A stretch of 64,000 nucleotides of DNA. It comes from Camelus dromedarius. Taxonomy: Eukaryota. The translations under genes and the position numbers were made by a program. Positions 1 through 64,000 of the stretch are shown one piece after another. Every line of letters starts with the position of its first letter. Within the stretch, counting starts at the first letter, position 1. The stretch spans positions 5,394,001 through 5,458,000 of the forward strand of contig NC_087436.1 in the NCBI RefSeq assembly GCF_036321535.1. The letters run 5' to 3'. The notes beneath the pieces were generated by a model that was given only the letters and a program-made list of their open reading frames with translations, was not told where the DNA came from and searched no databases.

Positions 1-1818
1 ACTCAGCATAGTGTGATGCCCACAGGCGCTCCTGAGGAGCTGGCATGAAGCATCGCAAATCCAGAGACCCGCTAAGAACCCAGCCCTGAGGCCATCTGAT
101 CACCCTCAAAGGCTGCATCCAAATGCCGCCCTTCCCGGGAGCGCTTGCGTGGTTTCTCCTCAGTGGACCGGGACACGGGGCAACGCAGACCTACACCCCG
201 CACTTAGCACCGATGTGCCGCGTGCTCTTTGGGGATGTTGGTTTCCCTCCAACAGCCAGACATCCGCTTCGCCTCCATCCGCCCAAACGCTATAACAACA
301 CAGTGCCTCCTCCTTTGATTGAGAAATGGCTTGATTTCAACAGGGGAAATGCCAAGTACAAAAAAAAAAATACACAGTTTGAAAATTAATTAAGAATTAA
401 GCCCAAACCAAGAAAGCAAAGTTAGGGAAGCCGGCCTGGCAAAGACGGTTTGGCTTAGAAACAAGGCGGATGTCCAGAGAGGAGTCTGCGCCATCACCAG
501 GGGATTGGGAACAGCCACTCGAAGACACACAGGGTGTCTGACGTGGAGGCAGGTAGCTGAGAAAACTGGCTGGACTCCGTTAAAAACGACTTCTCCAGAA
601 GCCGAAGGTAAAAGGAGCTAATGCAACCCAAACACTTCACTCTCAACCCCTTGGCTTTAAGGATCAGTGTAATTAAGATAATTCCTCTTTAATCACTTTA
701 GCTCCTTGGGTTCTCACATTTTGAACTTAGCAAACAATTTTTTTTAAAGGTAAATTAATCCTGTTTTGGGCAAGCCATTCAAGGCCACAGCTAAGAATTT
801 ATTTCTTGACGCTCTGGACTTGAAAGAGAAACCTGAGCCACAGAATAGAATATCCTATATAATATAGGGGTAAATAAAAGTTAAAAGTTGCTTATTAAGC
901 CCATTTCAAAGGAATCCCAGGCTGTGCGCTCTAGAGTTCACCAAACCACACCTATGGACCCATTTCTATGGAACTCTTACCATGGAGACAGCCTGCTGTA
1001 AAAAATGTTCAAAGTTGCTTAAACAAAGCAAAGCTCCCTGTGGAACCAAGTTTTCCAACGTCAGCCTTTCTCTTCAACCTCATCAATAAACACACCAAAA
1101 TACGGAAATAAACATTGTCCACCCACGGACCTGGGACACCTGCTTCAAATAAGACCCCAACACATAAGAGTAACGATTCTAAAGGAAGTATTTCAAGTCA
1201 TTTGCCAAACTGTCAGATTTCTACCCCAACAGAGTGTTACAGTAGACATGACGCAGATTACCTGGTCGGCTGAATTAATGTGATTATTCTGAGATGGTCG
1301 CCTTTAGTGTTCCTATAAATAATGCTTCAGGATCAAGGGAGTCCCACCTCCTCTGAAGACCCCCAAAGCATGAAACGTCCTGAAACCATAAAGAAAAGCT
1401 TTTATACAGAGTGCTAGGATTTTGAAGCCAGAATTCCATTTGCCGACTTGGGTCCCCTGTAAGGAAGAGATATCAGCATGGGAGCAGCTGCGCACAGGTG
1501 CCCTCGAGCGTGACCTTGACAAAGTTACCTCAGGGCTCTAGTCCCCGCTCCACATGTTGGTGAGGACAGGCTTCTGGGACCCCCCTCCCAAGTCCTAAGA
1601 GTCCACACACCAAACTTCCTACTGATTTCTAGTCTGTGCAAGTTCTCCGTGAACCACACACAGAAGATGGAAAGCACACTGACTTGAGGTGGGGTGGTGT
1701 CAGCCTCTCAAAATTCACCACTGTGAGGGGTCCCTGGTCCAGATCACCAGATGGCCCCATCTGCAGAATACACAGGGGTGTGCACAGCAGTGGTGCTCAT
1801 GAGAGAGGAACGCCCTTA

Positions 1819-2320
1819 AATGTTCACAGCAGCAATGTTTACGGTAGCCTAGACATGGAAGCAACCTAAGTGTCCATTGACAGATGACTGGATAAAGAAA
1901 TTGTGGTATATTTATACAATGGAATACTACTCAGCCATAAAAAAGAATGAAATAATGCCATCTGCAGCAACATGGATAGACCTGGAGGTCGTCATTCTAA
2001 GTGAAGCAGGTCAGAGAAAGACAAATACCATATTATATCCCTTATATGTGGAACCTAAAAAAAGACAAATGAACTCATTTACAGACTGGAAATAGACATA
2101 CAAACCAAATTTATGGTTCCCAAAGGAGAAAGGAGATTGAGGGAGGGATAAATTAGGAGTTTGGGATTAACAGATACACACTACTGTATATAAAATAGAT
2201 AAACAACAAGGTCCCACTGTGCAGCACAGGGAACTATATTCAATAAATTGCAATAGCCTGTAATGAAAAAAAATATGAAAAAGAATATATATGTGTATAA
2301 CTGGGAAAAAAAGGTAAAAA
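1819..2320 (+). mobile_element. LINE-1 3' fragment (ORF2 C-terminus + 3'UTR)
   Basis: Encodes TDDWIKKLWYIYTMEYYSAIKKNEIMPSAATWIDLE (L1 ORF2 end), followed by an artiodactyl-type L1 3'UTR and A-rich tail. Confidence 0.92.
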
Positions 2321-3073
2321 AAGACCACACAGAGAGGATGGTCTATTTAATCCTGATGACAGCAGGTGCTACCCAGGCCCCGTGTGCCAGGACCTCGCTC
2401 TCCCCTCCCAGGCCCCCATGCCGAGAGGCCACAGGCAGAAGGCTGGCCCAGGGCCAGTCGCTTTCTTCCTCCAGGACCTTCAAGCAGCAGGTGGGTCGGG
2501 CCTGAGTGCCAAGCAGTGGGGAGAAGAGAAGGATAGTTTTAATCCCCATATGAACTAAATCGTCCATAGCTCAAAGTGTCAAAATCTTTGACCATCAGGG
2601 TGGCAGGTGCACGGGTCAGTCGGGAAGGAGGCCAGCAGGGTTGCCGGAGCGTCCCAGGTGTCCTGAGCCTGCCAGGCATCAACCCCCAGTTTCAGGCTCA
2701 GAGATGGTCCATTTGTCCCAGAGGAACAGCCAGGCTCCTTCCTGACCCCCTGGGAATGTTCTGATGCTTTAATGACCAACGTGGTGGTACCAGCGCACGA
2801 CAACTGAAAATCAGCCACGAGACAGGTGCTTCAGGGACAGACAAGGGAGATGTTGGGGGAAAAATACCACAGTTGGAGGCAGGGGTGGGGAAAAATAATT
2901 CACAGAGGCTGTTTAACCAATGAGTTACACAGACATTACCCAGCATTAGACAGACATATTCTGGCTTAGTATCATGCTTTCAAAACCATCAGAGACAGCA
3001 AAATTAGACTAAGTAAATCGATGGACTTTTATTATGACTTCTCCTATCTGGGCTGATATCAATAAAAACCTAT

Positions 3074-3329
3074 GGGGGTGGAGGGATAAATTGGGGATTT
3101 GGGATTAGCAAATATTAACTACTATATAAAAAATAGATAAACAGCAAGGTCCTAATGTACCGCACAGGGAACTATATTCAATACCTTGTAGTCACCTATA
3201 ATGAAAAAGAATACGAAAAGGAATTTATGTATGTATATGTATGGCTGAACCATGAGGCTGTGCATCAGAAACTGACACAACATTGCAAACTGACGATACT
3301 TCAGTTAAAAAAATAAAAAATAAATAAAC
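3074..3329 (+). mobile_element. LINE-1 3'UTR fragment
   Basis: GGAGGGATAAATTGGGGATTTGGGATTAG...CACAGGGAACTATATTCAATA...polyA, same family as 2140-2320. Confidence 0.85.
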
Positions 3330-4299
3330 TGTGGGGAAAGGTCTAGGAGTCTTGGCCACATTGGGGGGGCGGTGGTTGTGGACATTATGAATGCATTGAT
3401 TCAATTATTATTTATTTAACACACATCATCACATCGTCATCTGAATGCTGTTTCTACCAAAACTGTGCAAGTTCACAGACAAAACGCAATTCCAGCGGGC
3501 CAAAGACTGAAAAACACGAGCTGGCAGAGGCTGTGAAGAAGATATGCAGGAAACACATTTCAGGAAGGATGGAACAAGAGCAGACACAGCTGGATCACAG
3601 TGCCCGCGGCACGGTGCTACCAGACGCGCCCAGGAGCAAGGTCCGGGTCTCGGGTCGGACCCCAGCATCTACTTACAGCCATTTAACAAATGAGACACTC
3701 AGCCCTGAAGTGTCTTACAACCTTTGTGCTTTCTGATCTGTTCTTAGAGGTAAACACCAAGAATGGCACATTAAGTGTACAAGATGACAGCGGGCAGTGG
3801 GGGGGACAGTTACCGTAAAATAGAAGGGGGCTTTCTGTGACCCAGTGTGAAAAACAACATCATCATTACATAATGGTTCTTCACTGCTTCCACTTCCTCA
3901 ACTGTCCCAAGCAAAGAACCAGGGGGAAGTTAAATAAAAAAAAAAGTATCTAAAAAACAAAAATCTATGTCACAAAGGTCACGCACTACAGCTGACAGAC
4001 GAGCTGGCAGGAAAGCCCCTGTGGCCCTCGGGCAGAGCCTTCTCACTCAGGGACACAGCTCTAAAGGTTGTGACGATCTGCTCTGAAGCCACCACCTAAA
4101 AAGGGGGATGGGGAGTGGACTGGCAGCAGGAGGAGGAGGAGAAAGACAGACAGGCGAGCCACGCACACAAGACTGTGTTCTTGGCAAGGGGTTACGAGGG
4201 GGCCACTTGTCCCCAGAGTAAACGGCCCCACAGGCCACAAGAGCCCTGGAGATAAAGAGCAGGAACAATAAATGACGCTCGGTGGGGGGATGAGAGGAA

Positions 4300-4492
4300 G
4301 GAGGGGCTGGAGGGGGAGGGGAATAAGAGGTACAAAGTATTGTGCATAAAACACAAAGATGGCTCGCACCACACAGGGGCTGCAGCTGATACTTTATAAT
4401 AACCACAGATGGAGTGCAGCCTTTAAAAACCGTGCATCACTATGTTGTACACCTGCAACTTGCGTCATATCGTACAGTGACTACTTTAAAAA
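4300..4492 (+). mobile_element. Older LINE-1 (L1MA-like) 3' end, GC-shifted
   Basis: AATAAGAGGTACAAA...CACAGGGG...CTTTAAAAACCGTGCATCACTATGTTGTACACCTG resembles the L1MA 3' terminus. Confidence 0.6.
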
Positions 4493-4614
4493 TGAGGTTC
4501 ACAGGGATAGCCCAAGCAGGGCATGTCCCAAAGCTATCCTCGGAGTGGGAAGAGAAGAGAACAGAAGGAGGCTTGTTTCAGGTCAAAAGGTGACTCAGAA
4601 TCCCCCTCCTGGCT

Positions 4615-4775
4615 GGGGGAAGGTAGAGCTCAGCGGTACAGAGCCTGCTTAGCATGCACAAGGTCCTGGGTTCAATTCCCAGTACCTCCACTAAATAAGC
4701 AAATAAATAAATAAACCTAATCACGTCCCTCTAAAACAAACAAATAAGCGTTTTCAAATAAAATAAAATAAAAAA
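4615..4775 (+). mobile_element. Camelid tRNA-Ala-derived SINE (Vic-1-like)
   Basis: GGGGAAGGTAGAGCTCAGCGGT...GCTTAGCATGCACAAGGTCCTGGGTTCAATTCCCAGTACCTCC + (AAAT)n + ACCTAAT + A-rich tail. Confidence 0.88.
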
Positions 4776-5632
4776 CTCCCTTTCCAATGACACGAGACCT
4801 TATTCCAGCAACAACGCTGTGACTGGTGTCTCCTAGGGTTTGTTCCATTTTTGATGGACGTGACCCCTTCCCTGCAGCACCACCCCAGGACTGACCCCCT
4901 CCGTGCTGGGCATTCTTTTCAACGAGCGCACACAGATGGCGGTCATTTTCCCTCTGCTCTTACAGGGAGGCCAGGCCAGAAGCCCCACCTAAGTCAGGGT
5001 TCTTACCTTCTCCCTCCCTCTTTTGAGTTAAATCTGGGTGGAGACCCTGGGTTGATAGGTGAGACTTCATTGTGAGTAGTCAGGTTCAGGATGAAAGACA
5101 CAAAGGCCACTTAAAATACTGGAGGATGCAATTACGTTTACAGTCAAGAGGCAAGAATTGCGGCAGGGTTTTAAGTAAACAACCAAGTAACTAGTAACAG
5201 GGTAAAGGAGACTGAGCCCTCAAACCTAACTGTGAAGCGCCTGCACCTGTCCCAGCCTCAACCCCAGCCCCTAGCACTGACTATAGCAATCAACATCCAC
5301 CGATAACCATGTCCCAGGACACCCAGCTGACCCTGACACTGAGCAGGCCCGGGGGTCTGACCCGGTCGGCCCAGCAGGGGGCCTGGGAGTCTTCAAGGTA
5401 AGAGACTACCACTGGCGAGGGGCGGCTGAACGCCAGAAGGAGCTCCCACAGTCATGACAGATGAATCTGGACATTTCCTATTTAGCACCGGGAAGACCTT
5501 TCACAAAAGGATGCAGTGTGCAAACTGGGCTAATGGCATTTTCTGTGTGGCCTCCTCAGGTGGGCGGGCACTTGCAGAGCCAGACAGTCATCTAAACTGA
5601 GAAGAGCAAGCAAGCAGGCACTCAAAAACTGG

Positions 5633-6030
5633 TTGGAGTTTGGGATTCACAGATACACAATGCTGTTCACAAAACAGGTAAACAACAAGGGCTTACTGCA
5701 TAGCACAGGGAACTGCATTCACTATCTCGTAATAGCCTATAATGGAAAAGAATCTAGAAATATATATATGTATGTATATGTGTAATTGAGTCATTTTGGA
5801 GGGAGGGTAGAGCTCAAGTGGTAAGAGCGCATGCTTAGCATGCATGAGGTCCTGGGTTCAATCCCCAGTACCTCCTCCATAAACAAACAAATAAGCAAAT
5901 AAATCTAATTACCTCCCCCCAAAAAACAAAATAAATAAATACATTAAAAAAAATAACTGAGTCGTTTTGCTGTACACCTGAAACTAGCATTGTAAATCAA
6001 CTACACTTCACTAAAAAAAAAATTTTTTTA
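5633..6030 (+). mobile_element. LINE-1 3'UTR fragment interrupted by a SINE
   Basis: L1 tail (TTGGAGTTTGGGATT...AGCACAGGGAACT...) resumes after the SINE as ...TTTTGCTGTACACCTGAAACTA...polyA. Confidence 0.85.
5798..5953 (+). mobile_element. Vic-1-like SINE nested in an L1 tail
   Basis: tRNA-Ala head and AT tail. 15-bp TSD TAATTGAGTCATTTT (5783-5797) / TAACTGAGTCGTTTT (5954-5968). Confidence 0.92.
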
Positions 6031-8255
6031 AATCAACCATAATTCAAGAGGATGGCCAAAAATACCCACATGAGGGAGTGGAAAACGTGAAAGCCACAAA
6101 AAAAAGAAGTTGCAGCAAATCTGTGGACATTCCAGTGGGCCCTCCTTTAGCGTTCACCTGCTAAACTCCAGTCACGGACCCAGGAATCCTAAGATCACCC
6201 GCAAATCACTCTGAGCCTGTGCAGGGAGACAGCTCCACACTGCCCCCTGGTGCTGGCCGGCCCCGCGGCTCCAGGCTGGAGGGGACAAGGTGCGGGCAGG
6301 GCCTCTGCCTCCAGGGACTTCCGGCTGCCCACCCTACAAGCACTAAACAGAGCCTCATCCTCGCACGCCCATTCAGAAATAAACGGCTATTTTTAGCAGC
6401 ATGCATCTTAGGAATGGAAATGGCTGGGCCCCAGAAGGCAACAGACAGTGTGTGCCTGGCTTCCTGGACCCACCTCTGGGAGGGTGTGAGCCTCCCCCCG
6501 CCCACAAGGACCCTGGGGAAGTCCGGGAGCCCAGGCGGAGGTGATGATGCACGTGGATCACAAGAAAGAGGGACAAGGTCAGGGCGAGGACTGGCACAAG
6601 TCGCACAGGTAATCAGGAAGATGAGGGCCGATGAGTCAGAGCTGCAGGAGAAAGGACTTAGGACAGAAAAAGTCAAAAACAGAAGACAGAAGCCAGGGAG
6701 GGCGCGCATGGCCATTGTGGAACAGCTGGTCCGGTAAGAAGTGGTATTTTGAGCCGCATATTTTTTTTCAAAGGAGAAAGCACAAAGGTGGGTCGGGCCG
6801 TTTCCTGCCAGGGTCCACCTGGGGCGGGAGCTGCTGGGATCACTGCCCCCAGCCCTCCGCAGCTCCCGTGGCTGGAGACCCACCCGTGCAGGTGCCCCGG
6901 GCTGTCCCACCCAGCAAGCTGTAGGCAGCAACCGCGTTCACAATGGCTTTTAAACCCGGTACTGCTGCACATCCTGCAAATGCAAACTGCCAACAAGGTC
7001 CCAGGAATCCTTATGGTATCTATTTTTTGTACTCTAGAACTTTCTGCACTTTCTTAAAGATGAACACTTTAGAGAGTTTACGTTCAAAGCTGAAGCTCTG
7101 AAACTCCCCCAAAACATAAAGTTGCTGTGACTTAAAAACCCTACACACCGATCTGATTTCCTAAGTATGCCACTTGCGTTCATTTCGCCTGGTTAACGAA
7201 GGGACAGCATGCTGGCATTCCCAATAGATGGCATACAAAGCAGCGAAAAAACATATACATTTCTCTTCAAATAACACTGAGAGCCACCTCTGGTAAACAG
7301 GGTGTTTAATATTCTAATTTTAGACAGCCTACATTAACATGGTGGTTTCACAGGCAGGATAAGATTTCTATTTACAAAGCAGTCTCAAAAAATGACTTCA
7401 TAATGGGAGATCAAGAGGAAAAGAGTTTAGAAATTGAATGATGTAAATCATATGGGGTTCAGAGGCTAAGCAAATTACACACCCTGAAGCAGCCCTGGCT
7501 TTATGAAAGGAGCCTTTCTCCAGCTCCCCGCAATCCCAGCCCAAGAAAACTTGCATCTGAGAGTTTTCTAAACATTTCAGGTACACTTGAAAGCTGAAAG
7601 TAATTCTCATTTCCTCGGCAGGATTAAGTCGTTTCCAGCACACACAAAATAGCAGTCACTCACCATCACACAGAAAAACACACCACCAAAAAGGTGAGGG
7701 CGTCAGAGTACAAAGGCGCAATAAAAAAAGAAAGAAAAGAAAAGAAAAAAAAAATTTGGGCAAAAGAGAAATCCATGTTTTAATTCCCCCTGAAAATGTC
7801 CACACGGCCTCTTGACCTCTTTATTTCCTGGCTACTTACTGATTAACTGATGCCTTTCCATTGCGAGCGCTTCAATTAATGGGGCTGATACATGTCTCGG
7901 CAACTCCCCCAATAGAAAAAAGCTGAGGAAAGTCAAACATGCCAAGATTCATTCATTTTGGACTCCTTTTTAGAGGCACTTCTTGAACTTAGAACTCTGG
8001 CAAGGAGAGGTCCTGCAAGGCGCGTTAGGGCTGACGTCCCCCACCGACCCCAAAATGTCCCCTCTCCCGCTGCGCCTGCGGTGGCCCTCGGGTCACCCGG
8101 TCGGAGTCCGGCGGCCGCTTCCGAACTCGCAAACGCCGCGGATCCTCCCCACGTCGGTGCCCACGGGGGCGGGTGGGCGAGGGGACCCTCCCGCATCCCG
8201 CACGGGCGCACGAGGCGGCCTCCCGCAGCGGCGGGACCGGGGCCGGGGGACTCAC

Positions 8256-8373
8256 CGTTCTGCTCCTTGGTGCCAGAGAGCTGGAGTTTACTGCTCAGGT
8301 GGGACTCAGCCCGAGTCCCGGGTCTCTGGCCGGCCAGGGCGGATGTCAGCAGGAGAAGCCCGAGGAGGAGCAT
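8256..8373 (-). CDS. PDGFC: Platelet-derived growth factor C, coding part of exon 1 (signal peptide and N-terminus, 39 codons + 1 nt; phase-1 intron follows)
   Basis: Translates MLLLGLLLLTSALAGQRPGTRAESHLSSKLQLSGTKEQN-G, matching the mammalian PDGF-C N-terminus (human MSLFGLLLLTSALAGQRQGTQAESNLSSKFQFSSNKEQNG). Ends at a canonical donor AACG|GTGAGT (8256|8255-8250). Confidence 0.97.
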
Positions 8374-8855
8374 TGGGCTGGGCGGGCGAGCGCGCTCTCG
8401 GCGGGCACTGGGGAAGCCGGGCTCCGGGTCGGGCTCAGCGCCGCCGGGGGAGGGCCGCGCCGGGCTGGACGCGCCGCGCCTGCTCGGGCCGCAGGGGCTC
8501 GCGGGGTAGCTTCCACATAATCGCCTCCGAGACTTTCTCCGAGGGCCCGCTTGTGCGCCTCCAGTTTGTGAAAGGGATCAAAGCAAAACCTGGACCCGAA
8601 CCAGTTTCCCAAGGTTTCCACAAATCCTGCGCTCGGCCGACGCGGTGGGGGTGGGGAGGGGAGGGGTGCGGGGGGTGGGGACGCGGGGGGCCCGGGCGTG
8701 CCCACCCGTCCCCAGCCGGTCGCCGGGAGCACCTGTCAGCTGGGGGGGCCCGGAGCGGCGACCAGTCGAGGGTCGCGCGGAGCCGCCCGGAAGCCCAGGC
8801 GGCGGCGGGCGCTCTCCGATCGATAACAAAGCGGCGATCGATGCGGCTCCGCGGC
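8374..8855 (-). other. PDGFC: PDGFC exon 1 5'UTR (true 5' end uncertain, could extend to ~9300)
   Basis: Minus strand contains blocks I recognise from the human PDGFC mRNA leader, e.g. CCTTGGGAAACTGGTTC.GGTCCAGGTTTTGCTTTGATCC, CTGACAGGTGCTCCC and GAGCCGCATC...GCTTTGTTAT.GATC. Confidence 0.8.
8435..8518 (-). other. Upstream ORF in the PDGFC 5'UTR, 27 aa (MWKLPREPLRPEQARRVQPGAALPRRR*)
   Basis: ATG at 8518-8516 (gattATGt), TGA at 8437-8435, 61 nt before the main ATG. It is the only minus-strand ATG between 8374 and ~9530. Confidence 0.7.
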
Positions 8856-8860
8856 CCCCG

Positions 8861-8882
8861 CTCCCGCCCCGCCCCCACCCCG
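8861..8882 (-). promoter_or_regulatory. Overlapping Sp1/EGR1-type GC boxes next to the presumed proximal TSS
   Basis: + strand CTCCCGCCCCGCCCCCACCCCG = tandem GGGGCGGG boxes plus GTGGGGGCG. EGR1/Sp1 control of the PDGFC proximal promoter is established in other mammals. Confidence 0.6.
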
Positions 8883-11613
8883 CGGGGGAGGGGAGACGCG
8901 GGCGCGGCGCCGGGGCCGGGGGTCCCAGCCGGGCCGGGGGTGCCAGGCGCGGGGAGGCCGTGGGTCCCTCTCCCGCCCCGCGCTGCGCGGCTCCCGGCAC
9001 CTGGACGGGCCTCCGCGACCCCAGCTCCCCGCTCCGGGCGCGAACCCGCTCCGCGCCGCCGGGAGGTCGGGCTCCGGGTGTGCGGGGCCCTGCTCGGTGT
9101 CCCCTCCCCCGCGCCTTGGGCCTCGCGGCCGATCGGCCCCGGGCGGAGAGCAGGCCGAGCGCCGGGGCTCGGCTGTCCCCTCCCCTTCCCCACCGTCCGG
9201 GCCGCGGGGAGGAGGGGGCCGGGGGCCGGGCCAGGCGGGGCGCCGCCGCCCGCGGGAAGGGGGGGAGAGGAGGGAGGAGGGAGAGGAGGCCGGAGCCTGC
9301 GCGCCCGCCTGGGCGGCCGACCGCCCGTCGGCAGGTGCCGGCGCGGCCTGGGTACGAGGGGCCCCGGCGGTGGTGCGGCGCGGGCTCCCCTCCCGGGACG
9401 CCCTGGCCCGGGATACAGAGCACGCGTGGTGCTGCGGGGACCGCGGAGGTCAGAAGAAGTGGGAAGAACTTCCTGCCCCTCTACACCCCCGTCCCCACGC
9501 CCCCCTCGCCCGGGCTGGTCCTTCCCTCCCGAGGGCATCTCCATCCCCAAAGCGCTGGCGCGGGGCCCTTGGGCCGGACTTTCTGGCCTGAAGGAATACG
9601 GGAAACTGGAAGGCAAGGATTCCCCTCCGCTTTCCAGCTCTCCCGAGCAGGGAGTGGAAAAAGCAGAAGTCAAGACATAAGGCCAAAATGATAACCACGT
9701 CGTGCATTCATTCAGGGAACACCGCATTGACTTGACTGCCTCCTGGGTCAGGCAGTGTTCTGGGAACTGGGGCCGGAGTAGTGCACAGGGACCAAAGTCT
9801 CTGTCCGGAAGAAGCCTGCCTACAAGTTGGCCCGCCTCAAATTTACAGCAAGCGAGGGCCACGCAGAGCAAAGCAGAGCGAGCTTTGGTCAGCCGGTCAA
9901 TGCAGAAGATCAGACCAGGTCCGGTGCTCAGTACAGGTTGGGGGAAGGACGGAGCCTTAAGGTGTGGGCTGGAATCAGGGTGGAGTCTCGACTGTAAGGA
10001 GCTGCCCTTCCTGGCCTTGTGAGGCCATCTGTGAGTATTGAGGAGAGCTGCCCAGTAAAGGGGTCCAGGGGTGCTCAGACTGAGGCATCCTGTTAGTGGA
10101 CCAGACCAGGGCTCACCCTTCCTAGGTCTGGCGAAAGGGTCAAGCCCTCTTCCTGTGCCTGGACGCCCACTGAGACCAACCAACTTGTGACGTCCTAGTC
10201 CTCTTCCTTTTTTTTTCCCTTTTAAGGTTCTCCTCAGCTCAGCTCCTCCTTGTACCCTTGAGTCACCCATCCTATCCCTTCATTCTTACTCCTTTCCGCC
10301 TTCTGTCCTCAGACTGCAGGATATGAGGGCCCATAAATCAGGCCCAGTCTTTGACGTTCGAGGATTTACAGTGTAGCAGACACAAGCATTGTCATTTCAT
10401 TCACTTCAGCAGCAGCTCAGCACCACTGTGAATCCCTCTCGGCACAATAAATATGTTCCCAAAAGGTCTTGTAGATGTGGGACAGAGTGGGTGAGGGTTC
10501 CCGGTTCTGGTAGCATGAGACTTGCCATCTAGAAGACATGCTTTCTGAGCACATTTTCATCTATTTGTAATAAAACTCACTACTCCTCAGTCTTTTTAAC
10601 TTTGCAAGTTTAATTTTCTCATCGAGATGTTTCTTGGCCACCTACCGAGAGAGAGTGAGTGTGTGTGTGTGTGGCTGCAGATTTAATCCATTTGCTCTCA
10701 CAAGATTGTCAGGGTGATGACTACTCTTTATTCCGTATCATTTCATTTTGGCCAGAGCAGTGCCTGGCCCAGGGGGACAATAAATGAACACTCCTGACTG
10801 ACTGACAGGTTTCTTTATTGGAGTCACTTACATTCTCCCTGGAATTTCAGCGTGAAGGTTGTATTTGAAAAGTTACAGATGATCTAGCATAATACCTCAC
10901 CTCTGCCTTTCACCTCATCCACATTCTACAGATTGATTTGACAGCCGCCTTATAACTGAAGCCAGCCAGGTTCTCCCGAGTGACCCCCCCCAGACTAAAC
11001 TGTGTCCACGTTGCCTTGTTTCCTTCCACGGGACCCGCACTATTGTCTCTTGAACGGCCCTCCCCCTTGGCATAGTTGATTCTTTCAGCACGGTGTCCGC
11101 TGCCTGTCTCCATGCTCCATTTTGCTCATAAACCCTTCCTAAGAAAGTGAGATCCTTGCATCGAAAGTAAATTTTATATAATCCAGACTCTGCACAACTA
11201 CTAAACAAGACATTTTGAATGAATGTGGCTTTGTTTTGGCCTAAAGCATTTTCCTTGAGGAAAAGCATCTGTTCCACCAACCAGGAGAACATAATTGCGA
11301 GCATTCTTTGTGGTTTTCATGTTTTCTTAAACCTTAGGAGGGAGTGCCCACTCCAGCTGGATGCCTGCAGAGAGCTACCTGCAAAGCCCTGCTGAGGGAC
11401 ATGCTAGAATGTACTTGGGTATTAACCATGATAATTTGGGAGAAGGAGGGTGGGTGTCACTCCTAAAAAAAGGTTTTTTTGAAGTGAAATAAGATTTAAA
11501 GCCAATTCTCCATTCAATTAATCACTTAACACCCAGGAGGGCAGGAACCATGGGGCCTGACTTTTTCTCAGAAAATCAAATGTTAGAAGTTTTCTTGCTC
11601 TCTCTTCTGATTC

Positions 11614-11614
<1 letters not shown>

Positions 11615-11686
<72 letters not shown>
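11615..11686. repeat. Perfect (AC)36 microsatellite
   Basis: 72 bp of uninterrupted AC, followed by GTATGCATGCA. Confidence 0.98.
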
Positions 11687-11688
<2 letters not shown>

Positions 11689-12959
11689 ATGCATGCAAAA
11701 TTAGTTAAGACTTTTCCCAGAACTTTTCAGTATTGTAGTGGCAGGTAATGGAGTTTGAGTTTCTTTTCTGTGCGGAGAACTATGACCCACCTAAATGTCC
11801 ACTGTGTGTCTATAATGGCTACTGAGCAAAACTTCTCCACTCACTTTGGTGAGGCTGGGAGCTGGGGGTGTCATTAGTGAGCAAAGCAAATGCCGGCACC
11901 TCAGCAGGAAAAAAGACTGCTCAAGGGGGAAAAAGGAAATGCACTAATCTCTCAGAGCATCCTTTTCTCTCTCCACTGTCTCTACCCTGAGAAACACACA
12001 GCCTTGCTATGTCTCAGTACTTCAGGTCATATTAATACTCTGTTTTCCCAACCAAAAAACTAATAATACAACACACTTTTCCTTCTACCTTGTTTATCTA
12101 GATCAGTCACCCTCTACCTCCCAGTGTAGCAACTGCCAACTAACCGAGAAAGGCTTGCTTGCTGAGACCAATGGTCGAGGGTTGTGTTAAGGCCCGGCTC
12201 TCGAAAGGAGCAGGTGCACGTTGGGAGATGGAATGTTAGAGGTGAGTGGCCACGAGAAATAGGTGACAAGGACTAGCCTTCAGGTGGCCCTCTGTGGCTG
12301 TTCCCATTCAAGTGAAGCTGCTTTTTCCTTTGGGAAATCACAGTTGAGTATGCAAGATTTCTTTTTGAAATCTCAGAAGGGCTTGTCTGACTCAGAAGTC
12401 AGAGGGAGTAGGCCGCCTGAAATAGCCCCAAATAAAGAGGAGCCCTGGTGACCTTGGATCACCAAACAAAAGCTGATTTCACCGGGAGGCGGGAGACCGG
12501 GGACTTGGTCCGGCTTTACTGCTAACAGACAGCACAAACTTGACCTCAAAATCCTCTCTGCTCCTCTTCTTTACAGGAGAGATTTGCCATGGAGTCTGCC
12601 TCATTCCTCTCACCCCTTTGGAATTCTTCCATTCTGTGAGCTACCACAGACAGTGATGAAAAGGCTTTACCAACGTAATGGTGCCGCCATGACAATATGC
12701 GCACGGAACACGTTGCAGAGGCTCAACTCGAAGGCGCCTTGGAGGCCAGCAAGAGATGTTGAACATGCACTTCTCCCTACATTCGTCCCATCAAGGTATC
12801 TCTCTTTTATCTGTTATTACAGTTTGGAAAGACAAGTTCTACTGAGAACCAAAAAAAAGAGGAGGAAGAAGAGTTGGGAAATCCCTGGCCAAGGCAAGTC
12901 TCGGGAATTGTACTGCATTTGGGGAAACTGAACAAATTATGTGTGGGTATCCTCATTTC

Positions 12960-13138
12960 AATTTTTATGTATTTACTTTTTCATTTTTATTGAAGTAGAG
13001 TCAGTTTCCAATGTTGTGTCAATTTCTGGTGTACAGCATCATGTTTCAGTCATACATATACACACATAGGTTCCTTTTCATTTTCTTTTTCATTATAGGT
13101 TGCTACAAGATATTAAATCTATACAGAAGAAATTTGTT
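12960..13138 (-). mobile_element. LINE-1 3' tail fragment with internal deletion
   Basis: TTTTATTGAAGTAGAGTCAGTTTCCAATGTTGTGTCAATTTCTGGTGTACAGC...ATACAGAAGAAATTTGTT. Confidence 0.8.
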
Positions 13139-14259
13139 GTACACATTTTAATTTTTAATATGTGTTTGATATCATGGGAACAACAACAAAAGGGGCCAGT
13201 GTGGTCCCAAGGTCAAGAAAAATAGCTGTAGCACATCGGTGAGTTGTAAATAAGAAAGTGACATTGCTGTGAGCCAAGAACGGAAGTCCAGTGTCCTGCA
13301 GTCCCGTAGAGTCCCCCTGGTGACATCTGTACAGCCCTGAGAGCAAGGGGCATCCCCTAAAATGTGGACAGCCACCAGCGCTGCGTTTGGTTGCATCCTC
13401 CCATCTCTAAGATGCCATTTTTCTCTCCCCGGAAATCACGTGTCGGATAGGAAGGCTTTTGTCCGTGTCATGACAAATCGTAGTCAAGAGGTCAAGACGC
13501 AGCTACAGATCTTCCTTTCTTGGATACTGACCCTCTCCTTTCAAAGGTCCTGGGAGAAGGACCCTTTCACTTTGTGATCATTGTGTCAAATGTGATCCTT
13601 CCCTTGGCTACGAGCCTTTGTAAAAGAGGTGCGTGGCCCCAGTCCACTACTCAGCGGACGTTAAAGAAGTCTAGTTGGTTAGCAGAAAGGAAAATAGAGC
13701 TTCACTCATCTGCCATTAAAGTAGCCTCAGCTGCTTTTGAAGTTCAAGACAGTTCAAGGGATTTTCAAGTCCTTTTCTTCTGTGATTATGACTGTCTGCC
13801 ATCTGCCATCTTCATAGGAAGAAAAGGACTTGCTCTCTTCTGTCCTAAAACAGCCCTGCAACATCCTAAGGCATCATTTTCTTCTTCCAGTTTTATTTTT
13901 ATTGGCGCAAATTGCTCTGATGCATTCCCCATCTTCCTGGACCACCTTTTCTCCTTCCTCATCACCTGAATTGTCTTTTACACATCTTCCAGGACATTAA
14001 GAGGGTAAAAAACAGTTTTTCTCCTGCTGACAGCTCAGAAGGATTTATAATTAAACAAATGCCAACCAGGGAAAATAAATGGAGGGGAGAGTCATTCATG
14101 TTCAAATTTACTTTTTGAAGCACCTGTCACGTCCCAGGAGCTATCAGATGCCTGAGGATATATTTTCTCATTTCATCTTCCCACCAGCCCCTGGAGGAAA
14201 GTTGGAGTTTCCCTCGGTGATCACAGAGAAATGGAGAATTAATTTTCCCAGAGCCACAC

Positions 14260-14913
14260 TGATGCAGGAAAAACCGATGTGGGGCGTGAGGAGGGCTGTG
14301 TCCCAGGTCTCGGTTGAGTCCCTGGGACATGCCCCACCAAGTGTGGGCCCTTGGCTTCATGCAGGAAAGAATTCAAGAGTGAGCCACTGTTGAGTAAAGG
14401 TAGATTTATTTAGAGAGATACATACTGCACAGAGTGTAGGCTGTTTCAGAAGACAGGAGAAAGGCCACGAGGTGTGGGGCTGGGCACTCAGATGAGAGTA
14501 GGAGTAGGTGCACACTCCACAGACAGTGTGAGCCATCTCCGAAGGGGAGGGAGCAAAAAGGCCGCCACGAGGCACCATGTTGCCAGTTTTTATGGGCTCA
14601 GTGGCTTCATGTGCTAATAAGTGGAAGGACTAACTACCCTGGGGAAGGGGCTGGGATTCCCAGAAATTGGCCATCTCTCACTCTTTGACCTATTGTGGCT
14701 AGCCACGGGACTGTCATGGCGCCTGTGGGCGTGTTATTCACCATACTAGTATATTACAATGAGTGTGTAATGAAGCTCAAGGTCTACTAGAAGTCAGATC
14801 TCCCACCATCCTGAGCCTCAAGGCTTCTGGGGGTTGAATCTCTCACCATTCTGGTATTAACTTCTGTCTTACTCCTTGAGTGGCTGTGCCCTGTCCACTT
14901 CCTTCCTGTCTCA
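14260..14913 (-). mobile_element. ERV1-class solo LTR, MER41-like
   Basis: TG...CA termini with perfect 4-bp TSD ACAC (14256-14259 / 14914-14917). Minus-strand TATA-like CATAAAAAC (14594-14586) and AATAAA (14410-14405). U5 text CTTGAATTCTTTCCTGC resembles MER41. Confidence 0.85.
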
Positions 14914-16374
14914 ACACCACAGGGGACAGGCACGGTTATCATTTCTCTCCTGGTCTACCCCTTCGACTCCTGTGACTCTCACTGGACACTAAGGCCCTGG
15001 ATTTTGGACAGAAACCTTCCTGGGTGACGCTTTTATAGGTTTCTCTAAGTTCTCTTCCTGATGACTGCCCTCCCTGGATTTCGCTCAAGGTAGACTCGTG
15101 GAATGGGAGACACACGTTCCCACGTGTCTGAGAACAGAACACGACACTCAGACAGCTATCTTTCTGGAACAGCCTAAATAAAACTGTTGAGCCAGGAGGC
15201 AGCGGTGGTGACTAAGACATCATGGGGAAGCTGGCCTGGGGGTTGAAGCCCACCCAAAGGGCGGGCTCCCTGAGCCTCCTGTTCATCCCGGGCGAAGCCA
15301 GTCACCCCAGATGCCTTCCCCTGGATGTCTGTGGGCAGTTAGATCAGAGGATCCATCTCCTGGTCTTGGAGGACAAAGGGAATGAATTATCATTCCTCCT
15401 TCCGTACTCATGATTGCTACCGAATCACAGCATCGGGGCTTGGGAGAAATACACTATTTTCCCAGTTGCTCCCTTTGAAGACTCAATTTATGATTCACCG
15501 TAGATGTCAGCGTCTCTTTTTCATAAGATTCCTACCGGTCTCCCTCCACCTGTTTCTAATTCAAAATTCCTGGTCAAGTTTTTTTTGGTTTGGTAATTTT
15601 TTGTTTGTGTGTGGGAGGTGGGTATATTTTAAAGTCTGATGGCAAGGCAAATTAGCATCTTCACTGATAATTTGACAAAGGTGTTTTTAGATTGGTTGGA
15701 GTTACTGAAAGCACAGAGGCTCCAGGAAATGACTAGTGACTTATTAAGCCCTCAGGCAAGCAAATATCTTCCCCCTTGAAGTTCTAACTCTTTAGATAAA
15801 TTCCATTTGTATCTGAAAGGATATATTAGAGAAAAGACACTAGTGGCTGTCATTTTTTTTTTTGTTCCACTGGACAGTCAGTGGAAAAAAAATTCCTTAC
15901 TTTCTTTTGTGAATGGCTTTTTAGACACACATAAAACCAAAGTGAAAAATGTGAGAATCGGCTAATTATTATAGCTACTATTATTCCTATTTACTGAGGC
16001 AAATGATTATACTACACACCTGTTAAAAACAAAAACAGAAACAAACAACAGCCTTTTAAGAATTCAAAGTACTTCCTAATATCTTTTTCTTTCTGCCTAC
16101 CAGATTTCTGTTCGAAGATGATTATCGCTGTGAAACCCACTGTCAGGAGTCTCAGCCCAGCTCAGGGGAAAGAAATCTCTTGTTCTGCAGAGTCTGTTCA
16201 GTCTGGCCTGGGAACCCACTGTCACCTGTTCTGGGAGCTAGAGTAGTCTGCTCATTTTCGTTCTGCATCTTGCCAAGCTGGTGACACCTTACTACCCTTT
16301 TTAATGAAATATCCACAATGAGGTAAAGTGCGCTGCAGCAGAATCCTCTCCCACTTCCCAAACAATGGGGAAAC

Positions 16375-16680
16375 TACAACTCTGTGAGTAGATACTCATT
16401 GAATCCCCATTTTTGAAAAAAATGGGGTAGGGGGAGTTAGGTTTATTTGTTTATTTTGTTTATAATGGAGGTGCTGGGGATTGAATCCAGGACCTCATGC
16501 ATGCAAAGCACACACTCTACCCCTGAGCTATACCCTCCTCCTCAAAGCTCCATCTTATAGTTGAGAAACTGAGCCCCTGAAAGGCTTTGTAAAACTGGAC
16601 CAAAGTCACACGTTTATAAGGACCAAAGGCAGAATTTGAATATGGGGAGCTGGTTTCAGAGCTGGCATGTTAATCCATCT
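16375..16680 (-). mobile_element. MIR remnant split by a SINE
   Basis: MIR core CCCATCTTATAGTTGAGAAACTGAG...CCAAAGTCACAC...GCAGAATTTGAA. Confidence 0.6.
16415..16540 (-). mobile_element. Vic-1-like SINE
   Basis: Reverse complement of the tRNA-Ala head (...GGGGATTGAATCCAGGACCTCATGCATGC...TGAGCTATACCCTCC) plus TTTA tail. Confidence 0.85.
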
Positions 16681-17814
16681 CGTTTTTAGTCCTCCCTGCT
16701 GTTAGTACAGTGCTAGGTGTGGTACGACCCCAAAAAAGACATTTCAAATCTAGGAAGTGCACATTTCTATTAAGCACTTGGTGTTTATTTGGTAACTCCG
16801 CACAATTCGAGTCATAAGTATGTAGTTTAAAACTCTATTGCCGACAACAAACTAAGCCATTCTGCTTTTGTCTGACATGGAAAGGACAGTGCCCAGAGTG
16901 TACAGGAACTAGACATTGAGTCGATGAAACCGTCACTGTGTCTCAGATGGAATACCCTTTTCCGTGGCTACAGACATGAGAAATGAAGCTTCTGAAACCT
17001 TATGAAGGAAAAAGGGTCTGCTGCCCTGATTCTTAGCAATAAAACCTGGCTGTAAAATCACCGTTACTGTCTTGCTGGTGCTGACAGCCTGTGATGAAGG
17101 AAACTTACAATATGTATTCAAGTATGTTTCTGAAGGACAGAAGGAGAAAAATGCGAAGTTAGGGAGATGACCTCCTAGTTTCTGGGTGAAGGTGAACATT
17201 CTAAGTTGGAGACAGAGTTTCTGTTCCCTGTGACCTTGAGATTCTCGTGGACTTGACCAAAAGAGCAACCTGTGGAGACCCTCAATGCATCCATAAAAAT
17301 GGATCATTGTGCCCTCAGTGAGTGCCCTCTAATGTGAGGCCTCCAGTCATCTTCCTTTGTGTTTGTTCCCACCCCGGATAGAACCCTGGTCTTCTTGCAG
17401 TGTCTCCTCCCCACAAAAAGCCCTCCAGACCGCTCTCTGCCTCTCCTATGGTGATGTTCCTGCAAACTGTCCTCAGATTACCAGCCTGATCTGTTTAAAC
17501 ACAAATTGATCACAACCCGAGCCCCAGGTCTTAAGGTCTCAGTCTCCCTTTGTCTGCAGGATACAAACTTCTCCTTAAGCGTGATCTGCTCTGCCCTGTA
17601 GGCCGGGCCTCCCACTCCTGCAGGTCTCGGGGTTTCCTGACATACCTCAATTCCTGTCCTCAGGCCTGCCGATCTTTGCTTCCTTTCTCATGCTCACGCC
17701 ACAAGGATAGATTCCAGAACTTATTCTAGAACATTCTAGAGTTCTCTTCCATTACACTTTTCTTTAGAGCCTCTTTTTCCTAGAACTTAACGTATTGCAC
17801 TGATCATAGTGTAA

Positions 17815-18042
17815 TAGCTGATTGACTACGCGCCAGGTGCTATCTTAAGAACTCCATGTGTCACCGGAGTTGTCACCATAACCATAGGAGACAGGTGGAT
17901 TTAGCGAGTTTTACAGAGGAGCAGTGTGGGGTACTGAGAGGCTGAGCAATTGGCCTGAGACCATTCAGGAGGAGAGCAGCAGAGCTGGGATTTGAACTCA
18001 GGTAGCCTAACTCTAGAGTCCATGCACTTGACCATCACTCTG
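17815..18042 (-). mobile_element. MIR SINE remnant
   Basis: ...GCAGAGCTGGGATTTGAACTCAGGTAGCCTAACTCTAGAGTCCATGCACTTGACC is typical MIR text. Confidence 0.65.
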
Positions 18043-21000
18043 CCTCTTATCAAGGTTGTCCAACAAGTGTTTGGAGGCAGTGTAGACAGACGCCCAGTCA
18101 TGATCCAAGCTTTGAAGTCAGAGGTCCCCGTTTCTCTCTCTCTCCAAAGGCTGTTATTAATTCACTGGAGAGTTTTATAACTAATGATGTCTTAAAATGA
18201 AGATAACCCTCACTCATTTTTTGACTAAAGAGGTCTTTCTGTCCCCTCTTCTTTATCTCCGTCACTAACTACATTACCAGGGAAGTCTCTCATCCTTCCG
18301 AGAACTTTCTAGGATGAGTCCTTAACCTCGCTGCTGCAAATTAATGATTATCTCCTCTAGTTTATTTGATAGACCCTCCCTGCAATTGACTGTAAACTCT
18401 CTGATGGCAGAAATTTTGCTTTCTTGCTCTTTCTTTTTTTGATCAGCTAAGGATCCCTGTCCTGCCTCTCAACTGCAGTGTCTGTCCAATGCCAGGTGCA
18501 TGCGGTTCCACGTTTAACACGTCTTTTAATCACTGCTGAGTGAAATTAACAGAACTATGAAGCAGCCAAATGCACTTACACCCATGATAAACCTTCACAG
18601 AAGAAAACCAGGATGGACAACAGCTAATTCTGATGGCGTTAGGGAGACTGGAGCCACGTGAAGTTCATGGTCTTGCTTGGCTGTCAGAGGATTTTATACA
18701 AGGAAGACCTACATCATGGAAAACAGCAGTCAAGCAGCACTGATTTCTGAGCTCACACCTAAGTGAAATTTATTCATCTCATTTCTTTGATGAGCTGGAA
18801 GAAGACCAGGGGAGCATTTTCCAAGATGGAACCCATGCAGAATCTGTGTTTTCACAGATACCGTGGTCACGTTCACTCCACGGTATTACTAAGGCCTGGC
18901 AAACAGCCTCTACTTCCATTCCTTGACTGGTTTAAATATATGGTAGAGAAATTTTACATGACAGGTGGTTCACAAGACTCTATTTAATAGCCTACCTGTT
19001 ACAGCCAAGATGTAATGATTTTGGAGACTAACTTCTAGGAAAGACCTCCTTCCTAGTTTGAAATCATGATGTCAAATGAAGTTCTTCTTTTTTAATTTTA
19101 GATTTTGAAGTTTGTGTTACAATTTAAAATATGTGTGTGTGTGAAAGTGTGGTTTTGAACTAATAATTGCTGACTGCTGTAGCCTGGCTAGAAGAAAATT
19201 TAAGAGCCACCAAGCTAAAATGGGACATGAAATGTCCCTGTTTTATGGATATTCTTATGTAAAGTAAATTAAGGAAGTGACGATTCATTTTGCATCTCGT
19301 GTGCTTTGAGCAGTTAATTATACTGTGAAATCGGACTAAAATTTTTCTAACTACATAGAATGAACCAAACACACTTCAACAAAAATAAATAAAAATGCTA
19401 TTTATAATATTTCCTTTTTCCTTAGTAGGTTTCATCTGATACACTTAGTAGGTTTCGTCTGAAATAGTGCATTGGCAACTGACAAGTATGGAGTTTCCAA
19501 GCAATGCTCCATTTAAATGTGCCTTGTGAAGCTGATCAGACGCAAAACTGCATGGGAGAAAGGGAGCATGTATTTCTGAAACTATGAGTGAGTTTTCATT
19601 AGAAATTTAATTTTGAAAGATATAAAAAGGGCTTTAAAATATACCAAATGCTGGTGCAGGATGGTAATTTATCATAGGGCATCGTGTTACAATGCTAAGT
19701 GCCCACAATAGAAATTCTGTGCTCTACCACAATTAGGTACATGACTTTAATAACGACAAGAGAAAGTCAACTATTCTGGTCCTCAGCTTCTATAACTGCA
19801 AAAATAAAAGTTCAGCTAGTTGATTTCAAGATTCTGTTTCCAACATTTTCTGATTCAATTTCCAATTCTCTGATTTTTTTACTAGAAAAAATATATTCTC
19901 ATAATCTTTATTGTGAGTAGACAATTGCTTTTTAAAGAATCTTTTTATTTTCTTTAAAGGGAAACAGCCTGATTCCAGAGAGATTTTTTTGGCTGGACAT
20001 CCCATCAAAGCAGTCATGATGTCTTAGAAACCTGCCTACCTGAACCTTAAAGACTTTTCTAGCCAGAGGCAGAGTATAGCTCACGCTAAATTTTTTTTTC
20101 AAATGTTTAAATAAACAAAAAAACACACAAACTTACTAAGGAGCAGGGCAAAGAAGGTGGAATCTAAAAAAAAAAAAATAAAGAAGAAAGCTTCCAAGGG
20201 AGAAAGATAAAGATCCTCTAATCAGAATTTCCATTTGTTTAGAAAAGTCTATTATCTGAATTATTCTCCAAGTGTTGAACAGTTTAGGATTCTTAGACTC
20301 CCTTTGGTCCTTATCTTTCTATATAAATACGAGTTATGAAATGACAGTGGCCACTTTCTGTTTGGGCCTGTGCCGATGGTTCTGTGATGTGTGAACTCCT
20401 TGGAGCACCAGAAAGGGACAGTGATTGATGGCTGCGGCCAGTCTTCCATACACATGCAAATTGTGTTTGCATTAACATTAATAGTGTTTAGATGTAGAAG
20501 GAAACATCGCCTTTATCATTACATAATAAAATGACAATGAATATTAATAATTTCTAGATTTAAATGTAAATTAAAACCACTGCAATTATTAAAACTTGTG
20601 ATGTCTGCTATGGGTTTGTTCTTTGCCATTCTCTGAATCTAACATTGTGTGGTTATGCACATTGATAACCCCAGGAGGCACATACAGGGGACTCTGAATC
20701 TGTTACTATGGAGACTATTGGCCATATTTTAAAAGAAAAAGCAACCATTATTATGCATAAATTTAAATATCATTTTCCGTTTTTTAAGAATTGTTACTGA
20801 AAATTAAACATCACGTTAAAAAAAATGTTTAACTCCTATGCCTCCTATTTTTCTTCCCAAGGAAAATACAGCTGGTTTCAACAATATGAACAAATAAGCT
20901 GAGTTTTTAAAAACAGTGAGCTACAACTTCTGTTTTCCTCTAAAAATGCTCCCACATTAGTATGTACATGGGCTCTCGAGACTGATCTGGGTCAGACCAT

Positions 21001-22084
21001 AGCTCTGTCCCTTATCTGATGTCTCTTACTGTTGGTAACAGGAAAGGGATCACAGAGAGGAGTTGGAAAACACAGGGGACGTATTTTGAGACGTATCTGA
21101 GAATGCTGACCAAAATGATTTTTAGGATGAGTGGACAGAACAGCACATTTACCTTGTAGTATTTACCAATGTAAATTGCCATTACGAACATTTTAGAAAG
21201 AGACTCTTCCAGATCAGGACTCGTTAAGACTGTATTGATACAGCTGCATTCTGAGCTTGGTAATTTGCAGTATTTTATTTATTATTTACCCTTTTTCCAA
21301 CAAATATTAACTATGTGTGTCAGGCACTGTGCAAGGTCTTGGGACAATTGAGGGCAGCCTAGATGAAGCCCTGAGAACGTCTGATTTGTAGGCTTTGGGT
21401 GGAGAAGAAAGATTGAGGAGAGGGGCTGAAGAACCAATCTTGTAATAAATCAGGAGGCGTGGTCACAAGGGCTGGGCCCAGAGTATGCATTCCATTGTTG
21501 GAGGTCAGGAAGGTGGTTAATGGAACCAGGTAGAGAAGGTGCTGGATCTGGGAATGTGGAGGTCACTGCTGACTGTGAAGAAAGCCGTGTTAGTGGCCAG
21601 GCAATGACAGTAGGTGGGATGGAATGAGTTGGGGAGGTAATTGGAGATTGCTTTTCAATTTAAAAAAATTCATTTATTATGACGTCTATGAAATTAATTT
21701 GTGCACTTCAGGCACACAGTTTGGTAAGCTTTGCCCGGTGTAGACACTGATGACACTGAACTGATGGGAATGACCGTATGAAAACACAGCAAGAAAGCAG
21801 CGCCTGTCAGCCACCATTGTTCCCTGTTGGTGTTTGTTGGGGTCATTTGCAAAAATACTTATTGCGCTTTAAGCCTTGTCTCAGGAACTGCTTCTAGGGG
21901 AATGTAAGCCCCCGTTGTTATGGACAGAACAATTTAGTCTGACGCAGGCCCCAGGACTTCAGCACTGAGCCAGGCCCCTGACTCTTGGCAAGTTTTGTGT
22001 GACAGAGCACACGTGTGTTTTCGGGGCATCCAGAGAACCTACCAGGTCCTGCTCAGCAAATCTGATTCCTCAGCCCCACCTTCT

Positions 22085-22709
22085 TGAGACAGGAGGGAAG
22101 GGGGCAGAGCACAGCCATTAAGAGAATGGCACAGCCCTTAGCACCAAGATGGCAGAAGACTCAACTCCCAGTAGACCCTGAGCTTCAGTCCACACTCATT
22201 GAAATACAGTAGCTGCCAAATGGCACTCCCACAGGCGCTGGGACAGTTTCAAGGCTGCCCATCAAAGGTCAAAGGGTGAGTGGTGGCCCAATTCCTGGGC
22301 ATCCCAGCCCCTTCCCCAAAGTGGTTGGAGTAATCCTCCCACTTGTTGGCATGTGAAGTTACCGAGCCCATAAAAACAAACAACCCTGCAGCTCGTGGCC
22401 GATCTCATCTTCCTGGCCAGCTCCATGCTCTGAGGCCTCCCCGCCCCCCGCTCTCCCTTCTGAGGAGGACAACCCACATTCTGCCTATGGAACATACACG
22501 TTCCTGGCCTTTCTCTGGCCTGTTGAGACGACCTGCACTCTGTCTATGGAGTGGGCATGTCTCTGAATAAATCCGTCTTAACTCTACTATGACGGACTCT
22601 TGAATTCTTTCCTGCGTGAAGCCCAAGACACTCACTTAATGGGTGCATCCCAAGGACCCGCCTGGGACCTGGGACGTGACCATCCTCTCGCCCCCTTTCC
22701 CTTGCATCG
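22085..22709 (+). mobile_element. ERV1-class solo LTR, MER41-like, same family as 14260-14913
   Basis: Starts TGAGACAGGA as the 14.3-kb copy does on its own strand. Contains ACCAAGATGGC, CCCATAAAAAC, CTCTGTCTATGGAGT, AATAAA and TTGAATTCTTTCCTGCG. TSD TTCT/CTCT. Confidence 0.85.
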
Positions 22710-24659
22710 CTCTCAGATAGCGAAGCCCTCTACATCACGTGTATGGGACTCTGAAATGAATATGCTCCATGAGTCTCATTCCAAGGGCCGATCCCAAATA
22801 TTTAACTGTTTGTATGACACCCACATATTGGCCTCAGTCCTGGAGCTGATTCGTGGAGGCTTTACGTTGGGCTGGGGTAGATCTTGCGACTGGATTTTGG
22901 AGAAGACCAAGGGGCCCTGGTGAGGCAGACAGGGGGCCAGGGTGTTTGAAGGGGGGACTACAGGTACGGAGAGGGAGCCGGACAGAGACAAAGCCTCATG
23001 ACGTGCCGTGGGACCTGTGTGCTGGAAGGAGGAATGTTTCCATCTCACTTCTTTTAAACCCGGTTTACAATGAGATTTCTTTTGTTGTTGTTGTCTTGTT
23101 ATTTACTTGTTTATTTGTTTACTTATTTATTTTTATTGAAGTACAGTCAATGACAACATGTCAATCTCTGGTGTACCTACATGCAATGAGGTTTCTGTCA
23201 CTTGTGAAATAAACCCTTCAGGCTGGTTGATCACCTGAGGTGGGGTCTGAGAAAGCATCCCCGATTCCTCCTCTCCCTCCTAGTGCAGGGACCGCCAATG
23301 CCATCTTTGAAATAGTTCTTCAATCTGCATCCCCCCGTCCTGGTGTTATTGTTCTATTTAAGGGCTTCGTTATCTCTGCCTGAGCTATTTTAGCTGCCGC
23401 TAAGTTGACCTTGCTGCTTCGGGTCTTATCTTTCTCAGATTCACACTCCTTCTTTCCAGGTGTGACCGTGTGGCTCCTGTCCTTGAAATTCTGCAGTGTT
23501 GTCCGTCGGGACAGATGATGCAGCTGGACAGTCACCAGCCTGTTGTCTCTGCCTGTCCTTCATCTTCTAACTCTGCCGCTGGTCCCCGCGACATCAAACC
23601 ACATGCATTTTCTCCTGCGCATCAGGCTGTCTCTTGCCTTCAGACTTTTACTTCTAAACTCCTCCCCTTTTCCTCCCTGGCAGGTGTCTGTTTACATATG
23701 AGGTCACAGCCCTGACACCATTTCCATCTGGAAACATTCTGGATAACTCCGTGCTGAGTCACAGGACTCTTCTCTGTGATCCTGGAGCCGGAGAACCTCT
23801 CCATCCTCCCACTTGCCACACCATGTTACTTCTATTCATTCACATGTGCTCACCTCCCATCCTGGTCCCCAGAGTCTTGGGAGAGGACTTGGGACACAAA
23901 AGCACATGGCGGACATTCATTAAATGTTGGCTGACTCAGAAAATACCCATCCATCTGAGCTTAATACACAAATGGAACATGCTTTAAAAACTGTATTTTA
24001 AGCAATGTCAACCCTCTTGGAATTTGTGACTGACATCCCACAGACTCTATGGAGTATAACAGAGTCCTTTGGGAAAGGTGTTTGTTAAAAACAAAATTAG
24101 CCACATTAATTTATAGATAGAGTTCTATTAGGAGCATAAATTTAAAAGTACATTATTGTTCTGTCATGAAACTACTAGAAAGGTATTGAAACTACACGTG
24201 ACAAGTGTGCGAATTGGAGTCACTCGTGTTTCACTGCCTCCTTCACCCCAACAGAGCCAAAGAAAAAATTGCCAAGAATTGTATTCATAAAATAGCAATA
24301 ATTTTTCAACAACTGGTAGGCTCCCCTCACATGAACAGGAGAAGATTAAAAATATGGGGTTATTGGAAGCTCATGGCATCAAGTCAAATGTTGACAGGCC
24401 AAGTCCTGTGAGCATATTCTAAATCTAATAAATTCCAAACAGGAAATGTGTATCATTGAATCAGCACACCCCTGTTACCAGGCACATGGCATTGTACAAA
24501 AAGCAACATTATATACTTTTTTGATGGTAAACAGATGTTATTTAAAAATATATACTAATAAGCCCACAAAAACTTGAAAATTTTCTTTTTAAGTGTTAAA
24601 GAATTATTATTGTTCATTAGGCATGCATTAAGAGATTAATAAACATTAGAATGGAGCAA

Positions 24660-24734
24660 ATTTTTTATTGTAGTCAGTTTATAATGTTGTGTTAATTTCT
24701 GGTGTACAGCATAGTGTTTAATCATATATATATA

Positions 24735-24782
<48 letters not shown>

Positions 24783-25372
24783 CCTTTTCAGATTCTTTTT
24801 CATTATAGGTTATTACAAGGTATTGAATATAGTTCCCTATGCTATATATATAGGTCTTTGTTGCTTATCTATTTTATATTCGGTAGTGTATATCTGCTAA
24901 TCCTAAACTCCTAATTTATCCCTTCCCCTTCCCCTTTGGTAACCATGTTTGTTTTCTATGTCCATGAGTCTGTTTCTGTTTTGTAAATGAGTTCATTTGT
25001 ATCATATTTTAGATTTCATATTTAAGTGATAGTGTATAATATTTGTCTTTCTCGGTCTGACTTACCTCACTTAGCAAAATGCACTTCAGGTCCATCCATG
25101 TTGCTAGAAATGGTATTATTTTATTCTTTTTCATGGCTGAGTAATATTCCATTGTATAAATCCTATACCACATCTTCTTTATCCAGTCATCTGTCGATGG
25201 ACACTTAGGTTGCTTCCGTGTCTCGGCTATTGTAAATAGTGCTGCTATGAACATTGGGGTGTATGCATCTTTTTGAATTAGAGTTTCCTCCAGATTTATG
25301 TCCAGGAGTGGGATTGCTGGATCATGTCATAACACTATTCTTAGTTTTTTCCATCATGGCTGCACCAAATTA
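24660..25372 (-). mobile_element. LINE-1 3' fragment (ORF2 C-terminus + 3'UTR) with internal (TA)n
   Basis: ORF 25009-25254 MFIAALFTIAETRKQPKCPSTDDWIKKMW...MEYYSAMKKN is the L1 ORF2 end. (TA)n at ~24724-24779. Confidence 0.93.
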
Positions 25373-26821
25373 TGTATTTTTTAAGTTTAAATTATTTAGA
25401 ATAAATTTGAAAATGTATTTAAATTCCTTAAAATACATTTTAAAATTTATTAATAAATCTTATCCCGCATTTGTTCTTTCTCATCAATAAAAAGGTGTAT
25501 AAAAGACAAGTTATTGCTAATATCATCTAACAAAATCAATAGACCAAAATTTAATTCTCTTGCTATATATTTGGCTGAGCTGGTTCATAACAAGCATTTT
25601 GTCAAAGTGAAAGTATGTACTAATGTGGATTAGCCACTAGAGGGATCACATTTCTGAAAAGATTATATCATGCACCAGGTTCCATGAACATTAGCAAGTG
25701 CTGTTGAATGCCTACACAGTGGGTAACCCAGTACCAAAATGAGGAAAACATGTTGCCCATATGTTGAGAATCTAGAATGAGGGCACACTCATCCCTAAAT
25801 TTTTATAACAACATGTAGAAGTTCTGTAAACAAGAAATATACACAACTTCAGGAACACAGATGATCAAGGAAGGTCCTTGAAGTTGACCAAGTGAGTCCT
25901 GAGATCAAACCCTAGAACCACAGGAGCGTTGGAAAGCTGACACTGGTCCTGTGTCTCCATTTTGGTTTCAAAAGTCAAATTCTGCATCTCCACCACTCCC
26001 TGACACCGTGGCAGAGTCCCAAGGGTCTCACTGGTGCTAGCACGTCCTAGGTACCAAGGACCTACCAGTGACCAGAAGCTCCTGGCTCTCTGGGAGCCTG
26101 ATGGCAACTGGAAAAGGCAGGCATGGTGTCCTAAATGCTGTGGGAGGAAGATCAGTACCTGCAGAACAGAAAGGAAACCTCACCTGGACGACGGGGCAGA
26201 AATGGCTTTCCCAGTGGGAGGTGCTTCTAAGCAGAGATATTATGGGAGGTGTTCAGGTAAAGGTGGGAAGGCAGAAAGTTCTAATAAGAAAAAAAATTAA
26301 AAATCATCTGTTAAAACCTGGAAACAAGGGGAAGCTTGGCTTATTGAGGGAATTGAAACAAAACTGTGCAGTGTCATTGGTTCTTGAGGACTAAGGAAGG
26401 GGAGGGGTCAACACAGAGGAGGAGGAGGGGCTAGAACTGAAGATCTCAAGATGGTCCAGCCTCTACGTGGACTATTTAAAAGAAAATCAGATCTTAGATG
26501 TGAAGTTTCACTTCTAGCTGACACCTTCTGGCTAGCACGTGGTTCCAGTGGTAGGATAAACCAGGGTCTGTCTCTCCTTCACCTCCAACTTGTTTCTTTA
26601 AATACCTCTTATGATATTATTATTTCCCTCCACCCCTTTGTTTTTGCCCCAGGCTGCAAGTGGATAGAGAGTGGGTTGTCATTGATGAAGGATGTGGTCG
26701 AAGAGGAGAAAAAAAAAATCCTTCAATCATACATCAACATGTTACTTCCACTAATGTTCTCAAACAACAGATGTGCAAAACTTATGACATTGTTTAGTGC
26801 AAAAGGCAAAGACAGAAAGAG

Positions 26822-27316
26822 TGTGAATGAAAAATATTTCGGCCATATCAGTAAGCAAAGGATGCTGTGACCAGCAAGTGATCACCGCTACCGTCACCCC
26901 AGACAGTGAGCAGAGGGAACTTGGGATACTGACAAGCAGGCAGCCTGGCCTCTGCCACCACCCCCAACAGTTGAACTCAGGATGTGAAAAAACAGGATAC
27001 TGGTCCTCAATGGCAAGGTGCACATCAAAGCAATGATTTCAATGAGCGCAGACCTTCCCACCTTCCATACGTAGAAAAGTGCTAAACTCATTAACTTGAG
27101 ACATCTGGCTTTTTAAAATCAACAGTCATTTTTGATGTTCTGACTTCTTGGTCCTTGTGGCAAAAACCCCTGTATATCTTGCGTCCTCCCTTGCCTGGGT
27201 GGAACAGTCTCTTAGAGTGATCTGAGAGGCTGCCTCCCAGGCTTGAGGCTTCAGAAAGTGCACCGAATAAAACAGAACCCTCAGCTTGTAGCTTGTGCAT
27301 CTTATTTCAGTCAACA
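26822..27316 (+). mobile_element. ERV1-class solo LTR, copy A
   Basis: TGTGAATG...GTCAACA with perfect 4-bp TSD AGAG (26818-26821 / 27317-27320) and AATAAA near the 3' end. Confidence 0.88.
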
Positions 27317-27548
27317 AGAGGGAAAACTTGAGTGTCCTACTAGTCCATGGAAAGAAGAATTTCTGCAACCATTTACATCTGTTGAGCTTGATGTTAACTG
27401 AAGGGTGCAAGATTCAGATGCTGAAACAGGTCATTTCCTCATCAGATCTTGACATAACTGTGAAGAGTGACCTGGAAGGAGGAGCTTCTGTTTGGGCAGG
27501 AAGGTTTGCTGTGACCGATGAAACAGGTTCCTAAAGTCAGCTGTCCAT

Positions 27549-28053
27549 TGTCGGCGGAAGTAAAACGCACAAGCTAAAAGTTGAGAGTTACGTTTTAGTT
27601 GGTGGATTTTGTTAGGACTCAAGCCCGGGACACAGCCTCTCAGATCACTCCAAGAGGCTGTTCCAAAGCGGTAACGAGGAGCCAGGGTTTATAGGCGTTT
27701 TTGCAACAAAGACCAGGTGGTTGGAACATCAAAAGATTACTGTTTATTAAAGAAAACCAGATACCCCAAGTTAAGGAATTTAGTGGTTTTCTACGTAAGG
27801 GAAGGTGGGAAGGTCTGGGCTCATTGAAATCATTCCTTCAATGTGCACCTAGCTGTCTAGGGCCAGTGTCCTGCTCATTCCCATCCTGAGTCTCCTCAGG
27901 GGGAACCGCTGGGGGTGGCAGCAGAGGCCACACTGCCTGCTTGTCTGTACCTGAGCCCCCTCCGCTCAGTGTCGGGGGTGGCGGTAGTGGCTGATGACCT
28001 GATGGTCACAGCATCCTTTGTTTACTGATACGGCTGCAATGTTTTCATTCACA
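27549..28053 (-). mobile_element. ERV1-class solo LTR, copy B (same family as copy A, inverted)
   Basis: Reverse complement begins TGTGAATGAAAACATTGCAGCCGTATCAGTAAACAAAGGATGCTGTGACC and aligns end-to-end with copy A. TSD CCAT/CCCT. Confidence 0.88.
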
Positions 28054-29499
28054 CCCTGGTGGGGGTGTGACTGAGATGGTTTTGTTTCCACACCTGCCAT
28101 TGGGCTCCTGTACAACCCACTGGGCAGAGGCCCCAGCCTCCCCGGGCCTTTTGGATATTAGCACAATGTCATTTTAGCTTTAAATTGTTGCTCCAACCTA
28201 ATGTCATCATTTCAGTCTCTCAAATCTCCTCCCCTTCCAGCTCCGACCCAGCCTGGGAATCCTGCCCCAGTGTGGCCTGGGCGGGGGGGCAGGTTGCCTC
28301 ACTCCTTCCCCAGCTGGCTCCTCCGGTCCCCCTCTTCCCACCTCCCTGCTGATGCTCTGAGGATGAGGACCGACTGGGTGGAGGAAGGAGAGGAAAGGAC
28401 TAGTCCTTCAGGGACTGGTGCTCTCGCAGTACGGAATGTGGGCCTTCCCAGAGCCTGTTTCTCTCCTGCTGGGTTGGGGACACCCCTACACCCACCCCTT
28501 CTCCAACGGTGGTTTCCTAACCCAAGCAGTACAAGTTTTGGCCAGCATTTCCCTGATATTTGCCACCCCACTCTCGGCCCTCGGGCACTCACGAGGAGCC
28601 ATCGCTGATGTAACATGCCTTCCGCCTGACTCACACCTGGCCGCCGTCCAGACCACGGCCTCGGGCTTTGGGAAATGTTCCACTTCTTTTGCCCATCAAA
28701 TTCTTTACGGCCCGGCCACACCCCTGGCAGCTGCAGTCTGTGCTCTGATTTTTAAGTAACTCCAACCCTGGACTTGGACTCCTCTGGGGAAGAATCCGTC
28801 ACCTCTGCCTTGACTGTCCCCCACCCCCAGCCCGGGGGACCACAGAGCCCTGAGCACTGGCCACTGTGTTCGGAAGGCCTGAGTTTCTGCATCTTCACGG
28901 ACAGCAGCCTGGGTCCAGAGATACATTTCTGGGTTTCTGGAACGCTGCTCCATTCTCCACCACTGACTGTTTCAAACCATCCACATCAAAGGTTCTTATC
29001 ATACTGTCCTCGGCTTTGGAGGCTGAGCCAAAGCACCCACGAAGCGGAGTCTCACCTTCACATCCTACTCCAGGAAGATGACTCATGATGGTGTTTCCGA
29101 TGGTGGGGCTGTCCCAGGAGACGCAATCCACACACACGACCAGGATCGAATTGAATCATGAAATTAGTGACTCTAGGTTGAAATCCTCCACAAGACATGC
29201 AGTCCAGTTCCAGAATCAAAACAGTTTAATAAATGGTAAAAGAATCCTGATAAGATTCTGTCCAAACTCTGCATGAGCACCCCTGGAAACAGGAAATTTC
29301 TACATCTCAAAGGTGACCACACCGTTTCTGTACAGATCTAACTGCTGGCAAGTTTGGACTTACATTATGTCAAAATTTCTGTGTAAATTTTACCCCATTT
29401 TTTTCAGATTTATCCTCTAAGAACTCATCAAACCTGACTGGTCACATTTCTGCTTGGGAGCCCTTTAGGTTTTTGGAAAATAATAATCATTTCCTTTTT

Positions 29500-29765
29500 A
29501 ACTTATTTTTAAAAATGTTTTTAATCAAAATATAGTCAGTTTACAATGTGATATTAATTTCTGGTGTACAGGATAGTGATTCAGTTATATATATATATTT
29601 TTTCTTTTCATTTTTTTCATTACAGGCTATTACAAGGTGCTGTATATAATTCCCTGTGCTGTACAGTAGGACCTTGCTGTTTATCTATTTTATATATAGT
29701 AGTGTGGATCTGCAAATCCCAAACACCCAATTTATCCCTCCTCGCCCCCCTTTCTTTTCCCTATT
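29500..29765 (-). mobile_element. LINE-1 3'UTR fragment
   Basis: TATAGTCAGTTTACAATG...TTCCCTGTGCTGTACAGTAGGACCTTG...AATTTATCCCTCC. Confidence 0.8.
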
Positions 29766-31294
29766 AGATTAATCTTCTCCAACCTAAATTTTTCCCACTT
29801 GTTCTCTATAAAGCAGTTTCAAGGTTTCCCTACTACTTTTCGCCACCCCTCTCATTGTTTTCCAGTTTATCCAATGTCCTACTTAAAAGCTGGTAGTCAG
29901 AATTTACAACACCAGGAACAGTGAAACAGGAACACATCTCTGTCTGAAGTTAATTTCAGAAAAGGGTTCAATCACAACTCTCATGCAGATGTAATATGAA
30001 TACCTGTTAAAGATTCCTTAAGCTCAGAATCCACGACAAAACCAGGCAGATGCGATAACTGGTTCCAAAGAATCCAAAGAATGGACATATTTATAGGTCA
30101 AGAAAACTGAAATGATGGCGCAAACGGGGGCAGAGCTGTTTATTCCACGATGGGCGGCGGGGAATCGTCCATGAAGCCTCCATGGACAGGACAGAATTTG
30201 CATGGACGTGGATAAGAATGATCTTGTGTTGCTGCCAGTTGTCTCCAGTTCATGGAGTCAGGGCGACAGCTTTCAGATCATCTGAAGAGTGAAAATCAAA
30301 TCACCCAGGGAGGGTCCACTTCCCTTGCTAAAGATACTGTCTTACCTTGAACTCCACAAAATAATAACACACATAGAACCCAACGCCTACATAGTTATAA
30401 AACAGCCGTGTATCTTTTTAAAAAGTTTCTTCATATGTATAAGGACTAGTAGTCACCCCAATAAACACTGAAATTAACCTTAGCTTATGTAAGGGGGAAA
30501 AAAAAGTAAGCATTAAAATCGTGTTTGCCCTTTGGTGGTGTGTCCTAAATGAGATTGATATCAGTAGTTTACTAACTGTGCCCCGTCCCTCAAGTTCCCC
30601 ACCTCACGAAGTCTCTAGGTTTGTCAGTTCCAGATCAGTTACTAAGTCAAGTAAATTCAACAAACGTCAACTGAACTTGCAAACCAACGATATACATGAA
30701 AAACAACAATAAAATAAAAGTCTAGAGTTATGTGCAGGTAAATCATATTCCATCTGGACAGGGCAAGGGGAGGGCGTGTGTAAATAAATTGTAAGGCAAA
30801 ATATAACTTAATTACAGGCAACAAAAATAAGCTATTGGAATTTTTTTTAATGCATTAATGTTTTCGGTCAAAAAAAAAATCCAAAACTTAATGGGAAAAT
30901 TGCATTTCCTTAAATTCTGTCAGGGTACAGACCACTCACGGAAAAGGAACACAAAGAGAATGCATCTTAGATTAGAAGAGTGGGAAATACAGCTGGGTCA
31001 TCCAAGGGTCTGGAATGTCAAGCGGAAGAATTTTTATTGAACTCAGAAGCGAAGGAGGGCCATGGGAAGTTTTCGAGATTTTTCTTTGCATGAGAAGAGC
31101 GACATTGTGATTGATCCTGGCGGGGCTGTGAGGAAGATGGTCAAAGGCAGAGACTGAGGAGAGGGTGCCCCCAGGGAGTAAAACTGACACGACCTGGCTG
31201 CCGCATTTTGCCTGGACGTCAGCAGGGGTGTGCGTGGACAGGGGAGAAGGAAATGGAAGATGCTTCCGAGTCTTCCAGTTTAGGTAAAAATCCG

Positions 31295-31665
31295 TTGTTT
31301 CCTGGGGCTACCGGAACAGAGTACCACAAACCTGGTGGGCTGACACAGTAGAGATTTATTCTCTCACTCTTCTGGAGGCTGGACGTCCCAAGTCCACTCT
31401 GAAGGCTCTGGGGAAGGGTCCTTGGTGTGCAGGTGTGCCCCTCCAGCCTCCGTCTCTGTCTTGACATCCTCCTCCTCTGTTTCCCCTGTGTCTCTGAGTG
31501 TCTTCCTCCCTTCCCATAAGGACACCAGTCATTGGACTGTAGGGCTCAGCCTAACCCACTTTGATCTTAAGCCTTAACCCTTGGCAAAATAAAGTGACTT
31601 TCGGAGGTTCCTGGAGAGGGCAGCGGGAAACAATGACTTTGTAGGAGACACACTTCAACCCACTG
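31295..31665 (-). mobile_element. MaLR LTR (MLT1-type)
   Basis: TACCACAAAC...GATTTATTCTCTCACTCTTCTGGAGGCTGG...ATAAGGACACCAGTCATTGGA is diagnostic of MLT1. Confidence 0.75.
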
Positions 31666-32617
31666 CAGGTAACTTGGACAAAAGTGGGCTCATGGAGGCA
31701 AATAGATGTTTCCCGGCCTGTCCGCTTGGGGAAGCAGCTTCCTGTGAAGGTAGATTCACGTCGGGGTGCTGACGGCAGGTGTGTGAATGGTAGGAGCTGG
31801 ATCCCACTGACTCTTGGCCATGAAGCACAGAGCCAAGGATGACAACTTCATCATAATCATCATTATTATTATTAATAACAATAGATGGGGTCAGTGGCAA
31901 AATTAAACGTATGGAAAAGAAGATATTTTTAAACAAAATTGACTCTAAATTAGTGAGGCAGAGAGGCAGAAGCCAGACAAGAGGTCGTTTCCTGGCTCCC
32001 CGAACACTAGCAACGTGGTGTATTGGTACCAACGCAAAGCTAAGATCCGGCTCACTGTGCACGAAGAGCACCACCTCCACCCAGGCTGGAGCCTCTGCAC
32101 GTGGGAGAAGGAGGTCGGAGATGGCTGGCAGTGCAAAGCCTGATCTAAGATGGGTCTTTTGACTCAGGGGCTTGATCGGGGTTGGGAATGATCACGCACA
32201 GTGGTCCAGGGCTGCTGGAAACAGGCAGGCTGGGATCTGGAGGAGAGAAATTCAAAGTCGTAGGGCTCAAGATATCGATGCTTTCCACCGAAAAATGGGT
32301 GGGTCTCTCAGAAAGCTCTTGTCATGAGCAAGCACGTCACTTGCCTGAGTGAGTCTCCAGGAAAGGGAGGGAGAGACAGTCAAGTCAGTGGGCCGGCAGA
32401 TCACTGACGCCATCGGCAGCGAGGCGTGGCTTCTGCTCTCAGTGTCCTTCTGGAGGTGAGGGCAGACAGCTCCGCGGCAATGAGAGAGACCAGGTCCCCG
32501 CCGGCAGGCGTAGGGTGAGAGGTCGGAAAAGGAATCTGGGTGAATTTCTCAAGGCATAGACACGAGGTCAAGGTGATGGTAATGCTTTATTTCTGTTTAT
32601 TTTTTTAAAGATGCCTG

Positions 32618-32827
32618 TACAAATACAGATGAAAAAAACCCCTGATTTCTTCTGTGTAGCACAGGAAACTATATTCAGTATCTTGTAATAATCTTTAATG
32701 ACAAAGACTATGCAAATGAGTCTATGTATATATATGCATGACTGGGACATTGTGCTGTACATCAGAAATTGGCACGTTGTCATTGACTGTACTTCAATAA
32801 AAAGAATAAATAAATAAATAATTTTAA
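32618..32827 (+). mobile_element. Short young L1-tail insertion
   Basis: TTTCTTCTGTGTAGCACAG...ATGACTGGGACATTGTGCTGTAC...polyA, with TSD AAAGATGCCTG on both sides. Confidence 0.88.
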
Positions 32828-34959
32828 AAAGATGCCTGCAACTTTGGCCAAGGGTTAAAAAAGGGGTTCTGAGTATATCCAAATTTTGGAACAGAATTAA
32901 TACATGCAGGATGGAAATGATAAAATTGATAAATAGAAGGCATTAGGGAAGCATGCTTATGTTAACAATAGTCAGGATGGTTTCAATATATTGGTCTGGA
33001 AAACGTTCTAGAGCATCGCAATATCCAAGTCTCTTCTTTCTGGATTGTTGGAAGAACCTTACTCACCAACGCTCTTGCAAACAGGCAAAGCCATGTGGTT
33101 AGTGATGACCCAGGAGCTGAGCTGTAAGGAGACATAACTTCTGCATGTCCCTTCCGGGCAGAGGCAGTGACATCTACTGTGTGACCCTCCAGCTCGCTCC
33201 TTCCCTGACTGTGATCTTGGGGTTGCGGAGGGACATGCTGGAGCCACGGGGCAGAACACTGTAGACCCCTGACCCATTTGAAGGGAGTTTCTTGGGACAG
33301 GTCACTGGGCTTGCAGCAGACTCTCTGAAGGCAAGAAATATGCTCTGTGTGTGTGTGTGTGTGTGTCCATTGCCGCTTTGGATTGTACTCATTCCTGCAA
33401 AAAGTCTATCATACACTGTATACCAAATGCTACAAAGTAATAAAAATGACCAAGTGATGACAAAGTGGGTAAAAAACATATTGATTAATGTTTGAAGGAC
33501 TCTGATGATGAAGAAAAGGAGAAAAAGAAGGGTAATTTCAAGGTCTTAAGGGAAAATGCACATTTTGGCTGTTTTATTTGATTTTATAAAATTTGGATGG
33601 GAGGGCTGCATTCAGAGATTCCAAGTTAACGTTTTTGATTTTTAGATCATAAAACACAACCTGTTTTAGCGGATCCTGCCACTTTTTACCTTCTGATCCC
33701 ATACTTGGTTGGAAACTCATGTCAGAATTCACACATTTGGTGATTTGCCAAGAATTTGAACTCGTCATTGCCAGGAACTTGATCTCATTGAAACTAAGGG
33801 CCCAAAATTAAATCACTTTATTCTTTCCCAAAATATTCTCTGTGACTTGTTTGCTCTAGATTATTGAAATATATTTAGGTAGCATTTGACAGAAGAAATA
33901 CTTTAAATTGTTCTTGATTTTATCATACACTATTTTCGTGGGAAATTATTTTTGTACCCTTTCCACCAATTGCCAGTTCAGTACAATGTGTTCTCATAAT
34001 TCCAGGAAGTGGTGCTCAGGTTGTCAAGATGATGTGTTGCATAATCGGTAACAGTAAATAGGCTAATTCTTTGAAGCGATTCCTGCTGGAAGGTGTGTAA
34101 AATTATCCACTGGAAGGTGCCAGAACATACCTGCCAACGACGGAAACCCAAGAGTTGAATGAGTCAGGGAGATAAATAAGGAAATGTGCTATAACTGTCT
34201 TAAAAATTGAAATATTAGGCTGGGAGGCACTGTGAAATTACACAGTGATCCCTTGTTTTATGAGGCGAAGTGTTCTGGTAGAAAAAAAGATGTATCTATC
34301 ACTAACCCACTATTGCTGCTGGACTCGGAGTGCGTGCTTTGTCAAAACATGTCAGTATAGAGGAAAAACAACCCCCTGCTATTCAACATCTGTCCATATA
34401 CTTTTGGTAACAAGGGAATGGATGAATGAGTGAATGTAGCCACTGAGCAATTGGTCTAAAAGATGAGAGGATATCCCTTTGTGAAAATGAGAAAAGGCTT
34501 GAAAAACCAGGAAAAGCTTAACCTGTTAGTGGGTAATCTCTCTTCCTGGAAGACAAGGGAGCCCAGTTGCTGGGTTTGGTGCTGGGTTCGGGCCTGGGTA
34601 GGAAGTCACTGAGCTGGGCTTGGAGGTGGGGGACGTGATCACTTGACAGGAGGCTTAAGCGGCTGAGCTTTGAGAAGCAGTCATAGGAAGAAGCCAAATT
34701 AGAAGGAAGACAGATGTCCAGAAGTCTTCTTCTGAAACGCCCTAAATCAGAGGAAGGCAAGAGAGCAGAAATCGGGATAAAAACTGGAGGGTCAGGACCC
34801 AAACCAATTCTTGGAAGCAAAGCGTAATCATTGCAAAAAATTCTTAGAAGACGAGGCAAACATGCTGTTGCAGGGATTGCTAGCAGTATCCTAATGTCTA
34901 GTCTCCCTTACTTTCTTAGTAGTAATAACTTTGAAGGTCAGTGAACAACTTGTAGTCCA

Positions 34960-35310
34960 GGAAAAAATAAGGACATTCTCCATTCTTTCTTGCAGTTGGT
35001 TATGGCCAAGTAGCAACATTTTAGCCAATGAGCTGCAGCAAACGTGATGCACTACTTTTAGGAAATGTACTTTAAAGGAGCTGGATATTCCCTTCCTGGA
35101 TTTTCCCTTCCATTCTGAAATGCAAGTGTGAAGGCTGGTGCTCCAGCAGCCCTTTTGGGCCATGAGAAGAGTAGAAACTACAAAGGATCCTGGCTCTGTA
35201 AAGACTTCATGAACCTGGATTGCTTATCTCTGGATTTATTTTACATGGGGAAAAAAGATCCATCTTTTCTCAAAAGTCACTATTTTTGGAGTCTGTGTTA
35301 CAGTTGATAC
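34960..35310 (+). mobile_element. MaLR LTR (MLT1J-like) remnant
   Basis: GCCAATGAG...GTGAAGGCTGGTGCTCCAGCAGCC.TTTTGGGCCATGAG motif string. Confidence 0.5.
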
Positions 35311-36829
35311 AGAGTACAGTTAGCCTTGGCAGCTGCAGATATACCTCCATTTACTCTCTAAAAAAGGAGTCATCTTGAATGTAATGAAAACATTTTCTAG
35401 AATAGCCCTAGAAAAGAGCATGGATAACTGACTTGGATACTGACTGATGATACTAATCATTGACCAAGCTTTTTATAATACTTAAATTTTTATTTGGTTT
35501 TGTGTCACAGTACAAAGCAGAACATATTTGTAATGATAGATTTTATATATTCTGGTGAACTGATGGTCATATTCCTATAATTTTTGAATAGCAAGAAACT
35601 GATTAATGCTCAAAGTTTTTAGATGAGAAAGCTAATTTAATGACTCGACCAAAGGAAAAAAAAAAAAAAACAATTTACTGTAGAAATGAGACTAGCAGCT
35701 AGCTATCCTGGTTTTCAGTCCTGAATCTTTCTATTCTACTATGATGCTAGTATTTCAAGAGGGATAACATGTCCTCAGTTCTGTCAAAATGCAATCACTT
35801 AAGTACTCTCCAAGCCAGCAGAGCCTATTTAGTATAAATATTGAAAACCTAAGAATTTCTCCTTCAAAAAATATAAGAAATAATCTTAAAATTTTGAGTT
35901 TCATTGTAGTACATTTGTATCAATTTACTTTCCCACCAGAGCTACACTTTTATATTGACATCTTAAGACACAGATAACACTGTATTAATATTCGAAAATA
36001 TTTCCCTCTGGCGGGTGTAGCATTTACATGGTACTGTCTGATACATACCTGTAGGAAATTTTTCCTATAGTATTTTGATGCATTTGATGTATTGTCTAAT
36101 CCACCTCTTCATATAACTATAATTTTATAATATCAGCTGCTGCAGAGAGAATAGAGAAATAGTCTATTCTGTCCTATACCATGGTGGATCCAAAATTTAT
36201 TTCTTCTTCTTAATGATTTAGAGATGATTGTTGCAGATTTTCAACTTGTCGGATTATGCTGTAAATTTTTTGGATTGCAGCCACATTTAAGAAAATCTCT
36301 GTCCAGCTAGTCTCCAGCGTGAGCTGTGTGATGTAGGGCATTTTAAATGCTCTTGTACTGTGACGAATCTTAGCCAGAATGTCAGCGTCATCCCTGCAGG
36401 GTTGATGCCCTCACTGTAGTGGCATCATAGGAATCGTATATTGTTTTTAATTCATGTTAGTGTTTCATGTTAAATCAGCAGAAACTAAGAAGCTCCTGGA
36501 TAAACAAGATACAGGCAAGCCCATTTCAGGCCAAGGGAAGGGTGTGATTAAAGGCGCCAGCTGGGGACAGCAGAACAGGATGCCAGGCAGAATAGGATGT
36601 CCTAGAGGGCTGGGAATCACCAAGTGGTTGATCAGAAAAGTGTGTCAGAGCCAGGTAGGAAGGTGGGCGCTAGCATCAAATGCTAATGACTTAGCAAGAA
36701 TCAAGTATCACATGCTGGTAAGTCATCATGGACTGTATTTCCTGAAAGTCAAGTAATTAAGAGCCGGATAACAGATCCCAAAAACAGCGGAAGGTAATTT
36801 AATGAATGTGCCATTAAAATGATGAAGAA

Positions 36830-38075
36830 GTGAGAAATGGCTCTGTTGGCAGCCAGTCCATGGTGTTCCCACCCCTCCAGGCGGGAAGAGATCATGCTGC
36901 AACCATAAAAGAGTCACAGTGGTGCACGGTAGACCTCCTGCTGGGAGACCCCGTGGCTTCCAGCTGCCCCATCTGTGGGACCTACCGTGGTATCCACATG
37001 GAAATGACACTCTCCCTGGGCTGCTTCCAGCCAGTGACTGAATGTGGCGGGGGTACCGGAGCTGGGTGTTCTGCCCAACGTGGATCTCTTCTCATGGACT
37101 CTGCATGTCCGGCCAAGGTGTCCTCAGCACAGCTCTGCAGTCAGAAGTGCTTCCCATCCGATCTCCTTTCACAAATGTCACACCAGCATGGTAGTCAGTG
37201 GGCTCTCCCTCCTTCCTCCTGCTCCCTCTTCCCTTTTCTCTTCACAGGTGTTTCCCCAAAAGACCTCTTGCACATCTGCTGTCTACTTGGCATCTGCTTC
37301 CCAGAGCATGATCTGACCCAGGTGGTGCTGCAGGTGGATGGAGAAGTCAGGAGGAAGGATGGGTCTGTAGGTCCCAGGACTCATCACTGACTGACAAAGA
37401 GACAAAAGGATGCTGCCCCTTTTTGGTGTACAGGCCACAGACACTCCCTGGCACAAATGGAGGCCCAGCCGCTAAAGATGTCACCAGTGGTGACCTGGGA
37501 AAAAGTCCTGCTGGAGGGGAGTGCTCTTGCCAGGGTGGTGATTCTGACATTTGAAAGGTGTAGGGGAACAGGGCGTATGTGAATGGGGACACAGGAAAAC
37601 CTTCCCGATGGGTGGAGCCTTACTTTCATGGAGGGAAAAGAGGGAGCCAGGTGGAGAATTTGTACAAACTTGTAGGCAGTGGTCCATGCCCTGGCCAGTA
37701 GCTCAGTGGTCTAGAAAGAAAAGTACCAACACATCAGAGACAAAGAAAAGGGAGGGAGAGGCAGGCATGAAGGTGGATATTTAGGAGTGGGCATAAAGCG
37801 TGATGATATTCTTAAAAATCACGTTCACATCTGCCAGAAAGTATCCATCTTGGGAAAGGCACGAATAACAACGTGACTTGGCCAGCTTTGTCACCGGCCA
37901 TCCAAGAGCTGGCACAATGAGCCCATAAGCAGGGTGACTACAATGGCAGAGACGGGGAATAGGCACGCAGTTGCGGTACAGACTCCCACATACTGAGGCT
38001 GATCTGGGGCCTTTTGCCTCTAAATAGCTAACTTGCCAGCATTGAAGCCTCCAATGTGCTGCTGTTTCTCCAGGA
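36830..38075 (+). mobile_element. ERVL remnant: LTR16-like LTR (~36830-37320) + degenerate pol (RNase H/integrase) fragment
   Basis: LTR end ...CACAGGTGTTTCCCC...GGCATCTGCTTCCCAGAG. 37650-38050 translates with stops to ERVL-like LSPAIQELAQ*AHKQGDYNGRDG...LPHTEADL...CQ (integrase zinc-finger region). Confidence 0.65.
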
Positions 38076-38110
38076 GACCAGCTGAACCCAGGGCATCCTC
38101 TGCATCCTTT

Positions 38111-38293
38111 TTTAATTGAGGTACAGTCAGTTACAGTGTGTCAATTACTGGTGCACAGCACAATGTCCCAGTCATGTGTATACGTACACACATTCATTTT
38201 CATATTCTTTTTCATCAAAGGTTATTACAAGATATTGATTATAGTTCTCTGTGCTATACAGAAGAAATTTGTTTTTTATCTATTTTTATATAC
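38111..38293 (-). mobile_element. Short young L1-tail insertion
   Basis: Same family as the 32618 copy, with TSD GCATCCTTT on both sides. Confidence 0.88.
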
Positions 38294-38479
38294 GCATCCT
38301 TTAACTTCAGTATCTTCTGTGAGAATGGTGTCCTCGGGAAGGGAGTGATGTGGTCATGACGGACAGCCTGTGGATTCATCTAATGGAAGGAATTGCTGGA
38401 GTTGGGTGTCCGGGCGGGGATGGCAGCAGGCAGACAGGAATGGACGGCAACCCAGGCATTGGATACATTCTGTGTTCTG

Positions 38480-38969
38480 GATACGACTCTGCATCCTCTC
38501 CTACTTCTGTCTTTCTGTTTCCATTCCTGAACAACGGGAGACAGGGAGCTAGAAACCAGGTTTCCTGGGCTGCCTGGTAGCCCAGGTCTGGATGCAAATT
38601 AGGTTGTGCTAATTAGACACGTTCCGGTGAAATTTGCAATGTGGCTTTGTGGTGGAGCCCTTGTCTCGCTATTTTAGGTAGCAAATGATACAGTAGAAAT
38701 GTCAGAGTTTAAAGACAGTTGTAGCAGCTAGGCTTAATGTTCCAGCACCCTGGGGGTCCAAGGCAGTCAGAGTAATTGCAGGAGCCGAAATCAGCACACC
38801 TGGGCCTCGTTGTCACCATCCAGGGTGTCCTTGAACTCCCAGGTCCGGCAGCAGCCCTGGGACTCCCTCCTCCTCCAGACCTTCAGTCATTTCGAAAGCA
38901 TTTAATTTCCTGTGTCAAATCCCTTCTGCTGAAACTATCTGTTTACCACACTCACTTCTGGCTGATACA
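38480..38969 (+). mobile_element. ERVL LTR remnant (LTR33/LTR41-like)
   Basis: 3' end ...AAATCCCTTCTGCTGAAAC...CTGGCTGATACA. The 5' boundary is approximate. Confidence 0.5.
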
Positions 38970-39054
38970 GCTTGTTCGGAGACCAGGAGATGTGAGAAAA
39001 GAAAATCCTGCCATCAGTGAGTGACTGGCAGCTGGGTAAGTTCCAGCCAGAGGT

Positions 39055-39203
39055 GGGGGCAGGGTGTAGCTCAGTGGTGGAACGCATGCTTAGCATGCAC
39101 GAGTTCCTGGGTTCAATCACCTGTGTTCCCTCTAAAAGTAAATAAATAAAATAAGTTACCCACTGAGAAAAGTAAGTAACATTTTAAAAAATGAAAAATA
39201 AAA
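39055..39203 (+). mobile_element. Vic-1-like SINE
   Basis: GGGTGTAGCTCAGTGGTGGAACGCATGCTTAGCATGCACGAGTTCCTGGGTTCAATC; flanking AGCCAGAG(G/A)TG duplication. Confidence 0.85.
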
Positions 39204-39638
39204 CATTGGAGCCAGAGATGGAGAATGGTGGAAAAAGATGGAAGATTATTTCAAAGATTATGAAGTTTTCAAGTTTTATTTCTCCCAAATACTTGGCATC
39301 TAGTAGATTTTCATTGAATGTTTGTTGTATGGAATTGTATTTAAAAGCTTTAGCGTTTGGCCGTAAGAACTATTGAGGGCTTTTACTTAAGGGAATAACA
39401 CAGTGAGATCCCTGCTTCTCATGGAAAATTCTCTGTGGATGACGTGGGGAAGGAATTGGAATGGGCTGAAGACAGAAAAACTATCACATATTAGTCTGTA
39501 GCTTATAAGGCTATTGAAAACAGTCTATAAATGTGGTCACATTTTATGCAAAATTTACTATGTGATTTTAAGTTGCCAGCATATTAATACTGTCACACTT
39601 TGAGATATTGAGAATCTAAAAAAAAATTAAAAAAAAAA

Positions 39639-39772
39639 TTTTGGGGGGGTGGGAGGTAATTAGGTTTATTTATTTATTATTATTTTTTATTTAATGGAGG
39701 TACTGGGGGTCAAACCCATGACCTCATGCATGCTAAGCATGTGCTCTTACCACTGAGCTATACCCTCCCCCC
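39639..39772 (-). mobile_element. Vic-1-like SINE
   Basis: GGGAGGTAATTAGGTTTATTTA...GCATGCTAAGCATGTGCTC...CACTGAGCTATACCCTCCCC. Confidence 0.88.
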
Positions 39773-41092
39773 TGAAAAAAATTTTAAATATTCATCCAGA
39801 GCACATACTTTTAAAGCTGTTGGCAGAAGAAATCGTAAACCGTGTAAATATTGTTGCCGCATGGCGGCACCAGTCTGGCTGGTAAACAGATACGCCTTCC
39901 ATCCGTATTTAGTCGGCATTATGTGTATTTGTTTATGGGCCTCAGATGGTCTATACATGAAGCTGCATTTTCTCATATGATATTATTATGTAGAATACTT
40001 TTATATCCTTTCACAGCAGCATCCAGAGGTTATCTGTACTGGTGGTTTTACTGCATTTGCTGAAAACTCTGTCTGCAAACTTTGGAATCAAGTCAGAAGT
40101 GACGAAAAGCCCAGAAGGCCCAACACTGCATGAATCTTGCAAATTTATTTAAAATGAGAAACTTTAAAATATTAGACCTACTTTGAGAAAATGGAAGGGG
40201 ATAGGGTCAAGCAGAAAGGTGCTAAAATTGGAGATTAGTTACCCAAGTCATACGATATCCAAGAGCACACCTCCCCTAACAGACATTTGTTTTAATGGGA
40301 AAATTAGTTGAATTATGTGAGTTTCAATTTAACGCCTTTGGGAACCTCCCCTCTGAATAAAACTGGACTGTTTACACGTCTTTGTTGTGTCACTCACCAC
40401 ACTGTATCATAAATGTTTCCTTACATGTCAGTGTGACAGAAAACATCCCCTTCTGTATCAATCCCTTTTGTTTCTTCCTGGCCACACAGGAAGACTCTGC
40501 CTTCCTCCCTCCTTTACAATTCGGTTGGGACCGTGTGATGTACACAACTGGGAGGCTTCCTTGTACAATCCTTACTCAGTCTCCGCATCCTCTCTTCCTT
40601 TTCCCCCTTTTGGCAATTTTTACAGCCACACATCAAAGCTGATGAAGCCACTGGATAAAAAGAGCCTGAATTTCTGCATCACCGCGTGGAGCACCCTCCC
40701 CCCCACCGACTTCTGCCCCCACCAGGTGCAAGGGGAACCACACCAGGCTGCGACAGGAACTGGAAAGTCACCTCTGCTGTGTGAAGCTGCTGAGATTCCG
40801 ACGTGGTCCATCACAGAACTACACCCGCATTGTCTCTTTAGATTTTGGGTGCCCCTTGAGCTCAGAGGTCTCACGTTACTTATCTGCACCTCTCCTTCCC
40901 CTGAAACACCCAGGACCATGCCCAGCAGACAGTAGGTACTCAATATACGTTGAACAAATAAGTAAATGAGTATTCTAAGGAAGAGATAATAGGTACTTTT
41001 AACTCAGGCAATGTCAGGAGGCAGTGTGAGTAAAGATCCTTTCAATTTCAAAATTGTTTTAAAAGACTGTACTTTTAAAAATACATGGTTTA

Positions 41093-41244
41093 GTGGGAGG
41101 GTATAGCTAAGTGGTAGTGCTTAGCACACACGGTCCTGGCTTCAATCCCCAGCACCTCCACTAAAAATAAATAAATAAATAAACCTAATTACCTCCCCCC
41201 AAAATAAGAAAGAAAGAAAGATAAATTTAAAAATTAAAAAAATA
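41093..41244 (+). mobile_element. Vic-1-like SINE with small head deletions
   Basis: 15-bp TSD AAAATACATGGTTTA (41078-41092) / AAAATATATGGTTTA (41245-41259) at a TTTT/AAAA L1-endonuclease site. Confidence 0.88.
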
Positions 41245-41514
41245 AAAATATATGGTTTAAAAAATAAACTATAGTTTAGAAATATACAGCTTTTAAACAC
41301 TCGGCAAATACTGTGCCAGTATTCGCTCTTCCTTTGACCTCTTTTCTGAGTATATCTGGGATGATTATGAAATATGAAGTAAAAAGTAATGTTTAATGAA
41401 ACTTACTGCCATGTATAACGTGGTATCAGTTTGATTCGTTTTAACTCATAGTGTTGCAACCTAATTCATTCTCTCCACAGCTCTCTCTGTCTTCTTAAAC
41501 TCTTTTTCTTACAG

Positions 41515-42590
41515 GAATAGACTTTAATTGTTTTGAGCAGTTTTAGGTTTACAGAAGAATTGAGCGGAAAGCACAGAGCATTTTCTTATACCCTTCCTCT
41601 CCCTACAGCTCTCCCTGCTATTAACAGCTTGGATTATTGTGTGAGATGTTACGGAGGCAGGATGTGTGTCATTATTTGTTTCTTTTTCTTTTTAAAAAAC
41701 TTATTTGTTTATTATTATTTTATTTTTGTAGGGGAGGTAATTGGTTTTTTTCAATTTATTTACTTATTTTCACTGGGGATTGAACCCAGGACCTTGTGCT
41801 TGCTAGGCACTTGGTCTACCACTGAGCTATACCCTCCCCCTTGTATCATTATTTGTTATTGATGAGCCAATATTGATGCATCATTGTGACTAAACTCCAT
41901 TGTTCACAGCAGAGTTCACTCCTTGTGTTGTGTTGTTTTGTAAATGTGTAATATTGCACATCCTCTATTACAGTCTTATACAGAGTAGATTCCCTGCCCC
42001 CTGGATTCTCTCTATGTGCTCTGCCTTTTCCTCCCTCCCTTGGGCCTTCCTTCTGAAGCCCTGGCAACCACTGATCATCATGGTTTTGTCTTTTCCAGAA
42101 TTTTCTATGATTGGAATCCTACAGTGTGTAGCCTTTCCAGATTGGCTTCTTTCACTTAGCAATATGCATTTAGGTTTCCTCCATGTCTTTTCCTGGCTTG
42201 ATAGCTCATTTCTCTTTATCACTGAATCAGATCCCATTGTCTGGATGGACCACAGTTTATTTATCCATTTACCTATCAAAGGGCATCGTGGTTGTTTCCA
42301 TGTTTTGGCAATTTATAAGTGAAGCTGCTTTAAATATTCATGGGCAGATTTTTGGGTGAACATACATTATCAGCTCATTGGGGTAAATACCAAGGAGCAA
42401 GATGGCTGAATCATATTTGTGAGTATATTTAATATGGTAAAATACTGCCAGACTGTCTTCCAGGGTGGTGGCACCATTCTGCACCTCCCTCTGAGTGATG
42501 AGAGCCCCTGTTGTTCCACATCTTTGTCAACATTTGGTGTTGTCAGTTCCTCAGCATTTAGTCATTTTCATAGGCACATAGTGGTTCTTC
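41515..42590 (-). mobile_element. Old LINE-1 (L1MC-like) 3' region
   Basis: GAGCAGTTTTAGGTTTACAG...AATTGAGCGGAAAG; ORF 41968-42279 shows L1 ORF2-end similarity (WINKLWSIQTM...IKRNEL). Confidence 0.8.
41681..41841 (-). mobile_element. Vic-1-like SINE nested in L1MC
   Basis: 16-bp TSD TGTGTCATTATTTGTT (41665-41680) / TGTATCATTATTTGTT (41842-41857). Confidence 0.9.
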
Positions 42591-44029
42591 CTAAATGTTT
42601 ATTCCATGGTACTTAATTCTGCCATATGTTTTCAGATCAAGTCCTCATCTGTCTTCAGATAAAAGTCCTCCTTCATACAGATGAACTGTTGGAAGAAAGT
42701 ATTAGAAAACTGAGGTTTGCATCTGAGAATGCAGGCTTAATTTATTGATATCTTAGATCACCTAGGGTCTTAGACTCAACTTTGACATACAAACAAGGAG
42801 AGACTTCAGTTGCAGAACGTGCCTCTGAGAATTAAAATTCTGTGAAGTTTGCTTTACCCTTTACTCAACCCAGTACTTTCTGGCTCATGTCCAAGAGCAG
42901 GTCTGATCGCAGTGACAAGTGGATGAATTGGTACTGCATCCCTGACGAACTGAGGAGGCAGCCTCGACTCTGGAACGAATGGCCCCGTCTTTGCCTTGAA
43001 TGTGGTTATCCATGCCCTGCCTTAGAAATGTGAGCTTGTTGTAAAATAAACAGGTGGAAAATTGACATCAGCAGCTGGTATAAAATTCCTCTCGACACAT
43101 TGAATCTTTTACCCTTATCCCTGCATTTATGAGATCTGACAGATGGATAACCTACTGGTCACAGGATGGCTGAAGATTAGGGCACAAAGCTAAAGGCGCT
43201 GATACCATTGCTCAGCGCAGAGCGCCAGGGATCTGTTAGCATTCTGGAATGACTGTCAGGTGCTGAGTGAGACTTTTAAAGGTGCTGAGAGTGGATAAGA
43301 GAAATTCCTGGTCGGAGAAGCACATTCTCTGTGATTCACACTTCCCTTTTGGCTGGAAACTTTGGGATGACTGTTCTAATTCTGACCCTTGTATGTAAAT
43401 ATTATTTGAAGGATAGAGGTGAAAAATTCACATAATTCAAAAGCATTCCAAACTCTACACTATTGATTCTGGGCGCAGAGGATGGAGGGTGGGTCATGGA
43501 AGAAGTTTTACTTTATGCCTGGTCACGTTACAGAAAAACTGAATTTTCTTATTCTTCAAATGGAAACCAGGGTAAACCTGGCTGACGGGCAGACTGGCAA
43601 TATTATGATGGTACTAAAATCCAACTTATTTGCTAAAGATACTTCAGTGCAACACTCTGGTGATTTAATGATGGTGAAATTTGCACAAAGGGGTGATAGA
43701 TTGACTTTGACATGCTTTGACATTACAGATAAAGACATTACTGTCATTTTTTCACTGATATTTTAATTATGACTTTCTCATAGCCTGTGCAGTTCTCGAT
43801 GTACATTATTTTAATAAAGCCATTTACAGAGAGAGCAAGGAGTAAATATGTTTCAGCTTGAGTTCAAACTAAGTAACTACTAGTGATTATATTAAAACAG
43901 TTCTGTAAATGCTAAAAACGTAGATGATATTTTAGCATCTAATATCGGTTACAAAATATGGATGCTGATACATTGTCCTTTCTTTTCACTGATTCACATC
44001 CTAGTCAGGCCAACAAAGGTTTAGCAAAT

Positions 44030-46880
44030 GTGGTAAATTTTGTTATTTGCCAACAAATATTCCATCTTTGCTCTTAACCACCGAGAGAAGCCTACTTCCC
44101 CATTCCATCGGTTTTGGGCTTGGTCATATAATTAATTGGCTTTGCCCATGAATGTAGCAAAAGTGACATTTTGATAACTCTGACAGCTTAAAAGAAATGA
44201 CAAGTTTCCACCAAGTTGTGGGGCACACCTAAATCCCACACACAGCCCGAGGCACAGCCAACCACATGCAACGTGAATGAGATGAAGTATTTGCAGTGCT
44301 CAGTCATTATGATTTTGAGATATTTTTTCCTTTTATTTGTTTATTTATTTTTGTTATGAAGCATAACATACTTAAGGCTGACAAAAGAAGGTAATATTTA
44401 GGATGGAAGTGCTCCCCCACCTCCCCCTACAATAACATCAAGGAAATGGAAAATTCTGACATTGCCTTGGGACTGGTTGGTGTAAGGTAAGAAAAGTTTT
44501 AGGAGTCTGGGAAGGTGGCACCCCGTGTTGTGCATTAAGTTAACATTTGGCTGACCTTCTGAAGGCAAATAAGAGCTGAGAATGTACTTAATGTATTTGG
44601 TGTTTGAAACTGGTTGTGATTTGATAGAGTTATAAGGCTAATACAAGAAAAACTACGCTCAGAAAAGCTTTATACTGTTTGCAAAGGGGACATGGAAAGT
44701 CTAAGAGAATCTGGAGAAATAGTTTCTCTTGTCTAGCGAGTCAAAGACAAAAGTGAGAAATTCTTGAGCTGCAAATGCTGATTGATACAGCACAGCATCA
44801 GGGCGAAAAGAAATCACAGTTGTGTCCCTCAGACCATCACAGACTTCTTTAAGACTACTGATTGGATTTCTGTGGCCTCCAATTCATTTGGATACAATGG
44901 CTGAGGACAAATAAAAAAGGACTTGGTCCCAGGGAGGGCTGATAAGAATAAAATGTTGTAACTAACTCTAGTGAGAGAGACATGGTTCACAGGGAATCCT
45001 GACACAGCTATTGTGCTGGAGTGAAAAACGTAAGTGAGCGAAGTCCCTAACAGAGTTGTGTTCCTGGTACTGTCAGCTTGGATTTAAAGGTATATGATTC
45101 TATTAAACCTAAACTGACACATGGGCCACCAATTCTGTTGTTGGGAAGTGAGCTGAGCTGCCCAGATCTCATCAACCCAGCAACCTCTTAACATAGAAGC
45201 AAAGAAATAATGGGGAAAAAACTTCCCAGAGGGCGGTTCCAAGAGCCATGGAGAAAATGGACTGGAGAGCTATTCCCAGGGAGCCACCATGGGGCTTAAT
45301 CAAAAGCCATCCCCCACCCCCAGGAACAGGGGGACCATGTAACACCTGCCCAGCAGGATTTCAGAATTGCTATGGTCCAGCGCCTGCTCTGTGGCTCCCA
45401 CTCTTCCACTTTTCAGAAGGTAGTGCTTATTGCCCTTAACCTGCTTTGTCCTACAATTGTGTTTGGAGTATGTGCATGTGGACAGGTGAGTTCTTTTTAT
45501 TTCATGGGTCTCAAACTCAAGAGGAGCCACACTTAGACGTTACCTGGAGATGGTCACCAGATCCTGGGCTTGGACCCTGGGGCCATGATCAGATGAGATT
45601 TTCAGATGTCCTCCTTGGAAACTTCTGGTCTGGGCTGAATGGAGAGTGATGGTGTATTTGCATATGGTCTCCACCTGACAGAGGTCATCCTTAATGTGGA
45701 GGTGAGATCATCCTACTCTCTTTAATGTCAATAAGCAATGGATTCCTGTAGCTAACTTCTCCTAGGTCCCGCTCCTCTTCACCAAACATGTTTCAGGTTC
45801 AATGTCAGCTTCCTTCAGGTCAAGATCTATGTTTCCGAGGCTACTTAGCAGCTAGACTATTAATTATAAATGAATAAACAAGCAGTTTTTATCATTACAT
45901 TCCCTCACAGCTTTCTCAAATAAAAGGAATGAACTTCTTGGAAGATATGAGCGCCATAAAAGTTCTCGTTATAAAGGAATAGTGTCGTTCTGATTATACA
46001 TCAGCCTTGAGTCACTCCTGACGGTGCATGGCTGGTCGGATGATATTTCTCAGCTTGGAAAGTAGAGGACCAGATTCTGGGCCATAGCATCTCAGTATAC
46101 TAATGATTCTCCAGTCTTCTCTTCTTCCAAGCAGGAGAACTTGTGCTGCAGAAGATGCAGCTGTGAGGTAGTGGTGCCCCTCCCCGTCAACCTGGACCTC
46201 ATCTTACCTCTGTGGAACAGAGCCACCAGCCCACGTGTGTTGGATATTTACTATGATCAAGAAATAAACACGTGATGTGTTAAACCACTGAGTTCTCCCA
46301 GTTTTGCTTTTCCACACCATCATCTAAACTAACACAGTGGGTGTGAAAGACCGCCAGGCTCCTACCTCCTGCCGATGAGCTAGTATCAGGACAACACAAT
46401 TCTTTTTCTAACTCCTTGTTCAAAAAACTGAAAGTATAGCGTATCCTGCCTCTGACTTGGGGTCTCTAGCGCAGGTGCAGGTGAGGTCAGCTGGGGCCCT
46501 GCTCACCTGTACCTTCTCCTGGTCTAGGTGTCCAAGAGGGCTCGTTCTCAAGGCTGGTCACTGATGCTGGCTTCCACTTGGGTGTTGATCTGGGGCTTTT
46601 GCCCAGAGCACCAAGATGTGTGGCTTCTCCCTGTGGCTTCCATATGTCAGCTGGGCTCTCGGAGGGAGTGAGCTCCCAAGAGTCAGCATTTTAAGAGAGC
46701 CAGGGATAAAGACACAGTCATGTTATGGTCTGGATTTGGAAGTCCTGTAATATTACTCGCAATGCATTCTGTTAGTTAGATAAAGTATTAAGGGCAGCCC
46801 AGGTTAAATTAGAGTTCACTTGTAGAATGGAAAAGTGACACAGAAACTGCATTTGCAGCATCTTTAATCCGTCCGACCGC
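44030..46880. mobile_element. Cluster of decayed MaLR (MLT1 LTR and internal) fragments
   Basis: MLT-like strings such as CCAGCAGGATTTCAGAATTGCTATGG and AAGAAATAAACACGTGATGTGTTAAACCACTGAG. Boundaries approximate. Confidence 0.45.
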
Positions 46881-48664
46881 TGCTCTACGACACACAGTTC
46901 CACTTACCCACGTTAATTACATCCACATTAGAATTTGCCCACACATAATAATTCTTGCAGGCAGCAGCCGTGCCTCCTCATAACTGGGTATCTGTACTAG
47001 TGTCTCTTTTTGAGATTTAGCCCATTGCAAATGCTCAGAAGTAGCTGCTGAATAAATTCACGAATGACACATATACATCTTTGAACTTTTCCCAAGGTCT
47101 TAGATTTTAGATGCTAATAAATCTGTTTTGAATAAATGAAGGAGAAACATTTACCCTGTATAAAAAGGTAGACTTAAATGCTTACCAAATTAACATAAAA
47201 TGTAAATACATAAATAATTTTTGTGCATGGGTCAAAAAAACTTTTAATTAAGACTTAAGGAAGAAAATCGAAGCTCCTGGGGCTATCTTTCATTAATATT
47301 GATATTAATATAAAAAACATTAAATGTACTCTTTTAGCCAAGATATATATTGACTTGATTCAATATTGTTTCTGACAAAGGCTAGGAAAATCCACACATT
47401 GCAACACTAAGAAAAAAATGCCCTGAAGTAAAGATGGTCTGCTACTAATTTTTTTTCTAGTACAGTCAGAAGTAAAGAAGAAAAAATCTCCTAAGAATTC
47501 TTGAGAAAAATATTACAATGAATGTTATTTAGAGTGCAAGAAAAATGTCCCCCAAGTTTACTTGGTTTGTGAGTATATTGGTTTATTCTTCTGAGTTTGC
47601 ATCAGTTTAAAACTCAGGGGATGTGAAACAGAATTGCCAATATTATGTCTAGATATACATGCAAACCAAGTGAAACTTGAGTCATGTAATTTGCAGCAGG
47701 ACTCCAAGCGAACTGAACTTGCTTTTTTCCCCTGCTGCTCCCATCACCATGACAGAAGCAGATGTAGAACGAAGGAAAAGATCCTAAGCCTTCTAAAATC
47801 TTGTCATTTTAGAAATTCCTTCCCTTCGTAGGAACGACATATTTTAGTTTGATGCTCTGTTCTCAGTGTAGTTCCAGGCAAGAGTCTGAAGACATTAAAA
47901 CCCAAAGTCGTCTTTAGAATTCTATCCAGAGGAGAAAAATCTGTTGGAAATGAGCATAGATAGCAAAACATAGGGAAAAAAATTGTTTTAAATTTAAAAT
48001 AATGGAAAGAATTTAAAAATACTGCTTATAAGACTAGAAGCTGAAAGTGTGTCTTTTCAACACAGACTTCAACTTCCCTTTCATTGTTATTCATGAATTT
48101 TATTATAAAATTCCTTGGCTTCACTGCACTAGTTTGCCAGTTGTTGTGCTTGTGGACCTGCGTGAAAAATTAAGCATTTCTCTATTATTTTACTGATTAT
48201 TATTTATTATTCAAGAGGTTTTTCACCTCTTTTTTACTTACTTTGATAATTCAGTTTAATTTTAAGTTATGGAGACCAAACTCTTCCCAATTTACAGGAA
48301 AATTAACTTTATTTACAAAATATTTAAGATATTTAAATGTGTTAGAAATCAAGGGACCACAGCATTCCTTTTGAGCTACTCAGTGAAAAGAGACTTTTGA
48401 AAATCAAACACAATCTTAATTGAAATTCCTATCTTAACAGAGAAAAAGAGAGAGGAGGGGAATTTCTAGTATGATGGTCCCTGGCTTCTGGTGGGTTGAT
48501 TTCTGAGTTTTTGACTTGAGGATCTTGGGGAAGAAACAGGCACACTTGGCATTTTGCAGTTTGGTCTTTCCCGGGCTGGTGATCTGCAGGACAGTTCTCT
48601 TTGGTAACGCTGGGCGACCGGGTGACCATGAAGATTGAACAACGGATACTCACCACCGTTCTGG

Positions 48665-48925
48665 AACCGTACAACCATTCTGGTTTTCACTTCCGGTACA
48701 GTATTCAACGACATGAAATAGTCAACACTTTAGGATAAAATGAGCTTTGTATTTTAGATGATTTTGGCCACCTGAAGGCTAATGTAAGCATTCTGAGCTT
48801 GTTTAAGGCGGGTTAGGTGAGCTCTGATGTTTGATAGCTTAGAGGTACTCAGTGTCTTTTTGACTTGCGATGTTTTCAATCTACAGTGGATGTATCAGGA
48901 TATCCCTTCATCTCCAGTCAAGGAA
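48665..48925 (-). mobile_element. Tc1/mariner Tigger-derived MITE (MER47-like)
   Basis: ACAACCATTCTGGTTTTCACTT..GGTACAGTATTCAA...TTAGATGATTTTGGCCACCTGAAGGCTAATGTAAG..TTCTGAGC matches the MER47 consensus as I recall it. Confidence 0.7.
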
Positions 48926-49555
48926 AATCAGACTTTTCTGCAGATGATTTAAATCATGAATTAAAATGTTTTCCCTTGGAAGCTATCAAATGATCAAATC
49001 ACACCTAACTTGATACATTAGCAATTGATGTCCTAAACGGTAAATCAATTATACGTAAATGTGTTTTAAAACCTTTGAGTGTAAAGCTGATAACTTTATA
49101 ATCCTAAAATGTTCGAGGCTGAAAAAAAAATCACACTTACCATGAACACATTTATTATTATTATGAAAGTGATAAGATTGATTTTTATTAGGATGGAAGG
49201 TGCGAGGAGGGGGTCATGGAGACTGCAGGAGCGATTTATGTGTCCTGCGGTTTATGGGCCCCCATGTGAGCGGAGGAGTCACACCGGCACGCAGGGGCAC
49301 ATGGGAATAATTCTCTGGTGTTTCCCACCGGGCCTGCAGGCAGAGTCCTCTGGCGTCTAATGCATTTGCATTTTTAAGTGCTTAATGCAGGGGACATTCT
49401 TGTATGTACCTGATATAACTTTGTTGAGTGGTAAACACCATGATTTAGAAAAGACTGTCCTGCAGTCCCTCAGTGCCCAAAATTCTAAAAGCACAGCAGC
49501 ACAAGTTTCACCCCATATCACATCCAAAACATTAGACAAAATACCGCACATTCCT

Positions 49556-49695
49556 GGGGCAAAGGTGGAGCTCAGTGGCAGAGCGCGTGCTTAGCATGTG
49601 CGAGGTCCTGGGTTCCATCCCCAGCACCTCCATTAAAAATAAACGAGATAAAAATAAATAAACCTAATTACCTCTCTCCAACAAAATCTTTTTAA
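49556..49695 (+). mobile_element. Vic-1-like SINE
   Basis: AGCTCAGTGGCAGAGCGCGTGCTTAGCATGTGCGAGGTCCTGGGTTCCATCCCCAGCACCTCC...ACCTAATTACCTC. Confidence 0.88.
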
Positions 49696-49880
49696 ATGTT
49701 GTACATTCTTTAGATACATCTTCATAGAGGTTTTACAAAACTCATATTAGCTCTTAATGCCAAGACTGAGGGATGGCCCTGATGTGGGTATTGTCTGATT
49801 ATCAGTTTCTCTTTGTTTTAATTTCCAGAAGAACTCTAGAGTCTCAGTACAGTTACCTCAAGTTGAACAGTAAGAAGAAT

Positions 49881-50026
49881 GGGGGGAGGGTTTAGCCCAG
49901 TGGCGGAGCACACGCTAGCATGCACAAGGTCCTGGGTTCAACCCCCAACACCTCTGTTTAAAAAAAAATACACAAATAAATAAACCTAAGATTAACCCCC
50001 CCCCATAAAAAAATTATTTGAAAAAA
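49881..50026 (+). mobile_element. Vic-1-like SINE
   Basis: GGGGGGAGGGTTTAGCCCAGTGG...AGGTCCTGGGTTCAACCCCC...AAACCTAAG. Confidence 0.85.
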
Positions 50027-53000
50027 CGAGAATGGAACAATCCCACCTGGCCAAAAGGTTAACTACATACAAGGGCCAAGAACTTTAAAGAATTCCAGGG
50101 TTCCTCTTCTCTACATTACCTTGTCCGTCCCTCCTCTTCCGTATTTATGGCATGATCATCAGGCACGAAGTCTTGCCGTTTTGTATCATAATATCAATGT
50201 GTTATAGTATCACTCATGAGAGGACTTTAAGTCTCCGCAGAGATTTGCTGTGGAGTAAACATTTGTGGCATCCAGCGTTTGATTCTGGTTTTCCTTTATT
50301 TTGGGATGTGGTCCCACGCAGAATGTCGGAACTGTCCCAGCTGCCCTGCCTTCAGGCATGATTCTCTGGTTCTCTCTTGCTGCAACCAAGAATACTCTTT
50401 TTTTTTCTTTTTAAATTGAAGTATAGTCAATTTGCAATGCTGTGTTAATTTCTGGTATGCATCACTGTGATTCAGTCACACATCATATATTCCTTTTCAC
50501 ATTCTTTTTCCTTACTTTCTTTTCCTTGTCTCTGTCACACACACGCATACACACACATCTGACAATGAGGGGAAAACATCTTATTGTCAGATGTTGATTT
50601 ATTCAACTACATAATCTTTATGTATTTTTAACATTTTCCAAAAAGGATAAGAAAAAAATGTCTTGAGTAGAAAAACATTATCAAGGAAAATTATTTCACC
50701 ATGCATCAAACTTACTTCATCCTTTCCCCTGAACTGGGCATCAGAACTTGGTAACAGGGATAAAAAGAATTATTTCAATGGTGAGGCCAAGAAGCAGCAG
50801 TTTTCCTCCTAAGACTTCATATACTTATCAGAGAGTAAAGCAGCTTGATGGAGCACCCAGTGTGATTGCTTTCACAGGTGCATTCATCACAGAGGAACTC
50901 CTGACCTTAGGGGAGCGGCAGGTGCTCTGTGGGTGAGACAGAGACTCGCCTTCTGCAGCGGGGTGGTCACGGGCAGCGTCTGCAAGGTGGTCTGGGCACC
51001 GTTTACCCCTGAGCCACCCCGAGTGACCGTCCCACACCTACTAGGTCAGAATCTGCAGGGAGCGGGGTCCGGGGACTCCCCCGTTTTCATATGCGCTCTC
51101 TAGGAAGATGCTAGGTTACCTGAGTGAAATTCTGAGGGTAAAGTGTACGTTTCTGCTCAAGGCAAATTTAACTCTTAAAGCGAGAAGTGAGTCATTATTA
51201 ACCCCAACAAATGTTTTGGATCCTGTTTCGCGCGTGTGGAATTTCAGGTTGTAATTTTTACATGTTTCAATGCATCGTTTCATGTGCTAAATTTAGGGTG
51301 ACGACATTTTCTTCATCCAACAGAGAAGGAAACCGTGGCAAATTGTTTCAAACGCTTCCAAATAGGAAGAGCCCTAAGAGTTGGATTAAAGGACATTGCT
51401 TCACAAATTCTAGTTGTGGACACATTTTAATTCCATGCTATTTAGGTTCCTCAAGCTGCTTTTTCCTGCAGCACCACCGTGTCACCATGATCCCCCTGTG
51501 AGGCACAGAATTGGAGCAAGTATTTATCAGATTGTTTGAAGCCATTACCCTAAAGTGTCTCAATGCTCTGTTTAACTTGACTATGACTACTAATCTCAGC
51601 TGTAAAATTTCTACAGGCCATGAATAATCACCCAGAGCCACATTCTGCAGAGTCTGGACTCAATCGTAGGCTGAACTGAACACTCACACGTGTGCCTTTT
51701 GACACCTGTTTTTGGTAGCTCATGCCTGTTTATATGTCAGTCCTGACTTTCTGACGGGTCTGTCTTCTGCTGCCCTGTTTGTTTTGGCTGCAGAGCCCAG
51801 TCTCCTGGTGTTAAGTCCTGCTCTATCTAGTGGCTAGAACCCTGAGGAGTATCTGTCTTCAACTCCTTACCGCACTCTCAGGCGCTGATGTATCAGAGCC
51901 ACATCCCAAGCAGGAAGACTTGTGCGTTTATACAGAGATTTTCAACGTTCTCCTTTCCAGGCAGGGGCTAGTAGGAACCACTGTGTACTTACACGCAGAG
52001 TCACAGCAGCTGGTATAAATGAATTAGTTAAATAGGCATCAGAGGCTCTGAAGAGTCAACAGAATGGCTTAGGGTTTAGAGTGCTGGACATGAGTGTCAG
52101 TGATATATTCACTGGGATCTTGTCCAAACCTGCCCCGGAAGAGGCGATCGTAGTGCCAACCGTTAGGGCATGTTTTGTTTATTCAAAGGTTGATGGGTGA
52201 CATCTTTTAGAAGAGTCACGCGAGGCACCAACATCACTGAACACGTTCATTCTTTTGCTCACCTTTTCCACCTCTATCCCGTCTTTGAAGTCGATCATTT
52301 TTGTTGGCTCATTAATTCAATTTTTCTTTGTTCAACAAATTCCCCGCATGCTGGTGTGGAATTGCTGGGAACGAGGAGACTGATGACAGACGCAGCACCA
52401 GAGAAGGTGCTGCTATTCTTGGCCGCAGACATTTCCAGTCTGAACAATAGCTGTTTTCTTCATAGCTTTCACCAATGTCATATTTTAAGCAGGGATTTTG
52501 TGGGCTCAACTGATGAACGGGAAAGTCTGCAAAAATCTGTTGCAGGAATCTCTCACAGGTAGGCAGGAAATCCGGAGTCGATTATCAGGCCAGAAAGGTT
52601 ATAAAGAGATATCTAGGTCAAAAGACAGCATAAAACTGCTGAAAAACATGGGTCAGAGAGCCCCGTGACATAGTCAGCCTCCTAGACTTCTCTTCCCAGC
52701 TGACTGTGAGTCCGCTGCTTCACGGGGAATAAAACGCCAGAAGACAGGGCTATCTGAAGGTTTAAGCAGTGTTGAGGATGCAAGTTTCATAAGGATAGAA
52801 CTATGTTAAGAAATTTTATTTTACAATTTGATGTGCTAAATCTCTTATCCTCTTTAACAATCACGGTTGCAACCACAATTTCCACAGATCGCGAAGATGC
52901 AAGTCGGGAGTCAATTCCAGAGTTCAGCGGAGGTGAAGGATGGAGACTGGGCGGGGATAAAGGTCACAGGCTCAGCTTAGAGCCACCTGCCTTTCTTGGC

Positions 53001-53499
53001 TTTCCCATTGATGTGGACATGGGAGGTAACACATGCAAAGACAACTGTATCTAATTGCACAAAAAAAAAAAAAAAGGATAGTAATAAGGAGTTTTACGGA
53101 AAAACACCTGAGACCTAGGGAAATTTCCTATGTTTATTCAGGTTATCTTTCTGTCTCTCTAGAGATGCTCAAGCATGATGGTCGTCCCTCCAACACTCCG
53201 AATCTTTTAAACCTTTCTCTTGCCGTCCTGTACTATTTTTCCCCCTCTTTCCTCTTTAGTTCTCTCTTTATCATGTGAATCAAGATAGTCCTTAAACTTT
53301 TCCTTTGGATCACTACCATGACTCCAGCATGTGTACATCATTCTGAGGGTTTACCTCAAAATGTCAATGTGTTACTCTGGGAGATACACCTCTTATTAGA
53401 AAAAGGCGATTGATTGCACTGAGACATCCCAGGTCTTTGCTGGATTCACTTCTGTCAGTTCTCAGACACCGTTAGGGGTCTGGGAGTAGCAGTGTTCAT

Positions 53500-53835
53500 T
53501 ATGATACCCGCTAGCCATATCTGACAATTTAGCCTTTAGTCAACTTAAGTTTACCAAAATTAAAAATTCACTCTCACTTGCCATATTTCAGTGGCTTACT
53601 TGCCAGCTATGCTTTGTGCCTCTCCTATTTGAAAGCACGGTTAGAGAATATTTTCACTGTTGCAGAAGTTCTGTTGGAAACACTGTTCTGGAACCTTCCA
53701 CTCAAGGGAGGCCAGCAGTGCCAGCTTCCTCTGGGCATTTAATAGAAAAGCAGTTTCCTGGGCTCCACCCTAGACCTACTGAATTGTCATCCGCACTTTT
53801 CACAAGATACCTGTGGTTTCATTTGAGGACACATC
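53500..53835. mobile_element. hAT-Charlie MITE remnants (MER3-like, then MER5A-like)
   Basis: AGAATATTTTCACTGTTGCAGAAGTTCTGTTGGAAACACTG (MER3 end) and CCTGGGCTCCACCCTAGACCTACTGAAT (MER5 core). Confidence 0.6.
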
Positions 53836-56225
53836 CAAGTTGCAAAGAGGTCATTTCTGAGTGTGCCTTTAAATATTAATTTTCTTACAGAGACATTAAA
53901 AATCCTTAATTTTTGAATAAACTTATGATCTACGTATTTGTTCTTGAAGATGAATATTCATTTCTTTGCTAAACACCAGGATTCTAAGGTAAGCAGTTCT
54001 TGTAAGGATGGCCTGGGCTTAGATCAGGCTCTGAAGATAATTTGAATTCCAACTCTTGAGATAAACCAGGATCCAAATAAAACAAGCTAATCTGGCTTAG
54101 GTTTTATAAAATCATGCCCCAGATCCCGTCTTTAACTGGTTAAAAATTCAATCGTCTTTGCGGTGGCCAAACAAACAATAATCACATTAATTTATGGTGA
54201 AGACTGTGGTCCATGTCTTTCTTTGAAGTGAGATTGGATTTGTTTTTCTCTGGCTCGGCTTCCTCAGTTCAAAGATTACAATGTGTGTACCTGAATTATC
54301 CAAGAAATTGTTCAAAGTGAAATAAAAAATGTCAGACTTCAAAGCTCGTGGACCCTCATGGAGACCTTTCCCCTCTTGCTATGCTCGGTACTGCTTTTCA
54401 AAGCTGAAAGGCAGGGGAGTGAAAGGATGTGTCTGTACCCTAAGAACTCAGTCCCCACATTGGTTCCCGCTGGCCCGCTACACTGACTAAAATTTCACCG
54501 TTAGGGATTTATCAGTTTATCTCAAATCATATCACCTCCAAAAATCAGTTTTTGGGTTGTTTTTGCAAAGTCCTGGGGCAGTTTTCCTTTACATTCCACT
54601 GTATGAATTCTTTTATCACACGACTGACCTCCAGCTGTGACAGGTGGCTTGTGTTTTAAGGAATGTGGCTGGGTGGGGGAAATGGGACAGAAGGAGGAGG
54701 CCAAGCCCAGCGCGCTCCCTGTGGACACCAGGGGTGGCCGGCCCAGAGACAACTGTCTGTGTGGCCCTGGGATGCCCTGGATGGAGGACAAGCTCACAGA
54801 AAGGGGAGGGGAGGGAGGAGGCTCAGGCTTTGCCCAGGACTCTCATACCTGGAGACGGCTCGCTACACTAGAGCATCTAATGCAGTCAGGAACCTGGTGT
54901 GTGCAGCTGAAGCTGAGTGATTTTTAAAGACTAAGTTTATGAATTAAGCAGATGGAGTTTCGATTCAAAAGTTGCTCCAAGCAAAGGACGCAAAGCAACA
55001 AACACTTTTCTCATACCGATAAAGCTCATTCAAATAACCATTTTATCTTCTAATTTGCATATTTGTGAGAAGGTAATTTTTGGAATTTTTATAACCACTT
55101 CATTGTCATCCAGCTGATGGCCGGGGACAGTAGTGGATTGTAATTCACATACTTCTGGAATATAATAGAAGAGACACTGTGCCTCACCAATGAAGTTATC
55201 ACAGGATGCCACTTGATTAAGAAGGATAAATCAAGAGGAATCCGTTTTAGTAATTAAACATATATATTGTTATGATGTATTTATAACTTTCTAAGTTGTT
55301 CTGTGTAATTAAACAAGTGAGCCATTTCCCATAATTGTTTCTATTAGTTTTTAAAAATTATAATCAGTGTACAATGTTGTGTCAATTTCTGGTGTGCAGC
55401 ATAATGTTTGTGTTTCTGTTGTTATTTCCAGAAAACAGTTCTTCCAAAACCTTAGAGGATAACATGCGTGAATAAATACAGAGAATAACATGACTGGATG
55501 AATATAAGGAAAGCAGAGCTGATAGTGATGTAAATTCTAAGAGAAATAATACGATCTCTAAAGCAAAATCATTAATAAAATTACATTTGTGTAAATCATA
55601 AGAATTCACCAGGATACAAATTAGTTACATTAATAAAAGACTAATCATCATACTTAAGACTATATGGCAAGATTCCTGCCTATGAAAACTTGCTTTTAAA
55701 AAATCCAACTCTTTTTCTTCATCTTTATGATATGATGCATTAATAGGATGAGAATGACATTCTGCAAAAAGTTAATAACAACAGATTCAAAAATGGAAGA
55801 ACTGTCATTTTTTTTCCAGAGTAACACTGTGTGCTATTTGTAATTAATTATTAGAAATAATTATTTAAAATTAGAATTTTATTCACTCCAGTTATTAAAT
55901 CCTCCGAGGACTTCGTATAAAATAGATGTGCTGTAGGAAGTACATTCAGTCCTTTCTAATTAACACAAGTGCTTACATGTATACACATTTTGAGTTTTAT
56001 ATTTAGAGACAACTAAACTTGGCTAGCTAATGTTACTCCTCTTGGATTTCAAAACTATATCCTAAGGAAATTGCTCACATTTTAATTTTTATATCCTCTC
56101 CCAATTCTACAAATACCTGACCTAGTTGCATTACATTTAAATTTAAACTATAAAGCTTCAACCATAAATGTTCAAAAACAACAAAAAATTAAATTATATT
56201 TTGCATGAATACTATGAAAAACGTA

Positions 56226-56743
56226 TGTAATAGGGAAGAAAAAACCTGACTCCGTATTAGACCTGTTCCTTTGGCTCTAACCCTGGGCTCTGTTTCCTGG
56301 GCTCAGTCACACTGGTTCTGCACCTTTTGTAACAGAATGTTGCCTACAGCCTGAAATACACAGGAAAGCCCACCCTCAAGGCTCTGACCTTTAAGGGGAT
56401 AACACTTTTCCAATCATATAGAGGCAAAAAGTTGCAGAATAGAAACTAACACTTGTCTTGTTGGAGGTTTGCAGGACACCATGACCTGACCCACATGGAC
56501 GGCTGCAAGAACAAAGGATTCCTACATCAAGAAGTTTGCAGCAACCAACCACACCCCCTCCCCTTTTTGGTACAAAAGGAGCCTGAATTCTGACTTGAGG
56601 AAGATGGTTCTCCAGGATATTAGTCCCCTGTCTTCTCAGTCTGCTGGCTTTCCAAATAGAGTGGTTATTCCTTGCCCCAACACCCCATCCCTCGATTTAT
56701 TGGCTTGTCATGCGGTGAACAGAACGAGTTTGGACGCGGTAAC
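56226..56743 (+). mobile_element. ERV1-class solo LTR
   Basis: Starts TGTAATAGGG, ends ...GACGCGGTAAC, flanked by a CGTA duplication. A GC-richer ~520-bp block in AT-rich DNA. Confidence 0.75.
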
Positions 56744-59700
56744 GTATCCTTTGCCTTTTATGCCATATTTTATAAATATTTACAATACAGCACTTTGCTC
56801 AAAGCTGCTTGTGCCGTAGTAATGAATTATTAAGAGAATTTCAAGGCTAATTTGATTGGACCCTATTTCTATTTTGCACACTGACTTCAGAATTTAATTC
56901 TAGCATAAGGTACCTTGTTTCTCATGATGACTTGTAGAGTTTTTGTCCAAGGAAAGTAGATAGTCACACCATGCTCTGATTTTCTCTCTCTCTCTCTTTT
57001 GTTCTAACAGTAGATAATTCTGAACTTCATAGTACAAAATTCTAAAAAATAAAGAGAAACAAATGTCCAATCTTTCTTTTGACCGGGCCAACCTTACCTG
57101 TCAGGGGTCAGAAGCTTTTAAATAGGGAGGATTTAATACAGGAAATTTGCTACCGAGGCGCTGGAGGATTTAGGAGCAAAGAGAAACCCCGAACCCTCAT
57201 AGAGTAAGAGCAGGAAGTAGCTCCCAGTCTAGGTCAGGGGAGTAAAAAGAGGTACTCGTACCCCCAGAATCTGGGGCAACTTTCTGCATGGAAGGCCCGG
57301 CCTGGCTGCTCTGCCATCTCTGGGCGGGAGCAAGGAGGCGGAGGAGGCTGGATGCTGAATCCAGCTGGCCCTGCTTGGGTAACGACGATGTCCTCTGCCC
57401 CTCCCGCTGTCCCCTAATCTTCCTCTGGGTCCTGAGAGCTGCTTTTGTTGAAGTCTGTTAGGTGTAACCCGCGGAGTTCCAGCTCGGCTTTGCTGGGTAC
57501 AGTAGGGGGTCGATACAGAACAGAGATACAGTGGGTTTAAAGCCAGCAAGACCATCAGGCAATGATTGACAATGTTTATTTATTATCTTCTTTGAAAATA
57601 CGTCTCAAATTTCATTTAGTGCTAATTACAAATCATATTTACAAAAAATTAATGATTTTTTTTTTTTGCTGCAAAGCTACAGTTATTTGGTACTTGAGTT
57701 CATAGACTGAAAGCTTCTCAATGTTATTCCCAATGGACTTTTTCATGAAAAGTTACTGAAGTGGCAAGTTCAGAGGATGGTGTTGTGTAGACGAAAGAAC
57801 CTTGGATTTTTGCCTCAGAAAAATGGGTTTCTAATCCAGTTTTGATCACTAACTAATTGATTTTAGACAAATCTCTTAAGCTTGAACCTCAGAGTCCTAA
57901 TTGTGGGGATTTATGTGATGATTTCCAATGTCATTTCAAGATTCATAGACTTGAGGGTGTTTGATTCAATAAATTATAGTAGAACAATACAATAAATTGT
58001 GTTGTCTGCCGAACAGTGTAACTGTATGCTATAGAACTTATACATATGACCTTACTTAAAATAATGGTGCAATAAAAAATACAGAAAAATTATTCTATCT
58101 ACCTATTTGCTTCCAGATACATTAGTGTTAAAACTAAAATAAAATATTCTCCTCTGTCATAGCACTTTATTGAAAGACACGTAATAGAAACGGGTCTTTG
58201 TTTTGTACAAAAGAGTTGCATCATTGTTAAGGTGGAGAAAATGCTATTAAATTTGCCCGGAATCAGCAGGGCATTGTAAGTTACTATCTGAATTGTGCCT
58301 TTTTAAAATAAGTGTTCAGATATTGGGGGGAGAATACAAGGTAATTATTTTAAAGGTCAATACATGGAAACTACTGAATGATCAGTCTCATGCATGCAAA
58401 GGGGTTGAGATGTGAAATAATCTTGGATTTGGAAATCTTGCCATCTTTTCCTCAAATGTTAAAATAAGGATCAAAGTGGCATGAGCAAAAATATTGGTTT
58501 CTAAAGCAGGATAACAGTTAGTAGAAGTTAACAAATGGAAAGGACTGACCAGACAAAAATATAAAAGGAAACTTGGAATCTTGATGCTGAACCCAAGTAA
58601 GTAAGGATTCTGGAATTTATTAAAAGGAATAATTTGTGGGCATTTGGAAGCAATCTTTCTGCTGTATTATGCATTCATGAACCCTTCATGAGGAAACTGT
58701 GGCTACTTTTGGTCGCTATACTTTCTAAAAGATGTGGACAAACTAGAAAAGGTCAGGGAAGAATGAGGAAAATTAAGAAAGAGATAGAAAATAGTAACCA
58801 AGGAAAGGTTTAAAGAGTTGCATTCCTCATAACAGAGAAGGGACCCCCCCCCCAACCCTGGGGCAGCCTGACTGCTGTAATTAGATACATAGCGTATCTT
58901 CAGGAGATTATGACTAATTATTATTTTTTCTCCATACCGATGTTTGCTAGAACAAAAGAAAAGATGTTTAATTAAAGAGTATTTAATTGGCATACATCTC
59001 CCCAAGTTAAACGCCTGTTTGTGTTTCTTTGATCTAGAGAGAGAGGTGCTAGGAAGTCATCCTTAGGAAGAAAATTTCCTTTGAGCTCTGGAAATAGATC
59101 CCTGCCCTTTTCTGAGCAAACGCAGTCACTTCCCGGGTCTGTAAAAGGGGCTCTGGGCCTCTGCTGTGTTTTGCCTGCTGTTAGAGCCGGGACTTTTAGT
59201 CTAACGGTCCTCACAAGGGCCGGTGCTGACCTGGACAGAGGGGCAGAGGGGAGTTTTGAGAGTTATAAAGGGAGGGCTCAGAACTGCAGAGACAGTTTTT
59301 GGGAAAATGTGGAAGCAGTGCTCCCTGCATCTGGCTCAGGGAGATGTGCGTCCAAAGCGGGCGGATGCTGGGAGAGATGCGGGGACGCCTCACCTGGCCG
59401 ACGGTGGAGGACCAGCTGTCAACAGAGACCCCGTGTGGCGGGGAGAAGCAATGGCAGCTGGAGGAGAATGAGAAACCCAGCCACCCCCTCCTTGGGCAGA
59501 GGGAGGAGGTGGCCGAGGAAGCAGGCGCCCCTCCTGGGGGATACCCCGGACCATAGGAGAGACCGGAGGGCACCCACAGCCCATCTCGGAGGAGCTCCGT
59601 GGAGGAGCAGCTATGTTAACAGGATGTTTTTAAAGATGAATAATTATAAAGAATAAACACAGATAAGTTGGAAGTATTTAATTATGCACAAATAGAATTT

Positions 59701-60064
59701 CTTTAAGAAAGTTACCCCTAATACACCCAGAGACCCAAATCTTCCGATTATGAACGCTTGTGCTGTCCCGAACCTCTCTTTAAATTCTTCAAGACTGAAG
59801 TATGATATTTATGGCTGTATATTTGACAACAGCCTGTCTCCCCCTCCAGAGAATGCATTCCACAAAAGAAGGGCCATGCATCTCACCTTTGTGTTTTCAA
59901 CACAAGCTCCTTTTAGCTTCACGGGATTACCTTCGCATCAGCCTCTGTCACTGTGGGGCGTCATGTACACTTGACATGTTACTTGGTAAGTAAGAACCAC
60001 TCGGTGAAGAGGGCTTGGATGTCGCCCCTGAACAGTCTGAACGTTAAAGTTGGATACATCATTT

Positions 60065-61540
60065 AAAAAACCTTCCCACAGTAAAAACCCCAGGCCCGGA
60101 AAGCTTCACTCGTGTATCTTGCCAAAAATTTAAAAAAGAAAAGTAAATAGGAAATAACACCAGTCAGACATAAATTCTTCCAAGAAACGGAAAGAAGGGA
60201 AGAGTTCCTCGTTCTTTTTATACTAGCATTCAGCCATCGATTTGGAATTCCCACAAGGAAGTTACAAGAAAGAAACACTACAGACCAGTTGTGGACATAG
60301 ATGCAGACACTCTTCATCAAATGTGTACTTTCCAGTTCAGGAAGTGTGTTTGTGTGTGTATGTATATGTACACGTGCTGATGTCAGGTAGGCTCTGCCCA
60401 TGTGCAGAGTTAAACACTGAGAAACCAGTGTGACTTACCAATCTAAGAAAAAGATGGGGGAGGGGAGAGAAATCACATGACGATTTTGATAGGTTTAGAA
60501 AAATCATACGTATGAAAAATAGATTAAAAAACAAATTTCTTCTATATAGCACAGGGAACTGTATTCAATATCTTGCAATAACCTTTAATGAAAAAGAATA
60601 TGAAGATGAATATACGTATGCGTACGCATGACTGGGACATGGTGCTGCACACCAGAAACTGACACATTGTAACCGTGTCAATACTTCAATAAAAAATTTT
60701 TAAAAATTAATAATAAATGGATAAAAGGAAAAAAGAAAAAGAAAAATCAACTGACAAAATTCAACTGATTCTAATGCTAACTAATTCTCCTGATGAAAAC
60801 CTCTGGGTATACTAGAAAGAGAAGGGAAGTATCTTAACCTCTAAGTAGTCTATAAGAATATCTGAAAAATCCTAGCGTAAGCAGTTTTCACGATGATGAC
60901 ATACTGAAGAGATGTTCCTTGAAATTAAGAATGAGATAAGGATGCTCATTGCTAACACAGCATTCAACACTGTACTGGAGATGAAGCCAGAAAAATGAGG
61001 CATGGAAAAAAGACGGAATAATTGGAAAAGAAAAAAATTAAACAATCGCTATTCACGGACAGTCATTCTGTGCCTAGAAAACATAAAGAGTTTACAAATG
61101 TTTAGAATTGATAATTGAATGTCACAACGTTATTGCATATGTGTCCAATCGACAGAAATCGTTTGCATTCCATCAACAAGATAACCAAAAAAGGAAATGG
61201 AAAAAAATACCATTACAACAGCACCAATAGACGTCAAATATCCAGGAATAAATCTGTCAGAGGAGGTTCAAAGCGTCTACACTGGAAATTAAAATCCTTA
61301 TTAGGATGAAAGAAGACTAAATAAATGGAGGGATAATTTATGATCCTTGGAAGAACAATGCTGGATGCTTCCAAATACTCAGACTTATTATAAAGCCGTA
61401 GTAATTAAAATGATGTGACAGTTGTGCGAAGACGGAGAAGTTGAACAAAGGCGCGGAATAGAGAGCCCGGAAATGGCCCCACATACTGTCATCTGACAGC
61501 GGCAAGTGCTCTGATGTGCAGCCTGTGTTTCCCAAAAAGT
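60065..61540 (+). mobile_element. Old LINE-1 (L1M) ORF2 remnant
   Basis: Degenerate L1 ORF2 text: AAATCACATGA...GACAAAATTCAA, CATTCAACACTGTACTGGA, AGACTTATTATAAAGCCGTAGTAATTAAAA, GGAATAGAGAGCCCGGAAAT. Confidence 0.75.
60507..60739 (+). mobile_element. Short young L1-tail insertion nested in the old L1
   Basis: TSD AGAAAAATCA (60497-60506 / 60740-60749); same family as the 32618 and 38111 copies. Confidence 0.88.
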
Positions 61541-61544
61541 GAGG

Positions 61545-62460
61545 GGCGTGTCCTTCCAGCCGCCGGGTGCTCCCGGGAGATGCTCCCCACTGGCGTCTGT
61601 TTCTGGGGATTGCTGTGGCTGGAGGAGACTGGCCCACTCACGGTCACAGCTGCCTCTGGGGTTGGCTTGCACCCTGGGGCCCATTGGCCCAGCCCCTCTC
61701 CCCCACCGGGGACAACTCTGAAAGGCCATCCCTGCTCCAGACCTCTCTGCAGAGTCCAGAGACCAGAGTCCAAAGAGGGAAGATTTCGCTGGGACATCAT
61801 CACACCTCAGCTTCTCTCTTGTCCAGCCCCATTTCCCGTCTCTCTCCTCCAGCTGTGGGTTCCCCTGAGCACCCTTGAACAAAAGTCTGGCAAAGCCATC
61901 TTCATCGCAGACTCGGCTTCAAGCGGGAAGCCAAGTCGCAGTGGCTCCTGCCAGGAGTGTTCAAAAAAGCAGATGCTGACACGCGACTCAGAGCTGGCCC
62001 ACCTGCCGCTTGGCCGCAGGAGGAAGCTGACTCCTGACACGTCCACCCAGGCGGCATCCAAGCTGCAGCTGCGGGCCAGCGGTGACTGTCCCTGCTCAAG
62101 TAGAATCAAAGGTACGTGCTGTACGGCCGGGGACTTGAGGGACCTGTTCTTTTCCATTCTAGTTGGAAGAGAGGATTGTGGACAGCTGACATGGACTTGG
62201 AACAGACCAGACATTTCCAGCCCTTTACAGCTTTGCCCCAGGGCTGTGTTCGCCCTCTTGCACTGTCCAGATGTGGTCCCAGGAGACCTGTGTCCTCAGA
62301 ATGACCCACAGAACATCACATGGATCCACGGTATTCATGCCATGATGCTAATTGGACCGGATGAGCCAAAGTGGCTAGCGAATTGGAAGCCTTGATAAGA
62401 CCCATGTGCCCGAAGTGGGGAGTCAGATCCACAAAGATCCAGGGGCCCATCACGTAGGCG
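61545..62460 (+). mobile_element. ERVL remnant: LTR16-like LTR (~61545-61940) + degenerate reverse transcriptase fragment (~62100-62460)
   Basis: GGGACAACTCTGAAAGGCCATCCCTGCTCCAG (LTR16-like). Translations DLRDLFFSILV...FTALPQGCV...NITWIHGIHAMMLIGP resemble ERVL RT DLANAFFSIP...FTVLPQGY...ITLVHYIDDIMLIGP, with catalytic YIDD lost. Confidence 0.75.
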
Positions 62461-63276
62461 ACGCCCTCCTGTCTTCAGGTTTCTCGACTGTAATCTAGGT
62501 CAGGTAATGTGCGTGCATGTGTGCGTGTGTGTGTGTTTCCAAACTGACAATCCTTATAATACTGCATTTCTTGGGTATGTAATCTGGGGCACATTACTTC
62601 CTTGGAACTTATTATTCCCATCTATAAAATAATTTCCTAACTAATAGCCCATAGGAAATTTATGTCCCAAGAAATAGAGTTTTGTAGCGTAAGATATTCT
62701 GGTACTATTGTCTCTGAATAGGAAATTCAGCCTGTAACTTCCATAGCATCATTGTTTTGTATTGTGAGGATTCTGACTTTCAATTTCCTGAATTAAAGGT
62801 TCGTCGTTAGCCATCCATTTTTAATTTCCTTTATTAAACTTTTCTTAATATATCAAAATCATGTTGTTGCTGCCTTAAAATCTTTTACGCTTTTTTTTTT
62901 TGTTCTCTGCTAGTTTCTGTTTGAAGTATCTTCTTGTATTATTTTAGGAATTCATTTTTTATTTCCCTACTCCTAGCTGGTAAATGTCTTACCCAGGTGG
63001 TGAGAGGTTAGAAATGAATTCTGTCACCAGTTGGCAGGAGCCCATGGACTGGCAGCCTGACCTGCGGGTTGAGTGCCTCTATTTAGAAGACACAAGTTTA
63101 AGAGGCACTTCTCCTGACTTCCTGTCCCCTGGCCAGTCCTCTTTTTAGGGGACACTACAGATAAGAGCTTTATGCTTTGCTCCGAGCTGCAATCACAAAG
63201 TGCTGCTGGTTATTAATTTTTTTCCATCTTCTTCAATAACAAAAATTAGACAAAGCAACTCTTTTATATTGACGCC

Positions 63277-63411
63277 TTTCTTTTTTAACTTATTTCTTTT
63301 GGGGGGAGGAATTAGGTTTATTTATTTACTTATTTATTTTAATGTAGGCATTGTGGATTGAACCCAGGACCTCACGCATGCTAAGCACATGCTCTAACAT
63401 GGAGCTCTACC
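63277..63411 (-). mobile_element. Vic-1-like SINE
   Basis: GGGGGGAGGAATTAGGTTTATTTA...ATTGAACCCAGGACCTCACGCATGCTAAGCACATGCTCT. Confidence 0.85.
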
Positions 63412-64000
63412 TTTTTGAGTCCATTTAAATACAGCAATGTGGGCTTGGAGAACGCTGAAGAAATTTTAATATTTCATCCCTTATAAGTAAAAGGGATCCT
63501 CACATTTGTATGAACTAAAGAAATATATCTATGTATTAGAAAAACTCTTCAATTATTACTTCGCTTTTGGCCAAAGTCAAGTTCTCAAATCCAGACTGCT
63601 CTGCTTATTCACAAAATAATATTCTCCTGATAAACTGTGAAAATGAAGAGGCCTATTTCTTGAACTATATCTTGGCCTACTTGTCAATGTGGCGATGATA
63701 AAAAATATTGCTTCAAAAACAATGGGAGAAAAAAAACCCAATGGGAATTGCATAAATTTGCTGGGCTTTATTCACATGTTGACATTCCAGTTTCTTTGGA
63801 CTTCCTTCAGGTTGAACACATGTCCTCCTTCTTGGCTTTTCTCATCTTCCTGATCAATTCCCATTTAGAGCCACAAATTTATTGAAAGCAACACTTAAGG
63901 GTTCTTAATGAAACCAGTGAAACGGCCCTAAATGCCACCTATTGTAAAATCTGAAACATACTCTTTCTGCGAGTCTAATAAAACCTCTTCTGCTTTGAGT

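What the first reader, a model, noticed from the sequence alone, without database searches (positions are those of the whole stretch)
8374..8518. 27-codon uORF just upstream of the PDGFC start codon, apparently conserved
Seen: the only ATG in more than 1 kb of minus-strand leader/promoter opens MWKLPREPLRPEQARRVQPGAALPRRR*, stopping 61 nt before the PDGFC ATG. Its context (A at -3) is better than that of the main ATG (C at -3, C at +4). From memory of the human leader, the same position reads MWKLPCDSLLPEQARRFHPSAAFPWRW*: same start, length and stop, about 17/27 identical, no indels despite heavy nucleotide change. Inference: PDGF-C output may be gated by uORF translation with leaky scanning or re-initiation, as is established for uORFs in the PDGFB leader, and possibly by a micropeptide.
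Basis: partly seen in the sequence, partly recalled or inferred. Interest (0 to 1): 0.7.

Follow-up and report, generated by a model that had tools for sequence, protein, structure and literature searches.

The report
Known translated uORF before PDGFC
A short extra reading frame ahead of the growth-factor gene PDGFC matches one already known to be read by ribosomes in human; finding it intact in a probably distant mammal suggests it is older than published and probably acts as an ordinary brake on PDGF-C production.

Summary
Observation confirmed: AUG at 8518, 27 codons, stop 61 nt before the PDGFC start. The human counterpart is already catalogued from ribosome profiling (c4riboseqorf109): same length, 17 of 27 residues identical, no gap. 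That table labels it primatomorpha-young and de novo, with negative PhyloCSF and no mass-spectrometry support. This genome is probably non-primate (tRNA-Ala SINEs, no 7SL hits; camelid by recall), so the frame looks older than labelled. The neighbouring human overlapping ORF labelled 'conserved' lacks its AUG here.
Peptide conservation is not shown: 17/27 equals neutral expectation, an off-frame scores 17/27 too, dN/dS is 0.56-0.76 (not significant), and start plus stop survive by chance in 15-29% of simulations. One hint points the other way: only 1 of 17 base differences hits a second codon position (p 0.0004-0.025, post hoc).
Most likely an ordinary repressive uORF working by leaky scanning onto a main AUG in conserved poor context (PMC8892498). 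Only two species were compared; repression is untested. The scan had not noted this before.

The parts
8435..8518 (-). AUG uORF, 27 codons plus TGA; counterpart of human Ribo-seq ORF c4riboseqorf109
   Evidence: human row; 17/27 identical by hand count; GC at codon positions 0.92/0.65/0.96
8374..8434 (-). 61-nt spacer between uORF stop and main AUG (66 nt in human, so the frame relation to the CDS is not kept)
   Evidence: human coordinates with main-AUG context
8256..8373 (-). Coding part of PDGFC exon 1, from the poor-context main AUG to the GT donor at 8255
   Evidence: sequence; context; gene identity rests on the match of two leader frames to human PDGFC ORFs and on recall of the N-terminus
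8524..8526 (-). AGG at the site where the human overlapping uORF c4norep174 has its AUG
   Evidence: human start lies 8 nt upstream of the uORF start
8540..8638 (-). Conserved leader block just upstream of the uAUG; holds UUG 8612, CUG 8604 and CUG 8564 in strong context; other mammal-like sequences stop the uORF frame at its last codon (TCG here)
   Evidence: 24 of 33 codons identical to 8 of 8 database translations tested; near-cognate codons
8000..9400 (.). CpG island covering promoter, leader, exon 1 and intron start
   Evidence: GC 0.71-0.85, CpG obs/exp 0.75-1.0 in 200-nt bins

Best explanation
A real AUG uORF, inherited from the common ancestor with human, that acts in cis as a brake. 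Scanning ribosomes meet the uAUG first (A at -3); part of them translate 27 Pro/Arg-rich codons and stop 61 nt short of the main AUG, and few re-initiate. PDGF-C is made mostly by ribosomes that leak past the uAUG and then accept a poor-context main AUG. The act of translation matters, the peptide little. Shown: the anatomy here, translation of the human counterpart, conserved poor main context. Inferred: translation in this species, repression, and the split between leaky scanning and re-initiation (from the general scanning model, recalled).
For: Same start, length and stop as a human ORF catalogued from Ribo-seq. No gap in 84 nt, whereas the spacer beside it differs by a net 5 nt. Human leader of 491 nt covers the uAUG at -150. 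Three runs on record as RNA hold 0.96, 0.90 and 0.84 of 93 sampled words of 8260-9200 (contigs, no strand). Main AUG listed among conserved poor-context starts, Pdgfc/Pdgfd; C-3/C+4 here. This AUG is kept while the human AUG 8 nt upstream is absent. Peptide identity at neutral level fits a sequence-independent role.
Against: Start, stop and open frame survive 17 random substitutions in 15-29% of simulations (indels not modelled), so one species pair is weak. The published table calls the human ORF primatomorpha-young and de novo, which may mean it is broken in many mammals. The block upstream is as conserved or more (24/33 vs 17/27), so the AUG may ride on general leader conservation. No start-site or footprint data for this species. 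The second-position signal is not explained by a purely sequence-independent role.
Confidence: 0.55

Rival explanations
1. Bystander: an AUG embedded in a leader conserved for other reasons (promoter or RNA elements); it is translated as many uAUGs are, with little effect on PDGF-C and no selection on the frame.
For: Chance retention 15-29%; identity at neutral mean; off-frame identity equal (hand count); upstream block equally conserved; label 'young, de novo' and negative PhyloCSF; frame relation to the CDS not kept.
Against: No gap in the uORF against a net 5-nt change in the spacer; coding-like base periodicity confined to the uORF (0 of 903 overlapping leader/promoter windows as strong).
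Confidence: 0.25
2. Peptide-constrained uORF: the nascent or released peptide matters (stalling or micropeptide), and selection protected second codon positions while the locus drifted towards G+C.
For: Base differences to human fall 7/1/9 on codon positions 1/2/3 (hand count); p 0.005 uniform, 0.025 counting only G/C sites, 0.0004 if the ancestor was human-like. In the window alone 9 of 12 A/T bases sit at position 2; 5 of 10,727 stop-free shuffles match this. First five residues identical.
Against: Noticed after two null tests, on one species pair. dN/dS 0.56-0.76, Fisher p 0.37-0.77. Radical changes (R/W twice, R/C). PhyloCSF strongly negative, 0 MS studies. The adjacent ATG-less block shows a skew of similar strength in another phase (8 vs 1, p 0.04), so such skews may be common in short stretches.
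Confidence: 0.13
3. In this species the main transcripts start downstream of 8518, so the uORF is mostly outside the mRNA.
For: No start site was measured here; contigs cannot show a start or strand and may be DNA.
Against: Human leader is 491 nt and the human ORF has footprints; RNA runs hold most words up to 9200.
Confidence: 0.07

Closest known systems
Human PDGFC uORF c4riboseqorf109 (GENCODE Ribo-seq ORF; row in PMC10032668 supplement file 2)
   Same: Same gene, strand, 84-nt length, start and stop in register, 17 of 27 residues identical; this is its orthologue.
   Different: Labelled primatomorpha-young and de novo there, yet intact in this probably non-primate genome. Spacer 66 vs 61 nt. 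Human has a second AUG 8 nt upstream opening an overlapping ORF (c4norep174); here that site is AGG.
mRNAs with conserved poor-context main AUG, sensitive to start-codon stringency (Ivanov et al. 2022, PMC8892498; one passage and supplement rows seen)
   Same: PDGFC/PDGFD are on that list; the main AUG here has C at -3 and C at +4.
   Different: The Hox uORFs studied there start at suboptimal uAUGs (figure legend); here the uAUG has the better context, which predicts the opposite response. The passage seen does not mention a PDGFC uORF.
Conserved-peptide uORFs (CPuORFs; Takahashi et al. 2020, PMC7530721; listing only, supplement unreadable)
   Same: AUG uORF of similar size ahead of a regulatory gene.
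   Different: Amino-acid conservation above neutral and low dN/dS were tested and not met.
PDGFB/c-sis leader (recalled)
   Same: Long GC-rich leader with upstream AUG in a PDGF family gene.

Membership tests
Translated AUG uORF | AUG-started ORF that ends before the main AUG | tested here: met
Translated AUG uORF | Lies inside the mRNA leader | tested here: inconclusive
   Human leader 491 nt; RNA-run contigs hold 0.84-0.96 of words here but show no start or strand
Translated AUG uORF | Ribosome footprints in frame | not testable with these tools
   Human orthologue is in the Ribo-seq catalogue; no data for this species
Translated AUG uORF | Lowers main-ORF output | not testable with these tools
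   No report found
Conserved-peptide uORF (CPuORF) | Amino-acid identity above what nucleotide identity gives | tested here: not met
   17/27 against neutral mean 17.0-17.5, P(>=17) 0.61-0.73; off-frame also 17/27
Conserved-peptide uORF (CPuORF) | dN/dS clearly below 1 | tested here: not met
   0.56-0.76, p 0.37-0.77 (hand-counted changes); PhyloCSF negative. Second-position depletion is a contrary hint
Conserved-peptide uORF (CPuORF) | Peptide kept across many orders | tested here: inconclusive
   Two species only; searches found no further orthologue covering the uORF
Conserved-peptide uORF (CPuORF) | Repression depends on peptide sequence | not testable with these tools
   needs frameshift reporters
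ATF4-type delayed re-initiation leader (recalled definition) | Short permissive uORF followed by an inhibitory AUG ORF overlapping the CDS | tested here: not met
   Single AUG in 8374-9537; the human overlapping ORF starts upstream of the uORF and has no AUG here
Stringency-sensitive mRNA (Ivanov 2022) | Main AUG in conserved poor context | tested here: met
Stringency-sensitive mRNA (Ivanov 2022) | Hox-type uORF starting at a suboptimal uAUG | tested here: not met
   A at -3

The most novel reading that the evidence does not exclude
The PDGFC uORF dates from the common ancestor of primates and laurasiatherians, contrary to its published 'young, de novo' label, and is under weak peptide-level constraint visible as protected second codon positions during a G+C sweep. 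With a better-context uAUG ahead of a conserved poor-context main AUG, it would make PDGF-C output fall when start-codon stringency rises (eIF1 high) and rise when it falls (eIF5 high), the reverse wiring of the Hox uORFs.
Probability: 0.13. Interest if true: 0.6.

Novelty: already known. Interest (0 to 1): 0.3.

Why it matters
The element itself is catalogued in human and uORFs are common, so it is not surprising. What this genome adds is a counter-example to the age label: an ORF called young and de novo is intact outside primates, while its neighbour called conserved has no start codon here. If wider alignments agree, similarity-based age calls miss uORFs that keep start, stop and frame but not sequence. 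It also gives a cheap, direct test of translational control of a growth factor tied to fibrosis, angiogenesis and tumour stroma (roles recalled), for which no uORF experiment turned up in the searches run.

Tried and rejected
No whole genome is held for this window. Orthologous DNA: two scans of metagenome contigs and one of viral contigs gave 0 matches. Protein searches with leader frames: no candidate at 36-118 aa, 0 of 28 candidates scored for the third frame, 0 of 164 for longer proteins; the uORF peptide is not in the collection; no Atlas hit. The phmmer search gave 4 hits; 3 cover only the block upstream of the uAUG, and the fourth (P0004, 37%, repetitive) was dropped as chance. Of cluster members, P0009 and P0010 do not end in the shared tail and were left out (8 of 10 used). 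Read-level mapping of the leader was not obtained, so start sites remain unmeasured; 11 runs marked 'RNA?' were not counted. RNA structure over 8374-8640: z 0.37, nothing beyond composition. The 614-codon frame as a real gene: rejected, since no coding-like periodicity outside the uORF and related sequences stop 8 codons before the uAUG. PMC8013793 mentions PDGFC for an unrelated reason (passages). Earlier scan notes: none on this element.

Full report
1. Observation. The minus strand carries ATG at 8518, 27 codons and TGA at 8437-8435, then 61 nt to the main ATG at 8373; exon 1 ends at 8256 before a GT donor. Contexts are A-3/T+4 and C-3/C+4. No other minus-strand ATG lies between 8374 and 9537, but shuffles give 2.7 on average and 395 of 2000 have at most one, so this is ordinary for the CpG island.

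2. The human counterpart is published. [quoted passage not shown] It also lists c4norep174, an overlapping ORF of 162 nt starting 8 nt upstream, labelled 'conserved'. By hand count the window uORF matches the first at 17 of 27 residues with no gap. The human leader is 491 nt (NM_016205.2), so the uAUG at -150 is inside it. That the id prefix marks ORFs seen in more than one study is recalled.

3. Which mammal. Rfam on 8400-64000 gave 6 matches at E up to 0.1: four tRNA-like, two weak miRNA, none 7SL-derived. ARAGORN reads three as tRNA-Ala, and self-comparison shows them as dispersed repeats of about 130 nt with A-rich tails (6 of 21 segments printed). Alu and B1 are 7SL-derived and dense (established), so primates and rodents are unlikely. 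The SINE resembles camelid vic-1 and the other repeat a cetartiodactyl L1 end; both names are recalled, and one search showed only that the term vic-1 occurs in PMC3531059. A colugo, which is inside Primatomorpha and lacks Alu, is not excluded by any search. I put a laurasiatherian at about 90%. If so, the ORF labelled young is intact outside its assigned clade, while the ORF labelled conserved has AGG in place of its AUG.

4. How strong is the conservation? The two overlapping human peptides fix all but 5 of the human bases (all first positions, resolved towards the window), giving 17 differences in 84 nt, 15 of them A/T in human and G/C here (hand count). With 17 random substitutions, start, stop and open frame survive in 15-29% of runs under three models, and mean identity is 17.0-17.5 of 27 (indels not modelled). 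The off-frame, which has no AUG here, also matches at 17 of 27 (hand count). dN/dS is 0.56-0.76, not different from 1. The 33 codons ending 8 codons before the uAUG match 8 of 8 tested database translations at 24 of 33 (taxa unknown), so the leader is conserved in general and the uORF not more than its flank. In favour of selection on the frame: no gap in 84 nt while the spacer changed by a net 5 nt.

5. A contrary hint. The differences fall 7, 1 and 9 on codon positions 1, 2 and 3. P for at most one at position 2 is 0.005 (uniform) or 0.025 (G/C sites only); if the ancestor was human-like, 14 of 17 A/T sites changed at positions 1 and 3 against 1 of 10 at position 2 (p 0.0004-0.0008). In the window alone the uORF has GC 0.92/0.65/0.96; 0 of 903 overlapping leader/promoter windows, 0 of 173 intron windows and 8 of 53,923 others are as skewed, and 5 of 10,727 stop-free shuffles. 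These are one signal seen two ways, found after two null tests. Just upstream, 8 of 33 codons need a second-position change against 1 of 26 in the uORF (p 0.064), but that block is itself skewed in another phase (8 vs 1, p 0.04), which warns that short stretches give such patterns. Several replacements are radical and PhyloCSF is negative. I treat it as a lead.

6. Mechanism. PMC8892498 (one passage and supplement rows) lists Pdgfc/Pdgfd among genes whose main AUG has conserved poor context. Here a better-context uAUG stands ahead of it. By the scanning model (recalled), part of the ribosomes start at the uAUG; a 27-codon GC-rich frame and a 61-nt spacer allow only partial re-initiation; the rest leak to a weak main AUG. 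The leader has no fold beyond composition (z 0.37). The ATF4 layout is absent. Repression is inferred, not shown. For this species the only transcript evidence is that 3 runs on record as RNA, from 2 studies, hold 0.96, 0.90 and 0.84 of 93 words of 8260-9200; contigs show neither start nor strand, and no read-level view was obtained.

7. Literature. Searches for PDGFC with uORF (5 papers listed), PDGF-C with untranslated region and upstream open reading (1 listed), and the two ORF ids or 'PDGFC uORF' found no functional study in the held library, which lacks most subscription journals. The CPuORF supplement of PMC7530721 and the tables of PMC13275300 (listing only) were not seen and may already score this ORF. 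The PDGFB precedent was seen only as listings.

8. Verdict. A real uORF, orthologous to a catalogued translated human uORF; most likely an ordinary cis brake (0.55), possibly a bystander (0.25), less likely peptide-dependent (0.13). New here are the apparent greater age and the second-position hint, both from one species pair. Interest 0.3.

Noticed in passing
window 8435-10270 (-) and 8055-9680 (+): Very long stop-free frames across the CpG island: 614 codons in frame with the uORF and 559 antisense (0.1% and 1.9% of 1000 block shuffles). No coding-like periodicity outside the uORF; related sequences stop 8 codons before the uAUG, where this genome has TCG. Any upstream non-AUG start in this frame (GTG 8878, ATC 8824) would end at the same stop.
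   Followed up: partly
window 8540-8638 (-): Leader block at least as conserved as the uORF, with UUG 8612, CUG 8604 and CUG 8564 in strong context; 8612 and 8564 open a frame that overlaps the uORF and the main start. Candidate non-AUG uORFs or an RNA/promoter element.
   Followed up: partly
window about 8820-8835 and 8730-8745 (-): Two short motifs kept in database translations of related leaders; the second contains E-box and TGACAG-like sites (motif names recalled). Probably promoter elements.
   Followed up: no
window 8374-8577 (-): The frame of the human overlapping ORF is here in frame with PDGFC and open for 68 codons before the main AUG, but holds no AUG or listed near-cognate start, so no N-terminal extension is expected.
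   Followed up: yes
window 16466-16537, 39695-39767, 49561-49632, also 4615-4747, 5795-5951, 41704-41841: ARAGORN calls three of these tRNA-Ala genes; they are copies of a tRNA-derived SINE with A-rich tails.
   Followed up: partly
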